Shown in pieces: positions 1 through 64,000 of a stretch of 64,000 bases of DNA. Source of the DNA: Sphingomonadales bacterium. Lineage in GTDB: Bacteria > Pseudomonadota > Alphaproteobacteria > Sphingomonadales > Sphingomonadaceae. Every line of letters begins with the position of its first letter. Positions within the stretch are counted from its first letter, which is position 1. The stretch is from positions 381 through 64,380 of the forward strand of contig JAXDPI010000041.1 in NCBI GenBank assembly GCA_034668465.1. Reading direction: 5' to 3'. A program made the position numbers and the translations under genes. The notes below the pieces were generated by a model, which was not told the origin of the DNA, did no database searches, and worked only from the letters and a program-made list of their open reading frames with translations.

Positions 1-1530
1 GTGACGACGCAGGTCGAGGCGGTGGGAATCAATGGCTTTTCGGTCACTCTCGACGTTCAGCCGGGCCAGCTTTACCGGTTTACGACTGTCGTCCTGCCCG
101 GTCTCGAAGGTGCCGCCGGGGCCGACGCCGGGACGCTGCGCCACAGCTTCGCGGTCAATCCGCAAGACCCGGTCAACGCGGAGGCGGTCCGCGACGCACA
201 GGCCGCGCTCCGGGCCGAGCTCGGCCGGCGCGGCTACGCCTTCGCCGCGGTCGGCGAGGAGGAGGTGGTGCTCGACCATGCGACCGGCACCGCGCTCCTC
301 ACCCTTCCGGTCGAGACCGCCGGGGCGCGCCGTTTCGGCCATATCCTGGTCGAGGGCCGGCCCTTGTTCGACGCCCGCCACATCGCGACGATCGCCCGCT
401 TCCACGAGGGCGACCCCTGGCGCAGCGACCGGGTCGAGGATCTGCGCCAGGCCCTGGTCGCGACCGGGATCGTCTCGTCGGTCGCGATCCGCCCCGTCGC
501 CCGCCCGGACAGCGACCTCGTCGATCTCGCCGTCGCGCTCGAGCCGGCGCCGATGCGCACCGTCGCGGGAGAGGCGGGCTACGGCACCGGCGAGGGGATC
601 AGGCTCGAATTGAGCTGGCAGCACCGCAATTTGCTGCCGCCGGAGGGCGCGGTCACCTTCCGCGGCGTCGCCGGCACGCGCGAGCAGTCGCTCTCGGCGA
701 TCCTGCGGCGCAGCAATTTCGGCCGCCGCGACCAGGTGCTCAACCTCCAGGCGGCGGCGAGCAACGTCAACCGGCCGGCCTACGACGCGCGCATGTTCAC
801 CCTCGCCGGCGGCATCGAGCGGCAGAGCAACATCTTCTGGCAGAAGGTCTGGACCTGGTCGATCGGCGCCGAGCTGACCGCGACCGACGAGCGCGACGTC
901 GATGTCGCCAGTGGGACGATCCGGCAGCGAACCTTCTTCATCGGCGCGATCCCGGCCTATCTCGGCTATGACGGATCGAACGACCTGCTCGACCCGACCT
1001 CGGGCTTCCGGCTCTCGGCGCGGGTGTCGCCCGAGGCCTCGCTGCAGAGCGGCAGCTTCTTCTACGGCCGCGTCCAGCTCGACGGCAGCCTCTACTGGCC
1101 GGCCACGAGCCGCATCACGCTCGCCGCACGGTCCCGGCTCGGCACGATCTTCGGCGCCAGCCGCGACCGGATCGCGCCGTCGCGGCGCTTCTACGCCGGC
1201 GGCGGCGGCTCGGTGCGCGGTTATGGCTTCCAGGCGCTCGGCCCGCGCGATCCGGTGTTCAACGACCCGATCGGCGGCCGCAGCCTGACCGAATTCGCGC
1301 TCGAGGCGCGAATCCGGGTCGGCAATTTCGGCATCGTCCCGTTCCTCGACGCCGGCAACGTCTCGACCAGCGCACTGCCCCGGCTGGACAACCTCCAGCT
1401 CGGCGCCGGGCTCGGCGTGCGCTACCATACCCGCTTCGGCCCGATCCGGGTCGACGTCGGCACGCCGCTCAACCCGCGCAGCGGCGATCCGCGCATCGCC
1501 GTCTACGTCTCGCTCGGCCAGGCCTTCTGA
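1..1530 (+). CDS. tamA: TamA/BamA-family outer-membrane assembly protein, 5'-truncated by the window edge
   Basis: POTRA-like region followed by an Omp85 barrel, with RFYAGGGGSVRGY and a C-terminal YVSLGQAF; lies directly upstream of tamB. Confidence 0.9.
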   Translation: MTTQVEAVGINGFSVTLDVQPGQLYRFTTVVLPGLEGAAGADAGTLRHSFAVNPQDPVNAEAVRDAQAALRAELGRRGYAFAAVGEEEVVLDHATGTALLTLPVETAGARRFGHILVEGRPLFDARHIATIARFHEGDPWRSDRVEDLRQALVATGIVSSVAIRPVARPDSDLVDLAVALEPAPMRTVAGEAGYGTGEGIRLELSWQHRNLLPPEGAVTFRGVAGTREQSLSAILRRSNFGRRDQVLNLQAAASNVNRPAYDARMFTLAGGIERQSNIFWQKVWTWSIGAELTATDERDVDVASGTIRQRTFFIGAIPAYLGYDGSNDLLDPTSGFRLSARVSPEASLQSGSFFYGRVQLDGSLYWPATSRITLAARSRLGTIFGASRDRIAPSRRFYAGGGGSVRGYGFQALGPRDPVFNDPIGGRSLTEFALEARIRVGNFGIVPFLDAGNVSTSALPRLDNLQLGAGLGVRYHTRFGPIRVDVGTPLNPRSGDPRIAVYVSLGQAF

Positions 1531-1532
1531 AG

Positions 1533-4500
1533 ATGAGCGAAGCCGTGCCCGACGCCGAGACGGTTCCGCCCCAGCCGCCGCTGCGGCGCGGCTGGCGGCT
1601 TTGGCTGTCGCGGCTGGCAAAGCTCGTCACCGCCGCGCTGATCACGCTCATCGTCCTCGCCGCGGCCCTGATCGCCTTCCTCGATACCGAAGCCGGCCAC
1701 CGGCTGATCGTCGACCGGATCGCGGCGATGACGCCGCAATCGGGCCTGCGCATCCGCATCGGCCGGATCGACGGCTCGATCTGGGGCCAGACCGAGCTGC
1801 GCGACGTGCGGCTCTACGATCCCGACGGGCTGTTCGCCGAATCCCCCGAGATCGACCTCGACTGGCGGCCGCTCGATTTCCTGTGGAACAGCCTCGTCAT
1901 CCGCGACGCCGAATCGGAGCTCGTCATCCTCCACCGGCTGCCGAAGCTCGTGCCGGCGCGCGAGCCCGGGCCGGTCCTGCCCGAATATGACGTCCACATC
2001 GGCCGCTTCGGCGTCCGCCAGGTCCGGATCGGCGCGGCGGTGACCGGCCGCGAGCGGATCGGCAGCCTCGGCGGCGAAGCGGAGATCAGGAGCGGGCGGG
2101 CGCTGCTCGCGCTCGACGCCGCCATCCGCGACGGCGGCGACCGGCTCCACCTGCGGCTCGACGCCGAGCCCGGCAGCAACCGCTTCGACCTCGACGCGCG
2201 GGTCGAGGCGCCCGCCAACAGCGTGGTCGGGGCGATGCTCGGCACGACGAGGCCGATTCGCCTCGACCTCGGCGGCGACGGCAGCTGGACGCGCTGGACG
2301 GGCGCCGCGCGGCTCGACGTTTCGGCGCAGCGCACCGCTGAATTGCGGCTGACGATGGCAGCGGGGCGGTTCGGCCTGACCGGCTGGGCGGCGCCGTCGC
2401 CCTTCCTCACCGGCAAGCTCCAGCGGCTGACCGCGGCGCGGGTGCTGGTCAACGCCGGCGGCCGGTTCGAGGACCGGCGGATCGACGGGCGGCTGTCGCT
2501 CCTGTCGGCGTCGCTGCGGATCGAGGCGCGCGGCCGCGTCGACCTCGGCCGTCGCCGCTACGAGAATGTCCAGATCGCCGCCGAATTGCTGCGGCCGCCG
2601 GCCTTGTTCCCGAACATGACCGGCCGGCAGGTCCGGCTCGCGGCGATGCTCGACGGGCCGTTCGATACCGCCGCCTTCGTCTATCGCCTGACGAGCCCGC
2701 AAATCGCCTTCGACGAGACCGGCTTCGAGGAGGTGCGCGCCGAAGGGCGGGGCAATTTGTCGCGCGCGCCGGTGACGGTGCCTTTGCTGGTTACCGCGCG
2801 GCGGGTGACCGGGGTCGGCGAGGTGGTCGGCGGCATCCTCGCCAATCTGCGCGTCCAGGGGCTGCTCCGGATCACGCCCGAGCGGCTCAGCGGCGACGGC
2901 CTGATCCTGACCTCGGACAAATTGCAGGGCCTGCTCAGCCTCTCCGTCGACCTCAGGAGCGGGGTCTACGGCGTCGGCCTGACCGGCGGCATGCGCACCT
3001 ATACGATCCCCGGCTTCGGCGTGGTCGACGTGCTGTCCGAATTGCACGCCGTGCCGGGCCCGGGCGGGCATGGCACGATGGTCACCGGCACGGCGCGCGC
3101 CTGGGTGCGGCGGCTCGACAACCGCTTTCTCGCCTGGGTCGCCGGCGGCCTGCCGCATCTGGAGACGAACCTGACCCGCGGGCCCGACCGGATCATCCGC
3201 TTCGCCAATTTGCGCCTGGTCGCGCCGAAGCTCGATCTCGTCGCCAACGGCATCCGCCGGATCGACGGCACCTTCCAGTTCGAAGGCGCCGGCCGGCACG
3301 CCGATTACGGGCCGATCCGGATCGGCCTCGACGGGCGGATCGAGCGGCCGCGGCTGACGGTGCGGCTCGAGCGGCCGGTGACTTCGCTCGGGCTGACCGA
3401 AGTGCTCTTGAACCTCGAGCCCAATGCGGCGGGCTTCCTGTGGCGGGCCGAGGGCGGCTCGGCGCTCGGGCCGTTCACCGGCAACGGCGCGATCGCGCTG
3501 CTGCCGGGCCGGCCCGCCCTCATCCAGGTCGCGACCCTGAACGTCTCGGGCACGCGGGCCAGCGGCGGGCTGCGCTCCGATCCCGACGGCTTTACCGGCC
3601 TGCTCAACGTCGCCGGGGGCGGGCTCGAGGGACGGCTGCAATTCAATCCGGTCGGCGGCCACCAGCGGATCGGCGTCAATCTCGCCGCCAACGACGCGCA
3701 TTTCGTCGGGCCGCCGCCGATCGTCGTGCGGCGCGGGACGATCGAGGGCGCGATCCTGCTCGATCCGGCCGGCACCTCGATCGAGGGACGGATCGTCGCG
3801 CGCGGGGTGAGCCGCGGGCCGCTCTCGATCGCCAGCCTCGACGCCCAGGCAAGCTTGCGCGGCGGCGTCGGCCAGGCGCGGATCCGGATCGCCGGGTCGC
3901 GCGGCCGCGACTTCTCGTTCAACGCGCTCGCCGATATTTCGCCCGGCCGCTACCGGATCAGCGGCTCGGGCACGCTCGACCGGCGCCCGCTCGAGCTGAT
4001 CACCCCGGCCGAGCTGACTTGGCAACCGGAGGGCTGGCGGCTCGCGCCGACCCAATTCCGCTTCGCCGGCGGCAGCGCCAGCCTCGCCGGCCTGTTCGGC
4101 ACCCGCACCGAGATCGACGCCCGGCTCCAGGCGATGCCGCTGTCGGTGCTCGACATAGGCTATCCCGAGCTCGGCCTCGGCGGCATCGCCACCGGCGACG
4201 TGCGCTACCGCTCGGCCTCCCCGGGCGCGCCGCCGGCAGGCGAGGCCAGCCTGCGCATCCGCGGGCTGACCCGCGCCGGCCTCGTCCTCTCCTCGCGGCC
4301 GGTCGATATCGGCGTCAACGCGCGGCTCGACGGGGCCAGTGCGGCGGTGCGCGCGGTCGCGGTCAGCGAGGGCCGGACGATCGGGCGGATGCAGGCGCGG
4401 ATCTCGCCGATCGGGACGTCGGGCGATCTGGCCGAGCGGCTGTCGCGCGCGCCGATGCGGGCGCAGGTCCGCTATAACGGCCCGGCCGACACGCTTTGGC

Positions 4501-5738
4501 GCCTCACCGGGATCGAGCTGCTCGACCTCTCCGGCCCGGCCGCGATCGGCGCCGACCTGAGCGGGACGCTCGAAAACCCGCTGATCAACGGCTCGGTCCG
4601 CACCTCGGGCGCGCGGCTCGAGAGCGCGATCACCGGGATGGTGATCGACAATCTCGAATCGACCGGCCGGTTCGGCGGCTCGCGGCTGATCATCTCGAGC
4701 TTTTCCGGGCGGACCGAGGGCGGCGGCACGGTGGCGGGCGCGGGCACCCTCGATTTCGCGGCGGCGCAGGGCGTCGGCATGAACATCGACATCCACGCCG
4801 AAGGGGCGCGGCTGCTCGACCGCGACGACATCCAGGCGGCGGTGACCGGCGATCTCGCAATTCGCTCGGACGGCGACGGCGGCTCGATCGCGGGCGATGT
4901 CCGGCTGACCCAGGGCCGCTTCCAATTGGGCAGCGCGACCGCGGCGGCGCAGGTGGCGCGGCTGAACGTGCGCGAGATCAACCGGCCCGACGCGGATCTC
5001 GGCCCGATCGTCCGCCACGTCGCGCCCTGGCGGCTCGCGCTCGGCGTCGCCGCGCAGAACCGGCTGACCGTCACCGGGCTCGGCATGAACAGCGAGTGGC
5101 GCGCCAACCTCCAGGTCGCCGGCACGGTCACCGAGCCGCGCATCTCGGGCGACGCGCTGCTGCTGCGCGGCACCTACGATTTCGCCGGGCGGCGCTTCGA
5201 CCTCTTGCGCGGTAACATTCGCTTCGCCGGCGAATCGCCGGTCAATCCGCAGCTCGACATCGCCGCCGAGGCGCGGGTGCGCGGCCTTTCCGCCCAGATC
5301 CGCGTCACCGGCCGCAGCCAGCGGCCCGAAATCGCCTTCACCTCGACGCCGGCGCTGCCGCAGGACGAATTGCTGTCGCGCATCCTGTTCGGCACTTCGA
5401 TCACCAACCTGTCGGCGCCCGAGGCGGTGCAGCTCGCCTCGGCGATCGCGTCCCTCAACGACCCGCGCGGCGGCCTCGACCCGATCAACGCGGTGCGCCG
5501 CTCGATCGGCCTCGATCGCCTCCGCATTCTGCCGGCCGACGTGACCCAGGGGATCGGCACGCAGTTCGCCGCCGGCAAATATTTCGGCCGGCGCGTCTAT
5601 GTCGAGGTGGTGACCGACGGCCGCGGCTATTCGGCGACCACCGTCGAATATCAGATCACCCGCTGGCTCTCCTTGCTGTCGACCCTCTCGACGATCGGCC
5701 GCGAAAGCGTCAACGTCCGCGTCTCGCGGGATTATTGA
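1533..5738 (+). CDS. tamB: Translocation/assembly module TamB
   Basis: 1401 aa; N-terminal TM anchor, beta-rich body, DUF490-like C-terminus (LLRGTYDFAGRRF...ESVNVRVSRDY). Confidence 0.9.
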   Translation: MSEAVPDAETVPPQPPLRRGWRLWLSRLAKLVTAALITLIVLAAALIAFLDTEAGHRLIVDRIAAMTPQSGLRIRIGRIDGSIWGQTELRDVRLYDPDGLFAESPEIDLDWRPLDFLWNSLVIRDAESELVILHRLPKLVPAREPGPVLPEYDVHIGRFGVRQVRIGAAVTGRERIGSLGGEAEIRSGRALLALDAAIRDGGDRLHLRLDAEPGSNRFDLDARVEAPANSVVGAMLGTTRPIRLDLGGDGSWTRWTGAARLDVSAQRTAELRLTMAAGRFGLTGWAAPSPFLTGKLQRLTAARVLVNAGGRFEDRRIDGRLSLLSASLRIEARGRVDLGRRRYENVQIAAELLRPPALFPNMTGRQVRLAAMLDGPFDTAAFVYRLTSPQIAFDETGFEEVRAEGRGNLSRAPVTVPLLVTARRVTGVGEVVGGILANLRVQGLLRITPERLSGDGLILTSDKLQGLLSLSVDLRSGVYGVGLTGGMRTYTIPGFGVVDVLSELHAVPGPGGHGTMVTGTARAWVRRLDNRFLAWVAGGLPHLETNLTRGPDRIIRFANLRLVAPKLDLVANGIRRIDGTFQFEGAGRHADYGPIRIGLDGRIERPRLTVRLERPVTSLGLTEVLLNLEPNAAGFLWRAEGGSALGPFTGNGAIALLPGRPALIQVATLNVSGTRASGGLRSDPDGFTGLLNVAGGGLEGRLQFNPVGGHQRIGVNLAANDAHFVGPPPIVVRRGTIEGAILLDPAGTSIEGRIVARGVSRGPLSIASLDAQASLRGGVGQARIRIAGSRGRDFSFNALADISPGRYRISGSGTLDRRPLELITPAELTWQPEGWRLAPTQFRFAGGSASLAGLFGTRTEIDARLQAMPLSVLDIGYPELGLGGIATGDVRYRSASPGAPPAGEASLRIRGLTRAGLVLSSRPVDIGVNARLDGASAAVRAVAVSEGRTIGRMQARISPIGTSGDLAERLSRAPMRAQVRYNGPADTLWRLTGIELLDLSGPAAIGADLSGTLENPLINGSVRTSGARLESAITGMVIDNLESTGRFGGSRLIISSFSGRTEGGGTVAGAGTLDFAAAQGVGMNIDIHAEGARLLDRDDIQAAVTGDLAIRSDGDGGSIAGDVRLTQGRFQLGSATAAAQVARLNVREINRPDADLGPIVRHVAPWRLALGVAAQNRLTVTGLGMNSEWRANLQVAGTVTEPRISGDALLLRGTYDFAGRRFDLLRGNIRFAGESPVNPQLDIAAEARVRGLSAQIRVTGRSQRPEIAFTSTPALPQDELLSRILFGTSITNLSAPEAVQLASAIASLNDPRGGLDPINAVRRSIGLDRLRILPADVTQGIGTQFAAGKYFGRRVYVEVVTDGRGYSATTVEYQITRWLSLLSTLSTIGRESVNVRVSRDY

Positions 5739-5745
5739 GGAGCCG

Positions 5746-6333
5746 ATGATGGAGCGGGAGAGGGCGATCCTTGCCGTTTCGAGCCTGACGCTGGCGCTGG
5801 GAATCGCGGCGCTGCTTATCGTGAGCGCGCGGCAGCGCGCTGCCGATGCCCGGCGCAACCTCGACGCCATCATGGTATTCGCCGATCCCTCGCACTGTCG
5901 GCCCGGCGAACCGCTGGCCGGCATCCTGAACGGCCTGTCTTTCTCGGACGAGCGCACCTACCGGCCGCGCGCCGGCGCGCCGATCGCCGTTGCCGGCTTC
6001 CCGGCGCCGCTGCAGCCCCGGCTCAGGCGGCGCTTCGGCGTCGGCCGCGATGCGATGGGATTCATGACCTTCGCCGAGCTCAAGCTGCGCGGGCGGTGGC
6101 ACGGGCTGGCCGTCAGCAGGCTGCGCACGCCCGCCGGCTATGTCGGGATCGACGGTTTCGAAATCCACTTCGACGAGCGGCCCCAGCTGGTCCGCGATAC
6201 ATTGGCGCGCGCCGGCTTTCCGCTTCCCGCGGTCGATGAATGGCGGCAGGCGGACTATCTCCTGCCGGCGCCAACCCCCATGATGAGCGTTCAGTCCGAG
6301 CATGGCGGCGCAACTCTCTACTGCGCGAGATGA
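5746..6333 (+). CDS. Hypothetical protein with N-terminal hydrophobic anchor
   Basis: GAGGAG RBS before the ATG; 195 aa ORF filling the gap between tamB and the MFS gene. Confidence 0.65.
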   Translation: MMERERAILAVSSLTLALGIAALLIVSARQRAADARRNLDAIMVFADPSHCRPGEPLAGILNGLSFSDERTYRPRAGAPIAVAGFPAPLQPRLRRRFGVGRDAMGFMTFAELKLRGRWHGLAVSRLRTPAGYVGIDGFEIHFDERPQLVRDTLARAGFPLPAVDEWRQADYLLPAPTPMMSVQSEHGGATLYCAR

Positions 6334-6344
6334 GGGGCGCCGGA

Positions 6345-7619
6345 ATGAGCCAGAGCCATCGCCTGCGCAACATAATCGGCGGGTCGGCGGGCAACCTCGT
6401 CGAATGGTACGATTGGTACGCCTATTCGGCCTTCACGCTCTATTTCGCGCCGGTCTTCTTCCCGGCGGGCGACCGCACCGCCCAATTGCTGAGCGCGGCG
6501 GCGGTGTTCGCGGTCGGCTTCGTGATGCGGCCGATCGGGGCGTGGGCGATGGGCATCTATGCCGACCGCAAGGGGCGCAAGGCGGGGTTGAGCCTGTCGG
6601 TCGCCTTGATGTGCGCGGGCTCGCTGCTGATCGCGGTGACGCCCGGCTTTGCCGGCATCGGCGCCTGGGCGCCGGCCCTGCTGGTGTTCGCGCGGATGAT
6701 GCAAGGGCTCAGCGTCGGCGGCGAATATGGCGCCAGCGCGACCTATCTGAGCGAAGCGGCGGGGCGCACCCGGCGCGGCTTCTATTCGAGCTTCCAGTAC
6801 GTCACCCTGATCTCGGGCCAGCTGATCGCGCTCGCCGTTTTGATCGTGCTGCAGCAGACGCTGTCGGAGGAAGCGCTCGAGGCGTGGGGCTGGCGGATCC
6901 CGTTCGCGATCGGCGGCGCGCTGGCGGTGATCGTCTTCTACATCCGCCGCCGCCTGAGCGAGACCGAGAGCTTCGAAAATGCACGGGCCTCGGGCGCGCC
7001 GCGCTCGAGCGGGGCCTCCTTGTTCCGCGATCATCCCAAAGCGGCCTTGCTGGTGATGGCGCTGACCGCGGGCGGCACCTTGGCCTTCTACGCCTACACG
7101 ACCTACATGCAGAAATTCCTGGTCAACACGTCGGGCTTCGGCCGCGAGACGGCGACCCTGATCACCGCCGCCGCTCTGTTCCTGTTCATGTGCATCCAGC
7201 CCGCAGCCGGCGCCCTCTCGGACCGGATCGGGCGCAAGCCGGTGATGGTCACGTTCGGCGTGCTCGGCATGCTGCTGACCGTGCCGATCTTCACCGCGCT
7301 GGAGAGCGTGCGCGATCCGCTCGCCGCCTTCGCGCTGGTGCTCGCCGCCTTGCTGATCGTCACCGGCTACACCTCGATCAACGCGGTGGTGAAGGCCGAG
7401 CTCTTCCCCGCCCACATCCGCGCGCTCGGCGTCGCGCTTCCTTACGCGCTCGCCAACACCCTGTTCGGCGGCACCGCCGAATATGCCGCCTTGTGGTTCA
7501 AGGACCAGGGCATCGAGCGCGCTTTCTACTGGTACGTCACCGCGATGATCGGCCTCTCCCTGATCGTCTACCTGTCGATGCGCGACACCAAGAAGCACAG
7601 CCTGATCGCGGAGGATTAG
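6345..7619 (+). CDS. kgtP: MFS metabolite:H+ symporter, alpha-ketoglutarate permease-like
   Basis: GNLVEWYDWYAY, DRKGRK and GLSVGGEYGASATYLSE MHS-family motifs; start trimmed to ATG 6345. Confidence 0.8.
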   Translation: MSQSHRLRNIIGGSAGNLVEWYDWYAYSAFTLYFAPVFFPAGDRTAQLLSAAAVFAVGFVMRPIGAWAMGIYADRKGRKAGLSLSVALMCAGSLLIAVTPGFAGIGAWAPALLVFARMMQGLSVGGEYGASATYLSEAAGRTRRGFYSSFQYVTLISGQLIALAVLIVLQQTLSEEALEAWGWRIPFAIGGALAVIVFYIRRRLSETESFENARASGAPRSSGASLFRDHPKAALLVMALTAGGTLAFYAYTTYMQKFLVNTSGFGRETATLITAAALFLFMCIQPAAGALSDRIGRKPVMVTFGVLGMLLTVPIFTALESVRDPLAAFALVLAALLIVTGYTSINAVVKAELFPAHIRALGVALPYALANTLFGGTAEYAALWFKDQGIERAFYWYVTAMIGLSLIVYLSMRDTKKHSLIAED

Positions 7620-7671
7620 CTCTCCCGCGGACCGACGAAGGGAAGCGGGGGCGAGGGCTTGCGGTCGCGGC
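7616..7671 (-). repeat. Degenerate duplicate of the gcrA 3' end (att-like scar)
   Basis: Reads RDRKPSPPLPFVGPRES* versus RDRKPPPPLPFGGPRVR* in gcrA; 17-bp identical core GGGCTTGCGGTCGCGGC at 7655-7671 and 9267-9283. Confidence 0.85.
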
Positions 7672-7689
7672 AAAATATAACTCGCTCAT

Positions 7690-8274
7690 CTACTTCTTGG
7701 CACGCAATGTCATCGTTCTGACTATAGCTCTTTGTTTCTTCTTGGTGGCTTTGGCTGCTCGTTTGCGCTCGCTGAGAGACTTTCTTTTTTGCCTTTCCTG
7801 CAGGTGCGTGCCAAATCCAGAAATTGCCTTTTCCAACAAATCCTGGCAGTATTCCCACCTGATTTTAGAAGGTCTTATAGTCACCTCATAACTAGGGGAG
7901 ATTTCCGGCCATCGACGGTTAAGATATTCAAGAGAAAAACGCGCGCTTCTGCTATAGTAGTTGAACGTCCACTCACGCATTAGCTTGTCTTGTGGATATG
8001 CTACTGCATTGTCCTCTATGACTCTCTCTAGGAAGGCTTTGCCATGAGTAAAAACCTCTGATCTTCTGCCGGTCTTGTCCGCCAAAAAGGCGGCTCGCCA
8101 GAGGGAGAAGCACACCGAAGTTAGCTCTTGAGCTGCAACCGACAAATCCTTTGTTTTCCAGAATTTATCGTATTCCCGGAGAAGTAGGAGGAGAGCTAAG
8201 GCAGACTTCTGGTTACGGTGTCGGCTTTCGATCAACCAGGCCAGATGCTCTGCATTATCCACTTCGTCCGGCAC
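7690..8274 (-). CDS. Hypothetical protein (islet), helical with a Lys/Arg-rich C-terminal tail
   Basis: Open frame 7690-8346; AGGAGA RBS favours the GTG start at 8274. Confidence 0.7.
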   Translation of the reverse strand: MPDEVDNAEHLAWLIESRHRNQKSALALLLLLREYDKFWKTKDLSVAAQELTSVCFSLWRAAFLADKTGRRSEVFTHGKAFLERVIEDNAVAYPQDKLMREWTFNYYSRSARFSLEYLNRRWPEISPSYEVTIRPSKIRWEYCQDLLEKAISGFGTHLQERQKRKSLSERKRAAKATKKKQRAIVRTMTLRAKK

Positions 8275-8382
8275 GCAGATTCTCCTTGGGCAAATGTTTC
8301 TCGACCAGCCTGCTATGTCTTTGCCCAATGCGCAGCCGCCTGTCACTCTTCGGTGGCATGAGGTGCCAGAACAAGATGGGGA

Positions 8383-8772
8383 TCAGCCGGCGGCGGAAAA
8401 CCCGGCCACGATCATGGAAATGACCGCCGCAAGGAATAGCGCGAACATACCCTGTGCCGCCCAGCGCTCGTGTTTCTTGCTGCCGTTTGCCACCGTTTGC
8501 TGGTTTTCTGTCATCTCCCACCCGTTTTCATTGCGGTCGATCGCTTCCAGCGTCGCGGTAATTCCCATCAGATTTAGCAGGGCAAAGAGAATGGTCATGC
8601 CGAACAGCACCCAGGCAACATAAAGAGCCGAGGGAATGCTGAGCGGCATACCCTCGGGCGCAACTCGAAATTTGTCGAGGAAGGTAACGGTGAATGCAAC
8701 TGCGCCTGTCGACAGCGTGATGATCTGTTTGGTGATATCGGTGGCCGCCTTCAGCCCTTCGATGCTCGCCAT
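8383..8772 (-). CDS. Hypothetical small membrane protein (islet), about three TM segments
   Basis: 129 aa with three hydrophobic stretches. Confidence 0.7.
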   Translation of the reverse strand: MASIEGLKAATDITKQIITLSTGAVAFTVTFLDKFRVAPEGMPLSIPSALYVAWVLFGMTILFALLNLMGITATLEAIDRNENGWEMTENQQTVANGSKKHERWAAQGMFALFLAAVISMIVAGFSAAG

Positions 8773-8773
8773 G

Positions 8774-9097
8774 CTAGTCGCAGAACGGATACCGAGGGCA
8801 GAACCAACTCAGCGCGGGGAAGAAACTAAGCTCCCCCAGTAGATCTGGTGGATAGCCGGGGATGTTCCGCGCGAGCTCTTCAGCCTTGTCAACCAGCTCC
8901 GCCAGAGCGGCTACAGCCTCATCGATCGCATTCCCCGGCTGCTGTCCATGGTCGGCCAAGATCAAGTGTGCGGCCCGCTTAGTAAGGCCCTGGAGCTCCA
9001 AGTCGGCCCCCTCACCCAAATGGCGCCCCATCTCGGAGACGCGGTGTTTCGTGCGTTCGAACAAATGAGCCGCTAGACCATCAACAGTCCAAGCCAT
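8774..9097 (-). CDS. Hypothetical protein (islet)
   Basis: 107 aa ORF ending 1 bp before the next start, consistent with an operon. Confidence 0.5.
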   Translation of the reverse strand: MAWTVDGLAAHLFERTKHRVSEMGRHLGEGADLELQGLTKRAAHLILADHGQQPGNAIDEAVAALAELVDKAEELARNIPGYPPDLLGELSFFPALSWFCPRYPFCD

Positions 9098-9227
9098 CGA
9101 AATCCCCCAACTTTTTCAAAAGCGGGCGCAACCAACCTCGAATTCCTATCGAATACCGGGTGCAGGCGCAACACGGGCGCTCATAATACTGACATCGCGC
9201 GCGCCAGTGCCTGGAGAGGGGGAGCGC

Positions 9228-9914
9228 TCAGCGCACCCTTGGCCCGCCGAAGGGCAGCGGCGGCGGGGGCTTGCGGTCGCGGCGGGGAAGCTGGGCTTGG
9301 TAGGCGACGCCGCAATGCTGGACGCAATAGGGGAAGCCGGGATTGGCCGGGTTGCCGCAGAAGTGGAAATCGGGCTCGCCGGGATGGCCGATCGGCCATT
9401 TGCAGATCTTCTCGTTGAGATCCAGGAGGCCGGTCTTGTCGGCGATTTCGGGACTCGGCTTGGCCGGCACCAGGCGGCGCGGCGGCGCCGGCGGGATCGG
9501 CGCCTGCTGGTCGCTCGGCCCCTGGCGGACGAAGCCGCCCGGGCCGATCGAGCGGACGATCGGCTCCGGCGGGCCGGCCGGGCGCGGCGCTTCCTCGGCG
9601 GGCGGCGCACCCTCGGCGGGGGCCGGGGCGGACTTGGGTTCGGGCTTGGCCCGCGGCGCCGGCGCTTCGGCGGCGGGCGGCTTGGCCGCCGGCGCGGGGG
9701 CGGGCTCGACCTTCTCTTTGGCCTTTGCCTTGGGCTTGGGCTCGGGCTCGTTGGGCTTGACCGGCGACGGCCGCGACTGGAGGCCGAGCCGGTGCGCCTT
9801 GCCGATCACCGCGTTGCGCGAGACGCCGCCGAGCTCGTCGGCGATGTGGCTTGCGGTCATCCCCTTGGTCCACAACGCCTTCAGCCGCTCGATTCGTTCG
9901 TCGGTCCACGACAT
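9228..9914 (-). CDS. gcrA: Cell-cycle regulator GcrA
   Basis: MSWTDERIERLK...SRNAVIGKAHRLGL N-terminus, Pro/Ala linker, CKWPIGHP...FCG...YCVQH C-terminus. Confidence 0.95.
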   Translation of the reverse strand: MSWTDERIERLKALWTKGMTASHIADELGGVSRNAVIGKAHRLGLQSRPSPVKPNEPEPKPKAKAKEKVEPAPAPAAKPPAAEAPAPRAKPEPKSAPAPAEGAPPAEEAPRPAGPPEPIVRSIGPGGFVRQGPSDQQAPIPPAPPRRLVPAKPSPEIADKTGLLDLNEKICKWPIGHPGEPDFHFCGNPANPGFPYCVQHCGVAYQAQLPRRDRKPPPPLPFGGPRVR

Positions 9915-9975
9915 GCTCTTATCCTCACGCTCTGACGGCTTGCGGGTCCCGGCGTCTGCGACTAGCGACGGCGCT

Positions 9976-19112: not shown

Positions 19113-19356
19113 GCTCTCTTCCCCTCGGTTGCAATCGCATGAACCAGATGGTGGTCCCTGTGTCCAGCGCGGGAGAGCTTGGCCGGGGTGCCTCTACCGC
19201 TCAACGCCATCCGCGTGAACCCGGTGTCGGCGCGTCCGCTATCCACCCTTGCCGGACCGGCCGCTCGCGACCCATTGCGGGCATCTGGTCCCCATCTGGT
19301 CAGGTGCGATGCAATTGAACCTCCCGCTGTCGCCTCGGGACTCCCAGCCGACCCAG

Positions 19357-19381
19357 GGAACAATGGTTTTCTGCAAAAGTT
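19357..19381 (+). promoter_or_regulatory. EcfG (general stress sigma)-type promoter GGAAC-N17-GTT
   Basis: GGAACAATGGTTTTCTGCAAAAGTT, about 60 bp upstream of ATG 19443. Confidence 0.6.
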
Positions 19382-19442
19382 ACAACGACGTCCTCGCCTG
19401 GCGAGCGGACGGTGCCGAGGGATTCAAATGGAGGAGAATCCT

Positions 19443-19901
19443 ATGCGCAGCTACATCGCCCCCCTGTTCGCGGCCGTCGCCGCGGCCGCACTGACGGCCG
19501 GCTGCAACACCGTGCGCGGCGTCGGCGCCGACGTCGAATCGGTCGCCGACGCGTTCGACGCCAACCGCGCCTATGCGGCCTGCGGCACCTATGGACCGAT
19601 TGACAGGAACGCCGACGGCCGGATCAGCAACGCGGAATGGAACACCTATCGCGCCGGCGGCTATCGCAGCTGGGACGCCAATGGCGACGGCCGGATCAGC
19701 CGCCGCGAATATGCCAATTGCTGGTATGGCGGCGGCTTCTATTCGACTTACCAGCGGTCCGCCTACGAGCCGAGCTACACGGCGTTCGACGCCAATGGCG
19801 ACGGCTGGCTCAGCGCCGACGAATATTACAGCGCCGCGGCCTGGGCCCGCCTCGATCGCAACGGCGACGGCATCGTGGATTCCAGCGAATGGCCTTGGTG
19901 A
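19443..19901 (+). CDS. Entericidin-like lipoprotein fused to EF-hand repeats
   Basis: LTAGC-NTVRGVGADV start; DRNADGRIS, DANGDGRIS, DANGDGWLS and DRNGDGIVD loops; GGAGGAG RBS. Confidence 0.85.
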   Translation: MRSYIAPLFAAVAAAALTAGCNTVRGVGADVESVADAFDANRAYAACGTYGPIDRNADGRISNAEWNTYRAGGYRSWDANGDGRISRREYANCWYGGGFYSTYQRSAYEPSYTAFDANGDGWLSADEYYSAAAWARLDRNGDGIVDSSEWPW

Positions 19902-20034
19902 GACCGGCTTCCCCGCGCGGGGCAACTCGCGCGGAGGAGATCGGGTGCTCGCAAGGTTTGGCCGCACTCCCATGTCCGCTTTCCACCCTTAGCGGACATT
20001 CCCGGGCCGCGTGCTCGCAAGACGCATAAACGCC

Positions 20035-20065
20035 AAAAAAGAAGGCCGCCGGTCGCCCGGCGGCC
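20035..20065 (-). terminator. Rho-independent terminator of the 20094-20333 gene
   Basis: GGCCGCCGG/CCGGCGGCC stem with a T-run on the minus strand. Confidence 0.75.
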
Positions 20066-20093
20066 CTCTTCCCGTCGAACCGATCGGACCAAC

Positions 20094-20333
20094 TCAGTGA
20101 GTGTTGGTCGTGTTCGTGGTCGTGGTCGTCGTCGTGGTGTTGGTCGTGTTGCCGCCCGACATGTTGGAATCCATGGACATGTTGGTGTCCATGCTGGTGT
20201 CCATGTTGGCGTCGTAGGTGGTGTCGCTGGCGGTGTTGTTGGCGGTGGTGTTGTTGGCCGCCTTGTTGCCGCCGCACGCCGCGACCGCAAGGGCCGCGCC
20301 GGCAACCATCGAAAGAGTAAGGATCTTACGCAT
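20094..20333 (-). CDS. Small Asn/Thr-rich lipoprotein, paralog of 17974-18240
   Basis: Lipobox VAAC; shares GNKAANN and DANM motifs with the paralog. Confidence 0.8.
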   Translation of the reverse strand: MRKILTLSMVAGAALAVAACGGNKAANNTTANNTASDTTYDANMDTSMDTNMSMDSNMSGGNTTNTTTTTTTTNTTNTH

Positions 20334-20421
20334 GAAAAGGTCTCCCTAGAGTATCGATTTGGTCCGGGTAGGCCCCTTTTTGCCCAAATCGCGTCCACGT
20401 TATACGGAAAGGGCAAGGCCC

Positions 20422-21138
20422 TCAAGCCTCCCCCGTTCCACGCCCGCCCATTCCCCCCTCGAGAGAGAATAGAAAATCGTCGAACCCCCGCCTGAGTGCC
20501 AGATCGAAACGGGGCTGGACGTCCGCCAAACCCATTTCGCCGAGGCTGGTCACCGGAAAGTCGGCAATACCGCACGGCACGATGCCTGAGAAGTGAGAAA
20601 GTTTCGGGTCCAGATTGATCGCGAAGCCGTGCATCGTCACCCAGCGGCGGATGCGCAGGCCGAGCGCGCCGACCTTGGCTTCGCCGCGCGGCCCGTCGGC
20701 CCAGATGCCGATTCGTCCCGGCGCCCGGCGCGCGGCGACGCCGAGCTCGCCGAGCGTGGCGATCAGCCAGCCTTCGAGCGCATGGACGAATCGGCGCACG
20801 TCGCGGCCGCGCCGGTCGAGGTCGAGCAGGACATAGCCGACCCGCTGCCCCGGCCCGTGATAGGTGTAGCGGCCGCCGCGGCCGGCCGCGTAGACCGGAA
20901 AGCCCTCGGGGTTGAACAATTCCGCCGGGTCGGCGCTGGTGCCGGCGGTGTAGAGCGGCGGGTGTTCGAGCAGCCAGATCAGCTCATCGGCCTCGCCGGC
21001 GCGAATCGCCGCCGCCCGCGCCGCCATCCCGGCCAGCGCCTCGGGATAGGGCGTCAGCCCGTCCGACACCCGCCATTCGATCGCGTGGGGGAGGGAAGGG
21101 GACCCGGAATCGGCCCGCCTATGCGTTGCGCCGGTCAT
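20422..21138 (-). CDS. lipB: Lipoyl(octanoyl) transferase
   Basis: [39 protein letters not shown]; exact start uncertain. Confidence 0.95.
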
Positions 21139-21179
21139 CGCCCTCGCGCATAACGTGGCCGAACAGGGAAGGAAATCCG

Positions 21180-21977
21180 ATGCCGCTTCTGTCGATCAGC
21201 AAGGCTTGGGAGGAAACCGCGGACTTTGCCAGGCGCGAGGCCAGGCTGCTCTTTCCGGTCGCGTTTCTGCTGATGTCGCTGCCGGGCTCGATTCTCCAGG
21301 CGATGGCGCCGGTCACGACGCCCGGCAAGGCGCCGGAGGCCGGCCTCTGGCTGCTGTTCGTGCCGGTGGCCGTGGTTAGCAGCCTGATCGGCGGGCTGGC
21401 GATCTCCTATCTCGCGCTGCGCCCCGGCGCCAGCGTCGGCGAAGCGCTCCAGATCGGGCTCAGGCGCGTCCTCGTCCTGCTCGGCGCCGCTTTGCTGGTC
21501 GGCATCGCCGCCGCCCTGCTGATGATTCCGCTGATCCTGATCATCGCCCTGCTCGCCGCGCCGGGCGTGGTCCCGCCGGCGCTGGCGGTGATTCCGATCT
21601 TGCTGATGATCCCGGTCCTGCTGCTCTTCTGGGTGCGGCTGATCCTGATCACGCCGGCGGCGGCGGCCGAATCGATCGGCCCGGTGGCGCTGATCCGGCG
21701 CAGCTGGCAATTGACCCGCGGTCATTACTGGCGGCTGCTCGGCTTCCTGCTGCTGGTGATCCTCGTCTCGCTGGTGGTGCTGATGGCGGTCGGCGCGATC
21801 GGCGGCATCCTGGTCTATCTCGTCGCGGGCCAGCCGCAGCCCGGCAGCATCGCGATGTTCCTGGTGCTGCTGATCTCGGCGCTGGTCCAGGCGGTGGTGA
21901 GCGGCCTGTTCACCGCCTGCATCGCGCGCATCTACGCCCAGCTTGCCGGCACCGGCGATCGGGACGTGTTCGCCTAG
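21180..21977 (+). CDS. Multi-pass membrane protein of unknown function
   Basis: About six hydrophobic segments; GGAAGGA RBS. Confidence 0.75.
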
Positions 21978-22552
21978 CCGATCAACGGCAGCTGCGGGGC
22001 GGTGTCGCGCGGCAGCAGGCCGGTGAGGCGCGGGTCGGGGAAGCTCTCGAACGCGCGGGCGTAGGCGGTGAAGCCCGCGCGCAGATAAGCGGGCAGGGCG
22101 GCCGGATGATCGAGCGAACAGGTGTGCACCCTGACCTCCTCGACCCCGTCGGCCCAGGCGCGCCGCAGCGTCTCGGCGAACAGCCAGCGGCCGTGGCCCA
22201 GGCCGGCGAGCTCGGGGACGAGGCCGAGGAAGCGGATCTGGCACAGGCCCGGCGCCGTGAAATCGAGCTCGAGCATGCCGGCGGACTCGCCGTCTTCATT
22301 GCGTATCTCATGGACCTCGCCGACCTTGGCGAGCAGCACGGCGTCGGTCATCGCCAGCCGCGAGAACCACAGCCAGCGCGCGCCGACCCGTGCGAACAAG
22401 GCGCGGTAGCGGGCGGGGTCGACCGCGTCCCACTTCTCCAGCCTGAGCGGCGAGGCCGGGACGTCCGCGCTCGCCGGCCGCGCGGTCATGGCGAGGAAGG
22501 TCACCACCGCGCCGACATGGCCGGGCGGCACGCCGATCAGTGCGTCGCTCAT
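21974..22552 (-). CDS. GNAT-family acetyltransferase
   Basis: FLGLVPELAGLGHGRWL and VHTCSLDHPAALPAYLRAGF; ATGA overlap with hemF. Confidence 0.88.
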   Translation of the reverse strand: MSDALIGVPPGHVGAVVTFLAMTARPASADVPASPLRLEKWDAVDPARYRALFARVGARWLWFSRLAMTDAVLLAKVGEVHEIRNEDGESAGMLELDFTAPGLCQIRFLGLVPELAGLGHGRWLFAETLRRAWADGVEEVRVHTCSLDHPAALPAYLRAGFTAYARAFESFPDPRLTGLLPRDTAPQLPLIG

Positions 22553-23391
22553 GCCCAGGTCGCCACCGGCGGCAAGCTCATCAGGATCGCGTCGACATTG
22601 CCGCCGGTCTTGAGGCCGAACAGGGTGCCGCGGTCGTAGATCAGGTTGAACTCGGCATAGCGGCCGCGCCAGGCGAGCTGGGTGGCGCGGTCCTCCGCGG
22701 TGAACGGCGCCGCCATTCGCCGCCGCACGATCTTCGGATAGACGTCGAGCAACGCCTCGCCGACGTCGCGGGTGAAGGCGAAATTCTGCTCGAAGAAACC
22801 CTCGAGATGATCGTAGAAAATGCCGCCGACGCCGCGGTGGACGCCGCGGTGCGGGATGAAGAAATAATCCTCCGCCCATTTCGAGAAGCGCGGATAATAA
22901 GTCGGGTCGTGGGCGGCGCAGGCGGCGCGCAAAGCGGCGTGGAACTCGGCTGTGTCCTCTTCACAGGCGATCGGCGGATTGAGGTCCGCGCCGCCGCCGA
23001 ACCAGCGCCGGGTGGTGACGAGGAAGCGGGTGTTCATGTGGACCGCCGGCACGTGCGGGTTGGCCATGTGGGCGACCAGGCTGATCCCGGTGGCGAAGAA
23101 ATGCGGGTCCTCCTCGGCGCCGAGGATGGTGGCGGCGAACTCGTCGGAAAAGCGCCCGCCGACGGTCGAGACGTTGACCCCGACCTTCTCGAACACCTTG
23201 CCGGTCATCAGCGCGCGCGTGCCGCCGCCGCCGGGGGCTCCATCCGGGTCCGCGCGCTCCCAGGGCGTGTAGGCGAAGGCCGCCTCGCTGCCCGCCTCGC
23301 GCTCGATCGCCTCGAATTCGGCGCAGATCCGGTCGCGCAGCGATTCGAACCAGTCGCGCGCCGCCTGCTGCTGATCGTCCAACTCTTTCAT
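22549..23391 (-). CDS. hemF: Oxygen-dependent coproporphyrinogen III oxidase
   Basis: FEKVGVNVSTV, NPHVPAVHMNTR, WFGGGADL, RGRYAEFNLIYDRGTLFGL. Confidence 0.96.
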   Translation of the reverse strand: MKELDDQQQAARDWFESLRDRICAEFEAIEREAGSEAAFAYTPWERADPDGAPGGGGTRALMTGKVFEKVGVNVSTVGGRFSDEFAATILGAEEDPHFFATGISLVAHMANPHVPAVHMNTRFLVTTRRWFGGGADLNPPIACEEDTAEFHAALRAACAAHDPTYYPRFSKWAEDYFFIPHRGVHRGVGGIFYDHLEGFFEQNFAFTRDVGEALLDVYPKIVRRRMAAPFTAEDRATQLAWRGRYAEFNLIYDRGTLFGLKTGGNVDAILMSLPPVATWA

Positions 23392-23440
23392 CCACGACCG
23401 CCTATCAAATCCCCTCCCGCCGGGGGAGGGGCTTGGCTTC

Positions 23441-23665
23441 TCAATGCTCGCCGCAATCGCGGTCGAGCTGCTGCTGAATCCAGCCGGCGACGTCATAGCC
23501 GAAAATCCTGAGGCCCTTGATGTTGGCGTTCTGGATGCTGACGCCCGAGAGATTGACGTTTTCGAACCGCGCGCCGGAGAGATTGACGTTGTCGAAAAGG
23601 GCGCCCGCAAGCGAAACGTCGTGAAATTCGGCGCCGTCCATTCTGCGCCGTTCGAATCGGTCCAT
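23441..23665 (-). CDS. Small pentapeptide-repeat protein
   Basis: SLAGA-LFDNV-NLSGA-RFENV-NLSGV repeats; AGGAGG RBS. Confidence 0.8.
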   Translation of the reverse strand: MDRFERRRMDGAEFHDVSLAGALFDNVNLSGARFENVNLSGVSIQNANIKGLRIFGYDVAGWIQQQLDRDCGEH

Positions 23666-23731
23666 CTTCGCCTCCTTCAGCCGGCGCGAACGGCTTTCCT
23701 ACAGCGTTCCTTTCCTATTCTACATTCGCGC

Positions 23732-24291
23732 ATGACCGGGAAGGATGATTCGTGCCCGGGCCAGCGCGGCATCGACGCGGCGGCCAAGGCGGAATTCGTC
23801 GCGGCGCTGCGGCGCGGCGCGCGGCGCGAGGATGCGGCGGCCGAGGCCGGCTTCAGCCTGATGGGCTTTTACGGCGCGCGCCGCCGTGATTGCGTGTTCA
23901 AGGCCGCCTGGGCACCGCCCCCGCCTTCGCCGAGGCCTATCGCGAAGCGCTCGCCGAAGGCTATGCCGCGCTCGAGGCCGAGGCGCTGCGCCAGCGGCTC
24001 GCCGCGCAAAACAGGCTCCGCGGGGCGGTTGAGGCGGGTGCTGAACTCGGTCCGAAGCGCAGGGCAGGGGCCTGTCCCGCGTGCGGCCGCAACGCCGGCG
24101 CGGATGCCGAGTTCGACCGCACCATGAAGCTCCTCGCCCGCTGGGACCGCAAGCCCCGCCGCGCCGAGCGCGGCTTCAAGCCCGGCGGGCGGCGGCAGGC
24201 CTGGACCTTCGACATGGCGATGATTCTGCTCCGCGACAGGCTAAAGGCGCTCGGCCTCTTGCCACCGCCGCCGGAGGTGCCTGACCGCTAG
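23732..24291 (+). pseudogene. Frameshifted HTH protein of the terminase-small-subunit-like type
   Basis: Frame 1 reads EFVAALRRGARREDAAAEAGFS..GFYGARRRD..F.AAW; a second frame continues PAFAEAYREALAEGYAALEAEAL; the switch is near 23910-23925. Confidence 0.6.
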
Positions 24292-24300
24292 GCCCCCTTT

Positions 24301-24422
24301 CTCGTCATGCCGGACTTGATCCGGCATCCACCTTTTTCTGTCGACGACAGCCGCTGGAAGAAGGCAGACTCCGGATCAAGTCCGGAGTGACGATTTGCGA
24401 AAATAGTGACAGTCACTATTTT
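24301..24422. repeat. Composite repeat: GTCATGCCGGACTTGATCCGGCATCCA...CCGGATCAAGTCCGGAGTGAC hairpin plus palindrome AAAATAGTGACAGTCACTATTTT
   Basis: Direct reading; palindrome at 24400-24422. Confidence 0.9.
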
Positions 24423-24436
24423 TTGCGCGCGCTGCT

Positions 24437-25264
24437 TCAGGCCGGCTGCACGGCCTCCGAAACCGGGACCGCGGGGCGCTTGCCCGCCCGCCATCCGGCC
24501 CAGCTGGTCAGCGCGCCGATGGCGAAGCCGGACAGCACGACGGCCGCGCTGGGCGCCTGGCCGATCGCGGCAAGCAGCGATTTGAGCGGCGCCGAGTCCG
24601 CCATCAGCCCCATCGTCAGCATCTGCGCGGCGATGAAGCCGGCCGCGACGAGGAATGGGTTCGCCTTCTCCCGGTACCTGAGCCAGATCGCCGCGATCAC
24701 CGCCAGCTCGATCGCCATCGCCCACAGGATCGACGGCATGATCAGGCCGAAATCGTCGGGCCCGCCGATGACGAGGCCCGGCATGAACCCATTGAGCAGC
24801 CGGCTGAACGGCGATTCGAACAGGATCAGCGGCGTCGTCAGCATGTAGCCCGCGTGAACCCACACCTTCCGCCTGTATTTGAGCGCCCGGTAATAGACGG
24901 TGACATAAGCGGCGATGGCGAGCGCCAGGCCGATCAGGAACGAACCGCCGAACATGATCCGCACCGGGCCGTCGCCCGCGACGAAACCCTTGGCGGTCAC
25001 GTCGATGATCGCGGCGAGCCCGCCGATCAGGAACGGGAAGAGCAGCAGGCTGGCCTTGCCGACCGCGCGGTGCAGCGGCAGCTGCCGGTGCTGCGCGGTC
25101 CAGCTCTGCGCCGCGACCATCGTCACCCACAGGCCGGCGGCGACGCCATGGGCGTGAAACTGCCAGGGCGCGCTGCCCCAAACCGAAAAATAGCTCGGCC
25201 AGAACCCGGCGACGATCACGGCGATCACGACCAGCACGTAAACATGCGCATGGCGATACGGCAT
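24437..25264 (-). CDS. Multi-pass membrane protein with conserved His residues
   Basis: About seven TM segments; QFHAHG, LHRAVGK, WVHAGYML. Confidence 0.8.
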   Translation of the reverse strand: MPYRHAHVYVLVVIAVIVAGFWPSYFSVWGSAPWQFHAHGVAAGLWVTMVAAQSWTAQHRQLPLHRAVGKASLLLFPFLIGGLAAIIDVTAKGFVAGDGPVRIMFGGSFLIGLALAIAAYVTVYYRALKYRRKVWVHAGYMLTTPLILFESPFSRLLNGFMPGLVIGGPDDFGLIMPSILWAMAIELAVIAAIWLRYREKANPFLVAAGFIAAQMLTMGLMADSAPLKSLLAAIGQAPSAAVVLSGFAIGALTSWAGWRAGKRPAVPVSEAVQPA

Positions 25265-25349
25265 GGGGTCCCCCTCCCGTTGCGGCGGGGGCTTAGCACG
25301 GAACGGGCGAGGATGCGCGGGCGGAGTTCGCGGGGAGACAGCTCCCCTT

Positions 25350-25414
25350 CTCGTCATGCCGGACTTGATCCGGCATCCACCTGGGGGTCAGAAAATAGTG
25401 ACAGTCACTATTTT
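25350..25414. repeat. Second, internally shortened copy of the composite repeat
   Basis: 33 bp identical to 24301-24333, followed by AAAATAGTGACAGTCACTATTTT at 25392-25414. Confidence 0.9.
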
Positions 25415-25459
25415 CCGCTGGGCCACGTGGTCGATGCAGGCGCCGCCGGCGATGGATCC

Positions 25460-25909
25460 TCACTCCACCCACAACCCCGTCTGCCGCAGCGCCTCCGCCA
25501 GCCCGATCCCCGCCGCCACCGCCAGGTTCAGCGACCGCGTCCCCTCGACCTGCGGGATGCGCACCCGCGAGTCCGCCCGCTTATGCACCTCTTCCGGCGC
25601 ACCGCGGCTTTCGGAGCCGAAGAGCAGGGTGTCGCCAAGTTCGAAGCGCGCCTCGGGGAGGGGGACGGCGCCGGCGGTGGTGAACAGGACCAGCCGCCCC
25701 GGCAGCCGCGCCTCGAACGCCGCCCAGTCGGCGTGCCGGGTCACGTTGGCGAGCTCCGCATAGTCCATGCCGGCGCGCTTCAGCGCCTTGTCGCCCCACG
25801 GAAAGCCGCAGGGCTCGATCAGGTCGAGCGGGACGCCGAGGCAGGCGGCGAGGCGCAGGATCGTGCCGACATTCCCCGCCTGGTCGGGCTGATGGAGCGC
25901 GAGCCGCAT
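25460..25909 (-). CDS. trmL: tRNA (cytidine(34)-2'-O)-methyltransferase
   Basis: HQPDQAGNVGTILR, IEPCGFP, RAGMDY, FGSESRG, RSLNLAVA (SPOUT). Confidence 0.95.
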   Translation of the reverse strand: MRLALHQPDQAGNVGTILRLAACLGVPLDLIEPCGFPWGDKALKRAGMDYAELANVTRHADWAAFEARLPGRLVLFTTAGAVPLPEARFELGDTLLFGSESRGAPEEVHKRADSRVRIPQVEGTRSLNLAVAAGIGLAEALRQTGLWVE

Positions 25910-25919
25910 CGGACAGTGA

Positions 25920-26792
25920 TCAGGGCGCGGCACGCGAGACAAGGCGCCGCTCCACCGTGTCCGTGAATGTCTGGGTCTCGCGCCCGCCATCCGGCCCTTC
26001 GATCGCCAGCTCGGTGACCTTCCTCCGCCGCCGCACGCGCCCCGCCGCATCCGTTTCGAAATTGATCCTGATCGTTCCGGAAATCCGCTCGGCCGAGTGC
26101 GCCTGAAGCGCCGCGTCGAGCGACAGGCTCTCCCTCCTGCCGATTTCCGCGACGACGACATCATTTTGGGCACGTTCCCGGCGTACCGCCTCGGGGTCGA
26201 CCTCCAGCTCGACGACGAAAGCCGCGCCATCCGAACCGCGCGTCTCCCGTCTCAGGACCCCCGGTCCGCGCGCGCCGGCCTCCCGATACGGCGCTCCCTC
26301 ACGAAGATCGAGCGACTCAAGATCGAGTCGCGCGAGCCCCGGGATCACCGATTGCGGATCGCATTCGATGCGGAACGCGTTCCAGGTGAAAATCCACCGG
26401 CCGCATATTGCGCGGGGCCACCCCGCGGCCGCCAGCCAGCGCTCGACGCGCGCTTCAAGCTCGGCGCCGTTGAGCAGCTGGAGCGGCCCCTGCGACGGCC
26501 GCAGAACGCGCACGGGAAATTGCCAGGTCCGGGCCCGATCCTCGGCCGTCGCGTCGTCGGGAAGGTCGAATTCCAGCTCCTCTCCGGCGTCGCGCACCGC
26601 GATCACGCGCTCCATCAGCACGTCGACATCGCGTGAGCTCCCCGAAGAGCCTTCGCCGGAGCTCCGCGACCACAGGCGCTCGCTCCGAATTTCGTATCGG
26701 TCGCCGGCACGCGATCCGCCCTGCGGCTCCTGGGCGTGCGCGGCGAGGGCCTGCAACAGCAGCGTCGTCCCCACCGTCAGCGCTCGCAGCAT
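25920..26792 (-). CDS. Secreted hypothetical protein
   Basis: GAAAGG RBS; signal peptide ending AAHA-Q; CGRWIFTWNAFRIECDP motif. Confidence 0.75.
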   Translation of the reverse strand: MLRALTVGTTLLLQALAAHAQEPQGGSRAGDRYEIRSERLWSRSSGEGSSGSSRDVDVLMERVIAVRDAGEELEFDLPDDATAEDRARTWQFPVRVLRPSQGPLQLLNGAELEARVERWLAAAGWPRAICGRWIFTWNAFRIECDPQSVIPGLARLDLESLDLREGAPYREAGARGPGVLRRETRGSDGAAFVVELEVDPEAVRRERAQNDVVVAEIGRRESLSLDAALQAHSAERISGTIRINFETDAAGRVRRRRKVTELAIEGPDGGRETQTFTDTVERRLVSRAAP

Positions 26793-26904
26793 CAGCCTAC
26801 CTTTCATCACCAAGGAAAACGCACGGTGTATTCGATCAGAATGCGCCCGGGCGCGCAAATGCATCCGAACCGCGGCGGAGGCGTTTCGCCCGGAGACTGT
26901 AAAT

Positions 26905-26945
26905 GGGCACACGTATTTTTTTGGCCAAAAAGTACGTGTGCCCAT
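26905..26945. repeat. REP-like inverted repeat ATGGGCACACGTA...TACGTGTGCCCAT
   Basis: 13-bp arms around a T/A-rich spacer. Confidence 0.75.
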
Positions 26946-27085
26946 AATCTAAACAAAAACTCCAGCGACCCCTTCACCAGTCGATCGTCGGCTACTGGCC
27001 GTTAGCGGACGGGCCGCTTCCGGCGGCTTTCCATCCAAAGCTGTCATAGGAATGTGGCGCTCGGCATGCCGAGCGCCACCTACAT

Positions 27086-27199
27086 CTAGATTTCCGTGCC
27101 CTCGGCGAGCGCCAAGGCATCTTCGATATCTACGCCGAGATATCGGACGGTGCTCTCAATCTTCGTGTGGCCAAGCAGGATCTGCACGGCTCTTAGATT
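27086..27199 (-). pseudogene. C-terminal remnant of a tyrosine recombinase/integrase
   Basis: Manual translation NLRAVQILLGHTKIESTVRYLGVDIEDALALAEGTEI* contains the box II LLGH and the catalytic Tyr (T.RY); no upstream part is recognisable; not in the ORF track. Confidence 0.88.
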
Positions 27200-27452
27200 G
27201 CGGGCCGGCCCGCCAGCCAGACGCTTGCTTCACCTACACTGGTTCTTTCCTATTCCATAAAAAAATCCAAGATAGATTCAGTAAATATACGCACTAGTTA
27301 ATATTCTATTACGTTTTATATAAGTATCTTCCCGCAATCTAGCGTAAAAATGCGGTCTATGACTACAGATCATATGGGGATATCTCGAATCCCGATCTAA
27401 GGCCGACTTGGATCCTGCTTGTTATAATTAGTTAGAGAGGGACAGAATTACA

Positions 27453-27938
27453 ATGAAAAGCACCAAAATGATCCTAGGCGCAGCAATTGTCTGCATGATG
27501 TCCGCCACCGCCGCCTCCGCGCAGACCAGCACGGCGAACATGGCCGTGAGCGCAGACGTATCGACGGTATGCAGTTTCGACACCACGCCGCTCGCCTTCG
27601 GTGAAATGGCACTCACCGGCGCCACGCCCGGCACGGCGACCCTGAGCATCACCTGCACGGGCGGCGGCGCTTATACGGTGGGCCTGGGCAACGGCCTGCA
27701 CAACGTCGCCGCCCAGCGCAACCTGGTCAGCGGCGTGAATATCCTCGCCTATGACCTCTTCCAGGATTCTGCGCGCGGTACCCGCTGGGGCGACGCCGGC
27801 GCGGGACTGGTCTCCGGCACCGGCACCGCCGCTGAACAGACGCTGACGGTCTATGGGTCGATCACCACGGGCCAGGCTTTGGTGGCGGACGGCGGCACTC
27901 CCTATACCGACACGATCCTCGTCACGCTCACCTACTGA
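27453..27938 (+). CDS. Spore-coat-U domain (Csu-type) fimbrial major subunit
   Basis: Signal peptide, C..LAFG, ITCT, LAYDLFQDSAR...WGD, YTDTILVTLTY. Confidence 0.92.
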   Translation: MKSTKMILGAAIVCMMSATAASAQTSTANMAVSADVSTVCSFDTTPLAFGEMALTGATPGTATLSITCTGGGAYTVGLGNGLHNVAAQRNLVSGVNILAYDLFQDSARGTRWGDAGAGLVSGTGTAAEQTLTVYGSITTGQALVADGGTPYTDTILVTLTY

Positions 27939-28678
27939 TGACTGGCCCGGCGATGAGGATTTGCACGATATTGAAACCGGCACTGGCCGCGCTGATCGCC
28001 TGGTGTTGCCTGCCTTCCGGCGTTGCGAATGCGAGCTCGCTGGAGATTTCGCCGGTGTCGGTCAATCTCGTCGCCGGCCAGAGCACCAGGGTCATCGAAA
28101 TAAGGAATCGCGGCGGTAGCTCCGTCGCGATTCAAATTCGCGCTTATGCCTGGTCCCAGTCGGGGAACACCGACGTTCTTGTTCCCACCAGAGACATCAT
28201 CCTTTCTCCTCCGATCTTCACCATTCCGGCGGGCGCCTCGCAGACCATAAGACTTCTGCTGCGGGGACCGGGAGGGACAGGGGAGCGCAGCTATCGGCTG
28301 CTGCTTGACGAAGTGCTTTCGCCCGACGCGCAGCGCAGTCAGGTCGGCATCGCTTTGCGCATCTCGCTTCCGGTGATTACGGCCGCAGCTTCGCCGCCGT
28401 CGCGTAGCCTGCGTTGGCGTGCCCGACGGGGCCCGGGCAACCAGATACTGGTCTCGGCCGCCAACACGGGCAATGTCTACGACAAGGTGCACGCAATCGC
28501 CGTGACCTTGCCGGACGGCAGCCACCCGGCGATCGCATCGAGTGGAGACAACCCCTACCTCCTCACCAACGCGCAACGTGAATGGGTCGTGCAGGGCGCC
28601 ACGCCGGCGCCCACGCTGCGACTGAATGTCACGACTCAGGCAGGCATTAGCGAGCATGTCCTTGTCATAGACTCCTGA
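27938..28678 (+). CDS. Fimbrial periplasmic chaperone (CsuC/PapD-like)
   Basis: IRNRG, SPPIFTIPAGASQTIRL, ERSYRLLLDEV, LRISLPV; start may be the ATG a few codons later. Confidence 0.9.
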   Translation: MTGPAMRICTILKPALAALIAWCCLPSGVANASSLEISPVSVNLVAGQSTRVIEIRNRGGSSVAIQIRAYAWSQSGNTDVLVPTRDIILSPPIFTIPAGASQTIRLLLRGPGGTGERSYRLLLDEVLSPDAQRSQVGIALRISLPVITAAASPPSRSLRWRARRGPGNQILVSAANTGNVYDKVHAIAVTLPDGSHPAIASSGDNPYLLTNAQREWVVQGATPAPTLRLNVTTQAGISEHVLVIDS

Positions 28679-31011
28679 TGCGCAGCGTCCTGGCCGGCAG
28701 CGCTCTGATCGCGACAATGCTGGTGGCAGGCACCGCGTTGGCGGCAGAACGCGCCCTGGTGCTGGAGATTGTCGTCAACGGGCGTCCGACTGGCCAGGTG
28801 GGCGAGTTTCTCGATCGCGACGGCGCAATCTACGCCAGGCCGTCCGACCTGTTCGAGCTAGGATTCGTCCTGCCTGAAGGTACGGCCATGGGCGCCGATC
28901 CGATTCCGCTCTCGGCGCTTCCCGACTTTCGCGCACGCGTCGATGAGGCCAGGCAGAGGCTGCTGGTGGAGGCGGGCGATTCCGCGCAGCGCCCGACCGA
29001 ATTGAGGAGCGGGACCGCGTCCGAACTCGCCCCCTTCTCGCCTCCGGGATTCGGTGCGGTGTTCAATTACGACATAGCCGTCACCTATGCTGGCGGCCGT
29101 GCGACGGGCGGCGCGCTGGCAGAGTTGAGCGCCTTCAGCCCCTATGGGGTGTTGCAGAGCTCGGCCCTCGTCAATCTCACGCCGTTTCCGGGCCAGAAGC
29201 GCTTCGCCCGCCTCGATACCACATTCACCGGCACCGAATTCTCCAGGCTGCGACGGTGGCGCCTCGGCGATGTCGTGACCGGCGCCTTGCCCTGGAGCCG
29301 GGCGGTGCGGCTCGGCGGCGTCCAGATCGCCAGCGACTTCGGATTGCGCCCAGACCTCGTCACCTATCCGTTGCCGCAGATCAGTGCTTCGGCGGCGGTC
29401 CCTTCGACGGTCAACGTGGTAGTCAACGGCATTCAGCAGCTTAGCCAGCCCGTCCAGCGGGGCCCGTTCGCCTTCCGGTCGCTTCCGGTCGTGACGGGCT
29501 CCGGCGAGATCGCCGTGACCGTGTCGGACCCCCTGGGCCGGCAAACCCTGATCACGCTACCCTTCTATGCCAGCGCCGCACTGCTGAGGCCCGGGCTTGC
29601 AAGCTATTCGCTCGAAATCGGCTCGGTGCGGGAGAACTTCGGCCAGGGCGACGACCGATACACCGGTTGGGCCGCAAGCCAGTCCTCGCGTTACGGATTG
29701 ACGGAGTGGCTGACGCTGGAAAGTCACGCCGAGGTGACCGGGCGACTGGGCCTGCTGGGCGGCGGCTTCACGATGCTGGTGGGCACCCTCGGCACGGTTA
29801 ATATCGCGGCCGCTGGCAGCATCGGACGCGGGCCGTCCTTCGCACGCTCGAGCGGGGCTTTGGTCGCGGTCGGCTTCGAGCGCAGGACCGCCAAATTCAG
29901 CATTGGCGCGAGCGGGACCTATGCGACCGCCGGCTATCGCGACATCGCCGCGGAACATGGCGCGCCGATGCCCAGGGCCTCGCTCAACGCCAGCCTGGGG
30001 TATCAGCTCGGCTGGTTGGGCAGCCTGGGCATCGCCTATAGCGGCCGCATTTCCAGGGCGCGGCCATCAGGTCCGATCCAAGCGTCGCCGGACGGGAGGC
30101 TCGCTGATCCGGACATTCATCTCGTCACGGGAAGCTACAGCGTTCCGATTGCGGGGCGCGCCGCTTTCTATGCAACCGGGTTCAGGGATCTTCGCGATCG
30201 CAGGGCCTATGGCATCGGCGTCGGGATCAGCTTCTCGCTCGGGCGGACGACCGCTTCGGCCCAGGTCTCGCGGGACGGCGGACAGTCCAGCTGGTCCGCG
30301 AACGTCTCCCGATCCACGCAGAAGCAGGACGATTTCGGCTACCGCGCGCAGCTTTCCGAAGGCGCCGCCTCGCGCGGCTCGCTGGAAGGAGAGTATCTCG
30401 GCTCCTGGGGCCGGGTATCGGCAGGAGTCGACCTCTCTTCTGGGGCAATTGCCGGACGCGCCGGGGCGCGGGGCGCGCTGGTCCTGGCCGGCGGGAGCCT
30501 GTTCGCGAGCGACCAGATCCACGACAGCTTTGCCGTGGTGAGCACGGGGAACGTCGGCGGCGTGCCGGTGCTGTACGAGAACCGGCCCATCGGCCGCACC
30601 GACGCGCGCGGCAGGCTCCTGATCCCGTCGCTGCTTTCCTATCGCAACAACCGGCTTGCGGTCGACGCGACCAAGCTGCCCCCCGACGTCGAGGTGGGGC
30701 AAACTTGGATGCTGGTGCGGCCGCCCGACCGATCGGGCGTGGTGGTGGATTTCAATATCCGCCGCGTGTCCGCCGCGCTGCTGACATTACACGACCGCGA
30801 CGGCAGTCCGGTTCCGCTCGGCTCGACGGTGCGGATCGCGGGCGCGGCGGACCAACCCGTGGGGCATGACGGCGAGGCCTATGTCGCAGGGTTGAAACCA
30901 GGCAACCGGGCAGAGGTCATCCTGCCGGACGGGAGCACATGCGTCGCGCAGTTCGACTATGTGCCGGTGAATGGCGAAATCCCCCTCATAGGACCGGTGC
31001 GATGCCAATGA
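28678..31011 (+). CDS. Fimbrial outer-membrane usher (CsuD-like)
   Basis: LEIVVNG, RLGGVQIASDFGLRPDLVTYP, GRTDARGRLLIPSLLSYRNN, VGHDGEAYV, terminal Cys pair. Confidence 0.93.
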   Translation: MRSVLAGSALIATMLVAGTALAAERALVLEIVVNGRPTGQVGEFLDRDGAIYARPSDLFELGFVLPEGTAMGADPIPLSALPDFRARVDEARQRLLVEAGDSAQRPTELRSGTASELAPFSPPGFGAVFNYDIAVTYAGGRATGGALAELSAFSPYGVLQSSALVNLTPFPGQKRFARLDTTFTGTEFSRLRRWRLGDVVTGALPWSRAVRLGGVQIASDFGLRPDLVTYPLPQISASAAVPSTVNVVVNGIQQLSQPVQRGPFAFRSLPVVTGSGEIAVTVSDPLGRQTLITLPFYASAALLRPGLASYSLEIGSVRENFGQGDDRYTGWAASQSSRYGLTEWLTLESHAEVTGRLGLLGGGFTMLVGTLGTVNIAAAGSIGRGPSFARSSGALVAVGFERRTAKFSIGASGTYATAGYRDIAAEHGAPMPRASLNASLGYQLGWLGSLGIAYSGRISRARPSGPIQASPDGRLADPDIHLVTGSYSVPIAGRAAFYATGFRDLRDRRAYGIGVGISFSLGRTTASAQVSRDGGQSSWSANVSRSTQKQDDFGYRAQLSEGAASRGSLEGEYLGSWGRVSAGVDLSSGAIAGRAGARGALVLAGGSLFASDQIHDSFAVVSTGNVGGVPVLYENRPIGRTDARGRLLIPSLLSYRNNRLAVDATKLPPDVEVGQTWMLVRPPDRSGVVVDFNIRRVSAALLTLHDRDGSPVPLGSTVRIAGAADQPVGHDGEAYVAGLKPGNRAEVILPDGSTCVAQFDYVPVNGEIPLIGPVRCQ

Positions 31012-31496
31012 CGCGATTGCGATCGCTGGGGCTCGGACTTGGCTGCCTGATCGTCCTGGAACCCGCGCCTGCCAGGGCAGGCGGCAACGTCAGTTGCAGC
31101 ATTTCCACCACAGCGCTCGTTTTCGGGCAATATGTCCCGTCGCGCAATGGAGCGTCCGACTTTACTGCGACGATCCAGGTGAACTGCATGTCTCCCGGCG
31201 AAGCACCCGTGCCGGTCCTGGGAAGCATTTCGCTGATCGGCCGGGGCGCGAATGGACGGCGTGAACTGACGGACCGCGCGCATCGCCTCATCTATCAGCT
31301 GTTTCTCGATCCCGCCCGAACGATTCCGTGGGGAGACGGGAGCGGCGAAAGCCGCACGCAGCCCATTTCCGGCGTAGCGGGTGGCGCCACTCCCTTTCGA
31401 GCGACCGTGACCGTCTATGGCCGCATTCTCGCGCGCCAGGCGGGAGCGTCGGTGGGAAGCTATTCCGATCAGATCACGGCGGTGCTGAGTTACTGA
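31008..31496 (+). CDS. Second spore-coat-U domain subunit (minor pilin)
   Basis: CSISTTALVFGQY, IQVNC, LIYQLFLDPARTIPWGDG, GSYSDQITAVLSY. Confidence 0.88.
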   Translation: MTRLRSLGLGLGCLIVLEPAPARAGGNVSCSISTTALVFGQYVPSRNGASDFTATIQVNCMSPGEAPVPVLGSISLIGRGANGRRELTDRAHRLIYQLFLDPARTIPWGDGSGESRTQPISGVAGGATPFRATVTVYGRILARQAGASVGSYSDQITAVLSY

Positions 31497-31794
31497 GAAC
31501 CCTGGGAGTCGATCCCCGGCTTCCGCGCGACGCCGAGCCGCATCGAGACGCGCGTCTCCTATTTTCAGTCAATGCGGATAAGCGCCTTGGTGATGGCATG
31601 AGGAACGGCGGCTTTCAGGGCTGCGCGAAGCGGTCGTGATCGGCCGTTATGGGCGCATAGCTGCCGTTCGCTCAGGGCTAATGATGCTCTCACACCCCAC
31701 CACCCTTGTCTGCCGTACCGCCTTGGCCACCCCAATCCCCGCCGCCAACGCGAGGATCAGCGAGCGCGTGACCGACAGCTCTGGGTTGCGCGCG

Positions 31795-31852
31795 CCGGAG
31801 GATGGCGCCGGCACGTCCCGCCCTGGTTCGGCTGGTGGAGCGCGAGCCGCAT
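31795..31852 (-). pseudogene. Degenerate duplicate of the trmL 5' end (att-like scar)
   Basis: Reads ATG CGG CTC GCG CTC CAC CAG CCG AAC CAG (MRLALHQPNQ), then a frameshifted GAILR-like remnant; 17 bp identical to 25893-25909. Confidence 0.85.
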
Positions 31853-32018
31853 GGCAGCCAATTAGCCGATGCAGCGTTCGCTGTCACAGCCGCCTCAAAA
31901 TGCCTGTTGGCAAAGGCCGTCCGCCCCGTCTATCAGGCGCGCCAAGCCGCCCGGGCCTGGCGCCGGCCCGGTGCGTAAGTGTCGCTTGTCCCGGTCCCCG
32001 TAGAAGCAGAAGGAATTT

Positions 32019-32588
32019 ATGGCTGCGGTTGAACTGAACGAGGGTGCGGCCCATGCGGTCGACGATGGCGGCGTCCGCCGCCGCGACTTCATCAACATCG
32101 CCGCGGTGAGCTTTGCCGGCGTCGGCAGCCTCGCGCTTCTCTATCCGCTGCTCGACCAGATGAACCCGTCGGCGGACATCCTCGCGCTCGCCCAGATCGA
32201 CGTCGACATCGCCGCGATCCGGCCCGGCCAGGCGATCAAGACGATCTGGCGCAAGCAGCCGATCTTCATCCGCAATTTGACCCCGGCCGAGATCAATGCC
32301 GCCAATGCGGTCGACACCGCCTCGCTGCGCGATCCGGCGACGCTCGCCGAGCGGACCAAGGAGGGCCATGCCAACTGGCTGATCACCTTGGGCGTGTGCA
32401 CCCATTTAGGCTGCGTGCCGCTGGGCGCGGCGGAGGGCGAGAATCGCGGCGAGTATGGCGGCTATTTCTGCCCCTGCCACGGCTCGCATTACGATACCGC
32501 GGCGCGCGTCCGCAAAGGGCCGGCGCCGCGCAATCTCGAAGTGCCGGAATATGAATTCACGGCGCCCACCGCCGTCCGCATCGGCTGA
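32019..32588 (+). CDS. petA: Ubiquinol-cytochrome c reductase Rieske subunit
   Basis: Tat RRDF; CTHLGC and CPCHGSHY. Confidence 0.97.
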   Translation: MAAVELNEGAAHAVDDGGVRRRDFINIAAVSFAGVGSLALLYPLLDQMNPSADILALAQIDVDIAAIRPGQAIKTIWRKQPIFIRNLTPAEINAANAVDTASLRDPATLAERTKEGHANWLITLGVCTHLGCVPLGAAEGENRGEYGGYFCPCHGSHYDTAARVRKGPAPRNLEVPEYEFTAPTAVRIG

Positions 32589-32600
32589 GGTTTTTCAAAG

Positions 32601-33902
32601 ATGAGCTTTCCCTGGGCTGAAGATTACAAACCCAAGCATCCCTTGATGCGCTGGCTCGACGACCGGCTGCCCTTGCCGCGGCTCGTCTTCAATTCGGTCG
32701 GCGGCGGCTATCCGGTGCCGCGCAACCTCAATTACATGTGGAATTTCGGCGTCCTCGCCGGCCTCGCTCTGGTCATCCAGCTGGTCACCGGCATCGTCCT
32801 GGCGATGCACTATAATTCGAACGCCGACACCGCTTTCACCTCGCTCGAGCATATCATGCGCGACGTCAATTGGGGCTGGTTCCTGCGCTACGCCCATTCC
32901 AACGGCGCGAGCTTCTTCTTCCTGGTCACCTATATCCACATCTTCCGCGGCCTCTATTACGGCTCGTACAAGGCGCCGCGCGAAATGGTCTGGATGCTCG
33001 GCCTCGTCCTCTTCCTGCTGATGATGGCGACCGCGTTCATGGGCTATGTCCTGCCCTGGGGGCAGATGAGCTTCTGGGCGGCCAAGGTGATCACCGGCCT
33101 GTTCGGCGCGATTCCCCTGGTCGGCGAGCCGATCCAGCATTGGCTGCTCGGCGGCTACGCGCCCGACCAGCCGACTTTGACCCGCTTCTTCTCGCTCCAT
33201 TACCTGCTGCCGTTCGTGATCGTCGGGGTGGTCATCCTCCACATCTGGGCGCTGCACATTCCCGGCTCGAGCAACCCCACCGGCGTCGACGTCAAGACCC
33301 CGCAGGACACCGTGCCCTTCCATCCTTATTACACCGCCAAGGACGGGTTCGGCGCGGGCGTCGGCCTGATCCTGCTCGCCTTGCTGATCTTCTTCGCGCC
33401 CAACATGCTCGGCCACCCGGTCAATTACGTGCCCGCCAACCCGCTCTCGACGCCGGCGCACATCACGCCCGAATGGTATTTCTGGCCCTATTACGCGATC
33501 CTGCGCGCGTTCACCGTCGATTTCATCCTGCCGGCCAAATTGTGGGGCGTGCTGGCGATGTTCTCCTCGATCCTGCTCCTGTTCTTCCTGCCCTGGCTCG
33601 ACAAGTCGCCGGTCCGCTCGGGCAGCTACCGGCCGATGTTCCGGATCTTCTTCCTGATCCTGATCATCGACATCCTCGTGCTCGGCTGGCTCGGCGGGCT
33701 GCCGGCCGAAGAGCCCTATGTGATGATGAGCCAGCTCGCGACGATGTATTATTTCGCGCACTTCCTGATCATCCTGCCGATCCTCTCCCTAGTCGAGCGG
33801 ACGCTGCCCTTGCCCAATTCGATTTCGGAGAGCGTGCTGCACGGCGAGGATGAAGAAGCCGCGCCCGCCGTCATTCCCGGCGTCACGCCGGCGCAAGCGT
33901 AA
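32601..33902 (+). CDS. petB: Cytochrome b
   Basis: [21 protein letters not shown]. Confidence 0.98.
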
Positions 33903-33917
33903 GGGGACGATAGCCAC

Positions 33918-34826
33918 ATGGTCCGCATTCTCGGCTTCCTGGTCGGTCTCGGCTTCGTCGGCGTCGCCGCCTGGTCGCTGCTCTGGGGCGTGATCGCCTA
34001 TGTCGGCGATCCGCCGCAGCCGACCGCCGAGCAGCTCCACCACGAGCATCCGCGCAGCATCGCTTATTCGTTCGACGGCCCGTTCGGCCGCTGGGACCGC
34101 CAGCAGCTCCAGCGCGGCTTGCTCGTCTTCCAGGAGGTCTGCTCGGCCTGCCACAGCCTGAATCTGGTCGCGTTCCGCAACCTGCGCGATCTCGGCTACA
34201 CCGAAGCGGAAGTGCGCGCGATCGCCGACCGCTGGCGGATCCAGATGCCCTCGATCAACCCGGATACGGGCGAGCCCGCGCGGCGCAAGCCGATCCCGGC
34301 CGACCATTTCCCGAGCCCCTATCCCAACGAGACCGCGGCGCGCGCCGGCAACAACAACGCGCTGCCGCCCGATCTGTCGCTGATGGCCAAGGCGCGCGAG
34401 GGCGGCGCGGCCTATATCGAATCGCTGCTGACCGGCTATCAGGCGCCGCCGGCCGGGGTCGAGACGCCGCACGGGCTCCACTACAATCCCTATTTCGCCA
34501 ACCTCAACATCGCGATGCCGCCGCCGCTCACCGCCGACGGCCAAGTGACCTACGGGCCGGGCAACCCGCCGGCGACCCGCCAGCAGATGGCGCACGACGT
34601 CGCCGCCTTCCTGATGTGGGCGGCCGAGCCCAATCTCGAGCGGCGCCACGCGATCGGCCTGCCGGTGATCATCTTCCTGATCTTCGGCACGATCCTCGCT
34701 TATCTCGCCTATCAGAACATCTGGCACGGCCCGGCCAGCCGCCGCGTCCGCCCCACCGGCGCCCTCGATCCGGAGCATATAGCGAAAAACGAGGACGCGA
34801 AGGACGAGGCCGGCATCGCGGGCTGA
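33918..34826 (+). CDS. petC: Cytochrome c1
   Basis: CSACH, PPDLSLMAKAR, MPPPL, C-terminal TM. Confidence 0.97.
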   Translation: MVRILGFLVGLGFVGVAAWSLLWGVIAYVGDPPQPTAEQLHHEHPRSIAYSFDGPFGRWDRQQLQRGLLVFQEVCSACHSLNLVAFRNLRDLGYTEAEVRAIADRWRIQMPSINPDTGEPARRKPIPADHFPSPYPNETAARAGNNNALPPDLSLMAKAREGGAAYIESLLTGYQAPPAGVETPHGLHYNPYFANLNIAMPPPLTADGQVTYGPGNPPATRQQMAHDVAAFLMWAAEPNLERRHAIGLPVIIFLIFGTILAYLAYQNIWHGPASRRVRPTGALDPEHIAKNEDAKDEAGIAG

Positions 34827-34836
34827 AACCTTCCGG

Positions 34837-34859
34837 AAAATAGGGACAGTCCCTATTTT
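34837..34859. repeat. REP-like palindrome AAAATAGGGACAGTCCCTATTTT
   Basis: Perfect copy between convergent genes; overlaps the MaoC-gene stop codon. Confidence 0.9.
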
Positions 34860-35308
34860 TCGGGCGGGCGCCGCCGGATCAGCACGATCGAGGTGAAGGT
34901 GAGGACCGGGATGTCGTCCTGGTTGGTGACCGTCGTCTTGGTCCGGAACGAGCCGAGATCGGGCTTGGAGCGCGACGGCGTCTTGTCGAGGATCTCCCCG
35001 CGCACGTGGAGCGTGTCGCCGGGATAGACCGGCTTCAGCCAGCGCAATTCGTCGATCCCGGGCGAGCCCAGCCCGGCCTGCGGCTCGTCGGACGTCATAT
35101 GCCTGATCGTGGTCGCCATCACCATCGCGCAGGTGTGCCAGCCGCTCGCCGCCAGCCGGCCGAAATGGGTCTTCGCCGCCGCCTCGTCGGAGAGGTGGAA
35201 CGGCTGCGGATCATATTTGCGGGCGAATTCGAGCACCTCCTCGCGTGTCACCTCATAGCTGCCGAAATAGCGCTCCTTGCCGATTTCGAGGTCTTCGAAA
35301 TAGATCAC
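34853..35308 (-). CDS. MaoC-family dehydratase
   Basis: YFEDLEIG, DPQPFH, ASGWHT, LRWLKPVYPGDTL. Confidence 0.9.
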   Translation of the reverse strand: MIYFEDLEIGKERYFGSYEVTREEVLEFARKYDPQPFHLSDEAAAKTHFGRLAASGWHTCAMVMATTIRHMTSDEPQAGLGSPGIDELRWLKPVYPGDTLHVRGEILDKTPSRSKPDLGSFRTKTTVTNQDDIPVLTFTSIVLIRRRPPEK

Positions 35309-35323
35309 TTCGTTCTCCGTCAG

Positions 35324-36868
35324 CTAGGCGATCGCCAGCGCCGGCGTGCCGCGCGCGACGCTGGCGGTGGCCCGCTTCGAGATCGACCCGCCCGGCGTGC
35401 TCACCTTGTCGACCACCATATAATTGGTCCGCCATTCGTCGGGCGTGACGTCGCAGGTCAGATAGCCGCGCTGGTCGTTGATGAACTTGATCTGCGAATT
35501 CTCGGCGAGGATGCGGTCGCTGCCGCGCCTCAGGTCCGATCCGTCGCCGCCGCTCGAAATCGAGGTGGCGACGAACTCGACCGCGACCGGCGCATCGCGG
35601 TCGTGGAGCAGGCCGGCGAAATTCTGGTGCTCGTCGCCGGTCAGCACGACGACATTGTCGAGGCCCCTAAGCCGCGCCAGCAGCCGCTGCCGGGGCGCTT
35701 CATACCCGGCCCAGCTGTCCATGTTGATGATCCTGGCGGGCTCGTCATGGATGCGGCGGTCGATCGACATCATCATGATCTGCTGGGCCAGGCAGTTCCA
35801 GCGGGCCGGGTCGCGCTGCAGGTTGCGGGCCAGCCAGGCCTCCTGCGCGGCCCCGAGCACCGCCGCGTTGGGCGCCGCGACTTCGGCACAGGCGGGCTTG
35901 AAGCCGTCGTCGCAGGGCTGGTTCGAGCGGAACTGGCGGGTGTCGAGGATGTCCATCTCGAGCAAATTGCCGAACCGGGCGCTGCGGTGCATCGCGACGT
36001 CGCCGAATCGCGGCAGCTGCGCGCGCCGGACCGGCATATGCTCGTACCACGCCTGGAGCGCGGCCGCGCGGCGCAGCCTGAAAGTGTCGGCCGGCGAATC
36101 GTCGCCGGCCTCGCCGACCCAATTGTCGGTGATCTCATGATCGTCGAAGCTGTGGAAAAAGGCGTGCGCGGCGTGGGCGCGCTGCAAATCCGGGTCGCTT
36201 TTATACTGGCCGTAGCGCCGCCTGTAGTCGGCGAGATCGAACAGCTCCTGGCCGACGCTGCGGCGGACCGCGACGATCAATTCGCCTTCGCGGCCGCGGC
36301 GGGTGGCGCCGCCGCGATATTGGTAGATATAGTCGCCATAATGATAGACGAACGCCAGCTCCTCGTTCGCGAGGTGGCGGTAGGCGGTGTAATAGCCGTC
36401 GTCATAGGCCTGGCAGCCGCAGACGCCGAAGCGCAGCGCCGCCGGGCTGCTCGCCGCGAGCGGCAGCGTCCGCGCCCGGCCGTTGATGCTGCGCTCGCCG
36501 CCGGCGCGAAAGCGGTAATGATAAAGCCGGTCGGGCTGCAGGCCCGCGACCTCGACATGGACGGCGTGACCGAGCTCCGGGCGCGCCACCGCCTCGCCAT
36601 GCGCGACGACGCCGCGGAAGGCTTCGTCGCTGGCCACTTCCCAGGTGACCGCCATCGGCTCCATCACCATCCCGCCATGCTCGCCGAGCGGCTCGGGCGC
36701 GAGCCGCGTCCAGATCACGAACCCGTCGGGCGCCGGATCGCCGGCGGCGACGCCGAGCGCGAACGGATAGGAGTAGAAAAGCGATTGGGCGCGGAGGATG
36801 GCGGGCGCCGCAAAGGCGGTCGCGGCCGCGCCGGCGATGAAATGACGGCGATTGAGCAAGAATGCCAC
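35324..36868 (-). CDS. phoD: Alkaline phosphatase D family, Tat-exported
   Basis: NRRHF Tat motif, FALGVAAGDP, HYGDYIY, DDHEI.DNW, LDTRQFRS, TGDEH; GTG start inferred. Confidence 0.9.
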   Translation of the reverse strand: MAFLLNRRHFIAGAAATAFAAPAILRAQSLFYSYPFALGVAAGDPAPDGFVIWTRLAPEPLGEHGGMVMEPMAVTWEVASDEAFRGVVAHGEAVARPELGHAVHVEVAGLQPDRLYHYRFRAGGERSINGRARTLPLAASSPAALRFGVCGCQAYDDGYYTAYRHLANEELAFVYHYGDYIYQYRGGATRRGREGELIVAVRRSVGQELFDLADYRRRYGQYKSDPDLQRAHAAHAFFHSFDDHEITDNWVGEAGDDSPADTFRLRRAAALQAWYEHMPVRRAQLPRFGDVAMHRSARFGNLLEMDILDTRQFRSNQPCDDGFKPACAEVAAPNAAVLGAAQEAWLARNLQRDPARWNCLAQQIMMMSIDRRIHDEPARIINMDSWAGYEAPRQRLLARLRGLDNVVVLTGDEHQNFAGLLHDRDAPVAVEFVATSISSGGDGSDLRRGSDRILAENSQIKFINDQRGYLTCDVTPDEWRTNYMVVDKVSTPGGSISKRATASVARGTPALAIA

Positions 36869-36910
36869 GTCTGATTCCCCGATCTGCGCTTTTGCGGGGT
36901 CCGGCACCCC

Positions 36911-38011
36911 TCAAACGTTGAAGCGGAATAGCAAAACGTCGCCGTCCTGCACGACATATTCCTTGCCTTCGGCGCGCATCTTGCCCGCTTCCTTTGCCCC
37001 GGTCTCGCCCCCGCAGGCAATGAAATCCTCATAGGCGATCGTCTCGGCGCGGATGAAGCCGCGCTCGAAGTCGGTATGGATCACGCCTGCCGCCTCGGGC
37101 GCCTTGGCGCCCTTCTCGACGGTCCAGGCGCGCGCCTCCTTCGGCCCGGCGGTGAAGAAGGTGATCAAATGGAGCAGGTCGTAGCCGGCGCGGATGATCT
37201 GGCTGAGCCCGGTTTCGGTCAGCCCCAGATCGGCGAGGAACTCGGCCCGGTCGTTGGCCGCCATGGTCGCGATCTCGGCTTCGATCGCGGCCGAGATGAT
37301 CACCGCCTTGGCGCCCTCCGCTTGCGCCCTGGCGAACACCGCCGCGCTGTGCGCGTTGCCCGCGGCGGCGTCGCCCTCGTCGACGTTGCAGACGTAGAGC
37401 ACCGGCTTGGCGGTCAGCAGCTGCGCGCGCTCGAGCGCCAATTTCTCCTCATGGTCCCTGGGCTGCGTCAGCCGCGCCGGCTTCGCATCGCGCAGCAGCC
37501 CGAGCGCCTGCCCAAGCACGCTCGCCTGGATCTTGGCCTCCTTGTCGCCCTGCTGCGCCTTCTTGACCAGGTTCGGCACCCTTTTTTCGAGGCTTTCGAG
37601 GTCGGCGAGCATCAATTCGGTCTCGACCGTCTCGGCGTCCGCCACCGGATCGACCCGGCCTTCGACATGGGTGACGTCGCCGCCCTCGAAGCAGCGCAGC
37701 ACGTGGACGATCGCGTCGACCTCGCGGATGTTGCCGAGGAACTGATTGCCGAGCCCTTCACCCAATGAGGCGCCGCGCACCAGCCCGGCAATGTCGACGA
37801 ACTCGAGCTGGGTCTCGATCTCCTGCGCCGATTTGGCGATTTCCCGAATCCGGTCGAGCCTGGGATCGGGCACCGCGACCCGGCCGACATTGGGCTCGAT
37901 CGTGCAGAACGGATAATTCGCCGCCTGCGCCGCCGCGGTCTGCGTCAGCGCATTGAACAAGGTGGACTTGCCGACATTCGGCAGCCCGACGATTCCGCAA
38001 CGAAAGCCCAT
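36911..38011 (-). CDS. ychF: Redox-regulated ribosome-binding ATPase YchF
   Basis: [32 protein letters not shown]-terminal TGS domain. Confidence 0.97.
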
Positions 38012-38014
38012 TCC

Positions 38015-38137
38015 TTCTCCCTCTCCCCACCGGGGAGAGGGCCGGGGAGAGGGGGAGTCCCTCATCCGGCCCATTGATTTGTGGATTTGCGGGAGAGTCT
38101 GCCCCTCTCCCAACCCTCTCCCCAGAGGGGAGAGGGC
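38015..38137. repeat. CCCTCTCCC...GGGAGAGGG intergenic repeat element
   Basis: Several CCCTCTCCC/GGGAGAGGG units forming nested hairpins; related short unit near 23410-23432. Confidence 0.75.
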
Positions 38138-38192
38138 TTTAGCGCCCCGTTAGACGTTGCGCTCGCCGATTGCCAGCTTAGTGTCCGCTGCC

Positions 38193-40634
38193 ATGAAGCT
38201 TCGTCTCGCAGCCCTGCTCGTCGCCACCGCGTCGGTTCCCGCGTTGGCGGCCGATCCGCCGGCCCCGGCCCAGCCCGCGACAATCCTCCAAAACACCGTC
38301 CGCCGGGACGGGCTGCTGCCGGTCCATGTCGACGCCCGCGGCGGCCGCATCCTGCTCTCGCTTCCCGCGCCCGACGCGGAGGGGATCTCCGGCCGCTACA
38401 TCTACGTCGCCGCGCTTGAGACCGGGCTCGGCTCGGCCTCGCTCGGGCTCGACCGGGCGATGAGCAGCGGCTCGCGGCTGCTCGTCTTCCGCCGGATCGG
38501 GCGCAAGATCGTCGCCGAGATCGAAAATCCCCGGTTCCGCGCCACCGGCGCCGGCGCCGACGAGCAGCAGGGCGTGCGCCACAGCTTCGCCACCTCGACG
38601 ATCTGGATGGGCGACATCGCCGCCGAGACCGCCGACGGCCGCCTGCTCGTCGACATCGCCCCCTTCCTGACCCGCGACGATCTCAACCTCGCCCGCGCGC
38701 TGCGCGAGCAGGAGAATGGCGACTACCGGCTGGTGAGCGAATTGAGCGTCGCCGATTCCAATTTCGTCCGCGTCTTCCCGCGCAACATCGAGCTCGAGGG
38801 GCGGCTGACCTTCGTCAGCGCGCGCCCGGGCCCCGAGGTCGCCAACATCGCGCCGGTCACCGGCAATGTCAGCTTCGTCGTCCGCCATTCGCTGATCGCC
38901 TTGCCCGAGCCGGGCTATGAGCCGCGCCGCTTCGATCCGCGCGCCGGCTCGTTCGGGATGCAGGTGGTCGATTTCAGCGCGCCGCTGGGCCGCCCGGTGG
39001 TCTACGAGCTCGCCAACCGCTTCCGCCTCGAGCGGACCGACCCCGCCGACCCCAATTCGCCGGTGCGCAACCCGATCGTCTTCTACATCGACCGGGCGGC
39101 GCCCGAGCCGATCCGCACCGCCCTTAGGGAAGGCGTCGCCTGGTGGGCCGACGCGTTCGCGGCGGCGGGCTGGCCGGGCGCCTTCCGCGCCGAGATATTG
39201 CCCGAAGGCGCCGACCCGCTCGACATCCGCTACAACGTCGTCAACTGGGTCAATCGCGCCACCCGCGGCTGGTCCTACGGCCAGCCGATCGTCGACCCGC
39301 GCACCGGCGAGATCATCAAGGGCCAGGTGCTGCTCGGCTCGCTGCGCATCCGCCAGGATCTGCTGATCTACCAGGCGCTGGTCGGCGCCGGCCTGACCGG
39401 GACCGGCGGTCCCGGCGATCCGATCACCGCCGCTCTGGCCCGCATCCGCCAGCTCGGCGCGCACGAGGTCGGCCACGCGCTCGGCTTCGCCCATAATTTC
39501 GCGGCCTCGATCCCGGGCCGCTATTCGGTGATGGACTATCCCGCGCCGCGGGTGCGGCTGGTCGATGGCCGGCCCGACCTCAGCGACGCCTATGGCGCCG
39601 GCATCGGCCGCTGGGACCGGTTCGCGGTCGATTGGCTCTACGGCGCGCGGACCGACGCCGAAGCGGCGCCGCGCATGCAGGCGGCGCTGGCGCAGGGGCT
39701 GCGCTACGTCGCCGACGACGATGCGCGGCCGACCGATTCGGCCCATCCGCTCGGCAGCCTGTGGGACGATTATGCCGATCCGGTCGCCGAGCTCAGCCGG
39801 ATGATGGCGGTGCGCGCCGCCGCCGTGTCGCGCTTCGGCCCGGGCGCGCTCCATCCCGGCGACCCGCAATCGCAGCTCAGGCGCGCCTTCGTCCCGGTCT
39901 GGCTGATCCACCGCTACCAGATCGAGGCGGCGGCGAAATTGGTCGGCGGCGTCGACTTCACCTATGCCCTCGCCGGCGACGGCCGCGGCGAGGCGCGCGC
40001 GGTCCCGCCCGCCGACCAGCGCCGCGCGCTCGACGCTTTGCTCGCCACGCTCGCGCCGGCGGCGCTGACCGTACCGGCGCCGTTGCTCGCCCACCTCTCT
40101 TCGGGGTGGTCGGGCGACCGCGACCGCCAGACCGAGATCGAGCTGATGCCGACCGCCGGCGGGCCGATCTTCGATCCGCTCGCCGCGACCGAGACCGGCG
40201 CGGCGGTGACGCTGGCTGCCTTGCTCGCGCCGGCGCGGCTCAACCGGCTCGACATCCAGAACCAGGCCGATCCTGCCTCGCCGTCGGCGCAGGAGGCGAT
40301 CGACCGGCTGATCGGGCGGACCTTCGCCTTCGCCGGGCTCGACCCCGCCGCGGCCGCGGTCCAGCGCCGGATCGCGACCACCGCCGCGCTCGCGCTCGCC
40401 CGGCTGCAGCGCGATGCCGCGCTGTCGCCGACCATCGCGCTGGCGCTCTCGGAGCGGCTCGCCCGGCTCGCCGCCCAGCTCGGCCGCGCCCCCGACGACT
40501 GGAGCCGCGGCCTCGGGCGCCTGCTCGGCGACCGCGAGGCGCTGACCGCCGCGCTCGCCGACCAGCGCCGGCTGCCGCGGATTCCGCCCGGCATGCCGAT
40601 CGGCGGCGAGGGGGAGGAGTGGCCGGGACTATGA
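38193..40634 (+). CDS. Secreted zinc-dependent metalloprotease (DUF5117/DUF4953, EcxA-like)
   Basis: Signal peptide; HEVGHALGFAHNF, SVMDYP, DPRTGEIIKG. Confidence 0.88.
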   Translation: MKLRLAALLVATASVPALAADPPAPAQPATILQNTVRRDGLLPVHVDARGGRILLSLPAPDAEGISGRYIYVAALETGLGSASLGLDRAMSSGSRLLVFRRIGRKIVAEIENPRFRATGAGADEQQGVRHSFATSTIWMGDIAAETADGRLLVDIAPFLTRDDLNLARALREQENGDYRLVSELSVADSNFVRVFPRNIELEGRLTFVSARPGPEVANIAPVTGNVSFVVRHSLIALPEPGYEPRRFDPRAGSFGMQVVDFSAPLGRPVVYELANRFRLERTDPADPNSPVRNPIVFYIDRAAPEPIRTALREGVAWWADAFAAAGWPGAFRAEILPEGADPLDIRYNVVNWVNRATRGWSYGQPIVDPRTGEIIKGQVLLGSLRIRQDLLIYQALVGAGLTGTGGPGDPITAALARIRQLGAHEVGHALGFAHNFAASIPGRYSVMDYPAPRVRLVDGRPDLSDAYGAGIGRWDRFAVDWLYGARTDAEAAPRMQAALAQGLRYVADDDARPTDSAHPLGSLWDDYADPVAELSRMMAVRAAAVSRFGPGALHPGDPQSQLRRAFVPVWLIHRYQIEAAAKLVGGVDFTYALAGDGRGEARAVPPADQRRALDALLATLAPAALTVPAPLLAHLSSGWSGDRDRQTEIELMPTAGGPIFDPLAATETGAAVTLAALLAPARLNRLDIQNQADPASPSAQEAIDRLIGRTFAFAGLDPAAAAVQRRIATTAALALARLQRDAALSPTIALALSERLARLAAQLGRAPDDWSRGLGRLLGDREALTAALADQRRLPRIPPGMPIGGEGEEWPGL

Positions 40635-40972
40635 GCAAGAGCCTCTATGTCGCGCTGCTCGCGCTCGCCGCCGCAATCCTGCTCTACGCGGAATGGCATA
40701 CCGACGAAGTGATGGTGGTGCTGGCGCTGCTGGTCGTGCTGGCGGCGGCGCTCGGCCTCGCCCGCCCGGCCGCGGCGCTGGCGACCGGCATCGTGCTGGG
40801 CGCCGCCATCCCGCTCGCCCATCTGGCGAGCGCGCTGAGCGGCCTTTACCCGCCCCCCTATCAGGTCGCCCCGCCTTCTCCGGCCGACTGGGCGGTCATG
40901 GCCTTCCTGCTCGTGCCGGCGCTGGCCGCCGCCTATGCCGCCGCCTGGCCCCGCCGCCACGCCGCAAATTAG
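40631..40972 (+). CDS. Small multi-pass membrane protein
   Basis: ATGA overlap with the protease gene; 113 aa, mostly hydrophobic. Confidence 0.7.
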   Translation: MSKSLYVALLALAAAILLYAEWHTDEVMVVLALLVVLAAALGLARPAAALATGIVLGAAIPLAHLASALSGLYPPPYQVAPPSPADWAVMAFLLVPALAAAYAAAWPRRHAAN

Positions 40973-41020
40973 GGACAGTCCCTATTTTCCCATCTGGTAA
41001 ATAGTGACAGTCACTCTTTT
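40966..41020. repeat. Tandem pair of REP-like palindromes (GGGAC and GTGAC variants)
   Basis: AAATTAGGGACAGTCCCTATTTT at 40966-40988 and AAATAGTGACAGTCACTCTTTT at 40999-41020. Confidence 0.85.
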
Positions 41021-41021
41021 T

Positions 41022-41369
41022 TTAGAGGCGCGGCAGCCGGGGGTCGGCGCGGCACTGGCGCAGCGGCACCGGGCGGGCGGAGATGACTCGGGTGATCCGC
41101 ATCCGGGCGCGGTCGGCGGTGACGGTCATGCAGGCGCAGCCATGGCCGTGGGGGCCGTTGGTCTCCACCCAGCCGCGCGCCGACATGTCGGGCATCTCGT
41201 CGATACCCGGCGCCTGATAGCCGCCCTGCGACCCGATCAGCCATTCGCCGTCACGGTCGGTCAGCAGCCAATTGGCGGGCGTCGAATTGTCGAGCCAGCC
41301 GCAACGCGTCTCCGGCCGGCTTTGCGGCGCGGCGGCGGCGAGGGCGACGAGAAGCAGCGCGGCCGGCAT
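41022..41369 (-). CDS. Secreted DUF4087-like protein
   Basis: RCGWLDNSTPANWLLTDRDGEW, HGHGCACM, C-terminal QC..D..L. Confidence 0.75.
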   Translation of the reverse strand: MPAALLLVALAAAAPQSRPETRCGWLDNSTPANWLLTDRDGEWLIGSQGGYQAPGIDEMPDMSARGWVETNGPHGHGCACMTVTADRARMRITRVISARPVPLRQCRADPRLPRL

Positions 41370-41378
41370 CGCGCTCTT

Positions 41379-41756
41379 TTAGCGCTGTTCCGGCGCCAGC
41401 GCCATGCGCCACGGCGGAAAGCGGCGATTCTCGCCTCCATGGTAGATGCAGATGATATTGCCCGACGGATCGGCGAGCCGCGCCTCGCGCCACAGCCAGT
41501 CGCGGTCGGCCGGCGCCTCGAGCAGCGGCAGGCCCAGCCCGGCGACGAACGCATCGACGTCCTCGACCTCGAAATAGACGATGGTCGTCGAAGCTACCGC
41601 GTCCGCGAGATGGATCGAGAAAGTCTCGCCCGACGGCGTCTCGAACCGCGCATAACGCGGCGGCGCGGCGACGATCCGGGTCAGGCCGAGCCGGGTGTAG
41701 AAATCGACCGCCGCCTCATAATCGGTGACGCCGACCGTGACCTGGTTGAGCTTCAT
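41379..41756 (-). CDS. VOC/glyoxalase family protein
   Basis: LNQVTV...AVDFYTRLGL, YFEVEDVD, WREARLADPSGN. Confidence 0.88.
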   Translation of the reverse strand: MKLNQVTVGVTDYEAAVDFYTRLGLTRIVAAPPRYARFETPSGETFSIHLADAVASTTIVYFEVEDVDAFVAGLGLPLLEAPADRDWLWREARLADPSGNIICIYHGGENRRFPPWRMALAPEQR

Positions 41757-42436
41757 TCGTCGTCCCGCAGCCTGAGCGCGACGTCGCTCATGAAGCGGGC
41801 GTCGTCGCCCTGGGCGAGCCACGCGGCCTCGGCGGCGACCGCGCCGAGCATGGCGGCGAGCGCGTCCATCTCGGCCTTGGCGTAATTGCCGAGGACGTAT
41901 TTGGTCACTTTGTCCTTGTGCCCGGGGTGGCCGATGCCGAGCCGGACGCGGCGGAATTCATTGCCGATATGGGCTTCGGTCGAGCGCAGGCCGTTATGAC
42001 CGGCGGTGCCGCCGCCGAGCTTCACCTTGACCTTGAACGGCGCGAGATCGAGCTCGTCGTGAAAGACGGTGACGTCGCCGACGTCTTTCTTGAAATAGTC
42101 CATCGCGGCGCGGACCGAGCGGCCGCTATCGTTCATGAAGGTGGCGGGCTTGAGCAGCAGGATGCGCGTCCCGCCGATCCGGCCCTGCCGGGCCCAGCCC
42201 GAAAAGGCCTTCTTCGCCGGCTCGAAACCGTGCGATTCGGCGATCGCGTCGGCCGCCATGAAGCCGACATTGTGCCGCTGCATCGCATAGGACGCGCCGG
42301 GATTGCCGAGGCCGACCCAGATCTGCACCGGCGCGAACTCCCCCATATTCTCCGCCTCCGGCGCGGAAGCGGGCTGGCCCGGCACCTCTGCCGGCCGTGA
42401 AGCGAACAGGGTGCCGAGCCAGGAGAATAGCGACAA
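41753..42436 (-). CDS. pth: Peptidyl-tRNA hydrolase (core may start at GTG 42328)
   Basis: VGLGNPG, RHNVGF, KPATFMNDSG, HDELD, GHNGLRS. Confidence 0.95.
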   Translation of the reverse strand: MSLFSWLGTLFASRPAEVPGQPASAPEAENMGEFAPVQIWVGLGNPGASYAMQRHNVGFMAADAIAESHGFEPAKKAFSGWARQGRIGGTRILLLKPATFMNDSGRSVRAAMDYFKKDVGDVTVFHDELDLAPFKVKVKLGGGTAGHNGLRSTEAHIGNEFRRVRLGIGHPGHKDKVTKYVLGNYAKAEMDALAAMLGAVAAEAAWLAQGDDARFMSDVALRLRDDE

Positions 42437-42439
42437 ATA

Positions 42440-43123
42440 TTATTCCTCGCCGCCCTCGGCCGCGCCCTCTTCGCCGACCAGCGGCACTTCGGCCGCGCCG
42501 GGCTCCTCGTCGCCTTCGGCGGCGGCGGCCACCGCATCCTCGGCTTCGACCTTGAAGACCGACGGCGAGACGATGGTGGCGATGGTGAAGTCGCGGTCGC
42601 TGATCGCGGACTCGGTTCCGGCCGGCAGCTTCACCTGGCTGATGTGGAGCGAATCGCCGATGTCGAGGCCGGCGAGGCTGATCGCGATCTCCTCGGGGAT
42701 CTCGGCCGCGTCGCAGACCAGCTCGAGGTCGTGGCGGACCGCGTTCAGGACGCCGCCGCGCTTCAGGCCCTTCGATTCCTCTTCGTCGACGAAGCGAATC
42801 GGCACCGCGACACTGACTTTCGCGTGCTCGGAGATGCGCAGGAAGTCGACATGCAGCGGCCGGTCGGTGACCGGGTGGAACTGGACGTCCTTGGGAAGGG
42901 TGCGGGTGGTCGCGCCGCCGGCGTCGATCATCACCACCGAGTTCATGAAGTGGCCGGTGGACAAAGCCTTGACCAGCAATTTCTCCTCGAGATGGATCGC
43001 GAGGGGCTCTTCATTGTTGCCGTAGACGACGGCGGGCACGCGGCCCTCGCGACGCAGCACACGGGAGGCTCCCTTGCCAGCCCGTTCGCGCGTCTCGGCC
43101 GACAGCGTAAGCTGTTCGCTCAT
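42440..43123 (-). CDS. rplY: 50S ribosomal protein L25/Ctc
   Basis: [34 protein letters not shown], acidic tail. Confidence 0.96.
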
Positions 43124-43237
43124 TGCATGTCTCCAAAAGACGGGTTGAAAAACATTCCCCCTCACGCCTCCAGGGATGACCATGAACGGGGAGGCGCGCC
43201 TATAGGCGAAGGGTGGGGCGGAGGCAAGTGGAGGGCG

Positions 43238-44173
43238 TCACCCCGCCGGTTGCGGCACCCGGGTGGCGCGCAGGCCGCGCGCCTGCAATGCGGCCAGCAC
43301 GCTGTCGCCGCCGGCGAGGTGGCCGGCGCCGACCGCGACGAACACCGTGCCGGGCCGCGCCAGCCGCTGCTGGATCCAGCCGGCCCAGGTCGCGTTGCGC
43401 GTGGTGAACAGCAGCTGGTGCAGTGCTCGGCCCCGCTCGCTGTCCTCGTTCATCAGGGCCCCGAGCCGCTCGACGTCGCCCGCGGACCAGGCAGCGAGCA
43501 TCGGCGCGAGCTGGGTCGCGATCTCGTCATTCTCGCGCAGCGTTTCGGCGAGCTGCTCGAGCTGCAACGGCTCGGGCATGGCATCGAGCATCCTGAGCTG
43601 CCATTCCATCCCTTCGAGCTCGGCGATCGGGATGCGGCGGGCCTGCGCCGCGCGGGTGAGGACCGTCTCCGGCCCGGATTCGGTGTTGATGCCGAGCCGC
43701 TGCGCGCCGATCACCGCCAGGGTCATCGCCACGAACCACGGCTCGAACCGGTCGAACGTCTCCGGCGGCGCGCCGATCCCCGCGAGCGCGCTGGTCAGCG
43801 CCGCATTCTGCCCGGCGGTCAGCCGCGAGGAGAGGGTGCGGCCCTGGGGGTCGATCGCATAGTGCAGGATCAGCGGCTGGAGCGCGGCCGGGTTCTCGGG
43901 CAGGATCGCCTCCATCACCAGCTCGTCCGAGGCGTCGAACGCGGCCTTGACCTCGTCGTTGAACCAGGGCCGGCCGTCGAGCAGGTGGAAGGTGCCGAAC
44001 AGATAGATAATCGTGTCGGCGTCGCGCACCACGAACAAAGCCGGATCGGCGTCGGGGAGCGGCGCCGGCGCGGCGGCGGGCGCGGCCGGGACCGCGGCCT
44101 GGGGCGCCGCGGACTGAGCGAAGGCGGGCGCGGCGGCGAAGGCCAGCGCCGTCGCCAGCAGAAGCGATTTCAT
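43238..44173 (-). CDS. TraB/GumN family protein
   Basis: Signal peptide; YLFGTFH, GPE, RNATW, FVAVGAGHL. Confidence 0.9.
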   Translation of the reverse strand: MKSLLLATALAFAAAPAFAQSAAPQAAVPAAPAAAPAPLPDADPALFVVRDADTIIYLFGTFHLLDGRPWFNDEVKAAFDASDELVMEAILPENPAALQPLILHYAIDPQGRTLSSRLTAGQNAALTSALAGIGAPPETFDRFEPWFVAMTLAVIGAQRLGINTESGPETVLTRAAQARRIPIAELEGMEWQLRMLDAMPEPLQLEQLAETLRENDEIATQLAPMLAAWSAGDVERLGALMNEDSERGRALHQLLFTTRNATWAGWIQQRLARPGTVFVAVGAGHLAGGDSVLAALQARGLRATRVPQPAG

Positions 44174-44230
44174 TTCGCGATTCTCCGTGGTTTGAAAGCT
44201 ACTTAGCGCAATGGATAGAAAAAGGAAGGC

Positions 44231-44446
44231 TCAGACACGCCAGTTCTCCCGAGGTTCGCCATCTTCGAAAATCTCCTCGATGGTCAGCGAGAACAAGCGG
44301 GCCAGCTTGAACGCCAGCGGCAGCGAGGGGTCGTGCTTGCCGGTTTCGATCGCGTTGACCGCCTGGCGCGAGACGCCGAGCCGGCCGCCCAGCTCGGCTT
44401 GGCTCCAGCCGCGTTCCGCGCGCAGCACCCGCAGCCGATTCCGCAC
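44231..44446 (-). CDS. Cro/C1 HTH transcriptional regulator
   Basis: NRLRVLRAERGWSQAELG..VSRQAVNAIETGKHDPSLPLAFKLA; GTG start inferred. Confidence 0.9.
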   Translation of the reverse strand: MRNRLRVLRAERGWSQAELGGRLGVSRQAVNAIETGKHDPSLPLAFKLARLFSLTIEEIFEDGEPRENWRV

Positions 44447-44653
44447 TCGCCACTCCCGTCTGTCATGTGTCACTGACACAATGTCAATAATACCTGACTA
44501 GGTGATTTGGGTTGGCGTGTCAACAGTGCCTTACAATATGCACCGCATAGCTGACGTGGATCTGGAATGCGCCGGGCGTCGCAGTTCCTTGACCCTTCAT
44601 GCCCCATGGGCCAAAGCGAAGCGACCCATTATCACCCTCGTGAAAGCAGTTTC

Positions 44654-45523
44654 TTGGCCGACCAGCCGCTCTCGTTCCAGTCGCTGATCCTGACGCTTCA
44701 CGCCTATTGGAGCGCGCAGGGCTGCGTCATCCTCCAGCCCTACGACCTGGAGATGGGCGCCGGCACCTTCCACCCGGCGACGATCTTGCGCGCGCTCGGC
44801 CCCGATCCGTGGAAGGCGGCCTTCGTCCAGCCTTCGCGCCGCCCGACCGACGGCCGCTACGGCGAAAACCCGAACCGCCTCCAGCATTATTACCAATATC
44901 AGGTGATGCTGAAGCCGAGCCCGCCGGACCTGCAGGCGCTCTATCTGGGCAGCCTCGCCGCGATCGGCGTCGATCCGCTGAAGCACGACATCCGCTTCGT
45001 CGAGGACGATTGGGAATCGCCCACGCTCGGCGCCTGGGGGCTGGGCTGGGAGGTCTGGTGCGACGGCATGGAGGTCACCCAGTTCACCTATTTCCAGCAG
45101 GTCGGCGGCTTTGATTGCAAACCGGTCTCGGGCGAGCTGACCTACGGCCTCGAGCGGCTGGCAATGTACGTCCAGGGCGTCGACAGCGTCTACGACCTTG
45201 CCTTCAACGATGCCGGAATCACCTACGGCCAGGTGTTCCACGAGAACGAGGTCGAGTTCAGCGCCTATAATTTCGAAGTCGCCGACACCGACAGCCTGTT
45301 GCTGCGCTTCACCCACGCCGCCGAGGAATGCCGCCGCTGCATCGCCGCCGGCCTGCCGCTCCCGGCCTACGACCAGGTGATCAAGGCGAGCCATATCTTC
45401 AACACGCTCCAGGCGCGCGGCGTCATCTCGGTCGCCGAGCGGGCCGCCTATATCGGCCGGGTGCGCGACCTCGCCAAGGGCGCCTGCCAAGCCTGGATGG
45501 GGAAGAACGGGTGGGCGGCGTGA
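44654..45523 (+). CDS. glyQ: Glycyl-tRNA synthetase alpha subunit
   Basis: [39 protein letters not shown]; TTG start inferred. Confidence 0.97.
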
Positions 45524-45528
45524 GATTT

Positions 45529-45668
45529 GGTTCGCGCAGAGACGCAGAGACGCAGAGGCGCCAAACCCTTTCGCCGGCGCGGAGCGCCCTTCTTTCCAGT
45601 GCGATAGAAGAAGTCCAGTGGTTGAGACAGCCTCAGCCTCTCTGCGTCTCTGCGTCTCTGCGCGAACC
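45529..45668. repeat. 140-bp MITE-like element with perfect 29-bp terminal inverted repeats
   Basis: GGTTCGCGCAGAGACGCAGAGACGCAGAG at 45529-45557 and its exact reverse complement at 45640-45668. Confidence 0.88.
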
Positions 45669-45708
45669 CTGTGCTGATTCTGCGCTGCGCGCAGGAGGGG
45701 CAGGATGA

Positions 45709-47931
45709 ATGGCTGATTTCCTGCTCGAATTGCTCTCCGAGGAAATCCCCGCGCGGATGCAGGACAAGGCGCGCGCCGACCTCGCGCGGTTGTTCGAGGA
45801 AGAGCTCGCCGAGGCCGGCCTCAAAGCGGAGAGCGTCGAGACCTACGCCACCCCGCGCCGGCTCGCGCTGATCGCCCGCGCGCTCCCGGATGAGACCGAG
45901 ACGGTCAACGAAGAGATCAAGGGCCCGCGCGCCGCGGCGCCGCCGCAGGCGCTCGAAGGCTTCCTGCGCAAGACCGGATTGACCCAGGACCAGCTCGCCG
46001 AGCGCGACGGCATCTGGTTCGCGACGATGGAGCGGCCGGGCCGCGCCACCGCCGAATTGCTCGCCGAGGCGATCCCCGCCATCGTCCGCGCCTTCCCCTG
46101 GCCAAAGGCGATGCGCTGGGGCGAGGCCTCGATTTCCACCGAGAGCTTGCGGTGGGTCCGTCCGCTCCAGGGCATCGTCGCTTTGCTCGGGGAGGAGATT
46201 GTCGCCTTCGAGATTGCGGGCATCCGCTCAGGCGCCGCCACCGTCGGCCACCGCTTCCACCATCCCGGCACGATCACGATCGGCGGCGCCCACGATTATG
46301 TCGAGAAGCTGCGCGCCTGCCACGTCATCGTCGATCAGGAAGAGCGCAAGGAGATCATCCGCAGGGATTCCGCGAAGCTGCAGCGCAAGACGAAGGTCGT
46401 CCCGGACGAGGCGTTGGTCGCGGAAAATGCCGGGCTCACGGAATGGCCGGTGCCCTTGAAAGGCGATTTCGACGCGGCGTTCCTCGCGCTCCCGCCCGAG
46501 TTGATCCAGCTGACGATGCGGGTGAACCAGAAATATTTCGCCTGCCAGGATGAGGAGGGCAAGCTTTCGAACCGCTTCGTCTGCGTCGCCAACATCGCCT
46601 CCAGCGATCCCGCCGCGGTCGTCGCCGGCAATGAGAAAGTGCTCGCCGCGCGCCTCAGCGACGCCAAATTCTTCTGGGAGCAGGATTTGAAGATCCCGCT
46701 CGCCGACCAGGCGAAGAAGCTCGACCAGATCGTCTTCCACGAGAAGCTCGGCACCATCGCGCAGAAGGTGGAGCGGGTGGCAAGGCTCGCCGAATGGCTG
46801 GTCTCCGAGCGGCTGGTCCGCGCCGATTTCGAGGCGGTGGGACGGGCGGCAAGGCTCGCCAAGGCCGATCTCGTCACCGAGATGGTCGGCGAGTTCCCCG
46901 AATTGCAGGGCGTGATCGGCGCTTATTATGCGCGGGCCCAAAGCGAGAGCGCGGCCGTCGCCGACGCGATCCGCGATCATTACAAGCCGGCGGGGCAGGG
47001 CGACGAGGTGCCCACCGACCCGGTCACGGTCGCTGTCAACATCGCGGACAGGCTGGATACGCTCGCCGCCTTCTTCTCGATCGGCGAGAAGCCGACCGGC
47101 TCGCGCGATCCCTTCGCCTTGCGCCGCGCGGCGCTCGGTTTCCTTCAGATCCTGATCAAAGCGGGCCTGCGCCTGCCGCTCAGCGACGTGCTGACCCAGG
47201 CGGCGGTGCTGGTCGTGATCTCGCGTCTCGGGGCATTGTCCTCGGTCACCTTCCCGGACCTCCTGGACAGCGGCGACCACGAGCATGAGATCACCGCCGA
47301 GGTCGGCTCCTTCACCTACCGGCACGGCGAGCATGTCGTCGTCCGCTGGAAGGCCGATCTCACGCCCCCGATCGAGCGCGGCGCGATCATCGAGGAGGTC
47401 AAGGATCTCGCCGAGGCGGTCCTCGATTTCCTCGAGGACCGGTTGAAAGTCCAGCAGCGCGAGGCCGGCGTCCGCCACGATTTGATCGACGCCGTGTTTG
47501 CGCTCGGCGGCGAGGACGATCTGGTTCGGCTGCTCGCCAGGGTGAAGGCGCTGCAAAGCTTCGTCGAATCCCCCCAGGGCGCCGACCTGCTCACCGGCTA
47601 CAAGCGCGCCGCGAACATATTGAAGAAGGAGGAGTGGGCGGGCGAAGGGTGGGTGAAGAAAGACCTTTCCTACACGCCCCAGATCGAGGAATCGGAGCTG
47701 GACGACGCGCTCGACGCCGCCGAGCCCAAGGTGAAGGCGGCGATCGAGGCGGAGGAATATGAGCGCGCGATGGCCGCGCTGGCATCGTTGCGAGGGCCGG
47801 TGGATGCGTTTTTCGACAAGGTAACCGTGAATGATCCCGATGAGACCAAGCGCGCCGTACGCCTCAACTTGCTTGCCAGGATGCGAGACGCGGTCCATCG
47901 CGTCGCCGATTTCTCGCGCATCGAAGGCTGA
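45709..47931 (+). CDS. glyS: Glycyl-tRNA synthetase beta subunit
   Basis: FLLELLSEEIPARMQ, TPRRL, EFPELQG, TGSRDPFALRRAA, DALR anticodon domain. Confidence 0.96.
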   Translation: MADFLLELLSEEIPARMQDKARADLARLFEEELAEAGLKAESVETYATPRRLALIARALPDETETVNEEIKGPRAAAPPQALEGFLRKTGLTQDQLAERDGIWFATMERPGRATAELLAEAIPAIVRAFPWPKAMRWGEASISTESLRWVRPLQGIVALLGEEIVAFEIAGIRSGAATVGHRFHHPGTITIGGAHDYVEKLRACHVIVDQEERKEIIRRDSAKLQRKTKVVPDEALVAENAGLTEWPVPLKGDFDAAFLALPPELIQLTMRVNQKYFACQDEEGKLSNRFVCVANIASSDPAAVVAGNEKVLAARLSDAKFFWEQDLKIPLADQAKKLDQIVFHEKLGTIAQKVERVARLAEWLVSERLVRADFEAVGRAARLAKADLVTEMVGEFPELQGVIGAYYARAQSESAAVADAIRDHYKPAGQGDEVPTDPVTVAVNIADRLDTLAAFFSIGEKPTGSRDPFALRRAALGFLQILIKAGLRLPLSDVLTQAAVLVVISRLGALSSVTFPDLLDSGDHEHEITAEVGSFTYRHGEHVVVRWKADLTPPIERGAIIEEVKDLAEAVLDFLEDRLKVQQREAGVRHDLIDAVFALGGEDDLVRLLARVKALQSFVESPQGADLLTGYKRAANILKKEEWAGEGWVKKDLSYTPQIEESELDDALDAAEPKVKAAIEAEEYERAMAALASLRGPVDAFFDKVTVNDPDETKRAVRLNLLARMRDAVHRVADFSRIEG

Positions 47932-48057
47932 TGCGCCCCTTGCATATGCGGAGTGGGGCGCACCTCTTGGCAACCCTCAACTTCCTCAACTTATTTTGCT
48001 GAGCGGTATCGGCGCGGCCATGTTGAGAACGAATTTCCTCGAGCAAGGTAAGCGGCT

Positions 48058-50715
48058 GTGACGCGCTCCGTCTACCGCTTCGGCGGCGGCGTTTCGGACG
48101 GGGAGGCGGGGAACAAGGCGCTGCTCGGCGGCAAGGGCGCGAACTTGGCCGAAATGGCCTCGATCGGCCTGCCGGTGCCGCCCGGCTTCACCATCTCGAC
48201 CGAAATGTGCGGCCGTTATTATGCGGAAGGCGAACGTATTCCGGACGACCTCCGCGCCGAAGCCGCCGAGGGGATCGCCCATATCGAGCGCGTGACCGGC
48301 CGGAAGTTCGGCGACGCCGCCGATCCCTTGCTGGTCTCGGTCCGCTCGGGCGCGCGCGTCTCGATGCCGGGGATGATGGACACCGTCCTCAATCTCGGCC
48401 TCAACGATGCGACCGTCGAAGGCCTCGCCGCGGCGTCGGGCGATGCGCGCTTCGCCTGGGACAGCTATCGCCGCTTCCTTCACATGTACGCCAATGTCGT
48501 GCTCGGCCTCAGGCACGATCTGTTCGAGGAAGCGCTCGATATCGCCAAGGAGGACAAGGGCGTCCATCTCGATACCGAGCTCGAGGCCGGCGACTGGCGG
48601 CGCCTCACCGCGCGCTACCGGCAATTGGTCGAGGAGGAATTGGGCCGGCCCTTCCCCGACGATCCGCACGAGCAGCTCTGGGGCGCGATCGGCGCGGTGT
48701 TCGGCTCGTGGCAGGCGGACCGCGCCAGGACCTATCGCCGGCTCAACGACATTCCGCCCGACTGGGGGACCGCGGTCAACGTCCAGGCGATGGTGTTCGG
48801 CAATATGGGCGAGACCTCGGCGACCGGCGTCGCCTTCACCCGCGATCCGTCCACCGGCGAGCGCGCTTATTACGGCGAATATCTGATCAACGCCCAGGGC
48901 GAGGACGTCGTCGCCGGCATTCGCACGCCGCAATATCTGACCAAAAAGGCGCGCGACAAAGCGGGCGCCAGGGCGCCGTCGATGGAAGAGACGATGCCGG
49001 AGGTGTTCGCCGGGCTGGCCCGCGTCTTCGACCTGCTCGAGCGCCATTATCGCGAGATGCAGGACATCGAGTTCACGGTCGAGCGCGGCACGCTCTGGAT
49101 GCTCCAGACCCGCACCGGCAAGCGCACCGCCAAAGCAGCGCTCCGGATCGCGGTCGACATGGTCGGGGAAGGGCTGATCGGCGAGGAGGAGGCGGTGCTG
49201 CGCGTCGATCCCGCCGCGCTCGACCAGTTGCTTCATCCGACGCTCGATCCCGCCGCCGCGCGCAACGTCATCGCCAAGGGGCTGCCCGCCTCGCCGGGCG
49301 CCGCCTGCGGCAAGGCGGTGTTCGACGCCGACAGCGCCGAGAAAATGGCGGCGGCCGGCGAAAAGGTGATCCTGGTCCGCATCGAAACCTCGCCCGAGGA
49401 CATTCACGGCATGCACGCCGCGCAGGGAATCCTCACCGCGCGCGGCGGCATGACCAGCCACGCCGCGGTGGTCGCGCGCGGCATGGGGCGGCCGTGCGTG
49501 AGCGGCGCCGGCGCGATCGCGATCGACTATCGCGCGCGGCTGATGCGGATCGCCGGGCAGGAGGTGAAGGAGGGGGCGGTGATCACCCTCGACGGCTCGA
49601 CCGGGGAGGTGATGCTCGGCGAGGTGCCGACCGTCCAGCCCGAGCTGGTCGGCGATTTCGGCACCTTGATGGGCTGGGCGGACAAGAAGCGCCGCCTCGG
49701 CGTGCGCGCCAATGCCGAGACGGCGCTCGATTGCCGCACCGCGCGCGAGTTCGGCGCCGAGGGGATCGGCCTGTGCCGCACCGAGCATATGTTCTTCGAC
49801 GCCGAGCGGATCGCCAACGTCCGCCAGATGATCCTGGCGGAAGACGAGGCCGGCCGCCGGATCGCGCTCGATAAATTGCTTCCGGCCCAGCGCGCCGATT
49901 TCGAGGAGATCTTCCGGATCATGGCCGGCCTGCCGGTCACCATCCGCCTGCTCGATCCGCCCTTGCACGAATTCCTGCCGCACAGCGACGCCGAGTTCGC
50001 CGAGGTCGCTTCGGCGTCGGGCGTCGGCGTCGAGGCGCTGCGCCGCCGCGCCGCCGAGCTCGCCGAATCCAATCCGATGCTCGGCCATCGCGGCTGCCGG
50101 CTCGGCATCACCTGGCCCGAAATCTACGAGATGCAGGCGCGCGCGATCTTCGAGGCGGCGCTCGCGGTGGCGGCCGAGAGCGAGGCGCCGATCCCCGAGG
50201 TGATGGTGCCTTTGGTCGCGACCCGGGCCGAATTGAGGATCATCCGGGACCTGATCGACCGCGTCGCGCAGACGGTGTTCGCGGAGCAGGGGAGGGCGCT
50301 CGCCTATCTTGTCGGGACGATGATCGAGCTGCCGCGCGCTGCCCTGCGCGCCGGCGACATAGCCGAAGATGCCGAATTTTTCAGCTTCGGCACCAACGAT
50401 TTGACCCAGACCGCCTTGGGCCTGAGCCGCGACGATGCCGGCAAATTCCTGCCCGTCTATGTCGAGAAGGGCATCTTCCCGCGCGACCCGTTCGTCAGCA
50501 TCGACGTCGAGGGCGTCGGCGAGCTGATCGCGCTCGCCGCCGAGCGAGGGAGGGCGGCCAAGCCCGATCTCAAGCTCGGCATTTGCGGCGAACATGGCGG
50601 CGATCCGGCCAGCATCGCCTTTTGCGAGGCAACCGGCCTCGATTATGTCAGCGCCTCGCCCTACCGCGTCCCGATCGCCCGCCTCGCCGCGGCCCAGGCG
50701 GCGCTGAGGAAATGA
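48058..50715 (+). CDS. ppdK: Pyruvate, phosphate dikinase
   Basis: GGKGANLAEM, SVRSG, GGMTSHAAVVAR, GLCRTEHMF, FSFGTNDLTQ, GICGEHGG. Confidence 0.98.
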   Translation: MTRSVYRFGGGVSDGEAGNKALLGGKGANLAEMASIGLPVPPGFTISTEMCGRYYAEGERIPDDLRAEAAEGIAHIERVTGRKFGDAADPLLVSVRSGARVSMPGMMDTVLNLGLNDATVEGLAAASGDARFAWDSYRRFLHMYANVVLGLRHDLFEEALDIAKEDKGVHLDTELEAGDWRRLTARYRQLVEEELGRPFPDDPHEQLWGAIGAVFGSWQADRARTYRRLNDIPPDWGTAVNVQAMVFGNMGETSATGVAFTRDPSTGERAYYGEYLINAQGEDVVAGIRTPQYLTKKARDKAGARAPSMEETMPEVFAGLARVFDLLERHYREMQDIEFTVERGTLWMLQTRTGKRTAKAALRIAVDMVGEGLIGEEEAVLRVDPAALDQLLHPTLDPAAARNVIAKGLPASPGAACGKAVFDADSAEKMAAAGEKVILVRIETSPEDIHGMHAAQGILTARGGMTSHAAVVARGMGRPCVSGAGAIAIDYRARLMRIAGQEVKEGAVITLDGSTGEVMLGEVPTVQPELVGDFGTLMGWADKKRRLGVRANAETALDCRTAREFGAEGIGLCRTEHMFFDAERIANVRQMILAEDEAGRRIALDKLLPAQRADFEEIFRIMAGLPVTIRLLDPPLHEFLPHSDAEFAEVASASGVGVEALRRRAAELAESNPMLGHRGCRLGITWPEIYEMQARAIFEAALAVAAESEAPIPEVMVPLVATRAELRIIRDLIDRVAQTVFAEQGRALAYLVGTMIELPRAALRAGDIAEDAEFFSFGTNDLTQTALGLSRDDAGKFLPVYVEKGIFPRDPFVSIDVEGVGELIALAAERGRAAKPDLKLGICGEHGGDPASIAFCEATGLDYVSASPYRVPIARLAAAQAALRK

Positions 50716-50746
50716 AATGGGGACAGTTGCTTGTAACTGTCGCTTT

Positions 50747-50998
50747 TTACAGCGGCGGCACCGGCGTATCGTCCCGCTGCCGCGCCTCGTCGCGCACCGC
50801 GGCCTGGCGCAGCGAGTCCAGCTCGCGGGCGTCGCGGCGGAGTTGCTCGTTCTCGGTCTCGAGCGCCTCGCGCCGACGCGTCTCGTCGCGGTAGCGGCGC
50901 TTCCATTTCGGGCTGGCGAGCAGGGCCATGCCGAGGATCAGCCCCAGCACGAAAGTGAGCAGCAGGACCAGCCACTGGTCGGGGGTGAAGGCATCCAT
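50747..50998 (-). CDS. Small membrane-anchored coiled-coil protein
   Basis: One N-terminal TM segment plus a charged helix; GGAGA RBS. Confidence 0.65.
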   Translation of the reverse strand: MDAFTPDQWLVLLLTFVLGLILGMALLASPKWKRRYRDETRRREALETENEQLRRDARELDSLRQAAVRDEARQRDDTPVPPL

Positions 50999-51064
50999 CG
51001 GCGCAGTCTCCGTCTAAGTCCGGTCGCGGTCAACCGCGCCGGGGGCGCGATTGTTCCGCGTCCG

Positions 51065-52057
51065 TTACTTGAGCAGCGCGTCGGAGATCGAGCAGGAGGC
51101 CGGGCCGAGGATGACGATGAACAGCACCGGCAGGATGAACAGGATCAACGGGATCGTCATGATCGCCGGCAGCCTGGCCGCCTTCTCCTCGGCGCGCATC
51201 ATCCGCTCGTTGCGGAACTCGGCGGAGAGGACGCGCAGCGCGCTGGCGAGCGGGGTGCCGTATTTCTCGGTCTGGATCATCGTCGTCACCACGCCGCGCA
51301 CCGAATCGAGGTCGATGCGCCGGGCGAGGTTCTCGAAGGCGAACCGGCGGTCGGTGAGGAAGCCCAGTTCGATCGAGGTCAAGGCGAATTCGTCGCCGAG
51401 CTCGGGATAGGCCTTGCCGAGCTCGCGGGCGACGCGGCCGAAGGCGGCGTCGACGGTGAGGCCCGCCTCGGCGCAGATCACCAGCAGGTCGAGCGCGTCG
51501 GGCAGGCCCTTGCGGATCGCGTGGGTGCGCTTGGTGACCTTGTTCTTGAGCCAGATGTCGGGCGCCTTGTAGGACAGGATCAGCGCGCCGGCGACGAGCC
51601 CGTACTTCTTGAACGCGCCCCAATCGGGGAAATAGTCGACCACATAGACCATCACGATCGCGGCGGTCCCGAAGACGATCGGCAGCACCAGCCGGGCGAA
51701 GATGACGACGAAGGCGAGGTCCTTGGAGCGGACGCCGGCCTGCATCAGCCTCGCCTGGGCCTTCAGCACCTGCCCTTCCTGCAGCACCTTGAGCGAGGAG
51801 AGCAGGCCGCGGACCTTGTCGGCCATTTCGTTGCGGTTGGAGATCGTCTTGCGGCGCTTGGAGGTCGAGGCGACGATGCCGGCCTTCAATTGCTCGCGGC
51901 GCTCGTTGAGCGCCTTGACGCGCTTGGCCATCGGGTCGCGCACGGTGGTCGCCGCGTAGATGGCGACCAGCACGGCGAACGTCGCCACGGCGGAGAGCGC
52001 GCTCGCCACCATGATGACGTCGATCCCCATGATCGTCGGGCCGCTTGCGGGTACCAT
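51065..52057 (-). CDS. tadC: Tad pilus inner-membrane protein TadC (T2SS F family)
   Basis: LPDALDLLVICAEAGLT, QTEKYGTPL, EEKAARLP. Confidence 0.93.
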   Translation of the reverse strand: MVPASGPTIMGIDVIMVASALSAVATFAVLVAIYAATTVRDPMAKRVKALNERREQLKAGIVASTSKRRKTISNRNEMADKVRGLLSSLKVLQEGQVLKAQARLMQAGVRSKDLAFVVIFARLVLPIVFGTAAIVMVYVVDYFPDWGAFKKYGLVAGALILSYKAPDIWLKNKVTKRTHAIRKGLPDALDLLVICAEAGLTVDAAFGRVARELGKAYPELGDEFALTSIELGFLTDRRFAFENLARRIDLDSVRGVVTTMIQTEKYGTPLASALRVLSAEFRNERMMRAEEKAARLPAIMTIPLILFILPVLFIVILGPASCSISDALLK

Positions 52058-52078
52058 CGTGCTTCAGTGCCTCCCAAA

Positions 52079-53053
52079 TCAGATTTCGAAATTGACCATC
52101 CTGGACATGATGAAGGCGCCGATCGCCATCCACACCAGGCCGATGCCGCCGGCGATCATCAGCCGCTGGTCGACGAAGAAGTTCTGCATGTAGGCGCCGT
52201 TGATGAACCAGATCAGCCCGAAGACGATGAAGGGCAGGGCGCCGACGATCCAGGCCGAGGCCTTGGATTCGGACGACATCGCCCGGATCTTGAGCTTCAT
52301 CGCCGAGCGCTTGCGCAGCACCTCGGCGAGGTTCGACAGCGTCTCGGCGAGATTGCCGCCGGTCTCGCGCTGGATGGCGAGCGAGATGACGTAGAACTGG
52401 AATTCGGGCGTGCCGAGCCGGGCCGCGGTGTCCTGCAGCGCCGCGTCCATCGTCCGGCCGATCTTCATCTTGTCGGCAACGGTGCGGAACTCGGCGCCGA
52501 CCGGATCGGGGAGCTCCTCGGCGACGATGCCGATCGTCTCGGAGATCGGCAGGCCCGAGCGCAGGCCGCGGACCATCAGCTCGATCGCGTCGGGGAAGCG
52601 GGCGGTGAACTTGGCGACGCGGCGCTTGATCAGCTTGCCGATCACCCAATGCGGCAGGCCGACGCCGACCAGGAGGCCGATCGGGATCGCGTAGAGCACC
52701 GGCACGCTTTTGAAGACCAGCCCCGCGACCACCGCCGTCGCAAGGCCGGCCGAGGCCAGCACATAATGGGCCAGCGTCCATTCGTGCCCGGTCTGGCTGA
52801 GCCGGAGCTGGAGCAGGGCCGGATTGGGAATGAAGCGCTTGGCGAAGCTGTCGCCCTTGTTCTGGCGCTGGGCGAAGATCCGCTTGAGCTGCGCCTGGGC
52901 GGCGATGTCGGTCGAGCGGCTGTGGCGCTCGCGCAGCTCCTCGAGCCGGCGCGTCAGCTGCTTGCCCGCCGACGGCCCGGAAAAGGCCGCCAGACCGAGC
53001 AGCGCGGAGCCCAGGACCCCGGCCAGCATCAGGAACATCGTCAAACCGGGCAT
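52079..53053 (-). CDS. tadB: Tad pilus inner-membrane protein TadB
   Basis: FPDAIELMVRGLRSGLP, IQRETGGNLAE.L, AMSSE.KASA. Confidence 0.93.
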   Translation of the reverse strand: MPGLTMFLMLAGVLGSALLGLAAFSGPSAGKQLTRRLEELRERHSRSTDIAAQAQLKRIFAQRQNKGDSFAKRFIPNPALLQLRLSQTGHEWTLAHYVLASAGLATAVVAGLVFKSVPVLYAIPIGLLVGVGLPHWVIGKLIKRRVAKFTARFPDAIELMVRGLRSGLPISETIGIVAEELPDPVGAEFRTVADKMKIGRTMDAALQDTAARLGTPEFQFYVISLAIQRETGGNLAETLSNLAEVLRKRSAMKLKIRAMSSESKASAWIVGALPFIVFGLIWFINGAYMQNFFVDQRLMIAGGIGLVWMAIGAFIMSRMVNFEI

Positions 53054-53089
53054 TTCCTCTCCCTCGTCTCGTCAGCTTGCGCTGCGGCG

Positions 53090-54382
53090 TCAGGCCGCGG
53101 CGGACGCCTCCTTGGGCTTCTTGCCGACGAGCGACTTGAAATTGCCGAGCTTGCCGAGCAGCGAGCCGCCGCCCGACGAGCGGGGCTTCTCCTCGCTCTC
53201 GCCCGAACCCTGCTGCTCGACCGTCAGCGCGAGCAGCTGGTTGAGCGGCTGCGACAGCTTGGCCGACTTGGTCACCTTGGCGAGCGGCTGGCCGAGCTTG
53301 GCGGCCTGCGCCGCCGTCTTCGGGTCGAACGGCAGGACGATGTCGACCTTGCGCTCGATCGAATGCTCGAAATCCTTGCGGCTGACCTCCTGGATCGCGG
53401 TCTGGAAGCGATTGGCGACGACGATCACCCGCGCCTGGGGCGCGTTGGCCTTGAGCCAGGAAAGGATGCGGATCGCGTCGCGCGTGCCCGACAGGGTGAA
53501 CTCGACCACGACGATGACGACGTGGACGTCACCGAGCAGATGCGGATATTGCACCATCATGTTGCGCGGCAGATCGATCACCGTGCCCTCGAAGGCGTGG
53601 CGGATCTCTTCCTGGAGCTGGTAGAAGGCCGAGCCGTCGGTCAGCATCGACTGGTTGATCGGCGCCTCCGCGGAAAGGACGCAGAGCTTGTCGTTTGCGC
53701 GGACCATGGCGCGCTCGATGAACAGGCCGTCGATCCGGCTCGGATTCTCGATCGCGTCGGTGAGGCCGCGGCCCGGCTCGAGGTCGAGCGCGAGCGCGCC
53801 CGTGCCGAAATGGACGTCGAGGTCGAGCAAAGCGGTCGAGCGGCCGCCCTTGTCGCCCATCAGCCAGGCGAGCGAGGTCGCGACGGTCGAGGCGCCGACG
53901 CCGCCGCGAACGCCGATCACCGCGGCCATGACGTTGGGCTTCTCATTGCCGCTCTCGACCATCCGCGGGCCGGAAATGGTCATCTGCGCATTGGCGAAGG
54001 CGTCGCGCAGCTGGTCGGGCGAGAAGGGCTTCAGCAAATAATCCTGGATGCCGCTGGCGACGAGGTCGCGGTAGAGACGGACGTCGTTGACCTGGCCGGC
54101 GGCGATCACCACCGTGCCCGGCTCGCACACCTCGGCGAGCGCGTTGATGTCGTTGAGCGGGTCGCCGCTTTCGGAAAGATCGACGAACAGGATGCTCGGG
54201 CTGGCCGAGACCGACAGGGTCTGGACCGCGTTGCGCAACCCGCCCTTGTTGACCTTCTCCGGCGACCAGCCGTGCTCGACCGCGATCGGCCGCAGCATCT
54301 CGGCGGTCTCCTCGTCGGTGACGAAGGCGCTGAAGGGGTCGCGGAGCGAAGCCGCGCGCGAGGCGTGGAAGGGCGCGTTCAT
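53090..54382 (-). CDS. cpaE: Pilus assembly protein CpaE
   Basis: Receiver-like N-terminus plus MinD-like GVRGGVGASTVA, DLDVHFG. Confidence 0.93.
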   Translation of the reverse strand: MNAPFHASRAASLRDPFSAFVTDEETAEMLRPIAVEHGWSPEKVNKGGLRNAVQTLSVSASPSILFVDLSESGDPLNDINALAEVCEPGTVVIAAGQVNDVRLYRDLVASGIQDYLLKPFSPDQLRDAFANAQMTISGPRMVESGNEKPNVMAAVIGVRGGVGASTVATSLAWLMGDKGGRSTALLDLDVHFGTGALALDLEPGRGLTDAIENPSRIDGLFIERAMVRANDKLCVLSAEAPINQSMLTDGSAFYQLQEEIRHAFEGTVIDLPRNMMVQYPHLLGDVHVVIVVVEFTLSGTRDAIRILSWLKANAPQARVIVVANRFQTAIQEVSRKDFEHSIERKVDIVLPFDPKTAAQAAKLGQPLAKVTKSAKLSQPLNQLLALTVEQQGSGESEEKPRSSGGGSLLGKLGNFKSLVGKKPKEASAAA

Positions 54383-54387
54383 GTCTG

Positions 54388-55047
54388 TTACCTACCCGTA
54401 GTGGTGCTGGCCGGCAGGCCCTGGCGGCTGGTCGGCTGGCTTTCGCGATACGTCCGGATCGCCCGGCCGGCGACGACGACGGCGCCGGCGCCCGAGGCTT
54501 CGCGGCCGTGGACGAGATCGTCCGGATTGGCGACCATCGCGGCCAGATTGGTGTTGGTGGCGCAGCCGTAATTGGTGCTGAGCCGGAGCGGCGAGTCGAT
54601 CCCGGGATCGGTCCAGCTCGGGCAGCCCGGCACGCTCGCGGTCGAGCGGCTGGCGACGATCCGGATGGAGCCTGGCGCAACATGTCCCTGAGTGACCGGC
54701 GAGGCGCCGTCATTGTCGACGATCAGGCCGTAGCGCGCGGCGACCAGCGCGACATCGTGCCGCGCCGCGCCCGATTCGTGGCCGGCCGGCTCGTCGACCG
54801 TGACATGGTCGCCATAAGCCAGCTCGATCGACTCGAACCAGGCGGCGAGGCGCGCCTGCTCGGCGGCCGAGACGCCGCTGCTGTCGGTGCTGACGTCGAA
54901 CACGAAATTGCTGTGCTCGACGATCGGCTGGTGGAGCGAGTAGACGCTGGTATTGTTGTGCGGCGACAGCTGGCGCGGCTGGGTCGCGCAGCCGCCGGCG
55001 GCGAGAGCGAGAGCCGAGACCGCGGCGAATTTGAACAGGCGAGACAT
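54388..55047 (-). CDS. cpaD: Pilus lipoprotein CpaD
   Basis: Lipobox AGGC; NYGCATNTNLAAMVANPDDL; AAGGA RBS. Confidence 0.9.
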   Translation of the reverse strand: MSRLFKFAAVSALALAAGGCATQPRQLSPHNNTSVYSLHQPIVEHSNFVFDVSTDSSGVSAAEQARLAAWFESIELAYGDHVTVDEPAGHESGAARHDVALVAARYGLIVDNDGASPVTQGHVAPGSIRIVASRSTASVPGCPSWTDPGIDSPLRLSTNYGCATNTNLAAMVANPDDLVHGREASGAGAVVVAGRAIRTYRESQPTSRQGLPASTTTGR

Positions 55048-55076
55048 GGTCGAGTCCTTTCTGGCGCGGGCGGTCA

Positions 55077-56651
55077 TCAGAAGTTGAAGCCGGGCTGGGC
55101 CGAGGCGGCGCGCGGCTGTTGGGGCGGCGGCGCGGCGGCGGCGCGGGTCTCGCGGGCCGGCGGCACCGGATTGGGCACTGCCGGCGAAGCGTCGCCGATG
55201 ACGCCCGGCGCAACGGTGCGGGCCGGGCCGGCGGTCGGGACCGGGCGCTGCTCGCCGCTGCGGCTGTCATTGCTCTGGCCGATCAGCAGGCGCTGCGCCT
55301 CGTCCGGGTTGCGATGGCCGTCGGTCGGCAGCGCTATCTGCGACGGGCTCGAGACCGGCCGGACCAGATAGGGCGTGACGACGATCACCAGCTCGGTCTC
55401 GGCGCGCTGATAGCGGGTCGAGCGGAACAGGGCGCCGATGATCGGCAGATTGCCGAGGAAGGGCGCGCGGTCGATCGAGTTGGTGTTGTGGTTGCGGAGC
55501 ATGCCGGCGATCATGAAGCTCTGGCCGGAGCCGAGCTCGACCGTCGTCTCGGTGCGCCGCACGGTCAGCGCGGGCACGTTGAAGCCGTTGAGGCGGATGC
55601 TGCCTTCGTTCGACAGCTCGGAAACCTCGGGGCGGATCCGCATCTGGATACGCCCATCCTCGAGCACGATCGGCGAGAAAGCCAGGCCGACGCCATATTG
55701 CTTATATTCGACGGTGACCGTGCCCAGCGACTGGGAGATCGGCACCGGGAACTCGCCGCCGGCGAGGAAGGTCGAGGTCTCGCCCGACAAGGCGACCAGC
55801 GACGGCTCGGCCAGGGTGGTGACCAAGCCGGTCTGCTCGCCAAGGTTGAGCGTGCCGAGAATGTCGACGCCGAGCAGGCGCCCGGCCATGCCCAAAGTGG
55901 TCGCGGTCGAGGGCAGGTTGAAGCCGAAGCTGGTCGCGCCCTGGGGCAGGCCGCTGGGATCGGCAGCCTGGGTGATCGTGGTGATCGTCCCGGCATTGCC
56001 GCGGCCGATGCCGCTGAGGAAGCCGCCGCTATTGTCGCGGCTCAGAAGGTTGGTGCCGATCTCGCGCACCAGGGTGCGGTTCACCTCGGCGATCCTGACC
56101 TGCAGCATCACCTGCTGCGGCGTCGCGGTGCGCAACCGGCTGACCACCTGCGTGCCTTCGCCGACGAACGCCTGGACGAGGCGCTCGGCCTCGGCCGCGT
56201 CGGCGGGCTGGGCGACGGTTCCGGTGAGGAGGACCATGCCGTTCATCGGCGTGGCGGTGAGGTCGGCCTCGGGCATCGCGATCGACAGCATCTGGCCGAC
56301 CGACGCGAGGTTCTGGCCGACGCGGACGCTGGCCGAATAGACCACCCGCCCGCCGGCGCCGGTCGCGTAGACCGTGGTGCTGCCGGCGGCCTTGCCGAAG
56401 ATGTAGATCTGGTTCGGCGAGCGGACATAGACGTCGGCGACGTTCTCGTTGGCGACCACCAGGTCGGTAATCGGGTCGTTGAGGCGAACCAGGCGGCCGG
56501 TGCCGACCGAAAGCGTCACGTCATTGGCCGGCGCCACGGCTCCCGACTGGGCGACGGCCTGGCCGGTCGCGGCGACCGCGAGGCCCGCCGCCAGCGCGGC
56601 CGCCAGTGCGGTGCCGAGGGTGGCACGCTTCATCCTGTTGATCTTGGTCAT
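55077..56651 (-). CDS. cpaC: Tad secretin CpaC
   Basis: QVMLQVRIAEV, FLAGGEFPVP, PFLGNLPIIGALFRS, ELVIVVTPYLV. Confidence 0.94.
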   Translation of the reverse strand: MTKINRMKRATLGTALAAALAAGLAVAATGQAVAQSGAVAPANDVTLSVGTGRLVRLNDPITDLVVANENVADVYVRSPNQIYIFGKAAGSTTVYATGAGGRVVYSASVRVGQNLASVGQMLSIAMPEADLTATPMNGMVLLTGTVAQPADAAEAERLVQAFVGEGTQVVSRLRTATPQQVMLQVRIAEVNRTLVREIGTNLLSRDNSGGFLSGIGRGNAGTITTITQAADPSGLPQGATSFGFNLPSTATTLGMAGRLLGVDILGTLNLGEQTGLVTTLAEPSLVALSGETSTFLAGGEFPVPISQSLGTVTVEYKQYGVGLAFSPIVLEDGRIQMRIRPEVSELSNEGSIRLNGFNVPALTVRRTETTVELGSGQSFMIAGMLRNHNTNSIDRAPFLGNLPIIGALFRSTRYQRAETELVIVVTPYLVRPVSSPSQIALPTDGHRNPDEAQRLLIGQSNDSRSGEQRPVPTAGPARTVAPGVIGDASPAVPNPVPPARETRAAAAPPPQQPRAASAQPGFNF

Positions 56652-56652
56652 C

Positions 56653-57678
56653 TTAACGTGCTCCCACCGGAACGAGCGTGACATTGTTGCCGCGGGCGAC
56701 ACGGACGACCGGGCCAATCGGCTGGTCCCCCGGAATTCCGCTCCGGCCACGAGGGATGCTGCTGGCCGGGGCATTATTGCCCTCGGCCCGGGGCCGCGAA
56801 GGCACCGTGCTGCGCTGGAATCGGGAGACGTCGGCTCCCACCGTAAAGGTCGTGTTGGTGTCGGTCGGCCGGCTCGCGATGGCGAGCAGCATCTGCCGCT
56901 CGGCGCGCGGATCGACATTATCGGGCACCGTCACCTCGCCGGACGCGATCGCGCGCTCCAGCTCGGCATTATTGTCGGCGAGCGAGCGCAGCGACAGCGA
57001 GAGCTGGCCGATGGTCTGCGCGACCGCGATCTTCTCGGCGATCTTCGGCGTCGCTTCGAACGTCACCGTGGCGACGGTCTGCGGCACCTGGTTGCCCGCT
57101 TCGTCGCGCGCGTTGAGGCGCTGGTCGACCGCGAGCACGCGGATGTTGCGGATGAACGTTTCGGAGGCGCGCAGCGAGGGGCCGTCGCCGCCGCCGGCCA
57201 CTTCCTGAGTAAGGACCAGGTCGACCCGGTCGCCCGGGAAGACGAAGCCGGCGACGCCGGAGGTCGCGGAGACCGGGACGGTCACGGCGCGCATCCCCGG
57301 GCCCAGCGCGGCGGCGAGGAAGCCGCGCTCGCCCGGGCGGACGATCGCGCCCTGGGTCAGCGGCTGGCCGGCGGTGATCTCGTTGCGGACGACGGTGCCG
57401 ATCAGGCTCTGCGGATCGACCCCGCCTTCGCCGCGCGTGAAGTAAGCGGGCTGGACGAGGCCTTCGGGCCAGGGCTGGTAGCGGAACGCCTCGGGGTCGA
57501 TGATCGTGCCGACGGGCAAGGTGCGCGTCGCGACCAGGACCTCGGGTCCGGCCGGAACCACGGGACCGGCCTGCGCCTGCGGCGCGGATGCGCCGGAGAA
57601 CATGTTCTTGGCCATGATGGCGGTGACGGCCGCGATGAGAAGTGCGCCGACCAGCAGCACGATTTTCTTGACGTCCAT
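56653..57678 (-). CDS. cpaB: Flp pilus assembly protein CpaB
   Basis: SAF domain; LGPGMRAVTV, AGFVFPGDRVD, NIRVLAVDQ. Confidence 0.94.
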   Translation of the reverse strand: MDVKKIVLLVGALLIAAVTAIMAKNMFSGASAPQAQAGPVVPAGPEVLVATRTLPVGTIIDPEAFRYQPWPEGLVQPAYFTRGEGGVDPQSLIGTVVRNEITAGQPLTQGAIVRPGERGFLAAALGPGMRAVTVPVSATSGVAGFVFPGDRVDLVLTQEVAGGGDGPSLRASETFIRNIRVLAVDQRLNARDEAGNQVPQTVATVTFEATPKIAEKIAVAQTIGQLSLSLRSLADNNAELERAIASGEVTVPDNVDPRAERQMLLAIASRPTDTNTTFTVGADVSRFQRSTVPSRPRAEGNNAPASSIPRGRSGIPGDQPIGPVVRVARGNNVTLVPVGAR

Positions 57679-57738
57679 GGCGCGTATCGCCTCCCCTCAC
57701 GGGACTGAGAAAGTTTCAGCCCCTAGTCTTCAACCAAA

Positions 57739-58200
57739 GTGGTTAAGAAACCGTTCGCTAATCAGCCACAAACCGCCGAACGCGATCGCGACTCCATAGG
57801 GAATTTCGAGCTGCTCGGTTCGGCGCGCGAGCTTGTGGCGAAGCCACATCGCCAGCGTCAGCGCGCCGCCCGCGAGCGACATGATGAAGAGCAAGGCCGC
57901 CACCGCCTGAAACGGCAGCCAGAGCGCGATCGCCGCGACCAGCTTGACGTCGCCGCCGCCCATCGCTCCAATCGCGAAGGCGACCGCGAACAGGCCGAAG
58001 ACGATCGCGGCCACGCCGAGCTGCAGCGCGGCGTCCGGCCAGAGCGGCAGGCCGACCGACCACCAAAATGGGATCGCCAGCAGGGCGATGGCGAGATTGA
58101 GCCCGTTGGGGATGGTGCGCGCCTTGAGGTCGCACCAGCAGGCGGCCAGCAGCATCGCCGCCAGCGCGCCAAGCAAAATCCAGGAAAGCCCGATCGTCAT
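57739..58200 (-). CDS. cpaA: A24 prepilin peptidase CpaA
   Basis: CDLKARTIPN, MGGGDVKL, IPYGVAI. Confidence 0.93.
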
Positions 58201-58248
58201 CGGCCAAGGCTCTAGACGCCCATGCTTTCCAAACCGTAACCGGGAGGC

Positions 58249-59181
58249 ATGGAAAAAGAGCACTCCCCCCGGCGGGCCCATCCGCCCGGGGCCCGGTTCG
58301 CGACCTGGGCCGCGCCCGACGGCTGGGGCTTGCGCCGGATGGACTGGCCGCAAACGGGGCGGAAGAAAGTGCGCGGCAGCCTGATCTTCGCGAGCGGGCG
58401 CGGGGATTTCATCGAGAAATATCTCGAAGCCTTCGCCCACTGGCACGGCCGCGGCTGGAACGTGACCGCGTTCGACTGGCGCGGACAGGGCGCTTCGCAG
58501 GCGGCAGGCTTCGGTTTCGACAGCTTCGACGTGCTGGTCGACGATCTCGCCGCCTTGCTCGCCGACTGGCTCGCCGCGACGTCCGGCCCGCATGTCGCGA
58601 TCGGTCATTCGATGGGCGGGCATTTGCTGCTGCGGACGATCGTCGAGCGCGCGCCCGCGCTCGACGCGGCGGTGCTGGTCGCGCCGATGATCCTCGTTAA
58701 CAGCGCCCCCATTCCATCCTGGCTGGCACCCGACCTTGCCGACACGATGTCCCGGCTGGGCTTCCGCAACACGCCGATGTGGAAGACGCCGCCGGCGCTG
58801 CAGCGTCCGGGCTCCCAGCGCCAGAAGCTCCTCACCGGCTCGCGCGAGCGCTACGAGGACGAGGCCTGGTGGTGGGAGAAGCAGCCGGGCTGGAATCTCG
58901 GCGCGCCGACCTGGGGCTGGGCGCGCGCCGCCTACCGATCGGCCGCCGCGGCTTTCACGCCCGCGCGGCTCGGCCAGGTAGACCTGCCGGTGCTGCTGCT
59001 CGGCTCCGATCGCGATCGGCTGGTCAGCCCAAGCGAGATCCGCCGCGTCGCCCGGCTGCTGCCGCATGCCGAGCTCGAGATGTTCCCGGTCTCCGGCCAC
59101 GAGATCCTGCGCGAGGCTGATCCGGTCCGTCGCGCGGCGCTGGCCCGGATCGACGCCTTCCTCGACGGCCGCGCCAAATGA
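58249..59181 (+). CDS. Alpha/beta hydrolase (lysophospholipase PldB-like)
   Basis: GRGDFIEKY, DWRGQG, GHSMGG, HEILRE. Confidence 0.88.
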   Translation: MEKEHSPRRAHPPGARFATWAAPDGWGLRRMDWPQTGRKKVRGSLIFASGRGDFIEKYLEAFAHWHGRGWNVTAFDWRGQGASQAAGFGFDSFDVLVDDLAALLADWLAATSGPHVAIGHSMGGHLLLRTIVERAPALDAAVLVAPMILVNSAPIPSWLAPDLADTMSRLGFRNTPMWKTPPALQRPGSQRQKLLTGSRERYEDEAWWWEKQPGWNLGAPTWGWARAAYRSAAAAFTPARLGQVDLPVLLLGSDRDRLVSPSEIRRVARLLPHAELEMFPVSGHEILREADPVRRAALARIDAFLDGRAK

Positions 59182-60221
59182 CGGACATCGCGATCATCGG
59201 CGCGGGGATGGCCGGCGCCAGCCTCGCCGCCGCGCTTGCCGGCGAGGCCGACGTGGTGATCCTCGAGACGGAGAGCCGGCCGGGCTACCATGCCACGGGC
59301 CGCTCGGCCGCTTTCTGGTCGGAAAGCTATGGCGGGCCGTCGATCCGGCCGCTGACCAGCGCTTCGCGGCCGCTGCTCGCGCCTTACCTTACGCCGCGCG
59401 GCGCCATCCACCTGGCGGACGCGCAAGGGCGCGCCAGGCTGGACGCCCTGGCGACGGCCTTCCCCGAAATGCCCCTTCAGCCGCTGGACCGCGCCGCGCT
59501 CGAGCGGGCGATTCCCGGGCTGAGGCCGGGCTGGGACCATGGCCTCGCCGAGCCGAGCTGCGCCGACATCGACGTGGCCGCTTTTCATGCCGCCTGCCTC
59601 AAGGGCGCCAGGGTCGTCACCGACGCAAGGCTGATCCGGGCCGAGCGAAACGGCCGCTGGCGCATCGAAACGGGTGCCGGGACCTTTGCGGCGGACATCC
59701 TGGTCAACGCCGCGGGCGCGTGGGCGGACGAGGTGGCGGCAGCGTCGGGCGAGCGGCCGCTCGGCATCCGGCCCTATCGCCGCACCATCGCCCAGCTGCG
59801 CGTCGACCCGCCCGTGCCGGCCGGCCTGCCGCTGGTGATCGACGCCGCGGAGCGTTTTTATTTCAAGCCCGAAGCGGGCGGCCGGCTCTGGCTCAGCCCG
59901 CACGACGAGACGCCCTCGCCGCCTTGCGACTGCGCGCCGGAGGAGATCGACGTCGCGGTCGCGATCGACCGGCTGGAAAAGGTGGTCGACTGGCGGGTGC
60001 TGGCGGTCGAGCGCAAATGGGCGGGCTTGCGGAGCTTCGCGCCGGACCGGCTGCCGGTCTACGGGTTCAGCGGGAGCGGCCGCGGCTTCTTCTGGTTCGC
60101 GGGGCAGGGCGGCTTCGGCATCCAGACCGCGCCGGCAGCCGCCCGGCTCGGCGCGGCGCTGATCCTGGGCGGTGCGCCGGAGATCGACCCCGCGCATTAC
60201 GCGCCGGGCCGCTTCGCCTGA
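59178..60221 (+). CDS. FAD-dependent oxidoreductase (DAO family)
   Basis: [37 protein letters not shown]. Confidence 0.88.
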
Positions 60222-60658
60222 ACGAGCGCGGCGGCGCAGGCGAGGGCGTCGGCGCGGTCGTTCTCGCGGTGGCCGCTATGGCCCTTGACCCAATGCCATT
60301 CGACCCGGTGGCGCTCCTGCGCGGCGAGCAGTTCGCGCCAGAGCTCGGCATTCTTGACCGGCTTCCTGTCGGCGGTGCGCCAGCCGTTCTTCATCCAGCC
60401 GTGGATCCAGCGGGTGATGCCGTCGCGGACGTAAACGCTGTCGGTGTAGAGCCGGACGCGGCAGGGCCGGGTCAGCGCCTCGAGGCCGCGGATCGCCGCG
60501 AGCAGCTCCATCCGGTTGTTGGTGGTCAACGGCTCGCCGCCCGAATATTCCCGCTCGCGCGTGCCAGAGCGGATGATCACCCCCCAGCCGCCCGGGCCGG
60601 GATTGCCCTTGCACGCGCCGTCGGTGAACATTTCTACGCTGGGGAGCTCTGGGGTCAC
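60197..60658 (-). CDS. rnhA: Ribonuclease HI
   Basis: [37 protein letters not shown]. Confidence 0.97.
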
Positions 60659-61602
60659 GCCGCCTCGAGACCCGCCGGCAGCTTGAAAATCATCCGCTCC
60701 TCAACCCCTTCGACCGGCTCTTCGGTGATTTCGAACCGCGCGGCCAGCGCCTCGACCACCTCGCGGACCAGCACTTCGGGGGCCGAGGCGCCGGCGGTGA
60801 TGCCGAGCGTGCGCACGCCGCCGAGCCAGGCGAAGTCGATGTCGGCGCCGCGGCCGACGAGCCGCGCCGGCGTGCCCTCGCGCTCGGCGACCTCGACCAG
60901 CCGCAGCGAATTCGAGCTGTTCGGCGCGCCAATCACCAGCAGCGCGTCGCAGCGCCCGGCGATCGTCTTCACCGCCGCCTGGCGGTTCGAGGTCGCGTAG
61001 CAGATGTCCTCGCTGCGCGGCGCGTGGATCGAAGGGAAGCGGCGGTTGAGGATGGTCACGATTTCGGCGGTATCGTCGACCGAAAGCGTGGTCTGGGTCA
61101 GGAAGGCGAGGCGGTCGGGATCGTCCGGCATGATGCGTTCGGCGTCGGCGGCGGTCTCGATCAAGGTCATCCGCCCCTCGGGCACCTGGCCGAACGTGCC
61201 GATCACCTCGGGATGGCCGGCATGGCCGACGAACAATATGTGCCGGCCGCGCTCGATCAGCCGCTCGGCCTGGCGGTGGACCTTGGAGACGAGCGGGCAG
61301 GTCGCGTCGAGATAGTTGAGGCCGCGCGCCTGCGCCTTGGCCGGCACCGCCTTGGGGACGCCGTGCGCCGAGAAGACCACGGGCACGCCGTCGGGCACCA
61401 GATCGAGCTCCGGCACGAACACCGCGCCCTTGGCCTTGAGGCTGTCGACGACGAATTTGTTGTGGACGATCTCGTGGCGGACGTAGACCGGCGCGCCGTA
61501 GCGCTCGAGCGCCAGCTCGACGATCCGGATCGCGCGGTCGACCCCGGCGCAAAAGCCGCGCGGCGCCGCGATCAAGAGGGTCAGGGGAGGCTTGGCGGTC
61601 AT
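60655..61602 (-). CDS. ispH: 4-hydroxy-3-methylbut-2-enyl diphosphate reductase
   Basis: [41 protein letters not shown]. Confidence 0.97.
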
Positions 61603-61700
61603 CTTCGGTTCACTTGGGCGGGGCTCTACTGGATTGCTTGCTTGCACGGAACCCTTACGGCATTAGGAGCCCCAACCCGAATCTTTCGAGGATTTCCGCC

Positions 61701-62345
61701 TTGCGCCTGTCCACGTCCAAAGCGGCTGCCGCCGCCCTGCTTTCCCTCGGACTCTTCGGCTGCGCCCGCGAGGGCGACATCCAGGCGACCGGCATCCTGA
61801 CCAGGTACACCGCCTGCCCGCCGGTCGCGATCGCCGCTCCGACCGGCGACGTCACCCTGTTCAGCCCGGCCGGCAGCCGCGACGCCAACGCGATCGACGT
61901 CGTCGCGCAGATCACCAACGTTCGCAGCACCTGCGACGACAGCGGCGAATATATCCTCACCCAGGTAAGCTTCGACGTCCAGGCCCGGCGCCGCGACGGC
62001 CAGGGCGTGCGCGAGGTCGTCCTGCCTTATTTCGCGAGCGTCGTGCAGGGAAGCAGCAACGTCGTCGCCAAGCGCACCAGCCGGGTCGGCCTGCGCTTCG
62101 CGCAAGGGGAGGTGCGCACCTCGACCAGCGCGACCGCGACCACCCAGGTGCTGCGCGCGGCCGCCACTCTGCCCGATGACATCCGCCGCCAGATCACCCG
62201 CGAGCGCCGCGCGGGCGACCCCAATGCGGCGATCGACCCGATGGCCGATCCGGCGGTGCGCGCCGCGGTCGAGCGCGCCCGCTTCGAGGTGCTGGTCGGC
62301 TTCGAGCTCGACCAGGACCAGCTCAGGTACAACGCGACGCGCTAG
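61701..62345 (+). CDS. Lipoprotein of unknown function, divergent from ispH
   Basis: GAGG RBS before a TTG start; lipobox LFGC; CPPV...C pattern. Confidence 0.75.
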   Translation: MRLSTSKAAAAALLSLGLFGCAREGDIQATGILTRYTACPPVAIAAPTGDVTLFSPAGSRDANAIDVVAQITNVRSTCDDSGEYILTQVSFDVQARRRDGQGVREVVLPYFASVVQGSSNVVAKRTSRVGLRFAQGEVRTSTSATATTQVLRAAATLPDDIRRQITRERRAGDPNAAIDPMADPAVRAAVERARFEVLVGFELDQDQLRYNATR

Positions 62346-62425
62346 GGCACAGTCACCAGGGGGACAGTCACTTTTCGCACGGCGGCGCCAAGCTTCGCGC
62401 CGCGGCGCGTGAAAGTGACTGTCCC
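62345..62425. repeat. Inverted pair GGGACAGTCACTTT...AAAGTGACTGTCCC
   Basis: Hybrid GGGAC/GTCAC arms of the same REP-like family enclosing a GC-rich spacer. Confidence 0.8.
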
Positions 62426-62476
62426 TTCCGGCCCTTCCCAAATAAGTTGAGGAAGTTGAGGCTTGCCGAGAGGCGG

Positions 62477-63631
62477 TCATTCTTCCCCTCCATCGGCCGT
62501 CTCGCCGCCCGCCAGATCGTCCCAATATTCGGCCGGCAGGTCGAGCAGGACGCCGCTCCGCCAGGCGCGGATCAGTTGGTCGTCGGTCCAATCCCAGATC
62601 GCGGCGGGATCGAGGTCGGATGTGTCGATCGCGGCTGCCTCCTCCGCTTCGAGCGGCAACGCCTCCCCGTCCCCGTCCGGGTCGGCCGCGTCCGAGGCCA
62701 AGCGGGCGAAATGAAAGCGTAGCGGCGAGCCGGGACTGGGCGTCGAGTTCGGGCTTCTTCCCCTCCGGATCTGGAGCCAGTCCGAGAAGCCGCTGCGGAA
62801 GAAGCGCATCCACTGGTCGGGATCCCACTCCGTCTGGCGCGTCGGATCGAGATCCCATACCTCGATGTCGCAGGGGTGGACGTCGCGATAATGATGGCAA
62901 CCGGTGAGCCTGGCATAATCGCCCAGGCCCGGGTCGTCCTCCCGAGGCAGCGGCGCCGGTTTGGCTTCGGGCTCCGGCTCGACGGGCTTGCGCGCCTCGA
63001 CGAAGGCGTCCGCATCGCCGCCCCCGGCGAGGCAGTCGCAATAATCGTCCAGATCCTCGGAGAGCGCGCGCAATTGCGCCTCGGCCGGCGCTTCGCGTTC
63101 GGCCAGCCGGTCGAGGCGGGTGAGCAGGGCCATGGCCAGGCGATTGTCGTGATAATGATATTCGCCGACGACGATTCCGTCGCGCTTGCGGATCGAGACG
63201 CAGCCGGCGATCGCGCGCGCCTGCAGCTCGGAGGCGACGCGGGCGCGGGCGCGATGGACGAGCATCGCATCCCACATCCTGGCGAAGGCGCGGCCCTCGC
63301 GGCGGTTGCGGAAGGCGTAGGCGGATTGGGCCGAGCGGCCGACGGCGCGCGCGGCATGCTCGACGATCCCGGTCGCGGCAAGGTGCCGCAGGAAGCCTGC
63401 AACGGCCTCGGGCGTCCAGCCGTCGTGGCGGGGCTTGCGGCCGCCCGCCGGAAAGGTTTCGGCAAGCGCTTCGTCGAGCGACTCGTCGAGGCAGTCGGAG
63501 AGGAGGGGCGGGGGCTCGAAATTCGGCGAATCGGGCGGGGCGGGCGGGCGCGCGCCCTCGCCCGGGTTGAAGGACGAGGCGGACTCATCGGCCGGCGCCT
63601 CGGGGGCGATTCGGTTCTGGTTCTGTTCCAT
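62477..63631 (-). CDS. Hypothetical HTH protein (RHDGWTP motif; terminase-small-subunit-like)
   Basis: PRHDGWTPEAVAGFLRHLAATGIVEHAARAVGRSAQSAYAFRNR...FARMWD, then DNRLAMALLTRLD; start at MEQNQ inferred. Confidence 0.75.
   Translation of the reverse strand: MEQNQNRIAPEAPADESASSFNPGEGARPPAPPDSPNFEPPPLLSDCLDESLDEALAETFPAGGRKPRHDGWTPEAVAGFLRHLAATGIVEHAARAVGRSAQSAYAFRNRREGRAFARMWDAMLVHRARARVASELQARAIAGCVSIRKRDGIVVGEYHYHDNRLAMALLTRLDRLAEREAPAEAQLRALSEDLDDYCDCLAGGGDADAFVEARKPVEPEPEAKPAPLPREDDPGLGDYARLTGCHHYRDVHPCDIEVWDLDPTRQTEWDPDQWMRFFRSGFSDWLQIRRGRSPNSTPSPGSPLRFHFARLASDAADPDGDGEALPLEAEEAAAIDTSDLDPAAIWDWTDDQLIRAWRSGVLLDLPAEYWDDLAGGETADGGEE
63614..63628. promoter_or_regulatory. Alphaproteobacterial LexA-box match GTTC-N7-GTTC
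   Basis: GTTCTGGTTCTGTTC, overlapping codons 2-6 of the 62477-63631 gene. Confidence 0.45.
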
Positions 63632-63787
63632 TTGGCAGGATAGGCCACGGAAGCTGGGGTGTAGGAAAGTGTTTTTTGCTCCCACGAGGCTCAGGGCGTC
63701 TTACGGCGTGAGCTTCCGCTTTCGACCCATTGCGGACGTTCAGCGCATGGGTCATGAAGTGGAATGGGCTTCTTCGATGATAGCCAT

Positions 63788-64000
63788 GTGACGGACGCTG
63801 GTTTGACCGGCTCGGCAGGGCCGAGAACACCCACAGAGAGGTTTATCGATGATTACGGTGTGGGTATCGGCGTCGGCCTAGCGGTCATTCTGTTCGCGTT
63901 GTTGGTGGCAAGGACTTTGAGGAAATATCCGCATTCCGACACAGCTCTGAGCAATCTGCTCCTTATATCTGGGGCCGGTTTAGCCGCGGGCACGATTTTG
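63788..64000 (+). CDS. Possible membrane protein, runs off the window edge
   Basis: Open frame from GTG 63788 with a hydrophobic GVGIGVGLAVILFALLVA segment; AT-richer than the backbone. Confidence 0.4.
   Translation, partial: MTDAGLTGSAGPRTPTERFIDDYGVGIGVGLAVILFALLVARTLRKYPHSDTALSNLLLISGAGLAAGTIL

What the first reader, a model, noticed from the sequence alone, without database searches (positions are those of the whole stretch)
7616..9283. Islet integrated into the 3' end of the cell-cycle regulator gene gcrA
Seen: the last ~18 codons of gcrA occur twice, 1.6 kb apart, with a 17-bp identical core. The functional copy ends GGG CCA AGG GTG CGC TGA. The distal copy abuts the kgtP stop and has decayed to PSPPLPFVGPRES*. 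The DNA between is AT-richer and holds three orphan ORFs. Established: integrases that target coding genes restore the gene end from attP and leave the displaced end at the far junction. Inference: gcrA is an integration hotspot for an element whose integrase has been lost. I do not know of gcrA as a described att site.
Basis: partly seen in the sequence, partly recalled or inferred. Interest (0 to 1): 0.75.

Follow-up and report, generated by a model that had tools for sequence, protein, structure and literature searches.

The report
Small foreign islet at gcrA's end
A 1.6-kb piece of foreign DNA with three genes of unknown function sits just after the cell-cycle gene gcrA, bracketed by two copies of the gene's last 18 codons; the insertion is real, but nothing shows gcrA is a recurrent docking site.

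Summary
The last 54-56 nt of gcrA occur twice, at 9228-9283 (functional) and 7616-7671 (decayed). They match at 45 of 54 positions, share a 17-nt identical block and lie 1612 nt apart. They bracket low-GC DNA carrying three intact genes.

- The islet and its contig carry no integrase.
- No other genome among 155 of the genus, 400 of the family and about 25 related loci has a second gcrA tail.
- The proposed empty kgtP-gcrA site never existed. Relatives have gcrA followed by a variable 0.2-3.9 kb interval and then parE, and kgtP facing glnA. This genome is rearranged: glnA-parE lies on another contig.
- Two of the three ORFs, orfA and orfB, lie in this same gcrA-parE interval in other Sphingomonas, without repeats.
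- A homologue of the third ORF is the only gene of a 0.76-kb islet bracketed by a duplicated tRNA-Glu 3' end. This supports a cassette-type insertion.

Best reading: circular foreign DNA inserted by a single crossover at gcrA's end, using an enzyme made elsewhere. A later rearrangement placed kgtP beside the orphan tail. Interest is moderate.

The parts
9228..9914 (-). gcrA, complete and functional-looking (228 aa)
   Evidence: Pfam PF07750 GcrA, E 1.8e-44. Aligns over its length with gcrA of 23 relatives.
9228..9283 (-). Proximal repeat copy: the last 18 codons plus stop of the working gcrA (RDRKPPPPLPFGGPRVR*)
   Evidence: It is 91-95% identical to the tails of the nearest relatives, the same as the adjoining gene body.
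7616..7671 (-). Distal repeat copy: orphan, decayed gcrA tail (RDRKPSPPLPFVGPRES*). Its 17-nt block identical to the proximal copy is at 7655-7671.
   Evidence: It has four nonsynonymous changes at residues that are the same in every relative aligned or read.
7672..9227 (-). The islet: 1556 nt of lower-GC DNA, present once in the genome
   Evidence: Composition. Uniqueness. Absent at DNA level from 40 relatives.
8774..9097 (-). orfA, 107 aa, unknown function. The C-terminus FPALSWFCPRYPFC is nearly the same in the two homologues compared.
   Evidence: 51% and 49% identical to the gene preceding orfB in L031 and L034. No hit in Pfam, PHROGs, PADLOC or NCBIfam.
8383..8772 (-). orfB, 129 aa; hydrophobic stretches suggest a small membrane protein. 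Forms a pair with orfA.
   Evidence: 42 homologues. Always preceded by an orfA homologue in the loci read. Only a weak sub-threshold MARVEL hit.
7690..8274 (-). orf194, 194 aa (GTG start), all-helical with a basic C-terminal helix, unknown function, lowest GC of the islet (48%)
   Evidence: 301 homologues across phyla, all annotated hypothetical. AF2 model pLDDT 77, with no PDB fold or sequence match. The homologue in L083 is the sole gene of an islet flanked by a tRNA-Glu 3' end duplication.
6345..7619 (+). Its stop TAG (7617-7619) overlaps the remnant's stop.
   Evidence: Pfam Sugar_tr and MFS_1. In G024, G019 and G006 the gene ends GAGGATTGA and is followed by unrelated DNA.
7614..7620 (.). 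Rearrangement junction between the transporter's stop and the orphan tail's stop
   Evidence: Similarity to relatives' transporter gene ends at GAGGATT. Similarity to gcrA starts at AGC. Relatives carry a REP hairpin directly after each of the two stops.

Best explanation
The stretch 7672-9227 is horizontally acquired DNA. It lies in what is, across Sphingomonadaceae, a variable interval between the conserved genes gcrA and parE.

Proposed mechanism:
1. The DNA entered by one reciprocal crossover between the chromosome's gcrA 3' end and a circular DNA carrying its own copy of the last ~56 nt of gcrA (Campbell-type insertion).
2. That event leaves one complete gcrA (9228-9914) and one orphan tail (7616-7671). 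The orphan tail has since picked up four amino-acid changes.
3. The islet encodes no recombinase, so the crossover was made by an enzyme encoded elsewhere.

I lean towards a site-specific, cassette-type event in trans rather than plain RecA recombination. The islet ends 18 nt after the stop of orf194. A homologue of orf194 forms a one-gene islet of the same layout at the 3' end of a tRNA-Glu gene in another organism.

The islet is probably composite. It combines the orfA-orfB pair, which lies between gcrA and parE in some other Sphingomonas, with a lower-GC orf194 unit.

A separate rearrangement later removed the block running from glnA to parE from between the transporter gene and gcrA. That rearrangement was probably linked to the REP hairpins that follow both stop codons in relatives. 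It explains why the orphan tail now touches the transporter's stop.

Shown: the repeat, the foreign composition, the conserved gcrA-parE and kgtP-glnA linkages in relatives, and the absence of an integrase. Inferred: the circular intermediate, the enzyme, the order of events and the role of REPs.
For: The repeat and the insert:
- The repeat is unique in the genome and far above chance.
- The junctions are reproduced in independent contigs.
- The insert has foreign composition: GC3 0.52-0.70 against 0.90.
- orfB is absent from 155 other genomes of the genus and from 400 of the family. orf194 is in 1 of 400 genomes of the class.
- The three ORFs are intact, with lengths matching their homologues.
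- The remnant carries four nonsynonymous changes at residues that are the same in every relative aligned or read.

The parallel case:
- In L083 an intact tRNA-Glu is followed by a 0.76-kb islet. Its only gene is an orf194 homologue (64% identical) on the same strand. A 45-nt copy of the tRNA 3' end follows 34 nt later.

Similar structures in this genome:
- Upstream of parE (G000:C45) three direct copies of the parE promoter plus first codons bracket a MazF-like gene and a 375-nt insert.

The variable interval:
- gcrA is followed by parE after 0.2-3.9 kb in more than 20 genomes. The intervening genes differ; the one interval read in full (G477) has no integrase.

The rearrangement:
- kgtP faces glnA in G019, G024, G007 and G015.
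- In this genome glnB-glnA precede parE on contig C45.
- In G007 kgtP and gcrA have the window's order and orientation but lie 169 kb apart, with glnA and parE at the ends of the intervening block.
Against: - There is no integrase, excisionase or other mobility gene in the islet, and no PF00589 hit on the 82-kb contig.
- No second example of a duplicated gcrA tail was found in more than 580 genomes and loci.
- orfA-orfB lie directly after gcrA without any repeat in S. naasensis, S. kyeonggiensis, two other Sphingomonas and several metagenome contigs. The insert could therefore be a slice of a foreign chromosome that recombined through gcrA homology.
- Only 2 of 11 orf194-family loci show flanking target duplications.
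- The functional tail looks native. That fits poorly with a crossover in the 17-nt block if the donor was distant.
Confidence: 0.5

Rival explanations
1. Homology-driven capture. A fragment of another sphingomonad's chromosome ran from inside gcrA through orfA-orfB (and orf194). It was circularised and integrated by RecA through the ~56 nt of gcrA homology. No dedicated att site or integrase was ever involved, and the gene-end duplication is a by-product.
For: - The insert is collinear with the native gcrA-orfA-orfB order in other Sphingomonas, which have no repeats.
- On the parE side, one duplicated promoter copy plus the MazF-like gene is collinear with G560's native MazF-promoter-parE region, at 80% identity. 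The two promoter copies share 100 nt at 93%, which is enough for RecA.
- The gcrA-parE interval behaves as an integrase-free variable region between core genes.
- Nothing recurs at gcrA.
Against: - 56 nt with only 17 identical in a row is near the lower limit for RecA-mediated exchange (general knowledge).
- A short linear fragment would have to be circularised first.
- In three cases the foreign piece ends 11-34 nt after a stop codon. That looks like a defined cassette end rather than random breakage.
- The tRNA-Glu parallel is the classic signature of site-specific integration.
Confidence: 0.3
2. gcrA's 3' end is the dedicated att site of an integrative element family. The element's integrase was deleted here, the functional tail came from attP, and the distal tail is the displaced native end next to its native neighbour kgtP.
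For: - The repeat layout, foreign composition and decayed distal copy fit.
- The tRNA-Glu parallel for one cargo gene fits.
That claim was not checked here.
Against: - kgtP is not gcrA's native neighbour in any of the about 30 relatives checked.
- No larger, integrase-bearing version and no second gcrA tail turned up in more than 580 genomes.
- The functional tail matches relatives as closely as the gene body does.
- There is no integrase relic in the islet.
- The cargo genes have no homologue on any known plasmid or phage.
Confidence: 0.12
3. A scar of local duplication or rearrangement. The orphan tail is a leftover of a tandem duplication of the gcrA end, or of the event that joined the kgtP and gcrA regions. 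The three genes accumulated between the copies independently.
For: - The orphan tail sits exactly at a rearrangement junction.
- The region is a known variable interval.
- The islet looks composite by GC: 48% against 57-60%.
Against: - Staggered-break inversion would place the copies at different junctions in inverted orientation, not in direct orientation 1.6 kb apart.
- The foreign DNA starts precisely at the end of the 17-nt identical block.
- The same layout with a homologous gene occurs at a tRNA.
Confidence: 0.08

Closest known systems
Genomic islands and integrative elements that insert into the 3' end of a gene and restore it. Examples are tRNA-targeting islands and the ICESt1/ICESt3 family in the 3' end of fda, with their integrase-less CIME derivatives (from general knowledge, not checked in a paper here).
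   Same: - A direct repeat made of the target gene's last tens of nucleotides brackets foreign DNA.
- The gene stays intact and the distal copy is an orphan.
- Like CIMEs, there are no recombination genes inside.
   Different: - No autonomous relative with the same site is known.
- The element is tiny (1.6 kb, three genes).
- The target, gcrA, has not been described as an att site. A literature search for gcrA with attB and integrase returned two papers; neither title nor abstract concerns integration at gcrA, and neither was read.
- No recurrence was found in more than 580 genomes.
Integration hotspots between conserved core genes, filled and emptied mainly by homologous recombination in the flanks (a concept from comparative genomics, cited from general knowledge)
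   Same: - gcrA and parE are linked in more than 20 genomes.
- The interval between them is 0.2-3.9 kb and holds different accessory genes: a cupin lipoprotein, MazEF, orfA-orfB, a COQ7-like gene and an MCP.
- The one interval read in full (G477) has no integrase.
   Different: - Flank-mediated double crossover does not leave a duplicated gene end, and here one is present.
- The hotspot has been split by a rearrangement in this genome.
Campbell-type single-crossover integration of a circular DNA
   Same: The topology matches: the shared segment is duplicated in direct orientation on both sides of the insert.
   Different: The shared segment is very short (56 nt). Neither the circle nor the enzyme has been observed.

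Membership tests
Integrase-mobilised genomic island in the 3' end of a gene | Direct repeats made of the target's 3' end flank the insert | tested here: met
   54-56 nt repeat, 45/54 identical, unique in the genome.
Integrase-mobilised genomic island in the 3' end of a gene | A tyrosine or serine recombinase gene inside the element | tested here: not met
   No Pfam, PHROGs, NCBIfam or PADLOC hit for any of the three ORFs. No PF00589 match on contig C41.
Integrase-mobilised genomic island in the 3' end of a gene | Insert of foreign composition | tested here: met
   GC 48-60% against a genome value of 68%. GC3 0.52-0.70 against 0.90.
Integrase-mobilised genomic island in the 3' end of a gene | Empty site with the same two flanks in relatives | tested here: not met
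   No relative has kgtP next to gcrA. Relatives have gcrA followed by parE, and kgtP facing glnA.
Integrase-mobilised genomic island in the 3' end of a gene | The same site is used again in other genomes | tested here: not met
   Only this genome has a second gcrA tail next to gcrA among 156 genomes of the genus. Two other genomes there have a second full-length tail match on another contig, not followed up. No second tail in the family sample, in about 25 orfAB loci or in four Sphingomonas genomes.
Integrase-mobilised genomic island in the 3' end of a gene | Excision to a circle and an empty site | not testable with these tools
CIME-like element (att-flanked, no recombination genes, mobilised in trans) | Flanked by att-like repeats and lacking mobility genes | tested here: met
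CIME-like element (att-flanked, no recombination genes, mobilised in trans) | A related autonomous element using the same site | tested here: not met
   None found. The cargo genes are absent from plasmid and phage collections.
Variable hotspot between core genes (gcrA-parE) | Conserved flanking genes with variable content between them across genomes | tested here: met
   gcrA tail and parE start lie 0.2-3.9 kb apart in more than 20 genomes, with different genes between.
Variable hotspot between core genes (gcrA-parE) | Exchange by homologous recombination in the flanks | not testable with these tools
   Only indirect evidence: collinearity of the insert with other genomes' gcrA-orfA-orfB.
GcrA cell-cycle regulator (for the target gene) | Match to Pfam PF07750 over the domain | tested here: met
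   E 1.8e-44, residues 1-212.

The most novel reading that the evidence does not exclude
The orf194 family marks a class of minimal cassettes (about 0.7-1.6 kb) without an integrase. These cassettes insert at the 3' ends of genes: tRNA-Glu in one organism and gcrA here. They duplicate 45-56 nt of the target and end 18-34 nt after the orf194 stop. The helical, basic-tailed protein might itself take part in integration. The parE-start and trmL-start duplications in this genome would then be products of related cassette traffic.
Probability: 0.12. Interest if true: 0.75.

Novelty: new member of a known kind. Interest (0 to 1): 0.4.

Why it matters
gcrA is a master cell-cycle regulator in alphaproteobacteria. 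An insertion mechanism that cuts into its last codons yet preserves the protein shows how tightly such events are filtered.

The wider result is that the gcrA-parE interval is a family-wide landing zone for accessory genes. This genome also carries several small islets bracketed by duplicated gene ends, none with an intact integrase found. If these are true trans-mobilised cassettes, they would be a little-noticed route of gene gain in sphingomonads. If they are products of short-homology recombination, they are ordinary.

Tried and rejected
- **Chance repeat:** rejected. The genome-wide scan gives 45/54 against a next best of 38/54.
- **Assembly artefact:** rejected. Two independent contigs are identical.
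- **Second copies of the islet or its genes in the genome:** none.
- **Known families for the three ORFs:** none in Pfam, PHROGs, PADLOC or NCBIfam.
- **orf194 as a disguised recombinase:** the AF2 model is all-helical with pLDDT 77, and there is no PDB fold or sequence match. The idea is unsupported, though a new fold cannot be excluded.
- **Plasmid or phage origin of the cargo:** no tblastn match. Only distant relatives (26-36% identical) occur in four viral contigs.
- **RNA genes, tRNAs or terminators at the borders:** nothing.
- **Staggered-break inversion as the source of the duplication:** rejected on topology.
- **A donor lineage for the orphan tail:** the best match is a generic gcrA tail (90% over 48 nt), so no donor was identified.
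- **A pattern scan for the kgtP-stop/gcrA-tail junction in 185,579 species genomes:** no match.
- **The ~50-aa ORF downstream of gcrA in seven relatives, and the YkgJ-like gene of G024:** both absent from this genome.
Full report
**What is there**

gcrA lies at 9228-9914 on the minus strand (Pfam GcrA, E 1.8e-44). Its last 18 codons plus stop occur a second time at 7616-7671 on the same strand. The repeat finder gives 7618-7671 and 9230-9283 as a 54-nt direct repeat, 83% identical and 1612 nt apart. The 17 nt nearest the gene body are identical (GGGCTTGCGGTCGCGGC on the plus strand, at 7655-7671 and 9267-9283).

An ungapped scan of the whole 3.37-Mb genome on both strands finds this 45/54 match once, and the next best is 38/54. 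The distal copy reads RDRKPSPPLPFVGPRES*. The working gene and every relative aligned or read have RDRKPPPPLPFGGPRVR* or RDRRPPPP.... The distal copy therefore carries four amino-acid changes at otherwise unchanging positions and is a decayed pseudo-tail.

Two Logan contigs from different sequencing runs are 100% identical to the window from gcrA through the islet and remnant into the transporter gene. The structure is therefore not an assembly artefact.

**The DNA between the copies**

The stretch 7672-9227 has 45-60% GC, against 68% for the genome. It holds three intact genes on the gcrA strand.

| Gene | Coordinates | Length | GC3 |
|---|---|---|---|
| orfA | 8774-9097 | 107 aa | 0.68 |
| orfB | 8383-8772 | 129 aa | 0.70 |
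| orf194 | 7690-8274 | 194 aa | 0.52 |

gcrA and the transporter gene have GC3 of 0.90-0.92. None of the three matches Pfam, PHROGs, PADLOC or NCBIfam. The islet occurs once in the genome. There is no integrase in it, and no PF00589 match anywhere on the 82-kb contig.

**The ORFs are not orphans**

- orfB has 42 homologues. An orfA homologue precedes it in the loci read.
- The pair is rare. It is absent from 400 sampled genomes of the family and from the 155 other genomes of the genus. In a sample of 201 genomes of the S. naasensis genus it occurs in 2.
- Where it occurs in Sphingomonas, it sits in one place. In S. naasensis, S. kyeonggiensis, Sphingomonas sp. R-74633, sp. Sphisp66 and several metagenome contigs the order is ABC-2 permease (opposite strand), gcrA, orfA, orfB and further on parE.
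- In other contigs the pair lies directly upstream of parE.
- None of these loci, and none of the four whole genomes, has a second gcrA tail.
- orf194 belongs to a family of more than 300 hypothetical proteins scattered over several phyla. It occurs in 1 of 400 sampled alphaproteobacterial genomes.
- Its neighbours elsewhere resemble defence islands: a protein kinase plus a UvrD-like helicase, or PIN_12 plus a MORC-like ATPase plus an Eco57I-type methylase.
- An AlphaFold model (pLDDT 77) is all-helical with a long basic C-terminal helix. It has no significant match in the PDB by fold or sequence.

**The neighbourhood in relatives**

In every relative whose downstream flank was read, gcrA has one tail. 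The 17-nt 'core' is simply conserved gcrA coding sequence.

Downstream of gcrA the genes differ, but parE follows on the same strand after 0.2-3.9 kb in more than 20 genomes of the genus and of other genera. In G006 the spacer is about 130 nt. In G477 the interval holds a cupin lipoprotein, a glyoxalase-like gene, a membrane protein and a MazEF pair, and no integrase. The gcrA-parE interval is therefore a family-wide variable region.

The transporter gene is never next to gcrA in relatives. In G019, G024, G007 and G015 it faces glnA across 0.1-2.9 kb.

In this genome parE is on another contig (C45:87735 onward), preceded by glnB-glnA. In G007 the transporter gene and gcrA have the same order and orientation as in the window but are 169 kb apart. 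glnA lies at one end of the intervening block and parE at the other.

This genome thus looks like G007 with that block removed and its two ends joined. That could arise by excision and re-insertion, or by successive inversions.

**Why the orphan tail touches the transporter's stop**

Relatives carry a copy of a genus-wide REP hairpin (GGGGACAGTT...AACTGTCCCC, several dozen copies in this genome by blastn) within a few bases of two stops:
- the transporter's stop in G019;
- the gcrA stop in G431 and G555.

In this genome one copy follows glnA at the partner junction. I infer that the rearrangement used or was guided by these hairpins, and that the hairpin between the two convergent stops was then lost. 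This is inference only.

**How the duplication arose**

A direct duplication of a gene end on both sides of foreign DNA is what a single reciprocal crossover produces when the chromosome recombines with a circle that carries a copy of that gene end. Two enzymologies fit.

(a) A site-specific recombinase acting in trans on a small cassette. The evidence for this:
- In L083 an intact tRNA-Glu is followed by a 0.76-kb AT-richer islet. Its only gene is an orf194 homologue (64% identical) on the tRNA's strand.
- 34 nt after its stop comes a 45-nt copy of the tRNA's 3' end. This is the same layout as here, where the orphan tail starts 18 nt after the orf194 stop.
- The foreign pieces end 11-34 nt after a stop codon in three cases. 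That looks like a defined cassette end.

(b) RecA acting on the short homology of a circularised slice of a foreign chromosome. The evidence for this:
- The insert is collinear with the native gcrA-orfA-orfB order of other Sphingomonas.
- On the parE side of the old interval, three direct copies of the parE promoter plus first codons lie at C45:86480-86600, 87240-87360 and at the true start 87742-87772. They bracket a MazF-like gene and a 375-nt insert.
- One of those blocks is collinear with the repeat-free native arrangement of G560, at 80% identity.

I lean to (a) but cannot exclude (b).

**Native or donated tail**

The functional tail is 91-95% identical to the tails of the nearest relatives. 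The adjoining gene body is 90-93% identical to them. The functional tail also shares an AGG arginine codon with one group of relatives (G477, G497, G458, G015). It therefore looks native, or donated by a close relative. Which copy was the original cannot be settled.

- The core idea holds: an insertion that duplicates the gene end and keeps gcrA intact.
- The specific claims do not hold. No lost integrase is shown, gcrA is not shown to be a recurrent hotspot, and kgtP is not the native flank. No second gcrA tail appears in 155 genomes of the genus, a 400-genome family sample or about 25 related loci.
- A full-text search for gcrA with attB and integrase returned two papers. Neither title nor abstract concerns integration at gcrA, and neither was read.

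**Limits**

- No genome closer than about 89% nucleotide identity in flanking genes was available.
- Only 11 orf194-family loci could be read, and 2 of them have flanking duplications.

Noticed in passing
G000 contig C45:86480-87772 (outside the window): Three direct copies of the parE promoter plus first codons: 86480-86600, 87240-87360 (93% identical over 100 nt) and the true start (26 nt identical). They bracket a MazF-like gene (86612-87196) and a 375-nt insert. This is a gene-start counterpart of the gcrA tail duplication. Both displaced copies keep a GAAC-N7-GAAC motif, which I read as an SOS box from general knowledge.
   Followed up: partly
window 6345-9914 with G000 C45:83636-89744: The gcrA-parE and kgtP-glnA linkages seen in relatives are both broken here. 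They are replaced by kgtP-gcrA and glnA-parE. This is what results if the block that is 169 kb long in G007 were cut out and its ends joined.
   Followed up: partly
L083:483-1366: A tRNA-Glu is followed by a one-gene 0.76-kb islet holding an orf194 homologue, closed by a 45-nt copy of the tRNA 3' end (93% identical). The islet has no integrase.
   Followed up: partly
G000 C45:85896-85921 and dozens of other places in the genome: A REP-like palindrome GGGGACAGTT(N)AACTGTCCCC is present in several dozen copies (68 blastn rows, which include palindromic self-matches). In relatives it lies directly after the stops of gcrA, the transporter gene and glnA.
   Followed up: partly
window 25502-25909 and 31731-31852: The duplication another first-stage note reports at the trmL start is real. 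The repeats are 37 nt at 86% and 70 nt at 74%, about 6 kb apart.
   Followed up: partly
window 8383-9097; L031, L034, L042-L045, L052, L054: orfA-orfB is a conserved two-gene unit with a stop-start gap of 1-9 nt. It usually lies just upstream of parE. In the two homologues compared, orfA ends in a near-identical FPALSWFCPR(Y/H)PFC.
   Followed up: partly
window 5746-6333: The 195-aa ORF between tamB and the transporter gene is missing in G007, where tamB runs directly into the transporter gene.
   Followed up: no

What the first reader, a model, noticed from the sequence alone, without database searches (positions are those of the whole stretch)
25874..31852. Six-kb island inserted at the START of trmL, leaving a decayed copy of the first codons beside petA
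Seen: trmL begins MRLALHQPDQAGNVG at 25909. A second copy, MRLALHQPNQ plus a frameshifted remnant, starts at 31852 next to the petA upstream region. The copies match at 33 of 36 nt with 17 bp identical. Between them lie a secreted-protein gene, an integrase remnant and a fimbrial operon. Established: trmL and petA are commonly divergent neighbours in Alphaproteobacteria. Inference: an element recombined within the trmL 5' end and supplied a new start, so trmL expression now depends on island DNA. Integration at a 5' end is less usual than at a 3' end.
Basis: partly seen in the sequence, partly recalled or inferred. Interest (0 to 1): 0.75.

Follow-up and report, generated by a model that had tools for sequence, protein, structure and literature searches.

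The report
Patchwork island between two trmL copies
A 5.8-kb stretch of accessory genes lies between a working tRNA-methylase gene (trmL) and the broken relic of a second full trmL copy beside petA; this is an ordinary, repeatedly remodelled variable spot, not one element cut into the gene's first codons.

Summary
The repeat of the first trmL codons is real (32/37 nt, first 17 identical). It is a trmL pseudogene with one 286-nt internal deletion. It sits at the ancestral position, colinear with relatives from petC through about the first 60 nt of trmL.

The DNA between the two copies is accessory and composite:
- a secreted-protein gene (sec290) ending 10 nt before the intact trmL; one genus-mate, G049, has the same unit;
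- the last 42 codons of a small tyrosine recombinase;
- a four-gene SCPU chaperone-usher cassette, 88-96% identical to cassettes in three unrelated contexts.

In 27 genomes of the genus the trmL-petA gap ranges from 0.15 to 13 kb with unrelated cargo. Two genus-mates (G058, G024) have the same layout with other cargo, and their relics lack the first codons.

Best reading: a whole second trmL copy arose by recombination at trmL, the petA-side copy then decayed, and the cargo turned over. Integration at a 5'-end att site is not supported. The inference that trmL now depends on island DNA for expression remains plausible.

This is a new member of a known kind, of modest interest.

The parts
25460..25909 (-). 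Intact trmL, the working copy (150 codons)
   Evidence: ORF and translation. Pfam SpoU_methylase 4e-30. Best NCBIfam matches are the TrmL equivalogs at 111-113 bits, below their cut-offs of 190.6 and 282. It is 85-90% nt identical to genus-mates G061, G056 and G058 along its whole length and nests inside its own clade in the trmL tree.
25920..26792 (-). sec290: accessory gene for a 290-aa protein with an N-terminal signal peptide; its stop is 10 nt before the trmL ATG
   Evidence: No Pfam or NCBIfam hit. Found in only 5 of 120 other genomes of the genus. The sec290-trmL unit is colinear with G049's at 73% over 1269 nt. The G000 and G049 proteins are sisters among about 60 homologues.
26902..26945 (.). 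REP-like palindrome upstream of sec290
   Evidence: Inverted repeat I16. More than 30 similar copies across the own genome.
27086..27214 (-). Relic of a tyrosine recombinase gene: stop codon plus the last 42 codons, including the catalytic Tyr region (LLGH...RYLGV)
   Evidence: Six-frame reading. 80-82% nt identical to the 3' ends of 210-aa recombinase genes in Sphingomonas and Lysobacter loci. The full-length relatives P0004 and P0005 match Pfam Phage_integrase at 8e-20.
27240..27452 (+). AT-rich leader of the fimbrial cassette (GC about 0.48-0.50 against about 0.67 around it)
   Evidence: Composition profile. A similar AT-rich leader precedes the cassette in L151 and L153. Nucleotide homology to L153 starts at 27353.
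27453..31496 (+). Four-gene chaperone-usher fimbrial cassette: SCPU subunit 27453-27938, PapD-like chaperone 27938-28678, usher 28678-31011, second SCPU subunit about 31008-31496
   Evidence: Pfam SCPU 1e-26 and 1e-18, PapD_N 2e-11, Usher 5e-34, PapC_C 1e-10. The best usher match in the genus is only 44% identical. Metagenome contigs carry cassettes 88%, 88% and 96% identical in nt, in three different neighbourhoods.
31497..31657 (+). 3' flank that travels with the cassette, with a palindromic hairpin at 31545-31558
   Evidence: Shared with contig L152 up to 31657, after which L152 continues into a different locus. Terminator-like hit.
31650..31665 (+). 16-nt motif TGGGCGCATAGCTGCC at the cassette's right junction, about 30 nt past the end of the relic
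   Evidence: An exact second copy lies at own-genome contig C4:18243-18258. That locus is the counterpart (80% nt) of L152's flank, and L152's cassette ends on the same motif. The motif also follows the trmL relics of G058 and G024 at the same offset.
31697..31852 (-). trmL pseudogene at the ancestral position: nt 1 to ~58 (about 31795-31852) joined to nt ~345 to the stop region (31697 to about 31794); 286 nt missing, frameshifted
   Evidence: the repeat finder D1 and D7. Register alignments and translations. BLAST against own and relatives' trmL.
31853..32018 (.). Native trmL-petA spacer, kept intact; contains the genus-conserved TTTGCCAACA-N3-ATTTTGA (about 31895-31914)
   Evidence: Colinear with G019 and others. 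Upstream alignments.
32019..32588 (+). petA (Rieske subunit), right-hand core flank, followed by petB and petC

Best explanation
The stretch 25910-31696 is a composite accessory region in a spot between trmL and petA that varies across the whole genus.

It is bracketed by two direct copies of trmL:
- The petA-side copy is the resident gene. It still has its native leader and first ~58 nt, and it was inactivated by one 286-nt internal deletion.
- The far copy is the working gene. It lies behind the accessory gene sec290 and is probably co-transcribed with it.

Proposed sequence of events:
1. Inferred: a second full-length trmL arose when trmL-bearing DNA recombined with the chromosomal gene. 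This could be a single crossover of a circular molecule carrying sec290-trmL, or unequal exchange.
2. Shown for the outcome, inferred for the cause: the redundant petA-side copy decayed.
3. Shown by comparison: the cargo between the copies was remodelled. A small tyrosine recombinase gene was cut down to 42 codons. A horizontally travelling SCPU chaperone-usher cassette was added, and its right junction lies on a 16-nt motif about 30 nt downstream of the relic.
For: Anatomy of the relic: 5' and 3' trmL segments with a single 286-nt gap.

The relic is at the ancestral place: colinear with G019 from petC into trmL nt ~60, with a near-identical leader.

The left flank is also native: memb306-hemF next to the intact copy is shared with G061, G058 and G024 at 86-89%.

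A full-length ancestor of the relic is implied. The window keeps nt 1-58 and ~345-450. G058 keeps nt 293-452. G024 keeps nt 367-450. These are different deletions of one kind of copy.

The intact copy is not a distant xenologue: it is uniformly 85-90% identical to clade-mates and nests inside its clade.

The spot is hypervariable: gaps of 0.15-13 kb carrying an oxygenase, a histidine kinase with LuxR, a YadA-like adhesin, GmrSD, a NACHT ATPase and others, with no integrase gene in any.

The cassette is a separate arrival: 96% identical to L152 while L152's flanks are only 80% identical to this genome.

The sec290-trmL unit has a single origin shared with G049.
Against: - No genome with two intact copies was found, so the full-length intermediate is inferred.
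- The mechanism of the duplication is not shown. No circular form, no flanking att pair and no complete recombinase gene is present.
- The copies differ by 14-26%. That needs either an old event or a donor from another lineage, and the short relic cannot tell which. A fragment-placement tree pairs the relic with its own intact copy (0.86), but on a very long branch.
- In G024, 57 nt of the pre-sec290 sequence abut the petA-side relic. A one-step shared history does not explain this.
- Sequence downstream of the two copies shows no similarity.
Confidence: 0.55

Rival explanations
1. One integrative element recombined site-specifically within the first codons of trmL. It supplied a new start and promoter and left the displaced native start beside petA, as dusA-type islands do.
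For: - The first 17 nt are identical in both copies, and the native leader stays with the relic.
- In every clade genome with an insertion, homology upstream of the working trmL breaks right at the ATG.
- A tyrosine recombinase relic lies inside the island.
- 5'-end integration has precedent in dusA islands (PMC4482086).
Against: - The relic continues with trmL's last ~105 nt.
- The first 17 nt are conserved across much of the genus anyway, so identity there is not an att signature.
- The relics of G058 and G024 lack the 5' codons.
- The island is composite.
- The recombinase relic is 1.2 kb from the nearer end, and its full-length relatives are 210-aa proteins.
- None of nine relatives' insertions carries an integrase gene.
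Confidence: 0.12
2. Purely local duplication. Unequal exchange between sister chromosomes, for example at REP-like repeats, duplicated trmL with no foreign DNA involved. Unrelated insertions later filled the gap.
For: - The relic pairs with its own intact copy in the placement tree.
- The intact copy is typical of its clade.
- REP-like and composite repeats crowd this locus.
Against: - No similarity is left between the sequences downstream of the two copies.
- sec290 abuts the far copy's ATG in both G000 and the outgroup G049. This suggests that sec290 and that trmL copy belong together.
Confidence: 0.2
3. Repeated site-specific integration at the 3' end of trmL by elements that carry their own trmL. 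Each round would leave the upstream copy followed by a conserved element arm (the 16-25 nt motif) and would hand the function to the new downstream copy. This would have happened once in G000 and twice in G024 and G058.
For: - All three petA-side relics keep the 3' region and are followed by the same motif at the same offset.
- G024's relic is preceded by pre-sec290 sequence.
- Short 3' trmL relics also lie on the hemF side in G024, G008 and G010.
- The same motif marks the cassette junction at a second locus.
Against: - The motif is exact in only three genomes, and looser matches are at control level.
- There is no second motif copy at the other end of the island or the cassette.
- No intact element or integrase was found.
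- It requires different elements each to carry trmL behind a different gene.
Confidence: 0.13

Closest known systems
Chromosomal hotspots or flexible genomic islets between conserved core genes (named from my own knowledge, not checked in a paper here)
   Same: The same two core flanks (trmL, petA) across the genus. Unrelated cargo of 0.7-13 kb in 15 of 27 genomes, including defence genes, adhesins and regulators. No mobility genes in most.
   Different: Here one flanking core gene is itself duplicated, and the resident copy has decayed while the far copy took over.
dusA-associated integrase islands, which integrate in the 5' end of dusA (PMC4482086)
   Same: An accessory region separates a tRNA-modification gene from its native upstream DNA, and the gene's start is repeated.
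   Different: dusA islands have an integrase gene at the junction and a short att repeat. Here the repeat spans both ends of the gene, the recombinase is an internal 42-codon relic of another type, and the region is composite.
Islands integrated at the 3' end of protein-coding genes, such as SGI1 at trmE (named in the abstract of PMC8409611)
   Same: Short 3'-end duplicates of trmL lie on the hemF side in G024, G008 and G010.
   Different: In the window the intact copy is the one far from the native promoter, and the relic has both gene ends.
SCPU / Csu-type chaperone-usher fimbrial operons
   Same: Subunit, chaperone, usher, subunit gene order, with the matching Pfam domains.
   Different: Nothing unusual in the operon itself. 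What stands out is that it travels as a bare four-gene cassette.

Membership tests
Integrase-borne island at a gene's 5' end (dusA type) | Integrase gene next to one island end | tested here: not met
   Only the stop codon and last 42 codons of a recombinase remain, at 27086-27214. That is 1.2 kb from the trmL end and 4.5 kb from the relic end.
Integrase-borne island at a gene's 5' end (dusA type) | Short direct att repeat confined to the target's 5' end | tested here: not met
   The repeats cover trmL nt 1 to ~58 and also nt ~345-450.
Integrase-borne island at a gene's 5' end (dusA type) | Single element, absent as a unit from empty sites | tested here: not met
   Empty sites exist, for example G019. 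But the content is at least three modules with separate histories.
Integrase-borne island at a gene's 5' end (dusA type) | Excision to a circle and restoration of the empty site | not testable with these tools
Core-gene-flanked variable hotspot | Same flanking core genes with unrelated cargo across related genomes | tested here: met
   27 genomes of the genus: gaps of 150 bp to 13 kb with unrelated Pfam content.
TrmL (SPOUT tRNA 2'-O-methyltransferase) | SpoU_methylase domain, about 150 aa, single domain | tested here: met
   Pfam PF00588 at 4e-30 over residues 2-137.
TrmL (SPOUT tRNA 2'-O-methyltransferase) | Score above the NCBIfam TrmL equivalog cut-off | tested here: not met
   113.5 and 111.2 bits against cut-offs of 282 and 190.6. 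TrmL is nevertheless the best-scoring family. The name rests on best match and conserved hemF-trmL-petA synteny.
Chaperone-usher fimbriae, SCPU type | SCPU subunits, PapD-like chaperone, and usher with PapC_C | tested here: met
   All four genes hit above the Pfam cut-offs.
Tyrosine recombinase | Catalytic-domain motifs including the Tyr nucleophile | tested here: inconclusive
   The relic reads LLGH...RYLGV. Its full-length relatives hit Phage_integrase at 8e-20. The window's copy lacks about 170 codons and cannot be active.

The most novel reading that the evidence does not exclude
In this sphingomonad genus trmL may serve as a reusable docking gene. Incoming DNA would carry its own trmL and recombine with the resident one, orphaning it and taking over its function, in successive rounds. 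A 16-25 nt motif just past trmL, also found at a second locus, would act as a site-specific junction for cargo such as the fimbrial cassette.
Probability: 0.2. Interest if true: 0.55.

Novelty: new member of a known kind. Interest (0 to 1): 0.3.

Why it matters
It shows how a housekeeping tRNA-modification gene can be moved away from its promoter, and handed to an accessory gene's transcription unit, without being lost: the old copy stays behind as a datable relic. It also marks trmL-petA as a hotspot for defence genes, adhesins and regulators in this genus, which is useful for annotation. The conserved motif at two junctions of the cassette is a testable lead for how bare fimbrial cassettes move. 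None of this overturns current views of island biology.

Tried and rejected
- Integrase genes in relatives' insertions (G058, G024, G061, G056, G122, G129, G090): none found.
- A recombination breakpoint inside the intact trmL, by sliding identity against 12 relatives: none found.
- A trmL relic in G049's petA-sec290 spacer, and own-trmL relics in the intervals of 19 genomes: found only in G058, G024, G008 and G010.
- Tandem-duplication test, comparing the sequence downstream of the relics with that downstream of intact copies against shuffles: nothing beyond chance.
- Linkage of sec290 to trmL or fimbriae in 56 loci from other genera: none. The only exception is Blastomonas, where it lies downstream of petC.
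- Is the sequence downstream of the relic a repeat family? No: it is single-copy in the own genome.
- A second copy of the 16-nt motif at the island's or the cassette's left end: none.
- tRNA genes and Rfam families across the region: none.
- Literature linking trmL to island integration: none found.
- Phylogenetic placement of the relics: too short and too decayed to decide.
Full report
**Observation**

trmL occupies 25460-25909 on the minus strand and begins MRLALHQPDQAGNVG. It matches Pfam SpoU_methylase at 4e-30. Its best NCBIfam families are the TrmL equivalogs, but at 111-113 bits it scores below their cut-offs.

A second ATGCGGCTCGCGCTCCA lies at 31852. The repeat finder pairs 25873-25909 with 31816-31852 at 32/37, and the first 17 nt are identical.

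It pairs 25472-25571 with 31701-31800 (100 nt, 74%), which corresponds to trmL nt ~339-438. The two repeats have start-to-start spacings of 5943 and 6229. The copy beside petA is therefore trmL minus 286 internal nt: nt 1 to ~58 joined to nt ~345 through the stop region. It is frameshifted and closed by stops. When the whole genome is searched with trmL DNA, both parts of the relic are found at E 2e-7 and 2e-13.

- a gene for a 290-aa protein with a signal peptide (25920-26792; no Pfam or NCBIfam hit);
- the stop and last 42 codons of a tyrosine recombinase (27086-27214, minus strand);
- an SCPU / PapD / usher / SCPU operon (27453-31496).

No tRNA gene and no Rfam family lies in the region.

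**Where the relic sits**

I compared 27 genomes of the genus and five of other genera of the order. The ancestral order is hemF-trmL, then petABC on the opposite strand. The trmL-petA gap is at most 352 bp in 12 of the 27 genus genomes and in four of the other five.

Window 31790-34730 aligns colinearly with genus-mate G019, which has no insertion. The alignment runs from petC through petA and the spacer into about the first 60 nt of trmL. The 70 nt upstream of the relic's ATG match G019's leader almost base for base. The relic is therefore the resident gene in its original place.

The intact copy is attached to the native left flank. The memb306-hemF genes beside it are shared with G061, G058 and G024 at 86-89%. 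The intact copy is 85-90% identical to clade-mates along its entire length, with no sign of a mosaic. It nests inside its own clade in a trmL tree.

**The island is composite**

1. *sec290.* It ends 10 nt before the trmL ATG. It occurs in only 5 of 120 other genomes of the genus. In one of them, G049, it sits in the same position, between petA and trmL. The sec290-trmL units of the two genomes are colinear (73% over 1269 nt), and the two proteins are sisters among about 60 homologues. G049 has no trmL relic.

2. *The recombinase relic.* It is 80-82% nt identical to the 3' ends of genes for 210-aa tyrosine recombinases with only the catalytic domain, found in Sphingomonas and Lysobacter loci.

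3. *The fimbrial cassette.* The best usher match in the genus is only 44% identical. Metagenome contigs, however, carry cassettes 88%, 88% and 96% identical in nt, in three unrelated neighbourhoods. The homology boundaries in the window are 27353 or 27445 on the left and 31502-31657 on the right. The 96% copy (L152) comes from an organism whose flanking genes are only 80% identical to this genome. That points to a recent transfer between species.

**The locus is a hotspot**

In the clade around the window the trmL-petA gap ranges from 0.15 to 13 kb:

| Genome | Gap | Cargo |
|---|---|---|
| G019 | 0.15 kb | none |
| G045 | 0.3 kb | not examined |
| G061 | 1.2 kb | MpaB-like oxygenase whose stop overlaps the trmL ATG |
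| G056 | 2.0 kb | the same oxygenase |
| G129 | 1.4 kb | no Pfam hit in the ORFs scanned |
| G090 | 3.1 kb | YadA-like adhesin, LuxR |
| G122 | 3.9 kb | histidine kinase, LuxR |
| window | 5.9 kb | this island |
| G058 | 12 kb | NACHT/AAA ATPase |
| G024 | 13 kb | GmrSD, HTH protein, M50B and CAAX peptidases |

No integrase gene was found in any of these. Upstream of the working trmL, homology between genomes stops at the ATG in every case.

**Two genus-mates share the layout**

G058 and G024 also have an intact trmL on the memb306-hemF side, then cargo, then a trmL relic beside petA. Their relics keep only trmL nt 293-452 and nt 367-450, with no first codons. The window's relic has nt 1-58, which those two lack. 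G058's relic has nt 293-344, which the window lacks. The simplest common source is a full-length copy that lost different pieces in each lineage.

All three relics are followed, at the same offset after the stop, by GCGAAYGGCRGCTATGCGCCC. That sequence is exact only in these three genomes. Looser matches elsewhere occur at the level of the control.

In G024 the relic is preceded by 57 nt that match the window's pre-sec290 sequence at 46/57. That copy therefore once stood behind sec290, and the history has more than one step.

Short 3' trmL relics also lie on the hemF side in G024, G008 and G010.

**Mechanism**

*Shown:*
- Two trmL-derived direct repeats bracket accessory DNA.
- The petA-side copy is a deletion pseudogene in the ancestral position.
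- The cargo is modular and of separate origins.

*Inferred:* a second full trmL was created by recombination at trmL. This could be a single crossover with trmL-bearing DNA such as a sec290-trmL unit, or unequal exchange. The redundant resident copy then decayed.

I could not decide between a foreign and a local source for the second copy:
- The copies are 74-86% alike, about the same as between species.
- A placement tree pairs the relic with its own intact copy, but on a very long branch.
- The sequences downstream of the two copies share nothing.

With only 10 nt between sec290 and trmL, and no predicted terminator or promoter there, trmL is probably read from sec290's promoter.

**A junction motif**

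The cassette's homology with L152 ends on TGGGCGCATAGCTGCC (31650-31665), part of the sequence that follows the relics. An exact second copy lies in this genome's contig C4 (18243-18258). That is the very place where L152's flank is homologous, so it is an empty counterpart of L152's occupied site. The cassette thus ends on the same 16-nt motif at two unrelated loci. Empty copies exist in C4, G058 and G024. No second copy lies at the cassette's left end. This could be a site-specific target or a join through short homology.

**Comparison with what is known, and verdict**

The closest concept is a variable hotspot flanked by core genes. No paper in the library links trmL with island integration.

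Verdict:
- This is a new member of a known kind, of modest interest (0.3).

Noticed in passing
window 31650-31665; own genome contig C4:18243-18258; L152 about 2965-2975; L141 18282-18297; L130 6771-6786: The 16-nt motif TGGGCGCATAGCYGCC marks the right end of the fimbrial cassette at two unrelated loci: beside the trmL relic here, and beside a peptidase S9 gene in contig L152. It also occurs as empty copies in this genome's C4 locus and after the trmL relics of G058 and G024. It could be an att-like target or a short-homology join.
   Followed up: partly
window 24292-24425 and 25341-25415: The 306-aa membrane-protein gene (24437-25357) is bracketed by direct copies of a composite repeat: a 42-nt unit at 95% identity plus the identical palindrome GAAAATAGTGACAGTCACTATTTT. 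Similar units lie upstream of trmL in G045.
   Followed up: partly
window 26902-26945: A 19+19-nt palindrome (ATGGGCACACGTA...TACGTGTGCCCAT) is a REP-like family with more than 30 copies across the own genome. Copies also occur in relatives' loci L044 and L150.
   Followed up: partly
window about 31895-31914: TTTGCCAACA-N3-ATTTTGA in the trmL-petA spacer is conserved across many genomes of the genus, and it marks where nucleotide homology on the petA side ends. It is probably a promoter or regulator site for petABC or trmL.
   Followed up: no
L036 14848-14922 (G024); L042 12873-12924 (G008); L047 3748-3797 (G010): Short relics of the trmL 3' end (nt about 346-434) lie next to hemF or memb306, with 2.5-4.6 kb inserted between them and the intact trmL. 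The 3' end of trmL is therefore also a recurrent insertion point. In several genomes trmL's end overlaps the start of hemF.
   Followed up: partly
L130 (G024) 6900-19000; L036 10279-10944; L141 (G058) 6450-18300: The relatives' insertions at this spot carry defence-type genes: GmrSD restriction endonuclease, AHJR-like/HepT, and a NACHT/AAA ATPase.
   Followed up: partly
L093 7379-8011; L083 16690-17322; L061 about 17258-17335: Genes for 210-aa tyrosine recombinases with only the catalytic domain lie 2-7 kb from sec290 homologues in Sphingomonas kyeonggiensis, Sphingomonas sp. DG1-23 and Lysobacter dokdonensis. These are the family of the window's relic.
   Followed up: partly
L108 (Blastomonas sp. 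AAP53) 10001-10698: A sec290 homologue lies 1.5 kb downstream of petC, at the same hemF-trmL-petABC locus, in another genus.
   Followed up: no
L143 10396-11478 (G061); L145 18828-19907 (G056): An MpaB/Lcp-like oxygenase gene ends in TGATG, overlapping the trmL start codon. This is another case of trmL being captured into an accessory gene's transcription unit.
   Followed up: partly
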